A stretch of DNA of 64,000 nucleotides from a bacterium UBP8_UBA817 (GCA_945888435.1 CAMCZW010000002.1:14014-78013), one strand, 5' to 3'; positions 1 through 64,000 are shown, numbered from the stretch's first letter. Program-made: numbers and translations. Notes: generated from the sequence alone by a model not told the origin.

Positions 1-1518
1 AGAAGGAGACCCATCTACATTTTGATAGCACATAAGCTGTAGACCTTCAATAGCATTAAAACTCATAATTTCCTCGTTTACCACACCTGTGTATGTCCTG
101 AAAGCTGGGGTTTTGCTCCCGTTCCTTTCAATTGTAAGTGCAGTGTCAGGTCTAATTGTACCTATACCTACATTCCCGTTTTCTGCTATTTTGAATAATG
201 ATGCATATTTACTTCCTCCGGCGGCTTTTCGATAGACGCCAAATTCGTCGCCCCAGCCTTGGGTTCGGTCAAGTCCGCCGATGTCGACGAACCAGGAGGA
301 AACGCTGGTATTTCCTTGTGAGCCATCACTTTTTTGGTTGGAAAATAGGCCCATTCCGTTGTAAGTATTGCTATGCCCGCTGTTGACGGCAATGGCGCCC
401 CATTTTTGAGGATTTCCGCCGGGATTAAATTGGAGAGTTTCAGTTGGGTAGGGAGTACTGGGCCATGACCCTGATGTGCCGGTGGGGAGGTTGGTTAACC
501 CAGAGCCATCTCCGATAAATCGGGTTGCAGAAATTGCTCCGGCCACTTCTAGTTTTTGTGTTGGATTGGTTATGCCAATGCCCACATTCCCACTGCTATT
601 AATTCTCATGCGTTCAGTTGCATAACTTCCTGATGACAAAGTGCTAAATAATAGTGCTCCCGTGTCTCCATTGGTATCTCTAAATGCAGTGATGTTTGCG
701 GCTTGTTTGATTCGAGTGCCACCTCCAATATTATCAAGAGCCATTACAAATGAAAGGAGTCCAAATCCATTGCCTACACCTGGGGATGGATTGGTGCCGC
801 CAATTTCTACTACCCCAGCTCGATTGCCTAAAGGATTAAATACGGTGAATGATTTAAAATTAGTGGTTCCAAAATAGCCGACTTGAGTGAAGACTGGGGA
901 TAATTTTCCAACTCCAACATTGCCGTTGGCGAAAACAATATTACCTCCTGCATCTGTGGTCCATTGGCTATTACCGATTGGTAAATTGGTGATCCCAGAT
1001 CCATCGCCGATAAATCGAGTGGCTTGGATTGTTCCGTTACTGACTAGCCCTTGTGTGATTGTTGCATTTCCACTGACATGGAGTGTTGTACTTGGATTGG
1101 TAATGCCGATCCCTAAGCGTCCGTTAACGAGTGCCATTTCTTCCTTGTATCGGATGCTGGGTGGATTGTGTTGGTAAAATCGAATGCCTCCGCTGGCATC
1201 TGGTGTTGTATAGGCGAATTTTAATGATCGCCCTCGTTGATAAAGATCGTTGGTGAGCCAATCATGGTATAAGCCACAAAAAAGTGGGGATGAGAGGTCT
1301 GTATATTGGTTAAATGCAATTTTTCCAATTTTGTCTCCGTCTGGGTTTGTGATTTGGAGTCCGGTTCCGACAATGGATAATTTCATTTGAGGCGTAGTAG
1401 TGCCTACTCCAAAATTGCCGTTGTTATAGTAAATCTGTGAGGGGTCAGGTTCCACCGCATGGAGTTGGGCTGTACTTGCGAGAATTATAATTAGTAATAG
1501 CGCTTTTATCTTTTTCAT
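1..1518 (-). CDS. Large secreted Gly-rich repeat protein; N-terminal 505 codons only, C-terminus lies beyond the window start
   Basis: Minus-strand ATG at 1516-1518 gives MKKIKALLLIIILASTAQLHAVEPDPSQIYYNNGNFGVGTTTPQMKL. By hand translation the frame stays open to position 1. It has no stop inside the window, so it is absent from the supplied ORF track. It has a signal peptide and reiterated units such as NGNVGIGTxxP, GIGITNPxxxLxVxG and RFIGDGSG(I/L)TNLP. Confidence 0.7.
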   Translation of the reverse strand, partial: MKKIKALLLIIILASTAQLHAVEPDPSQIYYNNGNFGVGTTTPQMKLSIVGTGLQITNPDGDKIGKIAFNQYTDLSSPLFCGLYHDWLTNDLYQRGRSLKFAYTTPDASGGIRFYQHNPPSIRYKEEMALVNGRLGIGITNPSTTLHVSGNATITQGLVSNGTIQATRFIGDGSGITNLPIGNSQWTTDAGGNIVFANGNVGVGKLSPVFTQVGYFGTTNFKSFTVFNPLGNRAGVVEIGGTNPSPGVGNGFGLLSFVMALDNIGGGTRIKQAANITAFRDTNGDTGALLFSTLSSGSYATERMRINSSGNVGIGITNPTQKLEVAGAISATRFIGDGSGLTNLPTGTSGSWPSTPYPTETLQFNPGGNPQKWGAIAVNSGHSNTYNGMGLFSNQKSDGSQGNTSVSSWFVDIGGLDRTQGWGDEFGVYRKAAGGSKYASLFKIAENGNVGIGTIRPDTALTIERNGSKTPAFRTYTGVVNEEIMSFNAIEGLQLMCYQNVDGSPS

Positions 1519-1531
1519 TATAGTAGTCTCC

Positions 1532-2410
1532 TTAAAAACTGGTTTTGATTCCGATGCGGCTTTGAGGGTCGAGGTGGTCAACGGCGGGTTGGGTGTAGGA
1601 GAAATCCAATTGGATTCCGATGAGTTGAAGCCCAAGCCCTGTGCTCCATTCTTGATTATTGACTCCTGCTCTGAGTGTTAATGCAGGGTGAATTTTGTAT
1701 GTGACGCCAGTTTCAATCCACTGAGTTTGGGAGTCGGCTTGGATGTCGGCGGTGAGTATCCATTTAGGGGTTGGACAAAGGCCTAGGCCAAGAGAATAAA
1801 TGCGTCGTCCCTGGTCGGATTCTGACGAATTGTCCCATTTGAGTGTGGGTTGAATGGCATTGAATATGTTCACGCCAGTGGAGAGCCAAGGTGTTAATTT
1901 TAATTGAGCTCCGATGTCCATCCCCAGTCCGGTGGCACTTGCTTCTCCCGCTTTTTCTGTAATCGATTTTAGGGTGACTCCGATAGTTCCGTTTGGAATC
2001 AGCTCAAGTGCGCCGCTTAATAAAAATGCTTGGGCAGTGTAGTCAAATGTGTTTCCGGTTTTAGATACTCGGTCTCCTAGGACGGTTTCTTCAAATCCTT
2101 CGATACTGGAGTTGATATAGCCTGCGCCGACCGCTACCTTTCCAAATGATTTTGAGGCGAGTGCAGAGATGAAGTTGGTGCCTAGGTAGGTGTAAGAGGA
2201 CGCTGCGATTTCGGTTTTGGTGCCATTGATTAACCCGCTTGAGTTTGAGAGTGGGGCTAACGCACCTTTGGAGATTGCGGTATCGGCATTGCCAATAGCG
2301 ACCGATTGAGGATGCAGAGATGCTTCTAAAAAGGCGGCGGCACCTTCTGATGCTGAGAGCGAGTGTGAGGTCGTCATTATTAATACACTTAGTATGAGTA
2401 ATTTTTTCAT
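1532..2410 (-). CDS. Outer-membrane beta-barrel protein (porin-like; possibly PorP/SprF-like partner of the upstream CTD protein)
   Basis: 292 aa. N-terminal signal peptide MKKLLILSVLIMTTSHSLSA. Alternating hydrophobic beta-strand pattern and a C-terminal ...IGIKTSF with terminal Phe, typical of OM beta-barrels. Overlaps the upstream gene by 4 nt, suggesting an operon. Confidence 0.55.
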   Translation of the reverse strand: MKKLLILSVLIMTTSHSLSASEGAAAFLEASLHPQSVAIGNADTAISKGALAPLSNSSGLINGTKTEIAASSYTYLGTNFISALASKSFGKVAVGAGYINSSIEGFEETVLGDRVSKTGNTFDYTAQAFLLSGALELIPNGTIGVTLKSITEKAGEASATGLGMDIGAQLKLTPWLSTGVNIFNAIQPTLKWDNSSESDQGRRIYSLGLGLCPTPKWILTADIQADSQTQWIETGVTYKIHPALTLRAGVNNQEWSTGLGLQLIGIQLDFSYTQPAVDHLDPQSRIGIKTSF

Positions 2411-3207
2411 TTGAGCACCATCGCTTTTATTTTGGTAGTTGAGGAGTTGCTGCCATCTTTGGCGACGATGAATATGTAATACGGACCATTGGCGACGATA
2501 TCCCCGTAGCGATCACGGCCATCCCATTCCACTTGATTGTGGCCGCTTGCGCCGCCGTTTTGGCCAGATTGGAACTCGTTTCTGTAAATGAGTCGGCCAT
2601 TGATGGCTAAGATGGTGAGTGCAACATCGCAATTTTGAGTGAGTTGGTAATCGATGGCGGCGGTGCCTTGATTGGGGTTGAATGGATTGGGGCCGATGAG
2701 TGCGTCTGCGACTTTGAGTTTGTTTTCTATTTTGAGATTAGAAATTGTTTTGCTGGATGTATCGCCATCTAAATTTCTTGCGGAGATGACGATAGAGTAG
2801 AGGCCGGATGCTAGCGGAGACGATTGTAAAATGGATGCTGTTGCAGTGAGTGTCTCTGGGGAGTCTTGTTCTTGGGCAGCGACTACCGAGTCTGAGTTGA
2901 TGATGGAAATATTCCAACTTGTGATCGCGCTACTGGATTGGATGATCGCTTGAAGCGATGGGTTGCTTGAAAGCCGATCATTGTCCATAACTTGAGAGCT
3001 GCCACTAAATAGATCTCCAATGGTGATCTGGTCAGCCTGACTGCTTAGATTTTGAGAATTGAAGGAGAGCGTATTTCGAACGGCGGGTCTTGGAGTGTTG
3101 ATGCCATCATTCACTAATACTATTTTTGGGGAGGCCTCTATGTAATGTGGAAGCAATAGGGCTAAATATAAGAAGGCATTTAAAGTAAGTATTTTTTTTC
3201 TATCCAA
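2407..3207 (-). CDS. Secreted protein with C-terminal T9SS-type sorting domain / FlgD Ig-like beta-sandwich
   Basis: 266 aa with a signal-peptide-like N-terminus. The C-terminal ~80 aa read GPNPFNPNQGTAAIDYQLTQNCDVALTILAINGRLIYRNEF...HNQVEWDGRDRYGDIVANGPYYIFIVAKDG...TKIKAMVLK. This matches the NPF...WDG..G..V..G.Y pattern of TIGR04183/FlgD_ig domains and ends in a K-x-x-x-K tail. Confidence 0.55.
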   Translation of the reverse strand: MDRKKILTLNAFLYLALLLPHYIEASPKIVLVNDGINTPRPAVRNTLSFNSQNLSSQADQITIGDLFSGSSQVMDNDRLSSNPSLQAIIQSSSAITSWNISIINSDSVVAAQEQDSPETLTATASILQSSPLASGLYSIVISARNLDGDTSSKTISNLKIENKLKVADALIGPNPFNPNQGTAAIDYQLTQNCDVALTILAINGRLIYRNEFQSGQNGGASGHNQVEWDGRDRYGDIVANGPYYIFIVAKDGSNSSTTKIKAMVLK

Positions 3208-3271
3208 TTTTCAGCTCCCTCCGTCTTGAAATTATTGTTTAAATTATAATTTTTTATTAAATTATATAATT

Positions 3272-3463
3272 TTATACTTTAATGTCAATCAATACTTTGA
3301 TAGCTCCCGTTTTTGAAAACGCAGTATTTCCATCAATTTCTACTTTTTCTCTTGGATTGGTTGTCCCAATGCCAAAATTGCCATTGTTATAATAAAGCTG
3401 AGATGAATCATCATCGGCAGCGTAGCTTTGTGGTGTTGGTGCAAGGATTATCCTTAAAAGGTT
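3272..3463 (-). pseudogene. Start-less N-terminal fragment (63 codons) paralogous to the N-terminus of the 1..1518 repeat protein
   Basis: The minus-strand frame gives NLLRIILAPTPQSYAADDDSSQLYYNNGNFGIGTTNPREKVEIDGNTAFSKTGAIKVLIDIKV followed by a stop. It closely matches DPSQIYYNNGNFGVGTTTPQMKL of the large gene. There is no in-frame ATG/GTG start and a stop lies immediately upstream in frame. Confidence 0.5.
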
Positions 3464-3573
3464 TTATTTTCTTGCGACACTAACTTTTGTGCGTGGTTTA
3501 GTAGTGGCTATACTATAATTATCTTAATTCACCGTTGTTTTCAGGCCAGATTTTTATCAGAGAGGGATATTCA

Positions 3574-5139
3574 ATGCAGTATAAAATACTTTCACAGACG
3601 CCTTCATTTACACTTGAGGTTTATCCAAAACCGGATTCTAAGCCTGAGACCCACCCTGACATTAAACCTACGACTGGTAAATCCATTAAAAATATTTTTG
3701 CTATTACGAGTGAGGAACGGCTTAAGGCTGCACTTGATACTATTTTGGCTGAACTTGGTATGTCATCAACCCCTGGTGTGACTGAAGCTAACCAAGTTGT
3801 TTTGGATAAAGATCAAAGGTGGCAGGCGGTTGTTTGGCAACTCCATGATAAAGGGTTGGCTGACAAATTTTTAACTATTTTGATGCGACCTGTGATTGTT
3901 GAAGTAGTGCTGGAGCTCTCTTCTTCTACGGGGGTTATTCCTGGTCCGCTGACAGCGCTTCAAGGAGTGTCTGATCCGGACGTGACAGAGTTTGCCTCTG
4001 TTGAAGCGCCTGGTGATGGGCTTCGTACAATGGGGATTGTCGCGTCCAAACTTATTAATGGAGTGGCTTCTGTGATGACCTTGGGAAGTGGGTCTTTGTT
4101 AGTGCAAAAAAAAGATGGTCAGCTTGAAATTTTGGATATTGCTTCTTCTGAATTTTCTCTCAAAAAAGTTGCTTTATCAGAGGTAACTCAGATGACGGCT
4201 TTATTTCCGTCAGTAGATGGCAAAACTGCTTTGGGCATTATTAATGCTGGGGATACTACGGATATTATCCGATATGAATTGGATCAAACGCCTGCCAAGC
4301 AGTCAAAGGTTGCAACGGTAAAGGGTCGGGTAGACTCTTTAATTGAATTAGAGACTGCTTTTGTTGTGTTGAGTGCCGGTAAGCTGATTCGATTGGATAA
4401 GGTAAAGCCGGATGCAATCCAAACCTTGGCGTATGCCGATGCCAATATTGTTGATATTACGCGGGATACGGTCAAAAATACCCTTTATTTTTCGACAGAT
4501 CAGGGTCATCTCTATTCATTAAACTTGGAGGGGGGGCAATTTGCTTCGCGATTGATCCGTAAGTCTGATAAAGGGTCTATGAAAATGCTTCGTGCAATTG
4601 ATAATCACGTATTTTTTTCGACAGACCATGATGTTTTCACTTCTTCTGATATTTGGGTGTATCGGCATCAGTCTGGCCTTAATGATTTTCAGGTTTTTCA
4701 TATCCCCACTCTTGATGGGGTGATTGTTGTTTCTGGTGGTAACGATGTGGTGATGACGCATCTGGTCAATCATTCCCGTGATGTGTTGTGGAAAAGCCCA
4801 AAACCGAACGATTCAAAGTTGCAGATCCCGGTTTCTTCTATTTATGCGCATGGAGAGGGGGAGTCGTTATTGTTTGTGGTGATCCGTGAAAATAAAAAGG
4901 CGGGAACCGTTCAGGTGGAACTTTTTCAGCCAGGTGTTTCAGAGCACGCTTGGTCGCCTCAGTTTGGGCAGCAGGTTGCGGATACCGTTAAAAATCTGAC
5001 AAGACATGCGTTTGTGAGAGGTGCTGATGATGTGGCGACTGCCGCTGCGGATGCGACAGTCGCTGCTGCGGGATTTCTGGCTACTGGGGCACGTGATGCA
5101 GTTACTTATGTCTTTGGTCGTAATGCAACCGATTCGTAA
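3574..5139 (+). CDS. Hypothetical protein (no recognisable domain)
   Basis: Long ORF 3535..5139. The internal ATG at 3574 (MQYKILSQ) is preceded by gagaggga, an SD-like sequence. It is divergent from the secretion locus. Confidence 0.6.
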   Translation: MQYKILSQTPSFTLEVYPKPDSKPETHPDIKPTTGKSIKNIFAITSEERLKAALDTILAELGMSSTPGVTEANQVVLDKDQRWQAVVWQLHDKGLADKFLTILMRPVIVEVVLELSSSTGVIPGPLTALQGVSDPDVTEFASVEAPGDGLRTMGIVASKLINGVASVMTLGSGSLLVQKKDGQLEILDIASSEFSLKKVALSEVTQMTALFPSVDGKTALGIINAGDTTDIIRYELDQTPAKQSKVATVKGRVDSLIELETAFVVLSAGKLIRLDKVKPDAIQTLAYADANIVDITRDTVKNTLYFSTDQGHLYSLNLEGGQFASRLIRKSDKGSMKMLRAIDNHVFFSTDHDVFTSSDIWVYRHQSGLNDFQVFHIPTLDGVIVVSGGNDVVMTHLVNHSRDVLWKSPKPNDSKLQIPVSSIYAHGEGESLLFVVIRENKKAGTVQVELFQPGVSEHAWSPQFGQQVADTVKNLTRHAFVRGADDVATAAADATVAAAGFLATGARDAVTYVFGRNATDS

Positions 5140-5210
5140 ATTATCCTGATATTCCTTGTTCTGATGAATCAGAGTAGAATTTGGGATGCTTGAATACTAT
5201 TTTATAGGAG

Positions 5211-5657
5211 ATGATGATTATGCCAATGATTAATCCGTATTTAAATTTTAACGGTAATACTGAACAGGCTTTTCTTTTTTACAAATCGGTTTTTGGTGGA
5301 GAATTTGTTACATTTCAGCGATTTAAAGATGTTCCAGACCTTCCAGGCGCAGAAGATATGTCAGCCTCAGATTTAGAAAAAATTATGCATGTGGCCTTGC
5401 CGATTGGGGATGACAATATCCTCATGGCGACGGATGTTTTGGAGTCTTTTGGACACCCTAAAGTATCGGGTAATAATATGTCGATTTCTGTAAGTGCGGA
5501 TACTGCAGAAGAAGCCCGTGATATTTTTGATAAATTGTCCAAAGGCGGCAAAATCGAAATGCCTCTTGAAGAAGCCTTTTGGGGTGCTTTATTTGGAATG
5601 TTTACTGATAAATTTGGCGTGCAATGGATGGTTAACTACCAACAAGACGAAGAATGA
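5211..5657 (+). CDS. VOC/glyoxalase-like (PhnB-type) family protein
   Basis: 148 aa. Motifs such as FYKSVFGGE...MHVAL.IGD...MATD and the overall pattern resemble the 3-demethylubiquinone methyltransferase-like/VOC fold. AGGAG lies upstream. Overlaps the next gene by 4 nt. Confidence 0.6.
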   Translation: MMIMPMINPYLNFNGNTEQAFLFYKSVFGGEFVTFQRFKDVPDLPGAEDMSASDLEKIMHVALPIGDDNILMATDVLESFGHPKVSGNNMSISVSADTAEEARDIFDKLSKGGKIEMPLEEAFWGALFGMFTDKFGVQWMVNYQQDEE

Positions 5658-6295
5658 ATAAAACGGTTACCATTTTAGATTATGGCAGCAGCAACTTGCG
5701 TAGTGTTGCCAAAGCCATCGAAACCGTTGGATTTACGGTCAAAACAGTTCGAAGCCGTGCTGAAATTGTCGCGGCAGATGTTCTGGTGTTGCCTGGGCAA
5801 GGGGCGTTTCAGCAGGCGATGGCCGAGCTGCAGGGCTTGGATGTCATTGATGTGATCCGTGCTCATATTCAAAATGGAAAGCCGTATTTGGGGATTTGCC
5901 TGGGATTTCAAATCTTATTTGAGTCGTCTTCTGAAAATGGAGACCATGCGGGTCTTGGTGTATTTAAGGGTAAAGTCCAACACTTTGATGAGGTGTGGAG
6001 CCCTGAGGTGAAAGCCAAGGGCTTAAAAGTGCCTCATATGGGATGGAATCAACTTCAGATGAAGCGGGATCCGATTGGGGTTTTTGTGGATGTGGAGATG
6101 CCGATTTCCACTTATTTTGTGCACTCCTATGCGGTTTTTGATACCGAGCATCAAGTTGTTTCAACGACGACAGAGTATGGCGTGCCGTTTGTCTCGAGTG
6201 TCCAGACGGCGAGCTTGTTTGCGTCTCAATTTCATCCTGAAAAAAGCGGTACTTTGGGGCTTAAGATATTGAGCTCTGTTTTGCATCAGTTTTAG
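5654..6295 (+). CDS. hisH: Imidazole glycerol phosphate synthase glutamine amidotransferase subunit HisH
   Basis: 213 aa. Class I GATase with VTILDYGSSNLRSVAKA, the catalytic Cys in GICLGFQ, and HS..QFHPEKS. Confidence 0.8.
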   Translation: MNKTVTILDYGSSNLRSVAKAIETVGFTVKTVRSRAEIVAADVLVLPGQGAFQQAMAELQGLDVIDVIRAHIQNGKPYLGICLGFQILFESSSENGDHAGLGVFKGKVQHFDEVWSPEVKAKGLKVPHMGWNQLQMKRDPIGVFVDVEMPISTYFVHSYAVFDTEHQVVSTTTEYGVPFVSSVQTASLFASQFHPEKSGTLGLKILSSVLHQF

Positions 6296-6299
6296 AGTA

Positions 6300-6349
6300 C
6301 GTAAATTTTCTACCTAAGGTAAATATTTACCTTAGGTAGAAAATTTACG
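6300..6349. repeat. Perfect 50-bp palindrome (25+25, no spacer) immediately 3' of the hisH stop
   Basis: cgtaaattttctacctaaggtaaat|atttaccttaggtagaaaatttacg. Every position 6300..6324 pairs with 6349..6325, checked base by base. Confidence 0.9.
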
Positions 6350-6374
6350 GTGATTCAGCGCCCTTGTAAATTAA

Positions 6375-6428
6375 TAATATCAGATATTATTATCTTGATA
6401 AGTTAAAAATATCTGATATTATTATCCT
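6375..6428 (+). promoter_or_regulatory. Pair of 22-bp direct repeats, each itself a 13-bp near-palindrome, abutting the GTG start of the AAA ATPase gene
   Basis: aatatcagatattattatcttg at 6375-6396 and aatatctgatattattatcctg at 6407-6428. The core aatatc(a/t)gatatt is self-complementary. This is a candidate operator/promoter. Confidence 0.5.
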
Positions 6429-7640
6429 GTGCTAAAAAGACATGTTGAATCTGTATTGTATCAAGAGTTAGATAATCCCAAGGTTTTATTGTTACTTGGG
6501 GCTAGGCAAACTGGTAAAACGACATTACTTAAAAAAATTCATGCTTATTTGGATAAGCATGAAAAAACTGTGTTTTTGATTACACTTGAAGACCCCGAAA
6601 TTTTGTCTATTTTAAATCATCATCCCGAAGGTTTATTTAAGATTGTTCCTAAAGATCAGCAGATAGCCGTGTTGATTGATGAAATCCAATATCTTGCAAA
6701 CCCAAGCAACTTTTTAAAATATATTTATGATTTATATTCGCCTACGATTAAATTAATTGTGACGGGGTCTTCTGCATTTTATATTGATCAAAAATTTAAT
6801 GATTCTTTGGCAGGGCGAAAAATTATTCATCATATTTATCCGTTAAGTTTTAGTGAGTTTTTGGAATCTAAAAATGAAGACTCCCTGATTGCGTTGATTG
6901 AGAAACAAATTTCTTTTCCATTTCAAAAGAGATCCTTTTTATTGTTTGAAACACGACGTCTTCGTGACTACATTGACGAATACTTAACGTATGGGGGATA
7001 TCCAGATGTGGTGTTATCTCCTACTTTTGAGGAAAAAAAGTTAAGGCTACAAGAGTTGAAAGACTCGTTTTTGAAAAAGGATTTTTTAGAATCTCGGATT
7101 AAATATGAAGATAAGGCCGTTGCTCTTCTTAAAATATTAGCGTCTCAAGTGGGTGAATTAGTTAATACTCAAGAGTTGTCGAATACACTTGATATCTCAC
7201 ATAGTGCGATTGAAAATTATTTATATATCTTTCAAAAGGCATTTATTATTCAGCTAGTTCGGCCTTATTTTAAAAATATTCGAAAAGAGCTGACAAAGAT
7301 GCCAAAAGTATTTTTTTATGACATGGGTTTTTTAAATAGTCTTCTTAATCAGTTTGATCCTCCTCAAAATAGGCCAGATCGGGGTGCAGTTTTGGAAAAT
7401 TTTGTGTTTCAGTCTTTATTGTATTATCCGATTCAATCCGTCAATTTTTGGAGAACTCAAGCGAAGCAAGAGGTTGATTTTATTATTGATGATCATGTCG
7501 CGTATGAGTGTAAATGGACGGCGGCGATGTTTAAAGAAAATCGGTATAAAGTCTTTTTGGCGGCGTACCCTGCTATTCCTTTAAATGTGATTACGTATGC
7601 TGATGATCTGCAGATTAATGTTTTGGATGTTGTGAGGTAA
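6429..7640 (+). CDS. AAA+ ATPase, DUF4143-type (COG1373 family)
   Basis: 403 aa with a GTG start. Walker A LLLGARQTGKTTLLKK. N-terminal AAA domain plus C-terminal DUF4143-like region. Confidence 0.7.
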   Translation: MLKRHVESVLYQELDNPKVLLLLGARQTGKTTLLKKIHAYLDKHEKTVFLITLEDPEILSILNHHPEGLFKIVPKDQQIAVLIDEIQYLANPSNFLKYIYDLYSPTIKLIVTGSSAFYIDQKFNDSLAGRKIIHHIYPLSFSEFLESKNEDSLIALIEKQISFPFQKRSFLLFETRRLRDYIDEYLTYGGYPDVVLSPTFEEKKLRLQELKDSFLKKDFLESRIKYEDKAVALLKILASQVGELVNTQELSNTLDISHSAIENYLYIFQKAFIIQLVRPYFKNIRKELTKMPKVFFYDMGFLNSLLNQFDPPQNRPDRGAVLENFVFQSLLYYPIQSVNFWRTQAKQEVDFIIDDHVAYECKWTAAMFKENRYKVFLAAYPAIPLNVITYADDLQINVLDVVR

Positions 7641-7649
7641 AATTGACCG

Positions 7650-17121: not shown

Positions 17122-17956
17122 AGATGTTTTTTGTATAGATGGCCTTGGCGTGATTGAGTTCTTCTAATAGCTCAGAAAGTGGGGGGATGTGATCGTCACG
17201 TTCAATCATGACAGAGACATCTCCCATTAATGGTACAGTTTTGGCAAATAGGTCCCATACTTCGTCTCTTACCGGGCGGTCATGGCTATCTAATACATAG
17301 GTGCCGTGATCCTGGTGGCCCGCAATATGATATTGGATGACGCGGTTAGCGGGGATGCCACGGACGTAGTCCATCGGGTCAAAATGGTGATTTCTGGAGG
17401 ATACATAGATATTGTTTACATCTAATAAAATTCCGCAATCGGCGGTTTCGGCAATGGCTTTTATAAATTCCCATTCTGTCATTTCGGATTCTTGAAACTC
17501 AACATAACTGGATAGGTTTTCGATGAGAAATGGAATGCCCATGGTGTCTTGGATGATGGCGATTTTTTTTGCGACATACTCTACGGTTTCTTGGGTGTAG
17601 GGCAGTGGAAGTAGGTTATGCATATGGGCGCCACCAACGCCGGCCCAGCAAAGATGGTCTGAAAACCAGGGGGGATTTAAATAGGAGAGGAGTGCTTTTA
17701 ATCTTTTGAGATGGGGTTTATCAAGTGCATCTGCGCTACCCAGTGAAAGAGAAACACCATGTGGAATGACTGTGTATTTTTCTTTAAATGGGGCGAGCGT
17801 ATGGGGGCCTTGTCCGCCGTCGAGCATATAGTTTTCCGATATAATTTCTAGCCAATCAACCTGGCCAGAAGACGACAAGAGCTCCTCATAATGAGGAGCT
17901 CTAAGTCCTAGTCCGAATCCTAAAAATGGAACATCAAATCGTTTTTTGATTGCCAT
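17108..17956 (-). CDS. DUF692 / MNIO (multinuclear non-heme iron oxidative) RiPP-modifying enzyme (HvfB/BufB/MbnB-like)
   Basis: 282 aa. TIM-barrel UPF0276 hallmarks: LGFGLGLR..H, WLEIISENY, FSDHLCW, LIEN, HIAGH. Confidence 0.8.
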   Translation of the reverse strand: MAIKKRFDVPFLGFGLGLRAPHYEELLSSSGQVDWLEIISENYMLDGGQGPHTLAPFKEKYTVIPHGVSLSLGSADALDKPHLKRLKALLSYLNPPWFSDHLCWAGVGGAHMHNLLPLPYTQETVEYVAKKIAIIQDTMGIPFLIENLSSYVEFQESEMTEWEFIKAIAETADCGILLDVNNIYVSSRNHHFDPMDYVRGIPANRVIQYHIAGHQDHGTYVLDSHDRPVRDEVWDLFAKTVPLMGDVSVMIERDDHIPPLSELLEELNHAKAIYTKNIYAPT

Positions 17957-17967
17957 TTAAATAGAAA

Positions 17968-18306
17968 TTATTTTTTTGCTGCTGGAGCTGCTTTCGCTTC
18001 TGCTGCTGGAGCTGTTTTCGCTGCTGGAGCTACTTTAACAGTTTTTGCAGTTGCTTTTGTTGCTGGAGCGGCTACTGCTGCTTTACATCCATTAGCGCCT
18101 TTGCATTTGTTTTTATCTGCTGGAGCTGCTTTCGCTTCTGCTGGAGCTACTGTTGTTGCTTTAACTTCAGTTGCTTTTGTTGTTGTTTTAACAGCAGTTG
18201 TTTTTGTTGCTTTTGCTGCTGCTGCTGGAGCGTCTGCTGCGTGTGCAACTCCGCCTAAAGATACTAAACCGGCTAACGCTAACATGACTAATTGAGACTT
18301 TTTCAT
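17968..18306 (-). CDS. Secreted RiPP precursor peptide (Sec signal peptide + A/K/T-rich low-complexity region with a single C-x5-C core)
   Basis: 112 aa. MKKSQLVMLALAGLVSLGGVAHA|ADAP...DKNKCKGANGCKAAV...AAKK. It sits 12 nt upstream of the MNIO gene on the same strand. The only two Cys are in KCKGANGCK. Confidence 0.7.
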   Translation of the reverse strand: MKKSQLVMLALAGLVSLGGVAHAADAPAAAAKATKTTAVKTTTKATEVKATTVAPAEAKAAPADKNKCKGANGCKAAVAAPATKATAKTVKVAPAAKTAPAAEAKAAPAAKK

Positions 18307-18447
18307 TGTATATCCTCCTGGGGAAATCGTTTAAGGTGTTCAGTTAGGCTGAACAATTGCTCACTATACTACTGCTATTCACAAACCTCAATTGCTGGAA
18401 TCAGGATATTTCTCTGTTACTTGTCATGTCTAGCTAACATTCATACA

Positions 18448-19701
18448 ATGGGCTTTATGGTAAGCATTTGTCTATATGAGGATGATGGGTATCGAGGGCT
18501 TCACCCCTTTACCTTTTTAAGGCCAGCCTATTCCTTATTATTAGGGGCTGGAACCTTGTATGATAAAGCGTCCGATTTTTTTAAATTTGGCAATTTGAGT
18601 CTTCATTGCAGACCTCTCCTTAAACCCTATTTGCGCCGATTATTTCCCCATCACATTATTAACGATATTAACTTAGGCGCTCCTTGTTTATTTGTGAATG
18701 GCCGCTTGGCAATGACGCAAACCGTATTTGATATTTTAAATGAGTCTTCTAAAAAAAATGACATGATTTTTACCCATCGTGGGCAAGTTGTGGCTTTATA
18801 TTTAAGGGATGACTCCTTACGACGAATGAAAGCTATTCTCGAAGCGGGGACACCATCTTCTCAGGACTTGATTAGCGAATTTCGTCAGACTTCGGCGGCG
18901 AAAGAGATGGATGATGTTGCCCTTATTACTTATCCATGGGATTTACTGGTGCATCAGCAACAAATTTTGAGCCAGGATTTTGACCGACTTTCTTTGGGGG
19001 GTATTGTCAAAGGGGATATGGCGCCTTATTCCGTCATTTATAACGAAACTCAAGTTTATATCGGCGAGCGGTGCCAGATTGAGGATTTTGCCTTGATTGA
19101 TGCTCGTAAAGGGCCTGTGATTTTGGCTGAAGATGTCATTGTTCAGTCTGGATCTCGATTGGAGGGGCCTTTATATATTGGACCTCATAGTCAAATTTTA
19201 GGGGGCTCTATTAAATCGTCTTCGATTGGCGCCCACTGTAAAATTGGCGGAGAGGTTTCTCATTCAATTATTCATGATTACTCTAATAAGGCCCATTATG
19301 GCTTTTTGGGACATTCGATTGTGGGACAGTGGGTTAATTTAGGGGCGGGGACGACTACTTCTAACCTTAAAAATACCTATGGAACCATTAAAGTGACCTG
19401 GAGCGATCATAAGTTGGATACTGGCCTTCAGTTTTTAGGTGCGATTCTTGGAGATCATGTGAAAGCCTCGATTGGGACTTTGTTTTCTGCGGGGACTCGT
19501 GTGGGATTTGGGACAACGCTACTGGGTAATATGATTCATGATCGGGATGTTCCGTTATTTAGGTGGGGACAGCCGTCTGCGTATGAGCCATATCCACTAG
19601 AAGCGTTTTTAACTGTGGCTAACCGAATGATGAGTCGGCGTAAACTTGAGATGAGTCCCGATGAATATGAATTAATTACGTCTTTATTTTTATCACAATG
19701 A
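18448..19701 (+). CDS. Sugar-nucleotidyltransferase-like protein with C-terminal left-handed beta-helix (hexapeptide repeats)
   Basis: ORF 18292..19701. The internal start MGFMVSICLYEDDGYRGLHPFTFLRP fits the N-terminus of this family. The C-terminus has hexapeptide repeats such as IGAHCKIGGEV. Confidence 0.6.
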   Translation: MGFMVSICLYEDDGYRGLHPFTFLRPAYSLLLGAGTLYDKASDFFKFGNLSLHCRPLLKPYLRRLFPHHIINDINLGAPCLFVNGRLAMTQTVFDILNESSKKNDMIFTHRGQVVALYLRDDSLRRMKAILEAGTPSSQDLISEFRQTSAAKEMDDVALITYPWDLLVHQQQILSQDFDRLSLGGIVKGDMAPYSVIYNETQVYIGERCQIEDFALIDARKGPVILAEDVIVQSGSRLEGPLYIGPHSQILGGSIKSSSIGAHCKIGGEVSHSIIHDYSNKAHYGFLGHSIVGQWVNLGAGTTTSNLKNTYGTIKVTWSDHKLDTGLQFLGAILGDHVKASIGTLFSAGTRVGFGTTLLGNMIHDRDVPLFRWGQPSAYEPYPLEAFLTVANRMMSRRKLEMSPDEYELITSLFLSQ

Positions 19702-21212
19702 TTTCTCAATACCGCGCCATTACTGACTTATCTGTTTATCCTGAGTTGCTTAAGACTGCAGCCTCTCTTCCCCATTTATCGTCGCTTATTTCTCGTGATC
19801 GAGTGAGTCAGTTTTTACTTAATGCGCCTCAATTGTCCTTTTCTTATGTGGGGGCTTGCGTTACTGAACCTCTTTTGGATTTATTTCAGAAGGCCAGCGA
19901 TGAGCTTGGATTGAGGTCTCAATTTCAACAGGTATTGGCTGGAGATATCATGAATTTTTCAGAATCTCGATCTGTCCGGCATCATCAGACACGATCTCAA
20001 GTGGATGCGGGTTGGTATGGGCAAGAACGTGAGCGTGTTTTTGCATTTGCAACCCAGGCACGCACGCAATTTAAGCAGGTATTACATATTGGAATTGGTG
20101 GGTCTGACCTAGGGCCTCGGGCGATGTATGAGGCTTTGCGTCGGTATGTTGCTGTTTCTGGTGACGAGATTTTACCTGTGCATTTTGTGTCTAATCTGGA
20201 TCCTGATGATTTATTGAGTGTGGTGTCTCACCTTTCTTTAAAAGATACGCTTATTGTGCTTGCGTCTAAAAGTGGGACGACACTTGAGACGACGATGAAT
20301 TGGACATTGCTCACGGAGATTGCCCAGGCTCAGGGAATTTCTCTGGATCAGCTTGTGAAATCGACGGTTACTGTGACTTGTAAGGGTGCCATTTTGGATG
20401 ATCCAAAACGGTACAGGGAAGTCTTTTATATTGATGAAGCCATCGGCGGCCGGTTTTCTTTAACGAGTGCGATTGGTGCAGTGGGATTATCTTGTGCGTT
20501 TGGGCCTGAGATTTTTCGTCGGTTTTTGGCGGGTGCTGCTCAGATGGATGCGCATGCTCAAAACGCGGATGTTACTCAAAATGCACCACTACTTAATGCG
20601 TGGATTGGGGTCTGGGAGCGTCAATTTTTAGGGTATTCTTCAAAGGCTATTGTGCCGTATGCTCAGCCTTTGTCACTGTTTGTATCGCATTTGCAGCAGC
20701 TAGAATGTGAAAGTAATGGAAAGTCTGTTGATCGGAATGGTCAGTCCATTTCATACCCCACCTGTCCAGTGATTTGGGGTGGGCTTGGTAGTATTTCTCA
20801 ACATTCCTTTTTTCAATGGTTACATCAGGGGTCGCATGACTCTTCTATCCAGTTGATTGGAAGTTATGAGTCTCAATTTACTTGCCCTCAATCACATGAG
20901 GCTCTTAATCGTAATTTGGCGGCCCAGCTGATGGCGTTTATTCGTGGAGATGCCCATCCTGAGTCCCCACAACGGCATTGTGATGGTAATCGGTCCACTA
21001 CTCTTGTCATGCTTAAGGATTTAAGTCCTGAGTCATGTGGAGCTTTGCTTTCTTTTTATGAAAACACAGTCATGTTTCAAGGGTTTATTTGGAATATTAA
21101 TTCTTTTGATCAGGAAGCGGTCCAGCTAGGTAAACGATTGGCGGTGCAGTTGGAAACGGGGGAATCGGATCCGATGTTGAACGCGATTTATTCTTTGGTT
21201 CGATCTAGGTAA
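19698..21212 (+). CDS. pgi: Glucose-6-phosphate isomerase
   Basis: 504 aa. SIS domains with HIGIGGSDLGP, and SKSGTTLET. Confidence 0.85.
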   Translation: MISQYRAITDLSVYPELLKTAASLPHLSSLISRDRVSQFLLNAPQLSFSYVGACVTEPLLDLFQKASDELGLRSQFQQVLAGDIMNFSESRSVRHHQTRSQVDAGWYGQERERVFAFATQARTQFKQVLHIGIGGSDLGPRAMYEALRRYVAVSGDEILPVHFVSNLDPDDLLSVVSHLSLKDTLIVLASKSGTTLETTMNWTLLTEIAQAQGISLDQLVKSTVTVTCKGAILDDPKRYREVFYIDEAIGGRFSLTSAIGAVGLSCAFGPEIFRRFLAGAAQMDAHAQNADVTQNAPLLNAWIGVWERQFLGYSSKAIVPYAQPLSLFVSHLQQLECESNGKSVDRNGQSISYPTCPVIWGGLGSISQHSFFQWLHQGSHDSSIQLIGSYESQFTCPQSHEALNRNLAAQLMAFIRGDAHPESPQRHCDGNRSTTLVMLKDLSPESCGALLSFYENTVMFQGFIWNINSFDQEAVQLGKRLAVQLETGESDPMLNAIYSLVRSR

Positions 21213-21316
21213 CCCTCCCCGCCCTTTAGGCACCACTCCCTAGAGGGGATAAAGAGAGCGAAAATATCTCCTCCTTGGAGGAGTGGCGCGCCACCGGCGT
21301 GACGAGGAGGGTAACT
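21213..21316. repeat. GC-rich multi-hairpin element between convergent pgi and msrB
   Basis: Hairpins: ccactcc...ggagtgg; ctcctcc-tt-ggaggag; outer aaccctcc...ggagggt. It contains ccctagagggg, shared with the 15714-15847 element. Confidence 0.7.
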
Positions 21317-21706
21317 TTATTTGGATTTAAATTCTAGGGCGAGAGAATTGACACAGTAGCGTTGACCTGTGGGTTTGGGGCCGTCGTCGAAAACATGGCC
21401 GAGGTGGGAACCGCATTTGGCGCAGGTGATTTCGGTGCGTGCCATGCCTTGGGAATAGTCGGGATGGGAGATGACGTTGCCGCTGACCGCATTCCAAAAG
21501 CTGGGCCATCCGGTGCCGGAGTCAAATTTGGTGGTGGATTCAAATAGGGAGGTTTTGCAGACGGCGCAGAGATACTCCCCTTTTTTATAGTGTTTGTTGT
21601 ATTTTCCGGAGAAGGGAGGTTCTGTCCCTTTTAAAAAACAGACCTGGTATTGCTGGGGTGGGAGATGTGCAAACTTTTCGGGGGCTTTATGAGGGGTGGT
21701 GGCCAT
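21317..21706 (-). CDS. msrB: Peptide methionine sulfoxide reductase MsrB
   Basis: 129 aa. CxxC...CxxC zinc site and the catalytic motif RYCVNS. Confidence 0.85.
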
Positions 21707-22277
21707 CTGGTGCTCCTGGTGCGTGTGCTAATTTGCCAATAATTGCTCCCGCAATTGTCCATCCAATGGTGTAGTCTAAAATGGTAATGATCGTGTAGTT
21801 GATATCAAACCCAAAAAAGTTCCAATAGGGGACATGGCTTCCAAATCCAATTAAAAATCCGATTACGCCCACATAGCCAATATGGCTGTAGTAGTTCAAT
21901 CTAGCCACTCGATATAGTAGGGCCCCGGTGATTAACATTAAGAAAATTTGAGTGATAAAGCTGACTCCCATCATTTTGGTCATGCTCATGTCGCTTAATG
22001 ACGTACTTGGGATGATGCTGATAAAGGCGGATGTAGCACCGTCTGAATTGGCTTCAAAATCGTAAGGTAAAAAGTAGATGCCTTTTTGATGAGCATTGTC
22101 TTTTAATACTTGGGAGACTTGCATTTCGTTGATAAATTGATGGCTAGTGGCATTGTGCCAAGGTAAGACTGTCCATGAAATGATGCTCCAGATGAATAGT
22201 GACGCCCCACCAATGAGGCCTACTTTTAAAATATAACTCAACATATGTGTGCGATCTTTTAATAAAAAATTCATCAT
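21687..22277 (-). CDS. Integral membrane protein, unknown function
   Basis: 196 aa with several hydrophobic helices. Confidence 0.5.
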
Positions 22278-22606
22278 AAAATTATTCCCTTTTTTTTGCT
22301 TCTCATTTTCTTTTCCCAGTCCATGACTTGGTTGTAGCTGCCTTGCCCCCGATTTCTGATGCTGGTCGTATTAATATCGATGGTTTGGATATTAATGGTG
22401 TTTAAGTGGGCCGAAACTTTAGGGATTTTAATGCCGGTAATCATGATTTTGATCCGGGTGAGTTCTTCTTCTTCTCGTTTGACCTTGTGGGTCAATGAGT
22501 CGATTAAGACCTTGGCCATTTGGTTGAATTTTTTTAAGATTGGGAGAAGTGCTTTTGTTTGGTGTTTTTTAAGTTTTTGAGGGGCGCCTTTTTTTTGATT
22601 ATCCAT
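22274..22606 (-). CDS. Small basic hypothetical protein
   Basis: ORF 22274..22669. The later start MDNQKK avoids overlap with the upstream gene. Lys-rich. Confidence 0.4.
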   Translation of the reverse strand: MDNQKKGAPQKLKKHQTKALLPILKKFNQMAKVLIDSLTHKVKREEEELTRIKIMITGIKIPKVSAHLNTINIQTIDINTTSIRNRGQGSYNQVMDWEKKMRSKKKGIIL

Positions 22607-22607
22607 A

Positions 22608-23126
22608 TTATTGGTTTTGGCGCTTTTTCTCTTGTTCAATGATTTTACTGTAATACTCTTTTTGCTCATTAATTTGTTTAAGCTGACGTCTTAGTTGTCT
22701 TAATTTAGACATATTGTGGAAAAACTCTTTGATAATACCTCTTTCTTCTTCTTCGACATGGCTTTCATCGATCATGCCTTCGAGGGCTTCCATTTCGGCC
22801 ATCTTTTTTTCTAAGAGGGTAATGGTTTTCTTTTTCTTTTTTTTAACATCTTCGCTTTCTTCTGATGCTGCGGCGGCCCATATTTCGGCGGCGCCACTGG
22901 TGGGGGTTTCTGCTTTTTTGGTAGAGCTACTTTCACTAGAACTTTTGGTTTTAACACCTAATTGAGATCTGCTAACCCCTTGGGCTTCACTATCAAATAC
23001 TTGAGCTGCTTCTTTAAACGCATTGGTTGCAACTTCAATATTTGTCATTAACCGACTGACATTGGGACCTTCTGGTCCGTGATTGCCTTGTGGTGGGGGT
23101 GTTATGCCTTGAATTGGTCCTGCCAT
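22608..23126 (-). CDS. Hypothetical protein with poly-Lys stretch and coiled-coil C-terminus
   Basis: 172 aa. Contains KKKKKK and an acidic coiled-coil EMEALEGMIDESHVEEEE. Confidence 0.45.
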   Translation of the reverse strand: MAGPIQGITPPPQGNHGPEGPNVSRLMTNIEVATNAFKEAAQVFDSEAQGVSRSQLGVKTKSSSESSSTKKAETPTSGAAEIWAAAASEESEDVKKKKKKTITLLEKKMAEMEALEGMIDESHVEEEERGIIKEFFHNMSKLRQLRRQLKQINEQKEYYSKIIEQEKKRQNQ

Positions 23127-23169
23127 TTCTTTATCTTAACAAAAGTCCTTTGAAAAGGACAATCTGCGC

Positions 23170-23940
23170 TTAACTCTCCCCCAACCCCCTCCCTGGAGGG
23201 GAGCTTTTCCAGTATCCAATAATCCCCGTGGTGGTGGCGACATTGAGGGACTCGATTTTAGGGGACATTGGGATGTGGATTGCGGTGTGGGGGTTTTCTA
23301 AAATATAGGGCGTTATGATGCCGTTTCCTTCGGAGCCAAATACAAATGCGGTAGGGCCGGTTGGCTTAAATTTGGTGAGCGGTGTTGTGGCATTGGTATC
23401 CAGGGTGACGACTTGGAATTTTGGGGTGACTTCGGTGGTCCATTTTTGCTCGGTGAGCTGGATGATGTCGACTTGGTGGAGTTGGCCGACGCTGGCTTGG
23501 ACGGATTTGGGGTGGGTAGGGTCGGTGGTGCCTGGAGTGAGGAGGATAGCGGGGATGTTGAATGCGACGGCATTACGGATTATCGCGCCAATGTTGGAGG
23601 GGTCTTGGATTTGATCGATTACCCAGAGTGTGGAGTAGCTGCTGAGTGGCGCGGTGGGGATGTTTTTTTTAAGGATGGCCATGATGCCGGCTGGTGTTTT
23701 GAGGCTGCTTGCATGAGACATGATGTCGGGACTGATTTCTTGTGTCGGAATGTCGGTTTCAAATGGAAGCGGGATACTGTGAATGAGTTGGGAGACGAGG
23801 TGGGGATGAGAGGTGAGGATGTCTCTAATATTTTTGGGATTTTCGAGGATGTATTCGTTGTTTTGGGCGCGATAGTCTTTATCGATTTGGAGTTTTTTGA
23901 TGTGGCGAATGAGGCTATTTTCTTTGCTTGTAATGATCAT
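23170..23940 (-). CDS. TrmH/SpoU family RNA 2'-O-methyltransferase
   Basis: 256 aa. Motifs LWVIDQIQDPSNIGAIIRNA, VFGSEGNGI and IPMSPKIESLNVATTTGIIGYW. Confidence 0.75.
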   Translation of the reverse strand: MIITSKENSLIRHIKKLQIDKDYRAQNNEYILENPKNIRDILTSHPHLVSQLIHSIPLPFETDIPTQEISPDIMSHASSLKTPAGIMAILKKNIPTAPLSSYSTLWVIDQIQDPSNIGAIIRNAVAFNIPAILLTPGTTDPTHPKSVQASVGQLHQVDIIQLTEQKWTTEVTPKFQVVTLDTNATTPLTKFKPTGPTAFVFGSEGNGIITPYILENPHTAIHIPMSPKIESLNVATTTGIIGYWKSSPPGRGLGES

Positions 23941-24896
23941 GAGTGAGAGACCACGGTTATTTTAGTACAGACTTCATGGATGAGTTTGTTTTGAAAATTT
24001 TGTCTATTTTCTAGGAGGGTCTTTATGATTGTGATGAATTCTGTCGGGTCTAAAGGTGTGAGGGGGATATGAATTTGCTTTAACTCCTCCGTGAGGGCAA
24101 TGAGTTTGGGGTCATCGGATAATGCGATAAAGGGAATCCCTTTTAGACTTGCCCATACTGCTGCGTGGTAGCGCATCGTAATCAGCAGATGCGCGCTGAG
24201 TGCTGTGCTTTCGATATTGAGATGATCTTGAAGTGTCCAATATCTTGTATTTTGCAGGGTTAGGATGCTGACTTGTGTGTCTTCTTTAGTGTCGGCGATA
24301 AGGCCTTGAGTTTGGATATTTTGCTCAGTAAGTTCAGTTATCGCTTCGCTGAGCTGCTGGGTAATCGCTGACGGTTTAATCGAGAAAAGGAGTAAGGGGT
24401 TTTGAGGCGGATCTGATGGGGAGATTGATTGGTTGAAATAGGCGAGGTCGGCGGTGACTGCAAGAGATTTTGGGATGATGCCGAGTTGTTCTAGTTGTGT
24501 GTAGGAGGCTTCGTCTCTGACGGTGATATGGCATTTTTTGAGGGCTATTTTGAGTAGAAATTTGGTTATTTTTCGGTGGATAGGGCCGATGCCATGGCTG
24601 ATGAGGTAGACCGGTTTTTTATGGAAATTGGCCCATAAGATTAGGCTCGCGTAGTAGGCGACGCTTTTGAGGGATCCAATATCTTGAAAGAGGCTTCCCC
24701 CGCCAAAGACGACGATGTCTGATTGTTTGATTTTGCTGAATGTGGCGAATTTATCCTGGCAGGTATGCTCGATTATGGAGGTATGCGTTGGGAATCTTTC
24801 GGCAATCCATTGTTTAATCTTTTGATTTAACCAGATATCCCCGGCGTTATATGAGCCGTAGTAGCCGATGATGGTTATTGGGCCCTGGTTCCCCAT
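23937..24896 (-). CDS. Polysaccharide pyruvyl transferase family protein
   Basis: ORF to 24977. The N-terminal 27 codons run through a palindromic element. The second ATG (MGNQGPITIIGYYGSYNAGD) has a GAGGGA SD 9 nt upstream. Confidence 0.6.
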   Translation of the reverse strand: MGNQGPITIIGYYGSYNAGDIWLNQKIKQWIAERFPTHTSIIEHTCQDKFATFSKIKQSDIVVFGGGSLFQDIGSLKSVAYYASLILWANFHKKPVYLISHGIGPIHRKITKFLLKIALKKCHITVRDEASYTQLEQLGIIPKSLAVTADLAYFNQSISPSDPPQNPLLLFSIKPSAITQQLSEAITELTEQNIQTQGLIADTKEDTQVSILTLQNTRYWTLQDHLNIESTALSAHLLITMRYHAAVWASLKGIPFIALSDDPKLIALTEELKQIHIPLTPLDPTEFITIIKTLLENRQNFQNKLIHEVCTKITVVSHS

Positions 24897-24953
24897 AACA
24901 CTCATCCCTCTAACGCCCCTCTTTGGAACAGAGAGGGGTTGGGGGTGAGTGTT
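24897..24953 (-). promoter_or_regulatory. 5'-UTR hairpin element of the CCCCTC/GAGGGG family enclosing the SD/upstream ATG
   Basis: aacactca (24897-24904) pairs with tgagtgtt (24946-24953). Internal hairpin cccctct-ttggaacag-agagggg, plus a cccccaacccc motif shared with the 23177-23205 element. Confidence 0.6.
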
Positions 24954-24976
24954 AACGCTTTGCAGGTTTTTCAACA

Positions 24977-25786
24977 TTAAAGAGCGAGTTTGCCTTCATA
25001 TACCAGTTCCGCGGGGCCGGTCATCCAGACGTGGTTTGTTTCTTCGTCCCAGTGGATATCGAGTGAGCCGCCGGGGAGATTTACTTTGACGGTTCGGTTG
25101 AGTTTATTTTGGAGGATACCTGCGACGGCGACGGCGCATGCACCGGTTCCGCAGGCCATGGTTTTGCCAGCTCCACGTTCCCAGACGATGACGTTGACTT
25201 CGTTTTTAGAGAGGATTTGGGCAAATTCGATATTGGCTTGGTTGGGGAATGTGGCGTGGGTGCTGAGCCCTGGGCCTACTAGATCTAGGTCAATTTTGGA
25301 GAGGTCGGTTTGCCAAATAATACCGTGTGGATTTCCCATTGAAATGGGGATGATATCGACTGTGATTTTGGGTGTGGAAATGGTGAGGGGTTGATCGTCT
25401 AAAATTGGCTCGCCCATATCAACTTTGATGGTTTTGATTTTATCGTTTTCGATAATGAGTTCTGGATATAAAATCCCGCGTCCGGTTTCGATGGACATGG
25501 ATGGGTTGAGGACTTGGCCGGTGAGGTAGACCCATTTTGCGAAACAGCGGATGCCGTTACCACACATTTCGGGTTCGCTGCCGTCGCTGTTGATGACGCG
25601 CATTTTGATGTCCGCGATGGTGGATGGGAGGGCTAGGATGACTCCGTCGGCACCGATGCCAATGTGTCGGGCGCATAGTGCGGGGGTGTGCTGGATGATG
25701 GCGTTGATTTGGGTGTCGGTGAGGTGGGCGGTATCAATCAAAATAAAATCATTTCCAAGGCCATGGGCCTTTGTGAATGACATCAT
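24977..25786 (-). CDS. dapF: Diaminopimelate epimerase
   Basis: 269 aa. FTKAHGLGNDFIL, the catalytic Cys in MCGNGIRC, and GTGACA. Confidence 0.9.
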   Translation of the reverse strand: MMSFTKAHGLGNDFILIDTAHLTDTQINAIIQHTPALCARHIGIGADGVILALPSTIADIKMRVINSDGSEPEMCGNGIRCFAKWVYLTGQVLNPSMSIETGRGILYPELIIENDKIKTIKVDMGEPILDDQPLTISTPKITVDIIPISMGNPHGIIWQTDLSKIDLDLVGPGLSTHATFPNQANIEFAQILSKNEVNVIVWERGAGKTMACGTGACAVAVAGILQNKLNRTVKVNLPGGSLDIHWDEETNHVWMTGPAELVYEGKLAL

Positions 25787-27033
25787 AGTATTTTAGCTCC
25801 TAGCGAAGTTAGTTTTTCTGGGAGATTTTCGTATCCGCGTTTTAAGTGGTTCATGCCGTGGACGGTGGTGATGCCTTCGGCGTTGAGGCCGGCTAGGATG
25901 AGGGCGGCGCCGGCGCGTAAGTCGGTAATTTTGACTTCGGCACCTGAGAGTCTAGGGACTCCGGTTACTATGGCGGTATGGCCATTGGTTTTAATGTTAG
26001 CGCCCATACGTTTGAGTTCTTCGGCATGCATAAACCGGTTTTCAAAAATGGTTTCTTCGACGACGCTGGTCCCTGCTGATACGGTGAGAAGGGTCATCAT
26101 TTGGGCTTGGGCATCTGTAGGGAAACCGGGGAATGGCATGGTGTCAAAGTTGACGGCTTTTAAGGGGCCATTAAATGCGGCGGTAATGGTGGTGTCATTT
26201 TCAACGATGACTTCGCACCCTGCTTCTCTTAATTTCATAACAACGGGTTCCAGATGACTAAAAATGGCGCCTTCTACAGTGACTCGGCCACCGGTGATGG
26301 GGCCTGCAATAAGTAGGGTTGCTGCTTCAATTCGGTCCGGGATGACGCGGTGGGTACAGCCGGTGAGTCTTTTGACGCCATTGACGACGATGACGCTGGT
26401 GCCGATTCCGCTGATTTGGGCGCCGGCGCGATTGAGATAGTTGGCTAGGTCGTCGATTTCGGGTTCTCTGGCGGCGTTTTCAATCACAGTTTGGCCATCA
26501 GCTAGGCAGGCGGCCATCATAATATTTTCGGTGGCACCAACAGATGGAAAATCAAGGTGCATACGGACACCCTTGAGTTTGGGACATTTTAGTTCTACGA
26601 AGCCATGTTCCATTCGTACTTCAGCGCCCATGGCTTTAAAGCCGGTGAGGTGAATGTCGATAGGGCGTGATCCAATGCTGCAGCCTCCGGGCATAGGGAC
26701 TTTGGCATAGCCGGTTCTGGCGAGAATGGGGCCAGCCACAAAAAAGGAGGCTCGCATTGCAGTAACTAGGTCATAAGGCGCAATATGGCGTATTTTACGG
26801 TTATTTCTGATTTTAAGGATATTTTTGTCAGGGTAGGGTTCGGCGACGACATCGAGTGAATTGAGCATTTTAATCATCGTGCTGATGTCTAATAAATTGG
26901 GAACATTTTCGATGAGGGAATCGCCTTCGACGAGGATGGTTCCCGCTAAAATTGGGAGGGCTGCGTTTTTAGCGCCGGATACTTTAACTGTTCCGTTGAG
27001 GACATGGCCGCCTTCTAAGCTTAATCTTGACAT
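25783..27033 (-). CDS. murA: UDP-N-acetylglucosamine 1-carboxyvinyltransferase
   Basis: 416 aa EPSP-synthase fold. KVSGAKNAALPIL, and the Cys115 equivalent in GGCSIG. Confidence 0.9.
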   Translation of the reverse strand: MSRLSLEGGHVLNGTVKVSGAKNAALPILAGTILVEGDSLIENVPNLLDISTMIKMLNSLDVVAEPYPDKNILKIRNNRKIRHIAPYDLVTAMRASFFVAGPILARTGYAKVPMPGGCSIGSRPIDIHLTGFKAMGAEVRMEHGFVELKCPKLKGVRMHLDFPSVGATENIMMAACLADGQTVIENAAREPEIDDLANYLNRAGAQISGIGTSVIVVNGVKRLTGCTHRVIPDRIEAATLLIAGPITGGRVTVEGAIFSHLEPVVMKLREAGCEVIVENDTTITAAFNGPLKAVNFDTMPFPGFPTDAQAQMMTLLTVSAGTSVVEETIFENRFMHAEELKRMGANIKTNGHTAIVTGVPRLSGAEVKITDLRAGAALILAGLNAEGITTVHGMNHLKRGYENLPEKLTSLGAKIL

Positions 27034-27578
27034 AATAATGGGTCCAGTATGCGATCAAGTGCATTGTGAAGATGAGTTTCGTCGCGGTTGTTATTAATAA
27101 TGGTATGACAGTGTTCTAGCGCTTTTGCAATATGTTGGCCAGAACTTTGGCCGCTCATTTCGATGGCGTCCTGTCTTTTGAAGGTTTCAAAGTCGATTTG
27201 ATCGGTGGAATCCTGTCTCAGTTGGATGCGGTGATATCGGACATCCAGTGAGGCATCGATGCCTACGAGGAGCGTGTGGTTGGTACTAAGGACTTGGCAT
27301 TCGGCTTCGTTTCGGATGCTATCGAAGACGATTTTTGAAATACCGTTTTTTTCGGCAAATTCGATGGCTTTTTGGGCAAGGACGGATTGACCCCCTTCTT
27401 GCTTGAGGCGATTGCCGGTCATAATCAGGTTTTCTCTACTTTTTTCGAGGCCTAATCGGTCGCATTCAAGACGAATGATGTTAGAAAGGGAAAAGACTTC
27501 AAATCCTTTCCCTTTTAGGTAGGCGCAGGCGGTTGATTTGCCTGCGCCATTAGTTCCAATGAGTCCTAGTCGAATCAT
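27021..27578 (-). CDS. P-loop nucleotide/nucleoside kinase family protein
   Basis: 185 aa. Walker A GTNGAGKST. Confidence 0.5.
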   Translation of the reverse strand: MIRLGLIGTNGAGKSTACAYLKGKGFEVFSLSNIIRLECDRLGLEKSRENLIMTGNRLKQEGGQSVLAQKAIEFAEKNGISKIVFDSIRNEAECQVLSTNHTLLVGIDASLDVRYHRIQLRQDSTDQIDFETFKRQDAIEMSGQSSGQHIAKALEHCHTIINNNRDETHLHNALDRILDPLLCQD

Positions 27579-29141
<1,563 letters not shown>

Positions 29142-29197
29142 TTATTAATATTGAATAGTTCTGAATGGTTTGTTTTGTTTTTGTGAATTATTCGTAT

Positions 29198-29238
29198 CCC
29201 GTAGGGGCGTATGCAATACGCCCCTACGGGGGTGTTTT
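29198..29238 (+). terminator. Perfect 15-bp-stem hairpin (3-nt loop) followed by a T-run, in the ilvC/LysR divergent region
   Basis: cccgtaggggcgtat-gca-atacgcccctacggg (29198-29230) then ggtgtttt. The T-run is only on the + strand, where no upstream + gene exists. Confidence 0.5.
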
Positions 29239-29300
29239 GAATTACTGAATAATAACAATAATTTATTCCGAATTACGAATTTTGTTGATATCCTCTTCTT

Positions 29301-30164
29301 ATGACGATTGAAGATTTGAAAATTGTGACTTATTTGGCTAAGTGTTTGCACTTTCATGAAACGAGTGTGGCATTTTTGATGAGTCCGTCTAATTTGACGC
29401 GGCGGATTCGCCAGATAGAGACTGAATTGGGGATTCGGCTATTTGATCGGGATAATCGGAATGTGCGGGTTAATCCGGATGCGGCTTCTTTTTTTGAATT
29501 TGCGGCCAAAACTGCTCATGATTATGAACTTACCCTGGATGGGTTTAGGGCGACGGACCGGCCATTGGGTGGGGAGTTGCGGATTTATTGTTCGGTGACG
29601 GCGAGTTATGGGGTGTTGCCGCCATTGCTTCAGCGATATCGGTTGGCTTTTCCTCAGGTTCAGGTTCGGCTTGAAACTGGGGCGGTGCAACGGGTGTTGG
29701 ATAAACTTCATAGTCAGGATGCCGATATTGGGATTATGCCGATTTCGGGTGGGATTCCGGACTCTGTGGTTTTTGCACCTGTCGGTCGGATGCCGCTGGT
29801 TGTGATTGCGGCGCGAGATCATGGGGATGAGGTGGATTGGGACTTGGATACGCTTTTGTTACCTGAAAGCGGGATTACACGAGAAGTCGTGAATGATTGG
29901 TTTTTGTCGTCTGGGATTGTGCCGAGTCGGATTCAAGAATTGGCCGAATTTGAAGGAATCCTATCTCTAGTGAGTGCTGGATATGGGGTGGGTATTATTC
30001 CTTATATAGTGTGGGAACAGAGTCAATTATCCTCTCATACCAAAGTGCTTAAAATTTCTAATCGATTACCTCGTCTTAAAATTGGCGTTTTCTCACTTAA
30101 AAAACGGATGCATTTGAGGCGTATTGACGGATTTTTTGAATTATTTAAAGGGCCTATTACTTAA
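29301..30164 (+). CDS. LysR-family transcriptional regulator, divergent from ilvC (IlvY-like arrangement)
   Basis: 287 aa with an N-terminal wHTH. A divergent LTTR-ilvC pair as in enterobacterial ilvY-ilvC. Confidence 0.75.
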   Translation: MTIEDLKIVTYLAKCLHFHETSVAFLMSPSNLTRRIRQIETELGIRLFDRDNRNVRVNPDAASFFEFAAKTAHDYELTLDGFRATDRPLGGELRIYCSVTASYGVLPPLLQRYRLAFPQVQVRLETGAVQRVLDKLHSQDADIGIMPISGGIPDSVVFAPVGRMPLVVIAARDHGDEVDWDLDTLLLPESGITREVVNDWFLSSGIVPSRIQELAEFEGILSLVSAGYGVGIIPYIVWEQSQLSSHTKVLKISNRLPRLKIGVFSLKKRMHLRRIDGFFELFKGPIT

Positions 30165-30196
30165 GTATATTTTTTTTATTAGGAGAACGATTATTT

Positions 30197-31411
30197 ATGG
30201 CATTGAGAATTTTTACTAGAAAACCTGAAAATAGAGAGGATACGTATCGGCGAAAATTTACTCCGGAACTGAGGGATATTCTTACCCGACTTGATCGGGC
30301 TGTTGGATTAGGAATGAATTCTTCAAATTTTTTTGCTTTTGATAGTTCTAATCTGATTAAGAAGCACGCTCTAAAAGTAATTTCTCAATCAAAAGATAAG
30401 AGGTTTATTAGCAGAATTCAGTCGCTTCTTTCAGAGATGCCGCTTACTCTTAAATCGGGTAATGATAAATTTATGATTGAGGATTATTTTTTGATGTTAT
30501 CCACCTTGAAAAATTTGGTTAAAAACCGTTTGTCTACTATAGATATTGAACTTAAAGATGAGTTGATACGAAAAAAAGATTTAGAAGAACTGAGTCGCAG
30601 GGGTTTATTCCCGACACATTTTAAATTGAAAAGTGAGTTGGAAAGTCTTATCGCAAACTATCGATCTCGTTTGCCTCGTAGTGGATGTCCTGATGGGTGG
30701 ATCTCGATGTTCCGCAAATCAGAAGACCTCATCAGGGTTTTAAATAGATGTGAACAATCTGCATCTGATGTGCAGTCTCAATTTGAGACTTTCAAAGTGT
30801 CGATTGAAGCCTCTTATCGAGAGACCTGTATGTATTTTTATCATCGGCCTGATCCTCGAATTTCTCGTAAAAAGACGGAGATCAGAATGGTTAGAGACAA
30901 ATCCTATTCTTTGTTAACTTCATCAGATCTTCAAAGATTGCCTTCTATGACTGACGATGTTGAATCGCTTCAATCCTCTATTTCGGTGCGCGCTATATAT
31001 CCGTCGACTGCATGTAATAGTGTTCGGCGTGTTGAAGACTCTTTAGAAGAGGTCGAAAAGGGGGTGGGTTTGAAGCAAACTAGACAGAGCGAACGAGCGC
31101 CTCAATTTATACCTGCTTCAACAATTATGGATAATTCTAACTCTGCTCCAACTTTTTGGGATTATCAGAAGACTCCAGCTTTGCAAGCTTTAAAGCATAC
31201 TGATTGGAGATTAGCTAGAGATTTGACTCACGCTGCGTCCACTGCTTATGGATACGAGCAACAGTATGGAGATATGGCAACGCGATGTACTAATCCTACA
31301 ATGCATAAGAAATATGAAAAATGGGAAAAAGAAGCTCGATCGCAAAGATGGGAAGCTGAAACTGCTGCAAAGGAGGCTTCCGGTACTAATGATGAGTGTG
31401 TGATTTCTTAG
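30197..31411 (+). CDS. Hypothetical protein (404 aa), no recognisable domain
   Basis: ORF with an SD-like aggaga upstream. Charged/helical composition. Confidence 0.5.
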   Translation: MALRIFTRKPENREDTYRRKFTPELRDILTRLDRAVGLGMNSSNFFAFDSSNLIKKHALKVISQSKDKRFISRIQSLLSEMPLTLKSGNDKFMIEDYFLMLSTLKNLVKNRLSTIDIELKDELIRKKDLEELSRRGLFPTHFKLKSELESLIANYRSRLPRSGCPDGWISMFRKSEDLIRVLNRCEQSASDVQSQFETFKVSIEASYRETCMYFYHRPDPRISRKKTEIRMVRDKSYSLLTSSDLQRLPSMTDDVESLQSSISVRAIYPSTACNSVRRVEDSLEEVEKGVGLKQTRQSERAPQFIPASTIMDNSNSAPTFWDYQKTPALQALKHTDWRLARDLTHAASTAYGYEQQYGDMATRCTNPTMHKKYEKWEKEARSQRWEAETAAKEASGTNDECVIS

Positions 31412-31457
31412 TGTTAAAAATTGACATTTATTTGGGGGTAAGATAATTTGCCCGATT

Positions 31458-32672
31458 ATGTCTGAAATTATCGTTCAAAAATATGGTGGCACTTCGGTTG
31501 GATCTCCTGAAAGAATTCAGGCGGTGGCCAAGCGCGTTCAGCAATTTAGAAAGACCAATCCTTTTGTGGTGATTGTGGTATCGGCCATGGGCGATACGAC
31601 TGATGATTTAATTGCGTTATCCAAACAAATTTCAACTTCTCCTAATCCTCGAGAATATGATGCATTGATTTCAACGGGTGAAAATATTTCTGCGGCGTTA
31701 ACCGCTATGGCTCTTCAAGCGTTGGGGGTTCCTGCGATTTCGCTGACTGGGCCACAAGCTGGGGTGATTACACAGGGTATCCACAGCAAATCTAAAATTG
31801 CCAAGGTTAATACAGATCGTATTTTGGCAGAACTTAAAGAGGGTAAAGTCGTTGTTGTTACCGGATTTCAAGGACTTAATGATGCCAATGATGTTACGAC
31901 GATTGGCAGGGGTGGATCTGATACCTCTGCGGTGGTGTTGGCGGCGGCGCTAAAAGCACCTATTTGTGATATTTGTACGGATGTCGATGGGGTGTATACC
32001 ACTGATCCACGTAAAGTGGCGACTGCGACTAAAATTTCAGAAATCTCATATGATGAAATGCTTGAACTCGCGTCTCTGGGTGCTAAAGTGTTGCATCCTC
32101 GCTCGGTAGAATGTGCGAAAGAAAATGGAATTATACTGCATGTCCGATCATCGTTTAAAATGGATGAAGGGACTTATGTTAAGGAGGCCAGTGCTATGGA
32201 AGTTAATCGTCCGGTAACGGGAGTTACGCTCAATTCGAGTGAAGCCCAAGTGTCTATTTGTGGCGTCCCTGATTCTCCAGGTGTGGCGGGTAAAGTATTT
32301 ACTCGGCTAGCGGACGAATCGATTAATGTGGACATGATTATCCAGTCTTTAGGGGCAGATGGTAAAAATCAGATTTCATTTACTGTGGACCAGGATGACT
32401 TGGCCAATGCGAAAGTGATTACTGAGCAAGTTGCTAGAGAACTTGGTGCCGGATCTGTTGAATGTGACGATGAAGTCGCTAAAGTGTCGATTGTCGGTGT
32501 TGGGATGATGTCTAAACCGGGCGTGGCGGCGACATTGTTTAGAACTTTAGGCGATCATGGCATTAATATCCGGTTGATTTCAACTTCCGAGATTAAAGTG
32601 TCTTGTGTCGTCCCTAAATCAGAAGGCCAGCGTGCCCTTGAGCTGCTTCACTCTGCATTTGAGTTAGGTTAG
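31458..32672 (+). CDS. lysC: Aspartate kinase
   Basis: 404 aa. VQKYGGTSV N-terminus and C-terminal ACT domains. Confidence 0.9.
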   Translation: MSEIIVQKYGGTSVGSPERIQAVAKRVQQFRKTNPFVVIVVSAMGDTTDDLIALSKQISTSPNPREYDALISTGENISAALTAMALQALGVPAISLTGPQAGVITQGIHSKSKIAKVNTDRILAELKEGKVVVVTGFQGLNDANDVTTIGRGGSDTSAVVLAAALKAPICDICTDVDGVYTTDPRKVATATKISEISYDEMLELASLGAKVLHPRSVECAKENGIILHVRSSFKMDEGTYVKEASAMEVNRPVTGVTLNSSEAQVSICGVPDSPGVAGKVFTRLADESINVDMIIQSLGADGKNQISFTVDQDDLANAKVITEQVARELGAGSVECDDEVAKVSIVGVGMMSKPGVAATLFRTLGDHGINIRLISTSEIKVSCVVPKSEGQRALELLHSAFELG

Positions 32673-32675
32673 TTA

Positions 32676-33275
32676 ATGTCGGAATTTATTTTTTTAGCCT
32701 TGGTCTTGTTGGCGGTGGCATTGCCTCATGGTCGCTTATTTGAGTCGATGTATTATCACTCTAAAGCGGTTTCTGAGCGGTTAGACCATGCTAACTTTTT
32801 CTTTTATATGGCTAAATTGCCCTTTGTGCGGGCCCTTTCTTATTTAACTGCGTCCGTAGTTGGGTTTATGGCCTTGTATGTTGAACAACTTTATTTTGGA
32901 TATTTTTGGCTTCAATTGTCGGTACTGATTGGGGCAACCTTGGTCTTTATCTGGTCACCGTTTAATCGGTTTAAACCCAGAGGCGTATTTTGGTTTTATA
33001 TTGGGATTTATGCATTTTTAGGCCTCCCGATGTTGGCCTATTATCTTATTTTGCTTGGGATTACCGTGGCGCTTACTAGGTCTTGGGTATTGGGCTTAGT
33101 CTCTACTTTTGGATTGATGTTTGTGGTGTTGGTAGTACAAAATGCTCCGCCGGAGTACTTTTTTGTTCAATTCTGGTTGTTATTTGTGGTTGTACTTCGG
33201 TACTTGGACGAATTGGTTAATGTGATTGAAGGGCGGAGATATCCGACACTGGATCGCGCTTACTTCACTCGATAA
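32676..33275 (+). CDS. Integral membrane protein, unknown function
   Basis: 199 aa, about 6 TM helices. Confidence 0.5.
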   Translation: MSEFIFLALVLLAVALPHGRLFESMYYHSKAVSERLDHANFFFYMAKLPFVRALSYLTASVVGFMALYVEQLYFGYFWLQLSVLIGATLVFIWSPFNRFKPRGVFWFYIGIYAFLGLPMLAYYLILLGITVALTRSWVLGLVSTFGLMFVVLVVQNAPPEYFFVQFWLLFVVVLRYLDELVNVIEGRRYPTLDRAYFTR

Positions 33276-33280
33276 GTGTC

Positions 33281-33970
33281 TTACAAAGCAGGCGGAAGCT
33301 TAAACGTTAATCGCTTACCGGTGACGGGATGGTTAAATCCTAACTCAATGGCTTGGAGCTTGTGGATGGATTGCGGCTTTCTGGCATAGGCTGGGTTGTA
33401 CATCGTGTCGCCGATAATGGGGTGGCCGATGTAGGAGAGGTGGACCCTGATTTGGTGGGTGCGGCCGGTTTCTGGGGTGACTTCGATTAGAGTTTGGGTG
33501 CCGAATCGTTTAACGACCTCAAGAAAACTAATTGCTTCTTTGCTGATTTCTGTGGGCTGGGAAACGACCTTCATTTTTTTAGTCGATTTTTTGGTGGCTT
33601 CCATATAATTATGGATGGTCATGTGGTCGCTGATGATATTGCCTTGTGCCATTGCCAAGTATTTCTTGTGGATGGTTTTGTCTTTAAATTGGTTTTTGAT
33701 GGACTCAAATGCGAGTTGGGTTTTGCAGATGAGCATGAGGCCTTGGGTGTTTTTATCGAGCCTGTGGACAATGCCGGGTCGGATGGGGTGGTCGCCGACG
33801 GTGGCCATTTCTGGATAGTGGTGGACGAGGATATTGGCTAAGGTGCGTTGCTCGGTCATTTGGGTGGGGTGGACACTTAATTGGATGGGTTTGTTGAGGA
33901 CGAGAATATGGGCGTCTTCGTAGAGAAGGTTGAGTAGTTCGTTAAACGGCGGAAGTGTTTGAATTGTCAT
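33281..33970 (-). CDS. RluA-family pseudouridine synthase
   Basis: 229 aa. HRLDKNTQGLML, with the catalytic Asp in HRLD. Confidence 0.8.
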   Translation of the reverse strand: MTIQTLPPFNELLNLLYEDAHILVLNKPIQLSVHPTQMTEQRTLANILVHHYPEMATVGDHPIRPGIVHRLDKNTQGLMLICKTQLAFESIKNQFKDKTIHKKYLAMAQGNIISDHMTIHNYMEATKKSTKKMKVVSQPTEISKEAISFLEVVKRFGTQTLIEVTPETGRTHQIRVHLSYIGHPIIGDTMYNPAYARKPQSIHKLQAIELGFNHPVTGKRLTFKLPPAL

Positions 33971-34419
33971 TGTGAATGCCTTTTTGTGAAAATAGCCTCT
34001 GCTAAAAAGCAGGCTACAGCGACGTTGATTAAGATATCGGCAATATTAAAGACTGGGATGATGTGAATGTTAAAAAAATCGATTACATAGCCTCTAGCGA
34101 CTCGATCGATGAGATTTCCAATCGCACCACTCCACAAAAATAGGAGTCCGACTGCACTCCATCTGGATGTCGCAATTTTGGAATAAAAAAACATGCTCCC
34201 AAAAATGACGACAGTACTAAGGGTGATTAATAGCATGCGCTGGGTGCTTAATATCCCATAGGCTGCCCCATAGTTATGGACTAGGGTAAGGGATAATACC
34301 TTTGGAATAAGCACAATGTCACTGCCATACGCTAAATAAAACGAGGCTGCCCATTTGGTGAGTTGATCGACAATGACGCCGGTCAGCACGATTGCGGCGC
34401 CGCTTAGTTGAAATTTCAT
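33967..34419 (-). CDS. lspA: Lipoprotein signal peptidase II
   Basis: 150 aa. 4 TM helices, NxGAAYG-like and FNIAD motifs. Confidence 0.8.
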   Translation of the reverse strand: MKFQLSGAAIVLTGVIVDQLTKWAASFYLAYGSDIVLIPKVLSLTLVHNYGAAYGILSTQRMLLITLSTVVIFGSMFFYSKIATSRWSAVGLLFLWSGAIGNLIDRVARGYVIDFFNIHIIPVFNIADILINVAVACFLAEAIFTKRHSQ

Positions 34420-34422
34420 TAC

Positions 34423-34797
34423 CTAGTGAGATAAGAGTTGGACTAATAACTCAATTACAGAACTAGATCTGAAAGCATATAACAATGCAAATATGACGGC
34501 GATGATTCCTGTTGCAAATCCAATTCCTCTGATGAGACCGATCATGAGATTTAAAATCATCATCCGGCTTGGGTTTGAAATGAGGAGGGCTAATTCATCA
34601 AAGTGTGATTTTTTAAATACGGTAGAGAGCATATCGACGCTGTGAGAAAAAGATTCCATAAGAAGCCATTTTTGCTCGTTGATTTCTTTGAGGTTTCCCC
34701 GATTGAGCAAGTCTTGTTTGGCTTTTTTGGCTTCGTCGCTAATCACATGGCTTTTATGCGATAGATTTTCGATGGTTTTTGCAAGCGATGGTTCCAT
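34423..34797 (-). CDS. Small membrane-anchored hypothetical protein
   Basis: 124 aa with a C-terminal TM helix. Confidence 0.45.
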   Translation of the reverse strand: MEPSLAKTIENLSHKSHVISDEAKKAKQDLLNRGNLKEINEQKWLLMESFSHSVDMLSTVFKKSHFDELALLISNPSRMMILNLMIGLIRGIGFATGIIAVIFALLYAFRSSSVIELLVQLLSH

Positions 34798-35984
34798 TAT
34801 TTGTTCTCCAAAATTTCAATCCCTGGCAACCCTTTTCCTTCTAGATACTCAAGTGTTGCTCCCCCTCCTGTGGAGACATGGCTGATCTGCTTTTCAACAC
34901 CGGCCTTGGCAATCGCGGCTCCAGAATCTCCGCCACCGACGACTGTAAACGCATGACTTTTCGCTAAGGCATGGGCGACTTGCATGGTGCCTTTTGAAAA
35001 GGCGTCGATTTCAAATACACCGAGTGGGCCATTCCAGATCACGGTATTGGCCGAGGCAATACTTTCCATGATGTCTTGGGTGGTTTTTGGACCGATGTCG
35101 ACTGCGATTTCATTTGGTTTAATTGTATCTGAGATGCGTTGGGCTGCGTTTCCGTTAAATTCGGTGACACAGACATGATCGGTTGGGAGAATGAGCGTGG
35201 TTGCGGATGCTTTTGCTGCGTTTAAAAACTCTTTGGCATCTTCTAAAAGAGTATCTTCACAAAGTGATTTACCAATTTCTTGGCCTTGGGCTTTGAGTAA
35301 GGTGTACGTCATTCCGCCACCGATAATGAGAGTGTCTACTTTACTGAGTAAATTTTTAAGTACTGCAAACTTGCTGGATATTTTAGCGCCACCAATGATG
35401 GCCACTAAGGGGCGTTTTGGGGTGGTGAGCACTTGATCAAGAGTAGCGATTTCTTTTTCGAGTAAAAGCCCTGCATATGCGGGTAAATAATCAGCAATTC
35501 CTGCTGTTGAGGAATGGGCCCTATGTGCGGCTCCAAATGCATCATTCACAAATAAGTCGCCTAAGTTGGCCAATGATTTTGAAAAGCTGGGGTCGTTTTG
35601 GGTTTCTTCTTTGTGAAGCCGGGTATTTTCTAGCAGGACGATGTCTCCGTTTTTCATGTGAGAGATCATGTCTTCAACTTTTTGACCGATGCAATCGTCG
35701 AGTTTGGTGACGGGGCTTTTTAAAAGTTCAGCAAGCCTGATTCCCATGGGGTCTAATTTAAATAGGTCATGGCTATCCGCTGCTTTTGGGCGGCCAAGGT
35801 GGGATATTAAAATGACTTTGGCCCCGGCATCCCTAAGGTATTGGATGGTGCCTATGGACGCTTTGATTCGCGCATCATCGGTAATGGTAGTGCCGTCCAT
35901 GGGGACATTAAAGTCCACACGCACCAGCGCCCGCTTGCCTTCAAGCTGGGCGCGATTTAGTGACCGAATGCTGGCTTTTTTCAT
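34797..35984 (-). CDS. pgk: Phosphoglycerate kinase
   Basis: 395 aa. RVDFNVP and GGGDS..A motifs. Confidence 0.9.
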   Translation of the reverse strand: MKKASIRSLNRAQLEGKRALVRVDFNVPMDGTTITDDARIKASIGTIQYLRDAGAKVILISHLGRPKAADSHDLFKLDPMGIRLAELLKSPVTKLDDCIGQKVEDMISHMKNGDIVLLENTRLHKEETQNDPSFSKSLANLGDLFVNDAFGAAHRAHSSTAGIADYLPAYAGLLLEKEIATLDQVLTTPKRPLVAIIGGAKISSKFAVLKNLLSKVDTLIIGGGMTYTLLKAQGQEIGKSLCEDTLLEDAKEFLNAAKASATTLILPTDHVCVTEFNGNAAQRISDTIKPNEIAVDIGPKTTQDIMESIASANTVIWNGPLGVFEIDAFSKGTMQVAHALAKSHAFTVVGGGDSGAAIAKAGVEKQISHVSTGGGATLEYLEGKGLPGIEILENK

Positions 35985-35987
35985 TGG

Positions 35988-37049
<1,062 letters not shown>

Positions 37050-37062
37050 TTATAAGAGATTT

Positions 37063-37644
37063 ATGTCAAAAATTCGATTACTTTTTCAGAGATGGAAATC
37101 ATTTAAATTACGCTTACAAACCACCCATCGCTTGTGGTTTATAGTTGTGGATACGATTGAGATGATTATTGTGGCTTTGTTTTTTGCACTTTTGATCCGA
37201 AAATTTATTGTCCAAACCTCCGTTATTCCTTCCGAATCGATGGTGTCGACCCTCCAAATTGGCGACCGTTTATTTGTGGATAAATTGTCTTATCGATTTT
37301 GTGATCCTAAACGAGGCGATATCGTTGTGTTTAAATCCATGGAGCCCGGCGATAAGCGCGAGCTTGTAAAACGATGTGTCGGCTTACCTGGTGAAACGAT
37401 TGTGGTTGAGCGTGGTGTGATTTATGTGGATGGTAAAGCAGTCTCATTTCCGGGTGTCGTGATTGCACGTGATTATGATTTTTATGGGCCTTATCAGATC
37501 CCTCAAGGAAATTATTTTATGATGGGGGATAATCGGGCTTATTCTAAAGATTCTCGTTATTGGGGACCGGTTTCTCGGGATCATGTCTTGGGTAACGCCT
37601 GGTATGTGTTTTGGCCATTTTCGAGAGCCCAGCTTTTACATTAA
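37063..37644 (+). CDS. lepB: Signal peptidase I
   Basis: 193 aa. SESMVSTL (catalytic Ser), KRCVGLPGE, and GDNRAYSKDSRYWG. Confidence 0.85.
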   Translation: MSKIRLLFQRWKSFKLRLQTTHRLWFIVVDTIEMIIVALFFALLIRKFIVQTSVIPSESMVSTLQIGDRLFVDKLSYRFCDPKRGDIVVFKSMEPGDKRELVKRCVGLPGETIVVERGVIYVDGKAVSFPGVVIARDYDFYGPYQIPQGNYFMMGDNRAYSKDSRYWGPVSRDHVLGNAWYVFWPFSRAQLLH

Positions 37645-37651
37645 TTTTTAA

Positions 37652-37867
37652 ATGACGATTACGGTTAATGGTCAATCATTGATTTTGGAGACAGGTTTCA
37701 AACCTGTCTCTACATTGGCTGGGGTTTTAGAGACATTAGGGATTGATCCTGCCCGTCGTATTGTTGTGCATAATGGGGTTGTGGTGACGGGTGATCTTAA
37801 TGTCTTGCTTCAGGAAGGCGATGATGTTGAGATTTTACACTTTGTCGGGGGTGGGTGCCCGTCCTAA
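37652..37867 (+). CDS. ThiS/MoaD-like sulfur-carrier protein
   Basis: 71 aa beta-grasp-like protein with a C-terminal Gly-Gly (VGGG). Confidence 0.55.
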   Translation: MTITVNGQSLILETGFKPVSTLAGVLETLGIDPARRIVVHNGVVVTGDLNVLLQEGDDVEILHFVGGGCPS

Positions 37868-37874
37868 AGGTAGA

Positions 37875-39299
37875 TTATTCTATACTCGCCCCATCATTGT
37901 TTCGCTTGGTTTGATAGATCTGGATTTTTTTGGAGGGTGTGAGCGGTAGGTAGATTTCTGTGATGACGCCTTTGCCGCCCGGTACGCTTTTGACTAGGAT
38001 ATTTCCATCATGGGCGTCGATAATTTTAAGGGCAATGTTGAGCCCTAACCCGGAATGACCATATTTGGTGGTGTAATACGGGTCAAAAATAAAGGCTTTA
38101 TGTTCTGGTAAAATCCCACACCCTGTATCCTGGATTGAAATTTTAACGCCGTTTCGGTTGTCGCCGTCGATGGTTTTGTAGGATTCGTATTGGGTGCTGA
38201 TGCTGATGCTACCTCGTGACCCGATGGCTTCGATGGAGTTGACGATGATATCAAAGAAGACTTGAGGCAACATATTAGGATCAAATGAGATTGGTTGTAA
38301 TTTGCTGGGGTTAAATTGGACTGTGATTTGGTGATGGGTACATTCGGCTTTGGCGATGTCGATGGCGGATTGGATTGCGGCATTTAGGTCATTAAAGCCG
38401 ATGTCGTGGATGAAGCCAGCTTCTCCGTATTTGATCATATTATTGGTGATTCGGGTGAGGCGCATGAGGTTTTCTTTGGTGGTTTCACAATACCGACCTA
38501 CTTTGACGGGGTCATGGCTGTTATCGGCTAAAAGCTCGATGGAAGTGAGAATCATTCCCATTGGATTTCTGATGAGGTGGGCAATCCCTTGAGAGAGCGT
38601 GGCAAAGGCTTTTTGTTGAGACGCTTTTTCAAGCATATACCGTCGTTTTTTGGCTTCTTCGTAGAGTTTTTGGACTTCCTGGTGTGCTTTGGAGAGGGCT
38701 TCTTCTGAGGTTTGATTGGCTTTGTGATACATGATGATGGCCATGAAATTGATACATATAATTAACGAACAGGACGTGATGTAGATAGCGGTTTGTGTGA
38801 ATGTATTGAGGGGGATAGGTTGAATTCCTAATGGGCTATAGCGGGTGAGTTCGAGATACACCCAGCTTCCCATTGCAATTAATGATCCGCTTACAATTTC
38901 TTTTTTTTGTGTTTTGAGGTCAAAAGCAGCGGTTGAAATGGTAACGAGGACTAAAAATAATAGATTTAACCCCGATTCTTTTCCTAATGCGGATGAATAG
39001 ATAATGAGTGCAAAGCAAATCGCCGAAATTAAAAATAATTTAGATAATGTGGGGTGATGGTATTTATTGAGAATTAAACTTAGCGAAAACAGGCCTACTA
39101 CTGGAGGGACGAGTATGGCTAAAAAATAGAGCTTTAATCCGACAAAGATGACCCCGTAAATTGAGGATAGGGCAATAATAATCGCGCAAATTTGGTTGGT
39201 CAGTAGAATGCGTCGGGCGTCTTGGCTGGAGGTCTTCTTTTTGATTCCCCAGGACGTAATTTTGTGAAGTTGGTTGAGGATATCCTGCATGGACGGCAT
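37875..39299 (-). CDS. Sensor histidine kinase with polytopic N-terminal membrane domain (no adjacent response regulator)
   Basis: 474 aa. About 6 TM helices, a HisKA H-box (GIAHLIRNP), and HATPase_c N/G1/G2 boxes. Confidence 0.8.
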   Translation of the reverse strand: MPSMQDILNQLHKITSWGIKKKTSSQDARRILLTNQICAIIIALSSIYGVIFVGLKLYFLAILVPPVVGLFSLSLILNKYHHPTLSKLFLISAICFALIIYSSALGKESGLNLLFLVLVTISTAAFDLKTQKKEIVSGSLIAMGSWVYLELTRYSPLGIQPIPLNTFTQTAIYITSCSLIICINFMAIIMYHKANQTSEEALSKAHQEVQKLYEEAKKRRYMLEKASQQKAFATLSQGIAHLIRNPMGMILTSIELLADNSHDPVKVGRYCETTKENLMRLTRITNNMIKYGEAGFIHDIGFNDLNAAIQSAIDIAKAECTHHQITVQFNPSKLQPISFDPNMLPQVFFDIIVNSIEAIGSRGSISISTQYESYKTIDGDNRNGVKISIQDTGCGILPEHKAFIFDPYYTTKYGHSGLGLNIALKIIDAHDGNILVKSVPGGKGVITEIYLPLTPSKKIQIYQTKRNNDGASIE

Positions 39300-39343
39300 T
39301 GTACCGGTTTTAGGGCTATTGCAAAATACCGTTATGCTTGGAG

Positions 39344-41161
39344 TTACGTAGGTATGATGATTTGTTCTTGGGGGATTTGAACGAGTGCATCTAGAATTTC
39401 TTGGTAAAGGGTTTCTGGAGAACTTAGGAGAGTTTCTTGTTTTTCAATTTTTCGGTAGACAGCTTCGATTTTTTCTCGCTTGATCCCTTTGTAGCAGACT
39501 TCCAATGCTTTTGTGATAGAAAGGATGTTTCTGCGGATTTCTTTCCATTGGTCGGATTGCTCATCATGACTTACAGGGTCTTCCTTAGGGGCGGGTTGAC
39601 TTTTAATGAGTTCAATTGATGTTTCGATGAGTTCCTGAGTCATGACGACATGTTTCTTTTTTAGCTCAGGTATGAGGCTATCAAAATTTGCTCGATATCG
39701 TCCGCTGGCTTCTGAGAAATCAAAGTTTTTAACCATCCACCTTTTGAAAAACTCTGAGCTTAAGCTGATAGCGGTTTTTTGTTTGGTTGATTTTACGAAT
39801 TCACTATGTAGGTCTGCTAGAGATCTGCAAAACCCATCGACCATTTTGTTGACGGTCGCGATGGTGTCTTTGAGTTGTTTTTCAACGACTCCAATGTCAT
39901 TTTCAATGACGTAGGTATAGACGTCGATGAGTTTGGCGCTTGATCCATTTGGTTTTGCTGCTTGGGCAATATTCACGATGGAGTGATTATGGATGTCTCC
40001 CGCCAGTAATTCCCTGACAAATGAAAATGGATCATTGATGAAAGAGACGACTAAATTGGCGAATTTTCGGATGAGTATGTAATGTGCATTTTCTCTGATG
40101 TCTCGCCCGAGTAGGATACCATATAAGGCTAAGCCTAGTTCAAAGCATGGTAATACGGCTCCAGTGCTTTCTCTTAAAATTTGATAGCCATTCATATCTG
40201 GGATCGTGTCTTTACTTCGGTGGTCAGCTTCGGAAACGTTTGCGCTGAGATAGGCTTTTAGCCCAATTGTAAACTGCTCAATTAGGGCTCTTTTGTTTCT
40301 ATTTCCTTTGAGTTCGTTTTCTAACTCTTCATAAATATGGTGAAGGGTGACTGCCGTCTTGATTGCAAATTGCAATTCACTTGTATCTAATATGGGGTGG
40401 CCAGAGTAAAATTGATCGTGGATGACGGTAATAGATGCAAGTGGGAGTGTGCTGAGAGAGGTCTTGAGATTGTCATCGTCTCCTGCGATTTTGGTAGCAA
40501 GGGCAGTAATTGTTTCTACATGGGCTTCTCTTAATTTTCGTTCGGTGATCGGGGTCAATATTTCATTGAGGGCTTCGATCTTTTGTTTTGATTTACCAAT
40601 TGTGGTATCCCCCTTATCTCGCTCTTCGTCATGGAAAAATAGCCAAGCAATAAACTTGTAGACAATCTTTAATTGAGATTCAGGGAGGCCATCATAGGCT
40701 TCAATTAATTTCCAAAACTGGGCGCCGATAAACTTTTTAAGGCTGGATCCCTCAAATAATTTTTGCTCTTTGACCCAGTCTAGGGTCACTTTTGCAAAAT
40801 CGCTTTCAGCACTAAAGTGGGCAGTTTCTCCAATTTGAGGGAGTATGCAATCGATGGGAATTTTGATATCGCCAGAGCCCATGGTCGCGTGCCTTCGTGA
40901 GGGTTTTGATAGTGAGGTTGTTCGAGCTCTAGGTGTTAACTCCGTTTCTTCCAATTCGAATTCAAGTATTTCTTGGCTAGACCTAGACGCTGTGGATGAC
41001 CTAGAGCTTGATGAACTCTCGTCGTCTTGTCTTAATCGATCATATGCACAATGTGCTAAGTCATCTAGGAAAGCATCTACTTTGGGGGACCCAGTTATAA
41101 TTACTTCTGTATCTAAACTTTTTGGAGATTGATTCCTAGGTGAAGATATTACCTTCCTCAT
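39344..41161 (-). CDS. Large hypothetical protein (605 aa) with Ser-rich N-terminal region and Asp-rich motifs reminiscent of class I terpene synthases
   Basis: WLFFHDEERD at about aa 175-182 (DExxD) and INDPFSFVRE at about aa 375-384 (NDxxSxxxE). N-terminal SSSSRSSTASRSS disordered region. Confidence 0.5.
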   Translation of the reverse strand: MRKVISSPRNQSPKSLDTEVIITGSPKVDAFLDDLAHCAYDRLRQDDESSSSSRSSTASRSSQEILEFELEETELTPRARTTSLSKPSRRHATMGSGDIKIPIDCILPQIGETAHFSAESDFAKVTLDWVKEQKLFEGSSLKKFIGAQFWKLIEAYDGLPESQLKIVYKFIAWLFFHDEERDKGDTTIGKSKQKIEALNEILTPITERKLREAHVETITALATKIAGDDDNLKTSLSTLPLASITVIHDQFYSGHPILDTSELQFAIKTAVTLHHIYEELENELKGNRNKRALIEQFTIGLKAYLSANVSEADHRSKDTIPDMNGYQILRESTGAVLPCFELGLALYGILLGRDIRENAHYILIRKFANLVVSFINDPFSFVRELLAGDIHNHSIVNIAQAAKPNGSSAKLIDVYTYVIENDIGVVEKQLKDTIATVNKMVDGFCRSLADLHSEFVKSTKQKTAISLSSEFFKRWMVKNFDFSEASGRYRANFDSLIPELKKKHVVMTQELIETSIELIKSQPAPKEDPVSHDEQSDQWKEIRRNILSITKALEVCYKGIKREKIEAVYRKIEKQETLLSSPETLYQEILDALVQIPQEQIIIPT

Positions 41162-41165
41162 GGAA

Positions 41166-41549
41166 TTATACGGTAACAGGTGCCTGGCTGCTTCTTAAGT
41201 GGTCAACTTGTTTTAACATTCGAATTACTTCATCTAATACTTTGTCTGCGGGTAATTTTCTTGAGCCTAACAGAAGCCGAAGTTTTAGTATTGCGCTTAA
41301 TTCTAAGTCTAAGGGTAGCTCTTCTGATATTGCGGCAGCTATTCTGGCTGAATTGTCTAGATAACTTGGTATGTTTGCGGCTGTCGGTGGAAAACTTGGA
41401 GGGGCGCTAACTGGGCGTGTATTACCTATCCCTGCTGTAGCACTATTTTGACGACGCCGTGTCTTGTGGGGGGCTGTTGTTTTTCCGGCAGCTTTTATGG
41501 CGGGTAGAGGATTATATTGACTTCCAGTTTTTTGTGTTAGTGCTTCCAC
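41166..41549 (-). CDS. Small hypothetical protein (127 aa) immediately upstream of the 605-aa gene
   Basis: A 4-nt intergenic gap suggests co-transcription. Basic and P/A-rich. Confidence 0.4.
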   Translation of the reverse strand: MEALTQKTGSQYNPLPAIKAAGKTTAPHKTRRRQNSATAGIGNTRPVSAPPSFPPTAANIPSYLDNSARIAAAISEELPLDLELSAILKLRLLLGSRKLPADKVLDEVIRMLKQVDHLRSSQAPVTV

Positions 41550-41615
41550 TTTCTATAACTCCTTTGTCAATTGAGTCTCGATTATTACTCTAATTTTACT
41601 ATTTTGTCAAGTTTT

Positions 41616-43028
41616 TTAATATCTATAGTGATCAGGTTTGTAGGGTCCTTCAGTAGAAATTCCTAAATAATCGGCTTGGTCTTGGGTGAGTTGAGTTAGT
41701 TTGATTCCTAATTTATCTAGGTGTAACCGTGCGACTTCTTCGTCTAATTTTTTAGGAAGAATGTGGACTTCTTTAGTGAGAGTGTTTTGCCATAATTCGA
41801 TTTGAGCGAGTGTTTGATTACTGAATGATGTGGACATCACAAAAGAGGGGTGTCCTGTGGCGCATCCTAAGTTAACTAAGCGGCCTTCAGCTAATAAAAA
41901 TATACGGTTTCCGTTAGGGAATTGGTATTGATCGACTTGGGGTTTGATTTCGGTTTTGATAATGCCTGGGTAGTCGTTAAGGGCTTCTACTTGGATTTCG
42001 TTGTCAAAATGGCCGATGTTGCAGACGATGGCTTGGTCTTTCATACTCGCGAGATGCGTGATGGTAATGACATCTTTGTTGCCTGTAGTGGTGACAAAAA
42101 TTTGACCTTCTGCCAATGCGTTTTCTAGCGTAGTGACTTCAAACCCTTCCATGGCGGCTTGTAGTGCGCAAATGGGGTCGATTTCGGTGACGATGACGCG
42201 GGCGCCAAAGCCTTTCATTGAGTGAGCACATCCTTTACCGACATCGCCATATCCGCAGATAACGACGACTTTTCCGCCGATCATGACATCGGTGGCCCGT
42301 TTAATGCCGTCTGCTAGAGATTCTTTGCAGCCGTAGAGATTGTCGAATTTGGACTTGGTGACAGAGTCATTGACGTTGATGGCAGGGCATAATAATTGGC
42401 CTGCTTTTTGCATTTGATACAGTCTATGAACTCCGGTAGTGGTTTCTTCTGATACGCCTCTTAAGTTGGCTGCGGTGGTTTGCCAAAATGTTGGGTTTTC
42501 TTGGTATCTCTTTTTGAGAAGTGCCATCATGATGGCCATTTCTTTGTTATCTGTTTTTTCATTGAGTAGGGCTGGGTTTTTTTCGATTTCGACGCCTTTG
42601 TGAACCATAAGGGTTGCATCTCCGCCATCATCCACAATCAATGTCGGGCCTTGTCCATTTGGAAATGTCAGGGCATCTAAAGTGCATTCCCAGTATTCTT
42701 CCAAGGTTTCGCCTTTCCATGCGAATACGGGGGTGCCGGTGGCGGCAATGGCTGCTGCGGCATGATCTTGAGTTGAAAAAATATTGCAGGATGCCCAACG
42801 GACATCTGCACCTAGTTTGGCTAGAGTTTCGATGAGGACAGCAGTTTGGATAGTCATATGAAGAGAGCCTGTGATTTTAGCCCCTTTTAATGGGAGCGTT
42901 GAGGCATATTTTTGTCTAATGGACATAAGGCCAGGCATTTCATACTCAGCAATGGCGATTTCTTTTCGGCCAAAATCAGCGAGAGTGATGTCTTTTACTT
43001 TGTAGGCAGCTTGTGTCATGGTGTTCAT
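41616..43028 (-). CDS. ahcY: Adenosylhomocysteinase
   Basis: 470 aa. NAD-binding [10 protein letters not shown]. Confidence 0.9.
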
Positions 43029-44101
43029 TAGTCCTCCTCAAGGATGCCGGCTCTCATTTTATCCACTAACTGTACTAAAAAATGGACATTGTGAATACTC
43101 ATCAGTGTGAGTGCTAAAATTTCTTTGGCCATAAATAGATGTCTTAAATACGCGCGTGAATAATGGGCGCAGCAATAACAAGCGCATGTTGGGTCGATGG
43201 GCGAGGGGTCTTTTTTATGGATTTCGTTTTTAATCGTTAGTTTTCCGCCGGGTATAAAAGCTTGGCCATGTCTGGCTAATCTTGTTGGGATGACACAGTC
43301 AAACATATCTACCCCGTGTTCGATGCCAAATTTGAGATTTTCGGGTAGTCCAATTCCCATGACATATCTGGGTTTATTTTCTGGAAATTTTGGGATGGAA
43401 TGGCCGATAATTGTTTCCATTTCTTGTCTGCTTTCTCCGACACTGACACCGCCTAAGGCAAAGCCTGGAAAATCCAATTGAGTCAGGAAGTCGATGCTTT
43501 GATCTCTTAAATGGGTAAACATTCCGCCTTGGACGATGGCGAAGAGTTGATTTTGGACGTCTTTACTTTTCCAGTGGAGGTAGGCTTCTTTTTCCCAGGC
43601 ATGAGTAATGGCGAGATCGTTAATGATATCTTGTTCGGTGGCGGTGTGAGGGCTGCAAATGTCTAAGGGCATGAGGATGTCGCTATTAAATTTAAGCTGC
43701 AACTCCACGACTGATTTTGGAGAAAAATGATGCACGCTTCCATCAATGTGAGATTTGAATGAGACACCTTCGGGGGTGATTTTACGCATATTGGAGAGTG
43801 AGAAAACCTGATATCCCCCAGAGTCAGTTAGGATAGGGCCTTTCCAATTCATCCAAGGATGAAGTCCGCCAAAGTCATTAATTAAATCTGCACCCGGTCT
43901 TAGCGATAAGTGATAAGTGTTGGCCAATATGATTTGGGCCCCACACTCTTTGACCATTTCGGGCGTCATGGCTTTGACGGTACTTTGCGTGCCTACTGGC
44001 ATAAAGACGGGAGTATGGATTTCTCCATGAGGGGTGGTGAGGATGCCGGCTCTGGCCTTGGACTTGGATGATTTTTTAATAATTTTAAATGTGGATGACA
44101 T
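43028..44101 (-). CDS. tgt: Queuine tRNA-ribosyltransferase
   Basis: 357 aa. DCVIPTR, and zinc site CxCxxC...H. Confidence 0.9.
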
Positions 44102-45243
44102 TAGTAGATTAACCTTTCGAGGATACTATCGAGGACTAACTGTCCTTTGAGCGTGGTTTTGATATGGGTAGGTGTTTGTTCGATGAGCTGGTTATTACGC
44201 ATTGCAGATAATTCGCTGGCTCTTTCTTTTGTAAAGTCGATGTTGAATCTTGCATTGAATCGGTTGATGTCCATGCCTTCTCGTAATCGTAGGATTGAGG
44301 TGAGGGCATCATTTAATTGGCTTAGAGTGCTTTCTGGCTCTGCAGGCATGGATGGCTCGGGAGAGTTGATATATTGGGCTAAATCGCGTGGATTTTGATA
44401 GTGGTAGCCATTGTAGTAGGACACTGCGCTTGGGCCGATGCCAATATAGTTATCTAAAGTCCAATAAGTCAGATTGTGGGTACATTCGTAGCCTGGTTTT
44501 GCAAAGTTGGAGACTTCGTATTGGTGGTAGCCGGCATCGGTCATTGTTTGGATGAGATGGTCGTATTGGGCTTTATCAGGGTCGTCTTCTGGCCATGGGA
44601 TATTTCGCTTTTCAAAGGCTGTTCCACTTTCGATACTCAGGGAGTAGGCCGAAATATGGGGTGGGTTTAGGGCGATGGCTGTTTTTAAGGTGGCGGTCAG
44701 ACTTTCGACTGTTGAGGGAGCGGTTGAGAATATTAAATCCAGATTCCAATTTTTAAATTGATGATGTTTTATTTTTTCTACTGCATCGAATACGGTTTGG
44801 ATGGAGTGTGTGCGGCCTAAGTAAGTGAGTTCCGTTTGATTAAAGGATTGAACGCCCATGCTGATGCGATTAATGCCATGTTTTTTTAATATTTCCAGAT
44901 TTTCATCCTTGATGGATTCAGGGTTCATTTCACATGTTTTCTCGATTCCGCTAGGGAAATCAAATGTTGTATGAAGGGCGTTGAGTAGAGGATCTAATAT
45001 ATCGACGCTTAATGCTGATGGAGTGCCTCCACCAATGAATAGACTGGTTACTTGGATATTGGGATGAGTGGTTTTGTAAAAATCGAGTTCTTTGAGGATG
45101 GCGTCTAAAAATTGGACTTCGTTTTCTCTGCTCCAGGGCAATTTATAAAATGCGCAATAGGGGCAAATGGAGTTGCAAAATGGGATATGAATATAAATTG
45201 CGGAGGTTAGTTGAGCCTGAGCTTGTTGTGGCATTGGGTGCAT
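44101..45243 (-). CDS. hemW: Radical SAM heme chaperone HemW (coproporphyrinogen III oxidase-like)
   Basis: 380 aa. YIHIPFCNSICPYCAF. Confidence 0.8.
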   Translation of the reverse strand: MHPMPQQAQAQLTSAIYIHIPFCNSICPYCAFYKLPWSRENEVQFLDAILKELDFYKTTHPNIQVTSLFIGGGTPSALSVDILDPLLNALHTTFDFPSGIEKTCEMNPESIKDENLEILKKHGINRISMGVQSFNQTELTYLGRTHSIQTVFDAVEKIKHHQFKNWNLDLIFSTAPSTVESLTATLKTAIALNPPHISAYSLSIESGTAFEKRNIPWPEDDPDKAQYDHLIQTMTDAGYHQYEVSNFAKPGYECTHNLTYWTLDNYIGIGPSAVSYYNGYHYQNPRDLAQYINSPEPSMPAEPESTLSQLNDALTSILRLREGMDINRFNARFNIDFTKERASELSAMRNNQLIEQTPTHIKTTLKGQLVLDSILERLIY

Positions 45244-45509
45244 TCGGAAACATTTCCGGGATTATCGGTGCCGCATTTAGGGCAAAGGATGGATTGGTTT
45301 TTAAATCGGGAGGATCTTGAGCGGGGTTCACTTCCAGCAATGACCTGGACTCGGTTTCGGAATAAAAAATATCCGGGGGCGACAACAATGGGAAGGATAA
45401 ATGTGAACATGGCCAATAGTGCCACGTAGTACAGCGCCATGTTTCTCTTATGGGCATCATATGCAACAAATAAGGCCAAAGCGATACGGGTGAGTAAAAA
45501 AGGTTCCAT
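45207..45509 (-). CDS. Small membrane protein with C-terminal zinc-ribbon
   Basis: 100 aa. Two TM helices, then CPKCG...CTQCHN. Confidence 0.5.
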   Translation of the reverse strand: MEPFLLTRIALALFVAYDAHKRNMALYYVALLAMFTFILPIVVAPGYFLFRNRVQVIAGSEPRSRSSRFKNQSILCPKCGTDNPGNVSECTQCHNKLRLN

Positions 45510-45518
45510 ACGGATTTC

Positions 45519-46019
45519 TTAATCGATGGCTTGATTTCTCTGTAAAGGGACTGCTGTAAGTGGTTGATTTAATGGGCGTAGTTTTGACATCCGGATGGAA
45601 GTGCCTTCGTTTGGAATTGTTTGAATTTCAACTTCATCCATCAGATTTTTGATAAATGTGAGGCCTAAGCCTAAGCCTAATTTTTCTTCGGAGCGTTTTT
45701 TTTGTTCTTCGGTTCCTAAAATGCCTAAGTTAAATCCGTTTCCAAAATCTCTAACCAAGACTTCGAGTCTGTCTTCGTCGATGGTCATTTTGATTTCAAT
45801 GCGACCTGTTTTGACATGATTTTCGTAAGCATGTTGGACGGCATTGGTGCAGGCTTCTGAAATCGCAATCTTAATATCTTCGATATCTTCTACTGTAAAA
45901 TTAAGCCGGGATGCAATCCCTGATAAGGATAATCTGGCGACACTGACGTATTCAGATGTTGCGGGCAGATTGAGGATGATGACATTTTCTTTGATATCTG
46001 AAGTTTCGTTGTAACTCAT
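45519..46019 (-). CDS. rsbW: Anti-sigma factor / serine-protein kinase (RsbW/SpoIIAB family)
   Basis: 166 aa GHKL ATPase. EACTNAVQHAY and GLGLGL. Confidence 0.8.
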   Translation of the reverse strand: MSYNETSDIKENVIILNLPATSEYVSVARLSLSGIASRLNFTVEDIEDIKIAISEACTNAVQHAYENHVKTGRIEIKMTIDEDRLEVLVRDFGNGFNLGILGTEEQKKRSEEKLGLGLGLTFIKNLMDEVEIQTIPNEGTSIRMSKLRPLNQPLTAVPLQRNQAID

Positions 46020-46414
46020 TGTGTTACCCCTAATGCAGCCTCTTCGCTTTCAACCATGTTTACATTTTTTTGACTTAATCCTGAAATTTCAAAAATTTTT
46101 CGAATTTGAGGTTTATTGCAGACTAACTGGATTGTTCCGTTGGAATTGGAGAGTGTTTTGGCGGCATGGGCGATTGTGCCAAGGCCAGTACTGTCGATAT
46201 ATTGGACTCCATCCAGGTTGATAATGAGGGAATGATCGTTTTCTTTTAATACTTCGGAGAGAACTCGATTGAGTTGAGGACAGTTATGAATATCTACTTC
46301 GCCCCATATCCTCACGATAGGAACCTTATTTTGGGTGCTAATTTCGATATTAAAATCGCTTTGCATTGATGGAACTCCGTCGTTTTTTGAGATAAATCGA
46401 GTATACCCTAACAA
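46016..46414 (-). CDS. rsbV: STAS-domain anti-sigma factor antagonist (RsbV/SpoIIAA family)
   Basis: 132 aa. Phosphorylatable Ser in DSTGLG. Overlaps rsbW by 4 nt. Confidence 0.8.
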   Translation of the reverse strand: MLGYTRFISKNDGVPSMQSDFNIEISTQNKVPIVRIWGEVDIHNCPQLNRVLSEVLKENDHSLIINLDGVQYIDSTGLGTIAHAAKTLSNSNGTIQLVCNKPQIRKIFEISGLSQKNVNMVESEEAALGVTQ

Positions 46415-46438
46415 ACATCTATTTTAAATAGTGGTTAA

Positions 46439-46478
46439 GTAAAATAAAAAAAATGCGCCTCTTGAACCAAGAGACGCC
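46439..46478 (-). terminator. Rho-independent terminator of rpmE
   Basis: The minus strand reads GCGTCTCTTG-gtt-CAAGAGGCGC followed by ttttttttatttt, about 25 nt after the rpmE stop. Confidence 0.8.
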
Positions 46479-46500
46479 TTTAAATTTGAAAGAATAATTA

Positions 46501-46740
46501 TTATTTGAGTTGGTATTTTTTCTTGAATTTTTCGATACGGCCTTCAGTATCGAGAATTCTGTTGTCGCCGGTGAAAAATGGGTGACATTTTCCACAAATA
46601 TCAACACGGATTACTGCGAGAGTTGATCCTGCTTTATATACTGCGCCACATGCACAACTGACGGATGCGTCTGAGTGGTATTCTCCGACTTCAATATTTG
46701 CTTTAGTGCGTTTTTTGATTTTGACTGACATGGTGGTCAC
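46501..46740 (-). CDS. rpmE: 50S ribosomal protein L31 (zinc-binding type)
   Basis: 79 aa. CxC...CxxC, and HPFFTG. Confidence 0.9.
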   Translation of the reverse strand: MTTMSVKIKKRTKANIEVGEYHSDASVSCACGAVYKAGSTLAVIRVDICGKCHPFFTGDNRILDTEGRIEKFKKKYQLK

Positions 46741-46822
46741 CTTTTATATAAACAATTAGCCCCATTTAAACGGGGATAGGGCTTTTGAGTTTAACTATAA
46801 ATTAAGTTAATGTCAATATTGG

Positions 46823-48265
46823 TTATCCCACCGCAATCGCGACGATTGTCATATCATCTGCCTGTAGGGCATTACCTTGAAAGTCCTTTAATCGGTTACG
46901 CACATACCTTGCCATATCCACACCCGGCTTTTTACTGGCCTCAATCAAAATCGGTATCAATTCTTCATGCCCAATCGTTTCTCCCTCAGACGATTTTACA
47001 TCCGTACAGCCATCGGTAATCAAAAACACAACATCCCCAGGCTCTAAGATAAATTTTGTACCTACATACACTTCATCCCCATCCATCCCCACCGGTGCGC
47101 CGCCTTGATCAAGAATGATCACTTCTCCTGACTTTTTAACAATGATACTAGGCTCATGTCCTGCGTTGACGTAGCTAAGCTGGTATTTACCATCCTCAAG
47201 CTGGGTCAGCACCACATAAATCAACGGCACATACTTAGAAAACAAATGAGAGTCTAAAGAAATTTGATTAAGCCGAGTCACTAATTCCTTCGGGTCAAAC
47301 CAATGCTCATGAAGCAGTTTAAACACCGTTTTAACACTAAACATCTCAAGGCTTGCGGCCACGCCTTTTCCAACAACGTCGGCGACAACAATCCCTAGCT
47401 GTTTGACAATCACTGTTTCTTTTTGATCATCATCATCGTAGTTGTCATCATCCCCATCGTTAGGTTGGTGAATTTTTTTAGGATTTGGAATTACGGTCGC
47501 TGTAGTCATATTAGGAAAGTATCCAAAATAGTCCCCACTCAGGGTTTTAGCCGCATCGAAGGCATGGCTGATGATGACGTTTTCTAAATTGGGTGCAGTT
47601 TGGGGGATAACGGAATTTTGGAGTTTACGGCCTTTTTCTAAATCTGCTTCCATGGCTTGTTGCGAGCGGATTTTGCTGATCATTTGTTGGATACGGCTGT
47701 AGTTTTTGGTTAGGCGGTTGTTGGATTTTAAAATTTTATTTTCATAAGTTTTTCTAGATTTATAAAAAAGAAAAGCAGATAAAATGCTAAATGAAAAACC
47801 AGTAAACATCGCAAATGCATGAATAACTTTTGCAGTCCGAACGGACAAGTCAACTGAATTTAATAAGAATTTATAGTCCACCCATTCTAAAAAATAAGCT
47901 GCAAAAACTGGGATCAGAATTACAAGGAAAATCCGATTAAATCGAGATTTTTGGTACAACAATATCGGGATACTTACAATTGAAAAAAAAACTAAATAAG
48001 CACCTGATGACTTACCCAATATAAGCGAATAAAAAGTGAGTACCGTAGTTGCTATAATAACTAAGGAGGTATTTGCAGATTTTTCAAATCCGTTTTTTGA
48101 TAAGATGACAGGAAAAATGAATGCAAGACAGAAAAATAAAATCATATTTCCGGCGAACAAAAACCCAAAATATCTAAAAACAAAAAAGTAGGGAAAAGAT
48201 AGTAAGGCGCACGCCAATGAAAATCTCTCTACTAGCTTGAAAGTCTTCAAAAATCCCCCCATCAA
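46823..48265 (-). CDS. PP2C/SpoIIE-family serine phosphatase with N-terminal multi-TM sensor domain (RsbU-like)
   Basis: 480 aa. About 7 TM helices, a poly-Asp insert, then PP2C motifs (GDYFGYF, VVADVVGKG, ITDGCTD). Confidence 0.75.
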   Translation of the reverse strand: MMGGFLKTFKLVERFSLACALLSFPYFFVFRYFGFLFAGNMILFFCLAFIFPVILSKNGFEKSANTSLVIIATTVLTFYSLILGKSSGAYLVFFSIVSIPILLYQKSRFNRIFLVILIPVFAAYFLEWVDYKFLLNSVDLSVRTAKVIHAFAMFTGFSFSILSAFLFYKSRKTYENKILKSNNRLTKNYSRIQQMISKIRSQQAMEADLEKGRKLQNSVIPQTAPNLENVIISHAFDAAKTLSGDYFGYFPNMTTATVIPNPKKIHQPNDGDDDNYDDDDQKETVIVKQLGIVVADVVGKGVAASLEMFSVKTVFKLLHEHWFDPKELVTRLNQISLDSHLFSKYVPLIYVVLTQLEDGKYQLSYVNAGHEPSIIVKKSGEVIILDQGGAPVGMDGDEVYVGTKFILEPGDVVFLITDGCTDVKSSEGETIGHEELIPILIEASKKPGVDMARYVRNRLKDFQGNALQADDMTIVAIAVG

Positions 48266-48274
48266 GTGATATCG

Positions 48275-64000: not shown

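Follow-up and report, generated by a model that had tools for sequence, protein, structure and literature searches.

The locus at the start of the window (the whole 64,000-nucleotide stretch of DNA analyzed here) is a strain-variable, cell-surface operon of four genes, g1-g2-g3-g4. The explanation that we cautiously favor, as somewhat probable, is that it constitutes a single sigma-70-driven, tightly packed operon building a variable cell-surface apparatus. Two modules would make up this apparatus: first, a cognate pair comprising a protein with a C-terminal domain (CTD) and a PorV-like barrel (g1 and g2); second, a trimeric β-helical fiber of the kind seen in the Bdellovibrio mosaic adhesive trimers (MAT) and phage tail fibers, together with a secreted endoprotease (g3 and g4). 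The features in the window are as follows:

3275..3463, minus strand: relic of a fiber-gene 5′ end, without a start codon, encoding ...LLRIILAPTPQSYAADDDSSQLYYNNGNFGIGTTNPREKVEIDGN...
3261..3288, minus strand: promoter-like site, a perfect sigma-70 consensus TTGACA-16-TATAAT with 12/12 matches (9123-9150 on contig L001; window position = 12411 − L001 coordinate)
2407..3207, minus strand: g1, 266 aa, with a TTG start, a GGAGG ribosome-binding site and a signal peptide
2410..2700, minus strand: C-terminal Ig-like domain of g1 (residues ~170-266), resembling FlgD_ig and type IX secretion system (T9SS) type-A CTDs
1532..2410, minus strand: g2, 292 aa, an outer-membrane barrel from the PorV/PorQ superfamily (FadL fold), ending ...IKTSF
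1..1518, minus strand: g3, the first 506 of 816 codons, with an ATG at 1518 and an AGGAG site 9 nt upstream

As originally predicted, the three genes in the window are co-directional, following each other on the minus strand in the order g1 (3207..2407), g2 (2410..1532), and g3 (1518..1). The first two overlap by 4 nt, a gap of 13 nt separates g2 from g3, and a gap of 3 nt separates g3 from a fourth gene beyond the window, g4, which identical metagenome contigs reveal to code for a secreted M4 peptidase of 662 aa. All four products bear Sec signal peptides. The promoter-like site lies upstream of g1, ~54 nt from its start, and is the single strong promoter seen; its -35 box falls inside the 3′ end of the fiber-gene relic. 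The best blastp matches of this relic are the N-termini of the allelic fiber P0004 (residues 8-52, 60%, 7e-11) and of g3 itself (residues 15-51, 57%, 3e-8), and its position directly upstream of g1 suggests a shared rearrangement history. The called genes around the locus code for housekeeping proteins, Fic, a Na+/H+ exchanger, or proteins belonging to no family.

A second allele of the locus in the same species displays a cassette swap: its flanks are 99.7% identical, g2 is 58-93% identical, the fiber shaft is unalignable, the fiber C-terminus is 89% identical, and an S8 protease replaces the M4 peptidase, the two proteases having in common their last 63 aa (79%), a C-terminal domain of roughly 60 aa. 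The divergence forms one block extending from inside the CTD-coding end of g1 through g2, the fiber and the protease, with the 3′ half of g2 and the 5′ end of the fiber both diverged. This swap of fiber shaft and protease class, between strains that are otherwise identical, looks like receptor-driven diversification as in phage tail fibers, a hint of cell-cell or cell-surface recognition within a phylum about which little is known. This single block of divergence, along with the very tight intergenic spacing, the lone strong promoter and the fiber relic just ahead of g1, argues against g1-g2 and g3-g4 being two unrelated neighboring modules with a common transcript and no functional coupling. 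We nevertheless take that alternative seriously, though as an unlikely one: barrel/CTD pairs occur elsewhere without nearby fibers, and fibers without barrels. A fiber gene adjoins the barrel in 0/80 metagenomic barrel loci, and no barrel adjoins the fiber homologs at L092, L173, and L174 (by HMM) or at L176 (among its listed genes); one fiber homolog elsewhere instead adjoins type IV pilus/T2SS-like genes. With no such neighbors at the other loci examined, the fiber-barrel link comes solely from the present locus and its allele. The same alternative would also accommodate the L004 assembly, in which g1 is frameshifted and g2-g4 are intact.

In the g1 protein, a signal peptide is followed by an N-terminal region without a family match and by the C-terminal CTD. 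It had been predicted to end in a T9SS CTD/FlgD-Ig-like domain, and the FlgD_ig part of that claim holds, with PF13860 matching residues 182-252 at 32.0 bits (gathering score 27; 1.2e-7) and so passing Pfam; the T9SS type-A models, however, stay under their curated cut-offs (Por_Secre_tail, PF18962: 18.6 bits against 27; TIGR04183: 18.5 bits against 23), their matches being weak but non-random. The type-B model CHU_C scores only 12.6 bits on this domain. Local matches came from the C-terminal ends of PorU (5.5e-11) and PorZ (1.5e-9). Likewise, a profile of the g1 CTD family recovered from the PDB the CTDs of PorU (6za2, residues 1054-1155, 7.8e-14) and PorZ (5m11, residues 657-757, 5e-10), both ranking above FlgD, with C5a peptidase also matched. 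On sequence comparison, the closest relatives of the g1 CTD are these retained CTDs of PorU and PorZ. An alignment with 27 metagenomic CTDs showed the motifs GPNPFNP, WDGRD, NGPYY and, at the extreme C-terminus, KAMVLK; the domain thus has the C-terminal position and the conserved motifs (PNPF..., G-x-Y, and a terminal K-x-hydrophobic run to K) of type-A CTDs. The expected lysine-ended terminus is present, not as K-x3-K but as K-x4-K (K-I-K-A-M-V-L-K), which fits the family consensus K-x-A-V-I-K. The frameshift in the L004 copy of g1 stems from a 34-nt deletion, implying either that g1 is dispensable or that the assembly is in error.

The product of g2 is the 292-aa β-barrel ending in Phe that had been foreseen, with an N-terminal helical plug segment and ~14 strands. 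Its proposed assignment to the PorP/SprF family did not stand: neither PF11751 nor TIGR03519 matched it (E<=1, Pfam/NCBIfam), and TIGR03519 matched just 2/60 of its relatives, at 3e-4. It is instead a trimmed PorV/PorQ-like FadL-fold barrel. The NCBIfam model PorV_fam (NF033709) matches residues 24-184 of g2 (2.3e-16; 60.3 bits, below the cut-off of 90) and 59/60 of its closest relatives (best 3e-50), and we place g2 as a divergent outlier of the PorV/PorQ superfamily (NF033709; PF19572), not as a curated member. In place of the family motif YWNPAGL it has APLSNSSGL, and it scores 26.3 bits with Pfam TraF_2, above the cut-off of 25. Foldseek searches of the PDB with the AF2 model of g2 (pLDDT 94, pTM 0.86) retrieved PorV at the top (8gl6_F, 8.8e-11, TMq 0.75; then 6h3i_F), followed by FadL/TodX, and OmpG folds were matched as well; the predicted fold is a 14-strand FadL-type barrel nearest to PorV.

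That a cognate barrel should lie directly downstream of a CTD gene, the premise of the original prediction, proved to be a strong and widespread pattern. Across 80 metagenomic loci, a CTD ends 41/57 co-directional genes immediately upstream of PorV-like barrels vs 21/527 other genes (odds ratio 62; 72% at position -1 vs 4% background). Independent models agree on this pairing (PorU C-terminus, 24/30; TIGR04183, 20/30; FlgD_ig, 20/30), the gaps between the two genes are often -4 to +10 nt, consistent with translational coupling, and natural fusions of barrel and CTD occur. The cargo proteins paired with the barrels are diverse, adhesin-like repeat proteins; of the 50 families matched in them, the 25 commonest do not include Peptidase_C25, the catalytic family of PorU. 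In barrels fused to SLH, TPR, OmpA or SPOR domains, a fused FlgD_ig domain would begin in the periplasm, so that the CTD-barrel interaction may have more than one topology. As a separate observation, a possible further triad comprises proteins of 426 aa and 302 aa and a fiber of 801 aa.

The closest named relatives of UvrA, a single marker protein, are from Margulisiibacteriota, and the host is probably a freshwater, diderm member of that group rather than of Bacteroidota. Reviews restrict the T9SS to Bacteroidota or the FCB group, together with its CTDs and their PorV-like partners; they describe the CTDs of PorU and PorZ as staying uncleaved, bound to PorV and PorQ, and report the proposal that cognate PorV-like barrels protect and anchor CTDs (PMC10202324). 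One could imagine that the CTD/barrel pair is a self-contained outer-membrane tether, operating without a T9SS translocon, widespread outside Bacteroidota and possibly a precursor of the T9SS attachment complex, which serves here as the anchor or platform of a MAT-type fiber; we rate this as rather improbable. As distinctly improbable we regard an ordinary type IX secretion locus, with a full T9SS elsewhere in the genome, g1 as type-A CTD cargo or an attachment-complex-like protein, g2 as a PorV/PorQ paralog, and the fiber and protease exported likewise. The nearness of the CTD to those of PorU/PorZ and of the barrel to PorV would suit it, as would the non-random TIGR04183 and PF18962 matches, and the genome was inspected over ~78 kb only. 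Against it, the T9SS CTD models remain below their curated cut-offs, neither a type A nor a type B CTD was found in g3 or g4, and no Pfam families of PorK/L/M/N, Sov/SprA, or PorT were found among the called genes at record positions 5537-84041 (~78 kb of the 117-kb contig). The UvrA affinities likewise sit poorly with the limits that reviews set on the T9SS (PMC10202324), and no paper in the literature searched joins Margulisbacteria and type IX secretion. In short, the components of the locus look like those of type IX secretion, but nothing shows a T9SS to be present.

The third gene is, as anticipated, open to the window edge and absent from the ORF list, since frames running off an end are not listed; the rest of it, with a conserved C-terminal module, lies past the window start. 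Completed from identical metagenome contigs, its product has 816 aa and is not the 'giant' protein initially envisaged. It is otherwise the signal-peptide, fiber/adhesin-like repeat protein that was described: the repeats are real, G[NKR][VLFI]G[IVL]G...P...L occurring 8 times and RFIGDGSG[LI]TNLP twice (residues 168 and 333), with the first repeat motif starting from residue 34 and Gly making up 12.9% of the full-length protein. Searches of the PDB with phmmer recovered the Bdellovibrio MAT fibers Bd2133 (8ond, 4e-11), Bd1334 (5.5e-6 and 2.8e-4), and Bd3182 (3.4e-4), whose entries span C-terminal parts only. In combining a signal peptide with a shaft of recurring capping-loop motifs homologous to these solved fragments, g3 conforms in these respects to the MAT fiber type. 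The top 15 Foldseek matches are all Bdellovibrio MAT fibers, obtained with a low-confidence query (AF2 monomer model: pLDDT 61, pTM 0.32). The confident part of that model is the C-terminal module (pLDDT 87-92, helices 747-815), which is common to at least 38 homologs. Many g3 homologs end in Peptidase_S74 (PF13884); g3 itself gave no Pfam match to this family and is not assigned to it. When its module was compared by hhalign with the S74 domains of the homologs, only the helical half aligned (85% probability, E 6e-6), and the S-K-I-N-V-K of g3 has the same S...K spacing as the catalytic S74 dyad S-D-x-x-x-K, which is no more than suggestive; judged from sequence, the module is remotely S74-chaperone-like. 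The neighboring g4 passes the Pfam cut-offs for Peptidase_M4 (163 bits), M4_C (87 bits), and the FTP propeptide (32 bits), and carries the HExxH motif (VGHEFAHAV).

PHROG tail-fiber families also match g3 (4e-36 and 1e-26), as do cyanophage tail fibers annotated 'chaperone of endosialidase' (~27% identity over 84% of its length), raising the idea of a prophage or phage-tail remnant in which g3 is a phage tail fiber and its neighbors phage cargo. We deem this very improbable: g3 has a Sec signal peptide, g1, g2, and g4 lack PHROG matches, no integrase, terminase, capsid, or baseplate family occurs among the called genes around the locus, and the cellular MAT fibers of Bdellovibrio show the same arrangement (PMC10769870). 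Scarcely credible, too, is a generic porin beside an unrelated Ig-fold periplasmic protein, with fold-level T9SS likeness and no specific partnership: the FadL/TodX and OmpG matches of g2 and the breadth of the Ig-like FlgD_ig family, which also matches FlgD and C5a peptidase, are outweighed by the CTD gene at the -1 position of the barrels, the translational coupling, the natural fusions, and the ranking of PorV above FadL and of the PorU and PorZ CTDs above FlgD.

Under the favored explanation of one operon for a variable surface apparatus, which builds on the gene structure, the family and fold assignments, the CTD-barrel gene context and the allelic swap, g2 in the outer membrane would hold g1 by its C-terminal Ig-like domain, left uncleaved, and so tether that protein, by analogy with PorU-PorV and PorZ-PorQ; the two would bind physically and be exposed at the surface. 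The helical C-terminal module of g3 would probably drive trimerization, and the g1-g2 pair may be functionally coupled to the fiber, perhaps serving it as an anchor or platform in the outer membrane. The protease could act in fiber maturation or in attack on a target surface. Counting against this explanation, it offers no route across the outer membrane for g1, g3, and g4 without a T9SS translocon; further points against it are the missing fiber-barrel link elsewhere, the L004 frameshift, the sub-cut-off PorV_fam score of g2 and its want of the YWNPAGL motif, the periplasmic start expected of FlgD_ig domains in the fused barrels, and the single-marker taxonomic placement.

In this locus, from what is probably a Margulisbacteria genome, translational coupling links a PorU/PorZ-type CTD to a PorV-like barrel, parts that reviews confine to Bacteroidota/FCB. 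Should the pair function with no translocon, it would be a simple, portable outer-membrane tether and a clue to the origin of the T9SS attachment complex. With a MAT-type fiber right behind the CTD/barrel pair, the operon is a testable candidate for the export or anchoring of MAT fibers; if the tethering reading is true, it would identify the kind of MAT 'surface element' that, per Caulton et al., still awaits identification.

Among known systems, the PorU-PorV and PorZ-PorQ pairs of Porphyromonas and Flavobacterium share with g1-g2 the combination of a CTD protein and a 14-strand FadL-fold barrel, the CTD of PorU/PorZ being an uncleaved β-sandwich and PorV the best solved match of g2. The g1-g2 order recalls that of porU-porV, where the CTD protein comes first and the barrel directly after. 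Unlike its counterparts, g1 is tiny (266 aa), without a C25 peptidase or the β-propeller part of PorZ; g2 is ~100 aa shorter than PorV and below the family cut-off; and the host is probably one of the Margulisiibacteriota, with no SprA/Sov or PorKLMN seen in ~78 kb. The SprB-SprF system, a type-B CTD protein with a PorP/SprF barrel, similarly clusters cargo with a dedicated PorV-like barrel proposed as the CTD anchor (PMC10202324), whereas g2 lacks a PorP/SprF match and the g1 CTD is type-A/FlgD_ig-like.

In the MAT fibers of Bdellovibrio bacteriovorus (Bd2133, Bd1334, Bd3182, Bd2439), the signal peptide is directly followed by a conserved ~130-aa β-rich N-terminal domain (Caulton et al., 2024). 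These fibers resemble g3 in the signal peptide, the length of 600-1000 aa, the ...G-N-V/L-G-I/L-G-T-x-x-P-x-x-x-L... loop motifs, those of g3 aligning with Bd2133, and the mosaic build of conserved ends and variable interior with either S74 or an alternative module at the C-terminus (PMC10769870). In contrast, the C-terminal module of g3 is short, helical, and only remotely S74-like, with SKINVK for SDxxxK; the host of g3 is no known predator, and the g3 gene follows a CTD/barrel pair and precedes a protease gene. Phage tail fibers and tailspikes with Peptidase_S74 (K1F endosialidase, T5 pb1, cyanophage) have shaft repeats homologous to those of g3 (PHROG, Synechococcus phage fibers), but g3 differs in its Sec signal peptide, chromosomal housekeeping context and want of a Pfam S74 domain. 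Finally, FadL/TodX and the Treponema FadL-like outer-membrane proteins (UPF0164, some with C-terminal TPRs) share with g2 the 14-strand fold and N-terminal plug, and among g2 relatives 9/55 match UPF0164 and 12/55 have TPR extensions; a partner CTD gene is no feature of FadL transporters, and g2 is nearer to PorV.

Because a promoter stands upstream of g1, metagenome contigs complete g3, and a co-directional g4 follows it, the locus at the start of the window is a four-gene operon (g1-g4), the second half of which lies beyond the window:

window 3288..3261, minus strand: perfect match to the sigma-70 consensus (TTGACA-16-TATAAT), ~54 nt upstream of g1
window 3207..2407, minus strand: g1, with a C-terminal Ig-like domain of the T9SS-CTD/FlgD_ig kind (hereafter CTD); TTG start, GGAGG ribosome-binding site, 266 aa, signal peptide
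window 2410..1532, minus strand: g2, the barrel; 292 aa, C-terminus ...IKTSF, 4-nt overlap with the g1 stop
window 1518 (ATG) to beyond the window start, minus strand: g3, the fibre; AGGAG 9 nt upstream, 506 codons inside the window
outside the window, 3 nt past g3, co-directional: g4, a protease; 662 aa, seen on metagenome contigs

The three co-directional genes that the original prediction had placed in bases 1-3207 are present, all on the minus strand, and g3 is, as it stated, open at the window edge and absent from the ORF listing, which omits ORFs running off an end. When g2 was looked up by exact sequence, the locus reappeared on several metagenome contigs, of which ENA ERZ27280263 k141_2033793 is the longest (117 kb), and these provide the contig extension that the prediction had advised, yielding both the complete g3 and the additional gene g4. 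At its full length of 816 aa, the g3 product is not the "giant" repeat protein that had been envisaged. In the g4 product, a signal peptide is accompanied by an FTP propeptide, by both the catalytic and the helical domain of thermolysin (M4), and by an Ig domain of the BACON-like kind. Rfam and tRNA scans returned no match.

The g1 product had been predicted to end in a T9SS sorting or FlgD-Ig-like domain with a K-x-x-x-K terminus. The Ig-like assignment stands, with Pfam FlgD_ig passing on residues 182-252 (32 bits vs a cut-off of 27), whereas the T9SS type-A models remain below their cut-offs (PF18962, 18.6 vs 27; TIGR04183, 18.5 vs 23). Locally, g1 matches best in NCBIfam to the very C-terminal ends of the PorU sortase (5.5e-11) and of PorZ (1.5e-9); likewise, a profile of g1 and its metagenomic relatives recovered the solved CTDs of PorU (6za2 residues 1054-1155, 7.8e-14) and PorZ (5m11 residues 657-757, 5e-10), both of which outrank FlgD. 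The terminus itself, KIKAMVLK, is K-x4-K, not K-x3-K, and agrees with the family consensus K-x-A-V-I-K. The N-terminal 170 residues of g1 matched no family.

For g2, the PorP/SprF family originally proposed is ruled out by HMM searches with g2 itself, which matched neither the Pfam nor the NCBIfam models, and with its aligned relatives: among 60 aligned members (g2 and its 59 closest relatives), just 2 matched PorP/SprF, and weakly, as against 59 for PorV_fam (best 3e-50), 59 for PorQ, and 44 for PorV. The g2 sequence matched the NCBIfam PorV/PorQ family at 2.3e-16 (60 bits, under the cut-off of 90) and only just passed the Pfam TraF_2 threshold. A word-based homologue search with g2 gave only two close matches; an exhaustive HMMER search recovered 1057 representatives, mostly of ~300 aa and, a fragment of g2 itself excepted, no more than 36% identical to it. 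A homology scan of genome-collection contigs found no g2 relatives. In the AF2 model (pLDDT 94, pTM 0.86), ~14 strands come after an N-terminal helical plug segment, and Foldseek against the PDB placed Flavobacterium johnsoniae PorV first (8gl6_F, 8.8e-11, TMq 0.75) and 6h3i_F second, ahead of FadL and TodX. The family motif YWNPAGL is absent from g2. Given the PorV-family match and the confidently modeled PorV-like fold, g2 is a trimmed, divergent PorV/PorQ-like barrel of the FadL fold.

Some g2 relatives are natural barrel-CTD fusions; others match Treponema UPF0164 or are extended by periplasmic TPR, SLH, OmpA or SPOR domains, and the barrel family therefore reaches beyond Bacteroidota. In an alignment of 55 relatives (A5; P0165, P0232, P0160, P0228, and others), the C-terminal fusions comprise TPR (12/55), FlgD_ig (6/55), Glucodextran_B (6/55), and SLH (2/55), along with OmpA and SPOR, and UPF0164 is matched by 9/55. 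To judge from the SLH and FlgD_ig fusions, the Ig domain would begin in the periplasm, which puts the topology of the interaction between CTD and barrel in question.

Placement of a CTD gene directly before the barrel gene is a general rule. Scanning metagenomes with the YWNPAGL-containing sub-alignment A3 of the g2 family gave 80 loci, which lean towards canonical-motif barrels because the query subset carried the motif that g2 lacks; their genes were called de novo and the family HMM was applied to them. Many of the barrels are preceded at -4 to +10 nt by a co-directional gene, with products ranging from 157 to 2831 aa. A CTD ends 41 of 57 upstream neighbors vs 21 of 527 other genes (odds ratio 62, Fisher p 3e-34), as scored with a detector HMM whose training set included some of the same neighbors. 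Models from independent libraries, run on 30 sequences (C-terminal 140-aa stretches of g1 and the non-redundant upstream neighbors), matched as follows: PorU C-terminus, 24/30; PorZ, 20/30; TIGR04183, 20/30; FlgD_ig, 20/30. The passengers of the upstream CTD proteins are varied adhesin-like repeats (CarboxypepD_reg, SdrD_B, Kelch, fn3, and PEGA). Since Peptidase_C25, which we take to be the catalytic family of PorU, is not among the 25 commonest of the 50 families matched by these proteins, most pairs are not simply porU-porV. According to the literature, the CTDs of PorU and PorZ remain uncleaved, bound to PorV and PorQ, respectively, and the genes of PorV-like barrels cluster with those of their cognate cargo, which the barrels are proposed to anchor; for type-B cargo these barrels include PorP/SprF (PMC10202324). 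The predicted logic of a cargo with its cognate downstream barrel thus survives, with the barrel family wrongly named.

The window holds ordinary chromosomal genes (uvrA, dnaB, pgi, ilvC, aroA, gap, pgk, prfA, ftsK, cysS, and others), and one marker among them, UvrA, indicates that the host is probably not a member of Bacteroidota. The closest named relatives of this UvrA carry the label 'Candidatus Margulisiibacteriota' (68%) and, at 59-64%, the labels Margulisbacteria and Marinamargulisbacteria, ahead of Paenibacillus (~58%); in the genome collection, a UvrA scan gave nothing but Actinobacteria and Clostridia (53-57% identity) and was uninformative on the taxon. Among the Margulisbacteria-like matches is a UvrA 66% identical to that of the window but labeled 'Thermoproteota archaeon' by NCBI (P0300), probably from a mis-binned contig. 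The PorK/L/M/N, Sov/SprA, and PorT families are absent from the Pfam families of the genes called at contig positions 5537-84041. According to reviews (including PMC10202324), the T9SS does not occur outside Bacteroidota or, at most, the FCB group, and no paper in the library searched links Margulisbacteria with it.

The repeats first reported for g3 are real: in the full-length protein, the motif G[NKR][VLFI]G[IVL]G...P...L occurs eight times and the block RFIGDGSG[LI]TNLP twice, and Gly makes up 12.9% of the residues. No Pfam or NCBIfam model matched g3 significantly. Its suggested fibre/adhesin-like nature is borne out by matches to both MAT fibres and phage tail fibres. A PDB sequence search recovered the Bdellovibrio MAT fibres Bd2133 (8ond, 4e-11), Bd1334, and Bd3182, in an alignment passing through ...SGNLGLGTAAPTSALHV..., a motif repeated within g3; PHROG tail-fibre families matched at 4e-36 and 1e-26 (with no PHROG match for g1, g2, or g4), and Synechococcus phage fibres are ~27% identical across 84% of its length. 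A homologue search gave 2108 relatives, many with a terminal Peptidase_S74, from sources including Moorena, Bacteroidota, Desulfococcaceae, Methanosarcina, and Margulisiibacteriota. At least 38 homologues end in the same module as g3, where it occupies the last 90-115 residues (...PDYVFEEDYNLLPLEEVEAYYKVNKHLPGI...LLEKIEELTIY..., together with a coiled coil); the module has no Pfam entry. By hhalign, the helical half of this module is related to S74 domains (85% probability, E 6e-6), and the S...K spacing of SKINVK (S727) in g3, as in the S74 dyad, is only suggestive. The AF2 monomer model of g3 is poor overall (pLDDT 61), with the C-terminal module at pLDDT 87-92 and helices at 747-815; the top 15 Foldseek matches are all MAT fibres and, coming from a low-confidence model, count as supporting evidence only. 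MAT fibres are displayed at the cell surface, where the element holding them is unidentified (Caulton et al., PMC10769870).

The operon varies between strains and is preceded by a remnant of a fibre gene:

window 3275-3463, minus strand: start-less relic of a fibre-gene 5' end, directly upstream of g1, with a blast-type match to fibre N-termini
L001 (a long metagenome contig with the same locus) 13347-15335: M4 protease gene
L091 (an allele locus) 4192-5862: S8 counterpart of the M4 gene

Sister-sample contigs (L090/L091) carry a second allele of the same species with a 99.7% identical downstream flank. In L091, g1 is 100% identical as far as the CTD-coding end, beyond which the sequences diverge: g2, shortened to 270 aa, is 90-93% identical in its 5' part and 58-82% in its 3' part; the fibre is ~71% identical over the first 190 codons, unalignable in the shaft, and 89% identical in the C-terminal module; and a 556-aa subtilisin (S8), its gene broken by a frameshift in L090, takes the place of the M4 protease. 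The two proteases have only their last 63 residues in common (79%; the last 45 identical), and this shared C-terminal domain (...KITVTNSKFTSTSQANLQAGQDIFINPDTIIEQGASLNIQVR), without a significant family match, may be a sorting or anchoring tag. A GCX_COOH 'coathanger' at the g4 C-terminus was rejected (E 0.61, not significant). In a third assembly, L004 5287-6125 corresponds to window about 3509-2400: 148 bp substitute for the relic, the promoter and the first 26 g1 codons, supplying another signal peptide (MVKKTLILIVGLTLLSSSLFA), and a 34-nt frameshifting deletion mid-gene makes this g1 either a pseudogene or an assembly error, with g2-g4 ~98% identical. The relic comprises a signal-peptide tail and the first YYNNGNFGIGT repeat, and its 3' end contains the -35 box of the operon. 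It is most similar to the N-termini of both fibre alleles, which suggests a past cassette rearrangement. The allele differences themselves may be metagenome assembly chimeras; together with the relic, they look like recombinational cassette exchange at a surface-recognition locus.

Coupling of the fibre to the CTD-barrel pair finds its support at the locus itself, in the single promoter with minimal spacers, the one diverged tract running from the g1 3' end through g4, and the fibre relic adjoining g1, but not in a general association, which was negative both at the barrel loci (0/80 with a nearby fibre) and at the fibre-homologue loci (no barrel by HMM near L092, L173, and L174, nor, from listed genes only, near L176, L177, and the partial L175). 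One fibre homologue lies beside type IV pilus/T2SS-like genes; a candidate second triad (426 aa/302 aa/fibre) occurs at one further locus. On this evidence for and against, we therefore infer with modest probability that the fibre is functionally coupled to the pair. At L176/L177, the fibre homologue P0014 has the same C-terminal module and stands directly upstream of T2SSF, N_methyl pilin, and T2SSE genes, echoing a remark that there may be interplay of fibres with type IV pili (Caulton et al., PMC10769870).

Several other features of the window deserve record:

window 3535-5139, plus strand: protein without a family, 521-534 aa, divergent from the operon; no Pfam/NCBIfam match
window 15849-17956, minus strand: DoxX/HvfC_N/MbnB_TglH_ChrH gene cluster, with a 112-aa gene next to it on that strand (no Pfam match); similar to a putative modified-peptide or heavy-metal-binding system
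window 23937-24977, minus strand: polysaccharide pyruvyl transferase (PS_pyruv_trans, CsaB-like), which we take to fit SLH-type outer-membrane or S-layer tethering, as in Cyanobacteria-related diderms
window 27579-30164, divergent: ketol-acid reductoisomerase gene (long, 494 aa, class II-type) and LysR regulator gene, an ilvY-ilvC-like arrangement, which is known best from Gammaproteobacteria; unexpected in the inferred phylum
window 39344-41161, minus strand: terpene-synthase-like protein (Terpene_syn_C_2), 605 aa
window 54862-56448, minus strand: 513-528-aa protein with a weak SET-domain match

The last two seem unusual in an uncultured free-living bacterium.

Overall, the original observation is confirmed, with corrections, and its interpretation was partly right, in the CTD-like domain, the cognate downstream barrel and the fibre-like adhesin, and partly wrong, in the barrel family, the giant size and a T9SS reading without demonstrated membership. 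The best reading of the locus is a strain-variable surface operon that combines a minimal tether of a PorU/PorZ-type CTD and a PorV-like barrel with a MAT/tail-fibre-like adhesin and a swappable secreted protease. Every part of this operon is of a known kind; the novelty lies in how the parts are combined, in the lineage of the host, and in how general CTD-barrel pairing is where no T9SS context is evident.

What the first reader, a model, noticed from the sequence alone, without database searches (positions are those of the whole stretch)
17968..18306. Atypical precursor: histone-tail-like A/K/T-rich peptide with only one C-x5-C pair
Known DUF2282 bufferin precursors carry several Cys (typically four or more), and HvfA carries EGKCG repeats. 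This precursor has a standard Sec signal (cleavage after AHA) but is otherwise low-complexity. It consists of AKATKTTAVKTTTK-type repeats and ends AAKK, with a single KCKGANGCK core. That implies at most two modified Cys, and perhaps a single metal site. It may be a new precursor subclass, or a peptide whose polycationic tails have a second role.
Basis: partly seen in the sequence, partly recalled or inferred. Interest (0 to 1): 0.75.

Follow-up and report, generated by a model that had tools for sequence, protein, structure and literature searches.

The report
Minimal two-cysteine bufferin-type copper peptide precursor
This small gene encodes an exported, alanine/lysine/threonine-rich peptide with just two cysteines. 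It is the shortest natural member of a little-described branch of the known bufferin/captophorin copper-binding peptides, so it is a useful variant and not a new kind of system.

Summary
Window 17968..18306(-) encodes a 112-aa peptide with a Sec-type signal (AHA|A), only ten residue types in the mature part, and two Cys in KNKCKGANGCK. It heads a canonical bufA-bufB-bufC-bufD operon: precursor, MNIO above the NCBIfam BufB cut-off, DUF2063 partner, DoxX. It matches no precursor family model (DUF2282, BufA2, EGKCG).

It is not an orphan. The syntenic orthologue (MNIO about 80% identical) has two KNKCKG[GA]NGC units. Relatives at 59-69% carry one to seven C-x5-C hexads (CSGKDG, CKSKEG, CNGKNG) between A/K/T-rich linkers. 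Their MNIOs form a clade (100/100 bootstrap), probably in Candidatus Margulisiibacteriota.

The hexad equals the CKGxNxC repeat of the Buf2 core. Both Cys are followed by Lys, and the MNIO has Asp after the catalytic Asp, the published "Cys-Lys" signature. The core shows 5 synonymous and 0 non-synonymous codon differences against the orthologue, while the tails diverge.

Best reading: both Cys become 5-thiooxazoles, the peptide is exported, and it forms one copper site on a disordered polycationic chain. A second role for the tails is untested. Verdict: new variant of a known kind; interest about 0.35.

The parts
17968..18306 (-). Precursor gene (bufA-like), 112 codons plus stop
   Evidence: ORF and translation. 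Identical in L082 and L094-L099 (L099 cut at the contig end). Orthologue in L101.
18238..18306 (-). Sec-type signal peptide, residues 1-23 (MKKSQLVMLALAGLVSLGGVAHA), predicted cleavage AHA|AD
   Evidence: Read from the sequence: n-region KK, 15-residue hydrophobic h-region, A-x-A c-region. The orthologue has MKKSQVLMLALAGLVSLAGVATA|E. The same layout occurs in all clade precursors. No SignalP run.
18082..18114 (-). Cys core K65-N-K-C68-K-G-A-N-G-C74-K75; the predicted modification site and metal site
   Evidence: C68, C74 and K75, plus one Lys in the N-terminal linker, are the only invariant columns among 8 clade precursors (numbering shifted by 1). 5 synonymous and 0 non-synonymous codon differences against orthologue unit 2. 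Aligns to the CysIV-CysV hexad of a local Buf2 HMM.
18115..18237 (-). N-terminal A/K/T-rich low-complexity linker (residues 24-64), containing a 27-nt (9-aa) tandem repeat
   Evidence: Tandem repeat at 18151-18209, period 27, 2.2 copies. AF2 pLDDT below 50. Not alignable to the orthologue's linker except by composition.
17971..18081 (-). C-terminal A/K/P/T-rich low-complexity tail (residues 76-112), containing a 24-nt tandem repeat and ending AAKK
   Evidence: Tandem repeat at 17977-18026, period 24, 2.1 copies. The orthologue has a different (AAPAAxAxK)n tail of variable length: 122 aa against 140 aa between strains.
17108..17956 (-). MNIO enzyme (BufB-type), 282 aa
   Evidence: PF05114 E=3.9e-105. 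NF050167 MNIO_BufB 343.9 bits, above the cut-off of 310. Keeps 67 of 68 columns that are at least 95% conserved, including all conserved H/D/E. ERDDH motif: Asp after the catalytic Asp.
16315..17121 (-). DUF2063 partner protein (BufC/PME1-type), 268 aa; overlaps the MNIO stop by 14 nt
   Evidence: PF09836 54.1 bits, above the cut-off of 27.2. NF050145 HvfC 58.3 bits, below the cut-off of 142, but aligned over residues 49-260.
15849..16295 (-). DoxX membrane protein (BufD/HvfX-like), 148 aa
   Evidence: PF07681 72.9 bits. NF050144 HvfX 78.6 bits, just under the cut-off of 80. Present in the same position in the orthologue and in most clade loci.
18363..18391 (-). Candidate sigma-70-like promoter (TTGAGG-17-TATAGT) in the divergent intergenic region
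   Evidence: Consensus scan; not above the number expected by chance. The TATAGT box and the SD are conserved in the orthologue's upstream region. Weak evidence.

Best explanation
The ORF is the substrate (bufA-like precursor) of a bufferin/captophorin-type RiPP operon of the 'Cys-Lys' kind, reduced to a single C-K-G-x-N-G-C-K unit.

Proposed mechanism:
1. In the cytoplasm the MNIO-DUF2063 heterodimer binds the unit and oxidises both Cys (C68, C74) to 5-thiooxazoles, giving -4 Da each and -8 Da in total.
2. The Sec signal peptide takes the peptide across the inner membrane and is cut after AHA.
3. The 89-residue mature peptide stays disordered. Its two thiooxazoles, five residues apart, form one copper site that buffers periplasmic copper.
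4. The A/K/T/P-rich segments act as flexible, soluble, polycationic spacers. Their composition matters, but their sequence does not.

Shown here: gene order, enzyme family, Cys-Lys signature on both enzyme and substrate, conservation of the core, and divergence of the tails.

Inferred from the characterised Buf1, Buf2, fontiphorin and oxazolin systems: the thiooxazole chemistry, export, copper binding and stoichiometry.
For: 1. Operon: precursor, then MNIO (NF050167 BufB equivalog above its cut-off), then DUF2063, then DoxX, in the strict bufABCD order. PMC12452194 section 13 describes this order as conserved.

2. The MNIO looks intact: 67 of 68 highly conserved columns are kept, including all conserved H/D/E.

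3. Specificity match. PMC13097082 section 14 reports Phe after the catalytic Asp in Lys-Cys (EGKCG) MNIOs and Asp in Cys-Lys (Buf2) MNIOs.
- The window enzyme has ERDDH, while the EGKCG-type structure 3BWW has ERDFN.
- In my own set of 40 six-Cys Buf2 loci with Asp-Asp, 96% of CysII-V are followed by Lys.
- Both window Cys are followed by Lys.

4. The unit equals the Buf2 hexad. The Buf2 HMM consensus is C-x5-C-x5-C-x6-C-x5-C, with CKGxNxCKG. The window core aligns to CysIV-CysV and scores 4.2 bits, against a maximum of 0.2 in 200 composition-preserving shuffles. In Buf2 the central, Lys-followed Cys are the modified ones (PMC11626156, section 7).

5. Conservation:
- The syntenic orthologue has two KNKCKG[GA]NGC units.
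- The core shows 5 synonymous and 0 non-synonymous codon differences.
- C-x5-C-K is, apart from one linker Lys, the only invariant feature across 8 clade precursors.
- The MNIOs of these loci form a clade with 100/100 NJ bootstrap.

6. Two Cys is a plausible functional minimum. FonBC modified a two-repeat peptide (-8 Da) but not a one-repeat peptide (PMC13097082, section 12). Buf1 binds copper with two thiooxazoles (PMC11626156).

7. The mature peptide has no His, Met or aromatic residues, so the Cys pair is the only candidate ligand set. The AF2 model shows no fold (pLDDT 47).
Against: - No chemistry, expression or metal data exist for this peptide or for any member of its clade.
- The peptide fails the BufA2 model (no hit; true Buf2 precursors score 78-82 bits). 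It also lacks the CysI/CysVI disulfide and the folded domain that shape the metal site in Buf1 and Buf2, so affinity and metal preference could differ.
- The residue after the second Cys is Gln, not Lys, in the orthologue, and Ser, Asn, Gly or Ala in several clade members whose MNIOs still have Asp (Glu in one). The Asp/Lys rule is therefore loose here.
- No copper-linked regulator or transporter lies next to the operon.
- One copper per 89-residue peptide is a poor buffer unless the peptide is highly expressed.
- The precursors were found through their MNIOs, so the link to MNIO genes is partly circular. The single context-free search was narrow.
Confidence: 0.7

Rival explanations
1. The peptide is modified as proposed, but copper buffering is not its main job. 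The polycationic disordered tails give it another role. They might tether it to the anionic envelope (LPS, outer-membrane inner leaflet, peptidoglycan) as a surface-bound metal or redox site. It might act as a periplasmic chaperone of the basic Asr type. It might be released as a cationic, metal-loaded antimicrobial.
For: Net charge +12 and pI 10.1, with 19% Lys. A/K-rich composition is kept across the clade, and K-rich C-termini (KAKKK, KEAKK, KEATKK, KATQK) recur. The window and its orthologue have unusually long tails (38 and 70 residues after the last Cys) for a single or double site. L091's precursor gave a very weak hit to the Asr acid-shock basic protein model (E=1.2).
Against: The tails differ in sequence, repeat type and length even between strains whose MNIOs are 97.5% identical (122 aa against 140 aa). 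That fits weakly constrained spacers better than a specific binding surface. L086 ends without any Lys-rich tail. No envelope, export or immunity genes accompany the operon. All characterised relatives act in copper tolerance (PMC11626156, PMC13097082).
Confidence: 0.15
2. The ORF is a decayed remnant of a multi-Cys Buf2-like precursor. It is no longer a productive substrate, and the MNIO either works on a precursor encoded elsewhere or is itself on the way out.
For: It has the fewest Cys of any clade member seen (2, against 3-8). Low-complexity repeats have expanded around the core. PMC12452194 notes that bufferin precursor genes can lie away from MNIO genes.
Against: The core is under purifying selection (5 synonymous, 0 non-synonymous). 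The signal peptide and SD are conserved. MNIO, partner and DoxX are all full length, and the MNIO keeps 67 of 68 conserved columns. No other C-x5-C-K, CKGxNxC or GKCG small ORF exists in the 64-kb window. The Margulisbacteria relative P0022 also has a low-Cys precursor (3 Cys), so low counts recur in intact operons.
Confidence: 0.1
3. The MNIO performs a different reaction on this substrate than thiooxazole formation, for example another Cys-directed oxidation or a cross-link between the two Cys-derived groups. The product would then not be a captophorin-type metallophore.
For: MNIOs catalyse many different reactions (PMC12452194 introduction and section 13). This clade is a separate branch at no more than 59% identity to Buf2-associated enzymes. 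The substrate lacks the folded context of Buf1 and Buf2.
Against: The enzyme scores above the curated cut-off of the BufB equivalog model and far below those of ApyH, MbnB and ChrH. PMC13097082 reports 5-thiooxazole for three further members of the MNIO-PME1 (DUF2063-partner) group and argues that the whole group makes it. The DUF2063 partner and signal-peptide precursor correlate with that group (PMC12452194).
Confidence: 0.05

Closest known systems
Bufferin 2 (BufA2, BUF_6/12Cys; NCBIfam NF050166) with BufB2/BufC2 of Caulobacter vibrioides; the 'Cys-Lys' captophorin group
   Same: Sec signal peptide. Precursor directly before an MNIO and a DUF2063 partner. The repeat unit C-K-G-x-N-x-C, with Lys after the modified Cys. 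MNIO with Asp after the catalytic Asp. The closest enzymes outside the window's own clade (50-59% identity) are Buf2-associated.
   Different: One hexad bracket (2 Cys) in place of five Cys plus CysVI. No CysI-CysVI disulfide. No C-terminal folded part. Long A/K/T-rich disordered linkers. No hit to NF050166. AF2 pLDDT 47. DoxX is present here but absent from the C. vibrioides buf2 cluster (PMC11626156).
Hexad-repeat precursors next to the clade's MNIOs (L001, L084, L086, L087, L089, L091, L101, L102); not described as a family in the literature I could search
   Same: Same signal-peptide style (MKKxQL...). A/K/T-rich linker. C-x5-C hexads (CSGKDG, CKSKEG, CNGKNG, CKGxNG). K-rich C-terminus in most. 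Same operon. MNIOs form one clade with 100/100 bootstrap.
   Different: They carry 3-8 Cys (1-7 hexad brackets); the window has the minimum, one bracket. The window and its orthologue have the longest tails.
Bufferin 1 (BufA1, DUF2282/PF10048)
   Same: Two thiooxazoles forming one copper site is the Buf1 stoichiometry. Same bufABCD operon with DoxX (PMC11626156).
   Different: Buf1 is a folded small protein with four conserved Cys, including a structural disulfide. There is no DUF2282 hit here. Residues around the Buf1 Cys are not Lys-biased (PMC13097082).
Oxazolin/HvfA, fontiphorin, gonophorin (Buf_EGKCG, 'Lys-Cys' group)
   Same: Short Cys-containing repeats in a largely unstructured, signal-peptide-bearing precursor. 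MNIO-DUF2063-DoxX operon. A minimal substrate of two repeats (PMC13097082).
   Different: Their motif is E-G-K-C-G with period 5, Lys before Cys and Gly after. Their MNIO has Phe after the catalytic Asp (3BWW ERDFN). FonBC does not process NACKG-type, charged-after-Cys substrates (PMC13097082, section 13).
'CxxxxC' signal-peptide precursor family of Antoine et al. 2025 (PMC12452194)
   Same: A small signal-peptide precursor with a two-Cys motif in a RiPP-MNIO-DUF2063-DoxX cluster.
   Different: The spacing is C-x4-C, not C-x5-C. 54% of those clusters carry a Lactamase_B_2 gene, which is absent here. All 76 members are from Pseudomonadati, whereas the window appears to be Margulisiibacteriota (Bacillati). 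The HMM was not available to test.

Membership tests
Bufferin/captophorin biosynthetic cluster (MNIO-PME1 system) | MNIO of the BufB type | tested here: met
   NF050167 MNIO_BufB 343.9 bits against a cut-off of 310; PF05114 E=3.9e-105. 67 of 68 conserved columns kept.
Bufferin/captophorin biosynthetic cluster (MNIO-PME1 system) | DUF2063 (PME1) partner gene immediately after the MNIO gene | tested here: met
   PF09836 54.1 bits, above the cut-off of 27.2. The genes overlap by 14 nt. The HvfC equivalog model is below its cut-off (58 against 142).
Bufferin/captophorin biosynthetic cluster (MNIO-PME1 system) | Cys-containing precursor under 200 aa with a Sec signal peptide, encoded directly before the MNIO | tested here: met
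   112 aa, 2 Cys, 11-nt gap to the MNIO start. The signal peptide was judged from the sequence only.
Bufferin/captophorin biosynthetic cluster (MNIO-PME1 system) | Cys converted to 5-thiooxazole; copper binding and copper tolerance | not testable with these tools
   Needs co-expression with MS/NMR and metal-binding assays.
BufA2 / BUF_6/12Cys (NF050166) | Match to the family HMM above its cut-off (60 bits) | tested here: not met
   No hit at E<=10 for the window peptide. True Buf2 precursors score 82.2 and 77.8 bits. The orthologue L101 scores 15.8 bits. Local Buf2 HMM: 4.2 bits.
BufA2 / BUF_6/12Cys (NF050166) | Six (or twelve) conserved Cys, with CysI-CysVI as a disulfide in a folded small protein | tested here: not met
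   Two Cys only. AF2 pLDDT 47 with no secondary structure (single sequence).
BufA2 / BUF_6/12Cys (NF050166) | C-K-G-x-N-x-C hexad unit with Lys after the modified Cys | tested here: met
   CKGANGCK aligns to the CysIV-CysV stretch 'naCkGqnsCKG' of the Buf2 HMM consensus.
'Cys-Lys' captophorin group (Gadgil et al. 2026) | Multiple Cys-Lys motifs in the precursor | tested here: met
   Both Cys are followed by Lys; two is the minimum for 'multiple'.
'Cys-Lys' captophorin group (Gadgil et al. 2026) | Asp, not Phe, after the catalytic Asp of the MNIO | tested here: met
   ERDDH in the window against ERDFN in 3BWW. Asp at this site in 45 of the 54 loci classed as Buf2-associated, and none has Phe.
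BufA1 / DUF2282 | Pfam DUF2282 match; four conserved Cys | tested here: not met
   No Pfam hit at E<=1; 2 Cys.
Buf_EGKCG / oxazolin (HvfA) | Repeated E-G-K-C-G motifs; MNIO with Phe after the catalytic Asp | tested here: not met
   No GKCG in the peptide. The MNIO has Asp-Asp. The HvfB model scores 261.7, below its cut-off of 360.
'CxxxxC' precursor family (Antoine et al. 2025) | Conserved C-x4-C motif; family HMM | tested here: not met
   The spacing here is C-x5-C. The authors' HMM is not in the libraries available, so only the motif was tested.

The most novel reading that the evidence does not exclude
The clade that contains this locus, apparently Margulisiibacteriota, has turned the folded Buf2 domain into an intrinsically disordered, polycationic string of autonomous C-K-G-x-N-G-C units. 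One unit alone would be sufficient for recognition by the MNIO-DUF2063 pair, with no leader and no fold, and sufficient for metal binding. The lysine-rich tails would do a second job, such as holding the thiooxazole site on the anionic envelope or delivering metal to a surface. Under this reading the window peptide is a natural single-site, leaderless minimal substrate.
Probability: 0.15. Interest if true: 0.6.

Novelty: new variant of a known kind. Interest (0 to 1): 0.35.

Why it matters
Bufferins/captophorins are the largest group of MNIO-made peptides and a widespread copper defence. The studied ones are either folded small proteins (Buf1, Buf2) or long EGKCG repeat arrays.

A natural precursor with exactly two target Cys and nothing else that could bind metal would be a clean model. 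It could be used to ask what the enzyme pair actually recognises, whether two thiooxazoles five residues apart make a complete copper site without a protein scaffold, and what the Asp/Lys enzyme-substrate contact contributes.

The finding also extends the system to an uncultured phylum near the Cyanobacteria. It shows that current precursor HMMs, and protein collections that lack these low-complexity peptides, miss this branch.

It does not reveal a new kind of system. The published surveys already note many unclassified 1-18-Cys precursors.

Tried and rejected
- **Protein homology searches with the peptide found nothing.** The word-indexed search gave none at E<=10. Exhaustive phmmer against 1.84 billion representatives gave none at E<=0.001.
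- **These nulls are weak.** An exact look-up shows that the window peptide and three relatives are not in that collection at all. L084's peptide is present but was still not detected.
- Searches used 17968-18303(-), which drops Met1 and not the stop codon. The look-up was repeated correctly with the same answer. The AF2 model and alignment lack only Met1.
- **Metagenome scan with the DUF2063 partner** found no relative.
The orthologue's main contig had no DNA available. Its sequence was recovered through a cluster member (with an assembly gap) and a degenerate DNA pattern.
- **Published supplements.** Searching the supplements of PMC12452194 and PMC13097082 for the core and hexad strings found nothing. 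The held files are cut, and the file labelled Table S2 is a genome count table, not the peptide list, so this does not show the peptides are unreported.
- **Rfam** found nothing in the window.
- **QueE-like radical SAM gene downstream of DoxX.** I considered it as a possible fifth operon member and rejected it, because in the orthologous locus it lies on the opposite strand.
- **Chlamydiae as the source.** I considered this because of a 56% Chlamydiales MNIO hit. I rejected it because the named DnaB relatives are Margulisiibacteriota.
- **Regulator site.** No conserved operator-like palindrome was found upstream.

Full report
**1. Observation**

The ORF at 17968..18306 on the minus strand is real and is as described. 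It encodes 112 residues. An AGGAGG ribosome-binding site lies 7 nt upstream of the ATG.

The N-terminus has the layout of a Sec signal peptide: MKK, then a 15-residue hydrophobic stretch, then AHA|AD. The 89-residue mature part uses only ten residue types. It is A 39%, K 19%, T 15%, P 8% and V 7%, with net charge +12 and pI 10.1. It has no His, Met or aromatic residues.

It has exactly two Cys, C68 and C74, in KNKCKGANGCK. The flanks contain 27-nt and 24-nt tandem repeats. A single-sequence AlphaFold2 model has mean pLDDT 47 and no secondary structure.

**2. Context**

Eleven bases downstream the operon continues on the same strand:
- an MNIO (PF05114, E=3.9e-105; NCBIfam MNIO_BufB 343.9 bits, above the curated cut-off of 310);
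- a DUF2063 partner that overlaps the MNIO stop by 14 nt;
- a DoxX protein.

This is the strict bufA-bufB-bufC(-bufD) order described for bufferins (PMC12452194, section 13).

The MNIO keeps 67 of the 68 alignment columns that are at least 95% conserved among 89 relatives. This includes every conserved His, Asp and Glu.

The QueE-like radical SAM gene that follows DoxX is on the other strand in the orthologous locus. It is therefore not part of the system.

The peptide hits no Pfam family. In NCBIfam it has only a noise-level match to CopL.

**3. Source organism**

The window carries no rRNA or other Rfam match. The DnaB protein encoded at 12050..13411 has named relatives at 57-61% identity that are nearly all Candidatus Margulisiibacteriota. 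One MNIO relative at 59% identity is also annotated as Margulisbacteria.

Contigs carrying an MNIO at least 90% identical (identical at the nucleotide level in the loci compared) were assembled from several lake-type metagenomes and one NCBI MAG, GCA_947493445.1. All have a precursor gene with zero nucleotide differences. The phylum assignment is an inference from best hits, not a phylogeny.

**4. Relatives of the peptide**

Direct protein searches found nothing. The collection does not contain the window peptide or three of its relatives, so those nulls say little. I therefore reached the relatives through the enzyme.

*Closest orthologue.* Its MNIO is about 80% identical. Its locus is fully syntenic: msrB, pgi, glmU-like, precursor, MNIO, DUF2063, DoxX, rSAM, a 516-aa gene, dnaB. 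Its DNA was recovered from L101 and L092.

Its precursor has nearly the same signal peptide. It carries two copies of EKNKCKG[GA]NGCQTKAAPA, giving four Cys. A long (AAPAAxAxK)n tail follows.

Against the second unit, the ten core codons KNKCKGANGC differ at five synonymous positions and at no non-synonymous position. The linkers cannot be aligned except by composition. The tail length differs (122 aa against 140 aa) between strains whose MNIOs are 97.5% identical.

*More distant relatives.* Their MNIOs are 59-69% identical. Their precursors have the same plan: signal peptide, A/K/T-rich linker, C-x5-C hexads, and usually a K-rich end.

| Locus | Cys units |
|---|---|
| L087 | two SCNGKNGC units plus SCNGKDHKASC (C-x7-C) |
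| L001 | CSGK[DE]GC, three times |
| L086 | (CSGKDG) run, 8 Cys |
| L089, L091 | CKSKEGCKSK |
| L084 | ACKSKAGCK plus three more Cys |
| L102 (Margulisbacteria) | ACKGKASCKSK plus one more Cys |

In a MAFFT alignment of eight of them, the only invariant columns are one Lys plus C68, C74 and K75 of the window peptide.

The MNIOs of these loci form one clade, separate from 79 mostly proteobacterial enzymes (NJ bootstrap 100/100). All sampled enzymes at 59% identity or less for which a precursor could be called sit next to Buf2-type or Buf2-like precursors.

**5. Relation to Buf2**

An HMM built from 48 six-Cys Buf2 precursors in the fetched loci has the consensus vkCvgvnaCkGksaCktaenaCkGqnsCKGqG...C. 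The Buf2 core is thus itself a run of C-K-G-x-N-x hexads.

The window core aligns to the CysIV-CysV bracket. It scores 4.2 bits, which is low but above all 200 composition-preserving shuffles (maximum 0.2). The orthologue's two units align to CysI-II and CysIV-V at 16 bits.

The curated BufA2 model (NF050166, cut-off 60) gives:
- 78-82 bits for true Buf2 precursors;
- 15.8 bits for the orthologue;
- 17.7 bits for L086;
- nothing for the window peptide.

So the peptide is not a member of the BufA2 family as defined. It uses the same repeat unit and has very probably descended from it.

**6. Enzyme-substrate match**

Gadgil et al. (PMC13097082, sections 7, 13, 14) sort captophorin precursors into DUF2282, Lys-Cys (EGKCG) and Cys-Lys groups. 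They report that the residue after the catalytic Asp is Phe in Lys-Cys enzymes and Asp in Cys-Lys enzymes, where it is modelled to contact the substrate Lys.

The window MNIO reads ERDDH. The EGKCG-type structure 3BWW reads ERDFN at the aligned position.

In my own set, 45 of the 54 loci classed as Buf2-associated have Asp there and none has Phe. In the 40 six-Cys precursors paired with Asp-Asp enzymes, 96% of CysII-V are followed by Lys.

Both window Cys are followed by Lys. In C. vibrioides Buf2 the central Cys carry the -4 Da modification, while CysI and CysVI form a disulfide (PMC11626156, section 7). In the Buf2 loci sampled here those central Cys are the Lys-followed ones. The window peptide has no equivalent of CysI or CysVI.

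**7. Mechanism**

*Shown here:* the operon, the enzyme class, the Cys-Lys signature on both enzyme and substrate, purifying selection on the core, and free drift of the tails.

*Inferred from characterised systems:*
- The MNIO-DUF2063 heterodimer oxidises both Cys to 5-thiooxazoles in the cytoplasm, for an expected -8 Da.
- The peptide is exported by Sec and cleaved after AHA.
- The two heterocycles form one copper site.

Two further published results fit this reading. Two thiooxazoles per copper is the Buf1 arrangement (PMC11626156). FonBC modified a two-repeat peptide but not a one-repeat peptide (PMC13097082, section 12), so two Cys may be the working minimum.

The tails are most simply disordered, soluble, cationic spacers. 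A second role, such as envelope tethering, is possible but untested.

**8. Rivals**

- Another primary function carried by the tails (0.15).
- A decayed, non-productive substrate (0.10). This is countered by selection on the core, the intact enzymes, and the lack of any other candidate ORF in the 64 kb.
- A different MNIO chemistry (0.05).
- A chance ORF. This is excluded by conservation of the signal peptide, SD and core across about 20% enzyme divergence.

**9. Novelty and score**

The system is a known kind. PMC12452194 (section 15) already states that hundreds of unclassified signal-peptide ORFs with 1-18 Cys precede bufferin-type MNIOs.

What is new:
- recognition of a coherent hexad-repeat, domain-less, disordered branch of the Cys-Lys group in an uncultured phylum;
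- the window peptide as its one-unit minimum.

I found no mention of this branch in the papers or held supplements I could search, but those supplements are incomplete.

I rate it a new variant of a known kind with interest 0.35. It is useful as a minimal model substrate but would not surprise a specialist.

**Limits**

- The relatives were found through their MNIOs.
- The only context-free test was one narrow DNA pattern. It gave one true hit, next to an MNIO, and one chance hit inside a membrane-protein gene.
- There is no experimental evidence for any member of the clade.

Noticed in passing
window 15002..15652 (-): A QueE-like radical SAM gene lies directly after DoxX. Its QueE model scores are weak (61 bits against cut-offs of 200 or more). 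In the orthologous locus it is on the opposite strand to the operon, so it is probably unrelated.
   Followed up: partly
window 13392..14957 (+): A 521-aa protein with a signal-peptide-like N-terminus lies between dnaB and the radical SAM gene. It is conserved in the orthologue (516 aa), which has no Pfam hit on record.
   Followed up: no
window 22274..23126 (-): Two overlapping Lys/Glu-rich low-complexity ORFs (131 and 172 aa, one with a run of seven Lys). The orthologous locus has two small genes without Pfam hits in the same position.
   Followed up: no
window 18292..18460 (+): The mechanical ORF for the GlmU-like gene (TIGR03991) starts at a TTG that overlaps the precursor's start codon. 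Gene calls on contigs of the same population start about 156 nt later (417 aa), and the family match begins at residue 58. This leaves a divergent intergenic region of about 140 nt. Its TATAGT box is conserved in the orthologue.
   Followed up: partly
L007, L061, L074, L075, L079 (Gammaproteobacteria MAGs): These Buf2-like precursors have central Cys mostly followed by Ala, not Lys. They pair with MNIOs that have Gly, not Asp, after the catalytic Asp. This co-variation fits the published specificity model.
   Followed up: partly
L068:3697-3888 (Coxiellaceae UBA6002) and L049:3479-3928 (Chlamydiales MAG): Unusual precursors precede other MNIOs. L068 has a 63-aa lipoprotein-type ORF with 16 Cys. 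L049 has a lipoprotein-type Buf2-like precursor with a His-rich N-terminal region.
   Followed up: no
L092:496-786, L101:496-918, and the P0002 locus: The orthologue's precursor is 140 aa in one strain and 122 aa in another whose MNIO is 97.5% identical. One assembly has a run of N inside the gene. The low-complexity tail is length-polymorphic and hard to assemble.
   Followed up: partly
protein collection: The window peptide and three of four relatives tested are absent from the 15-billion-protein collection, although gene calls for them appear in the contig tables. Protein-level searches therefore cannot see most of this family.
   Followed up: yes
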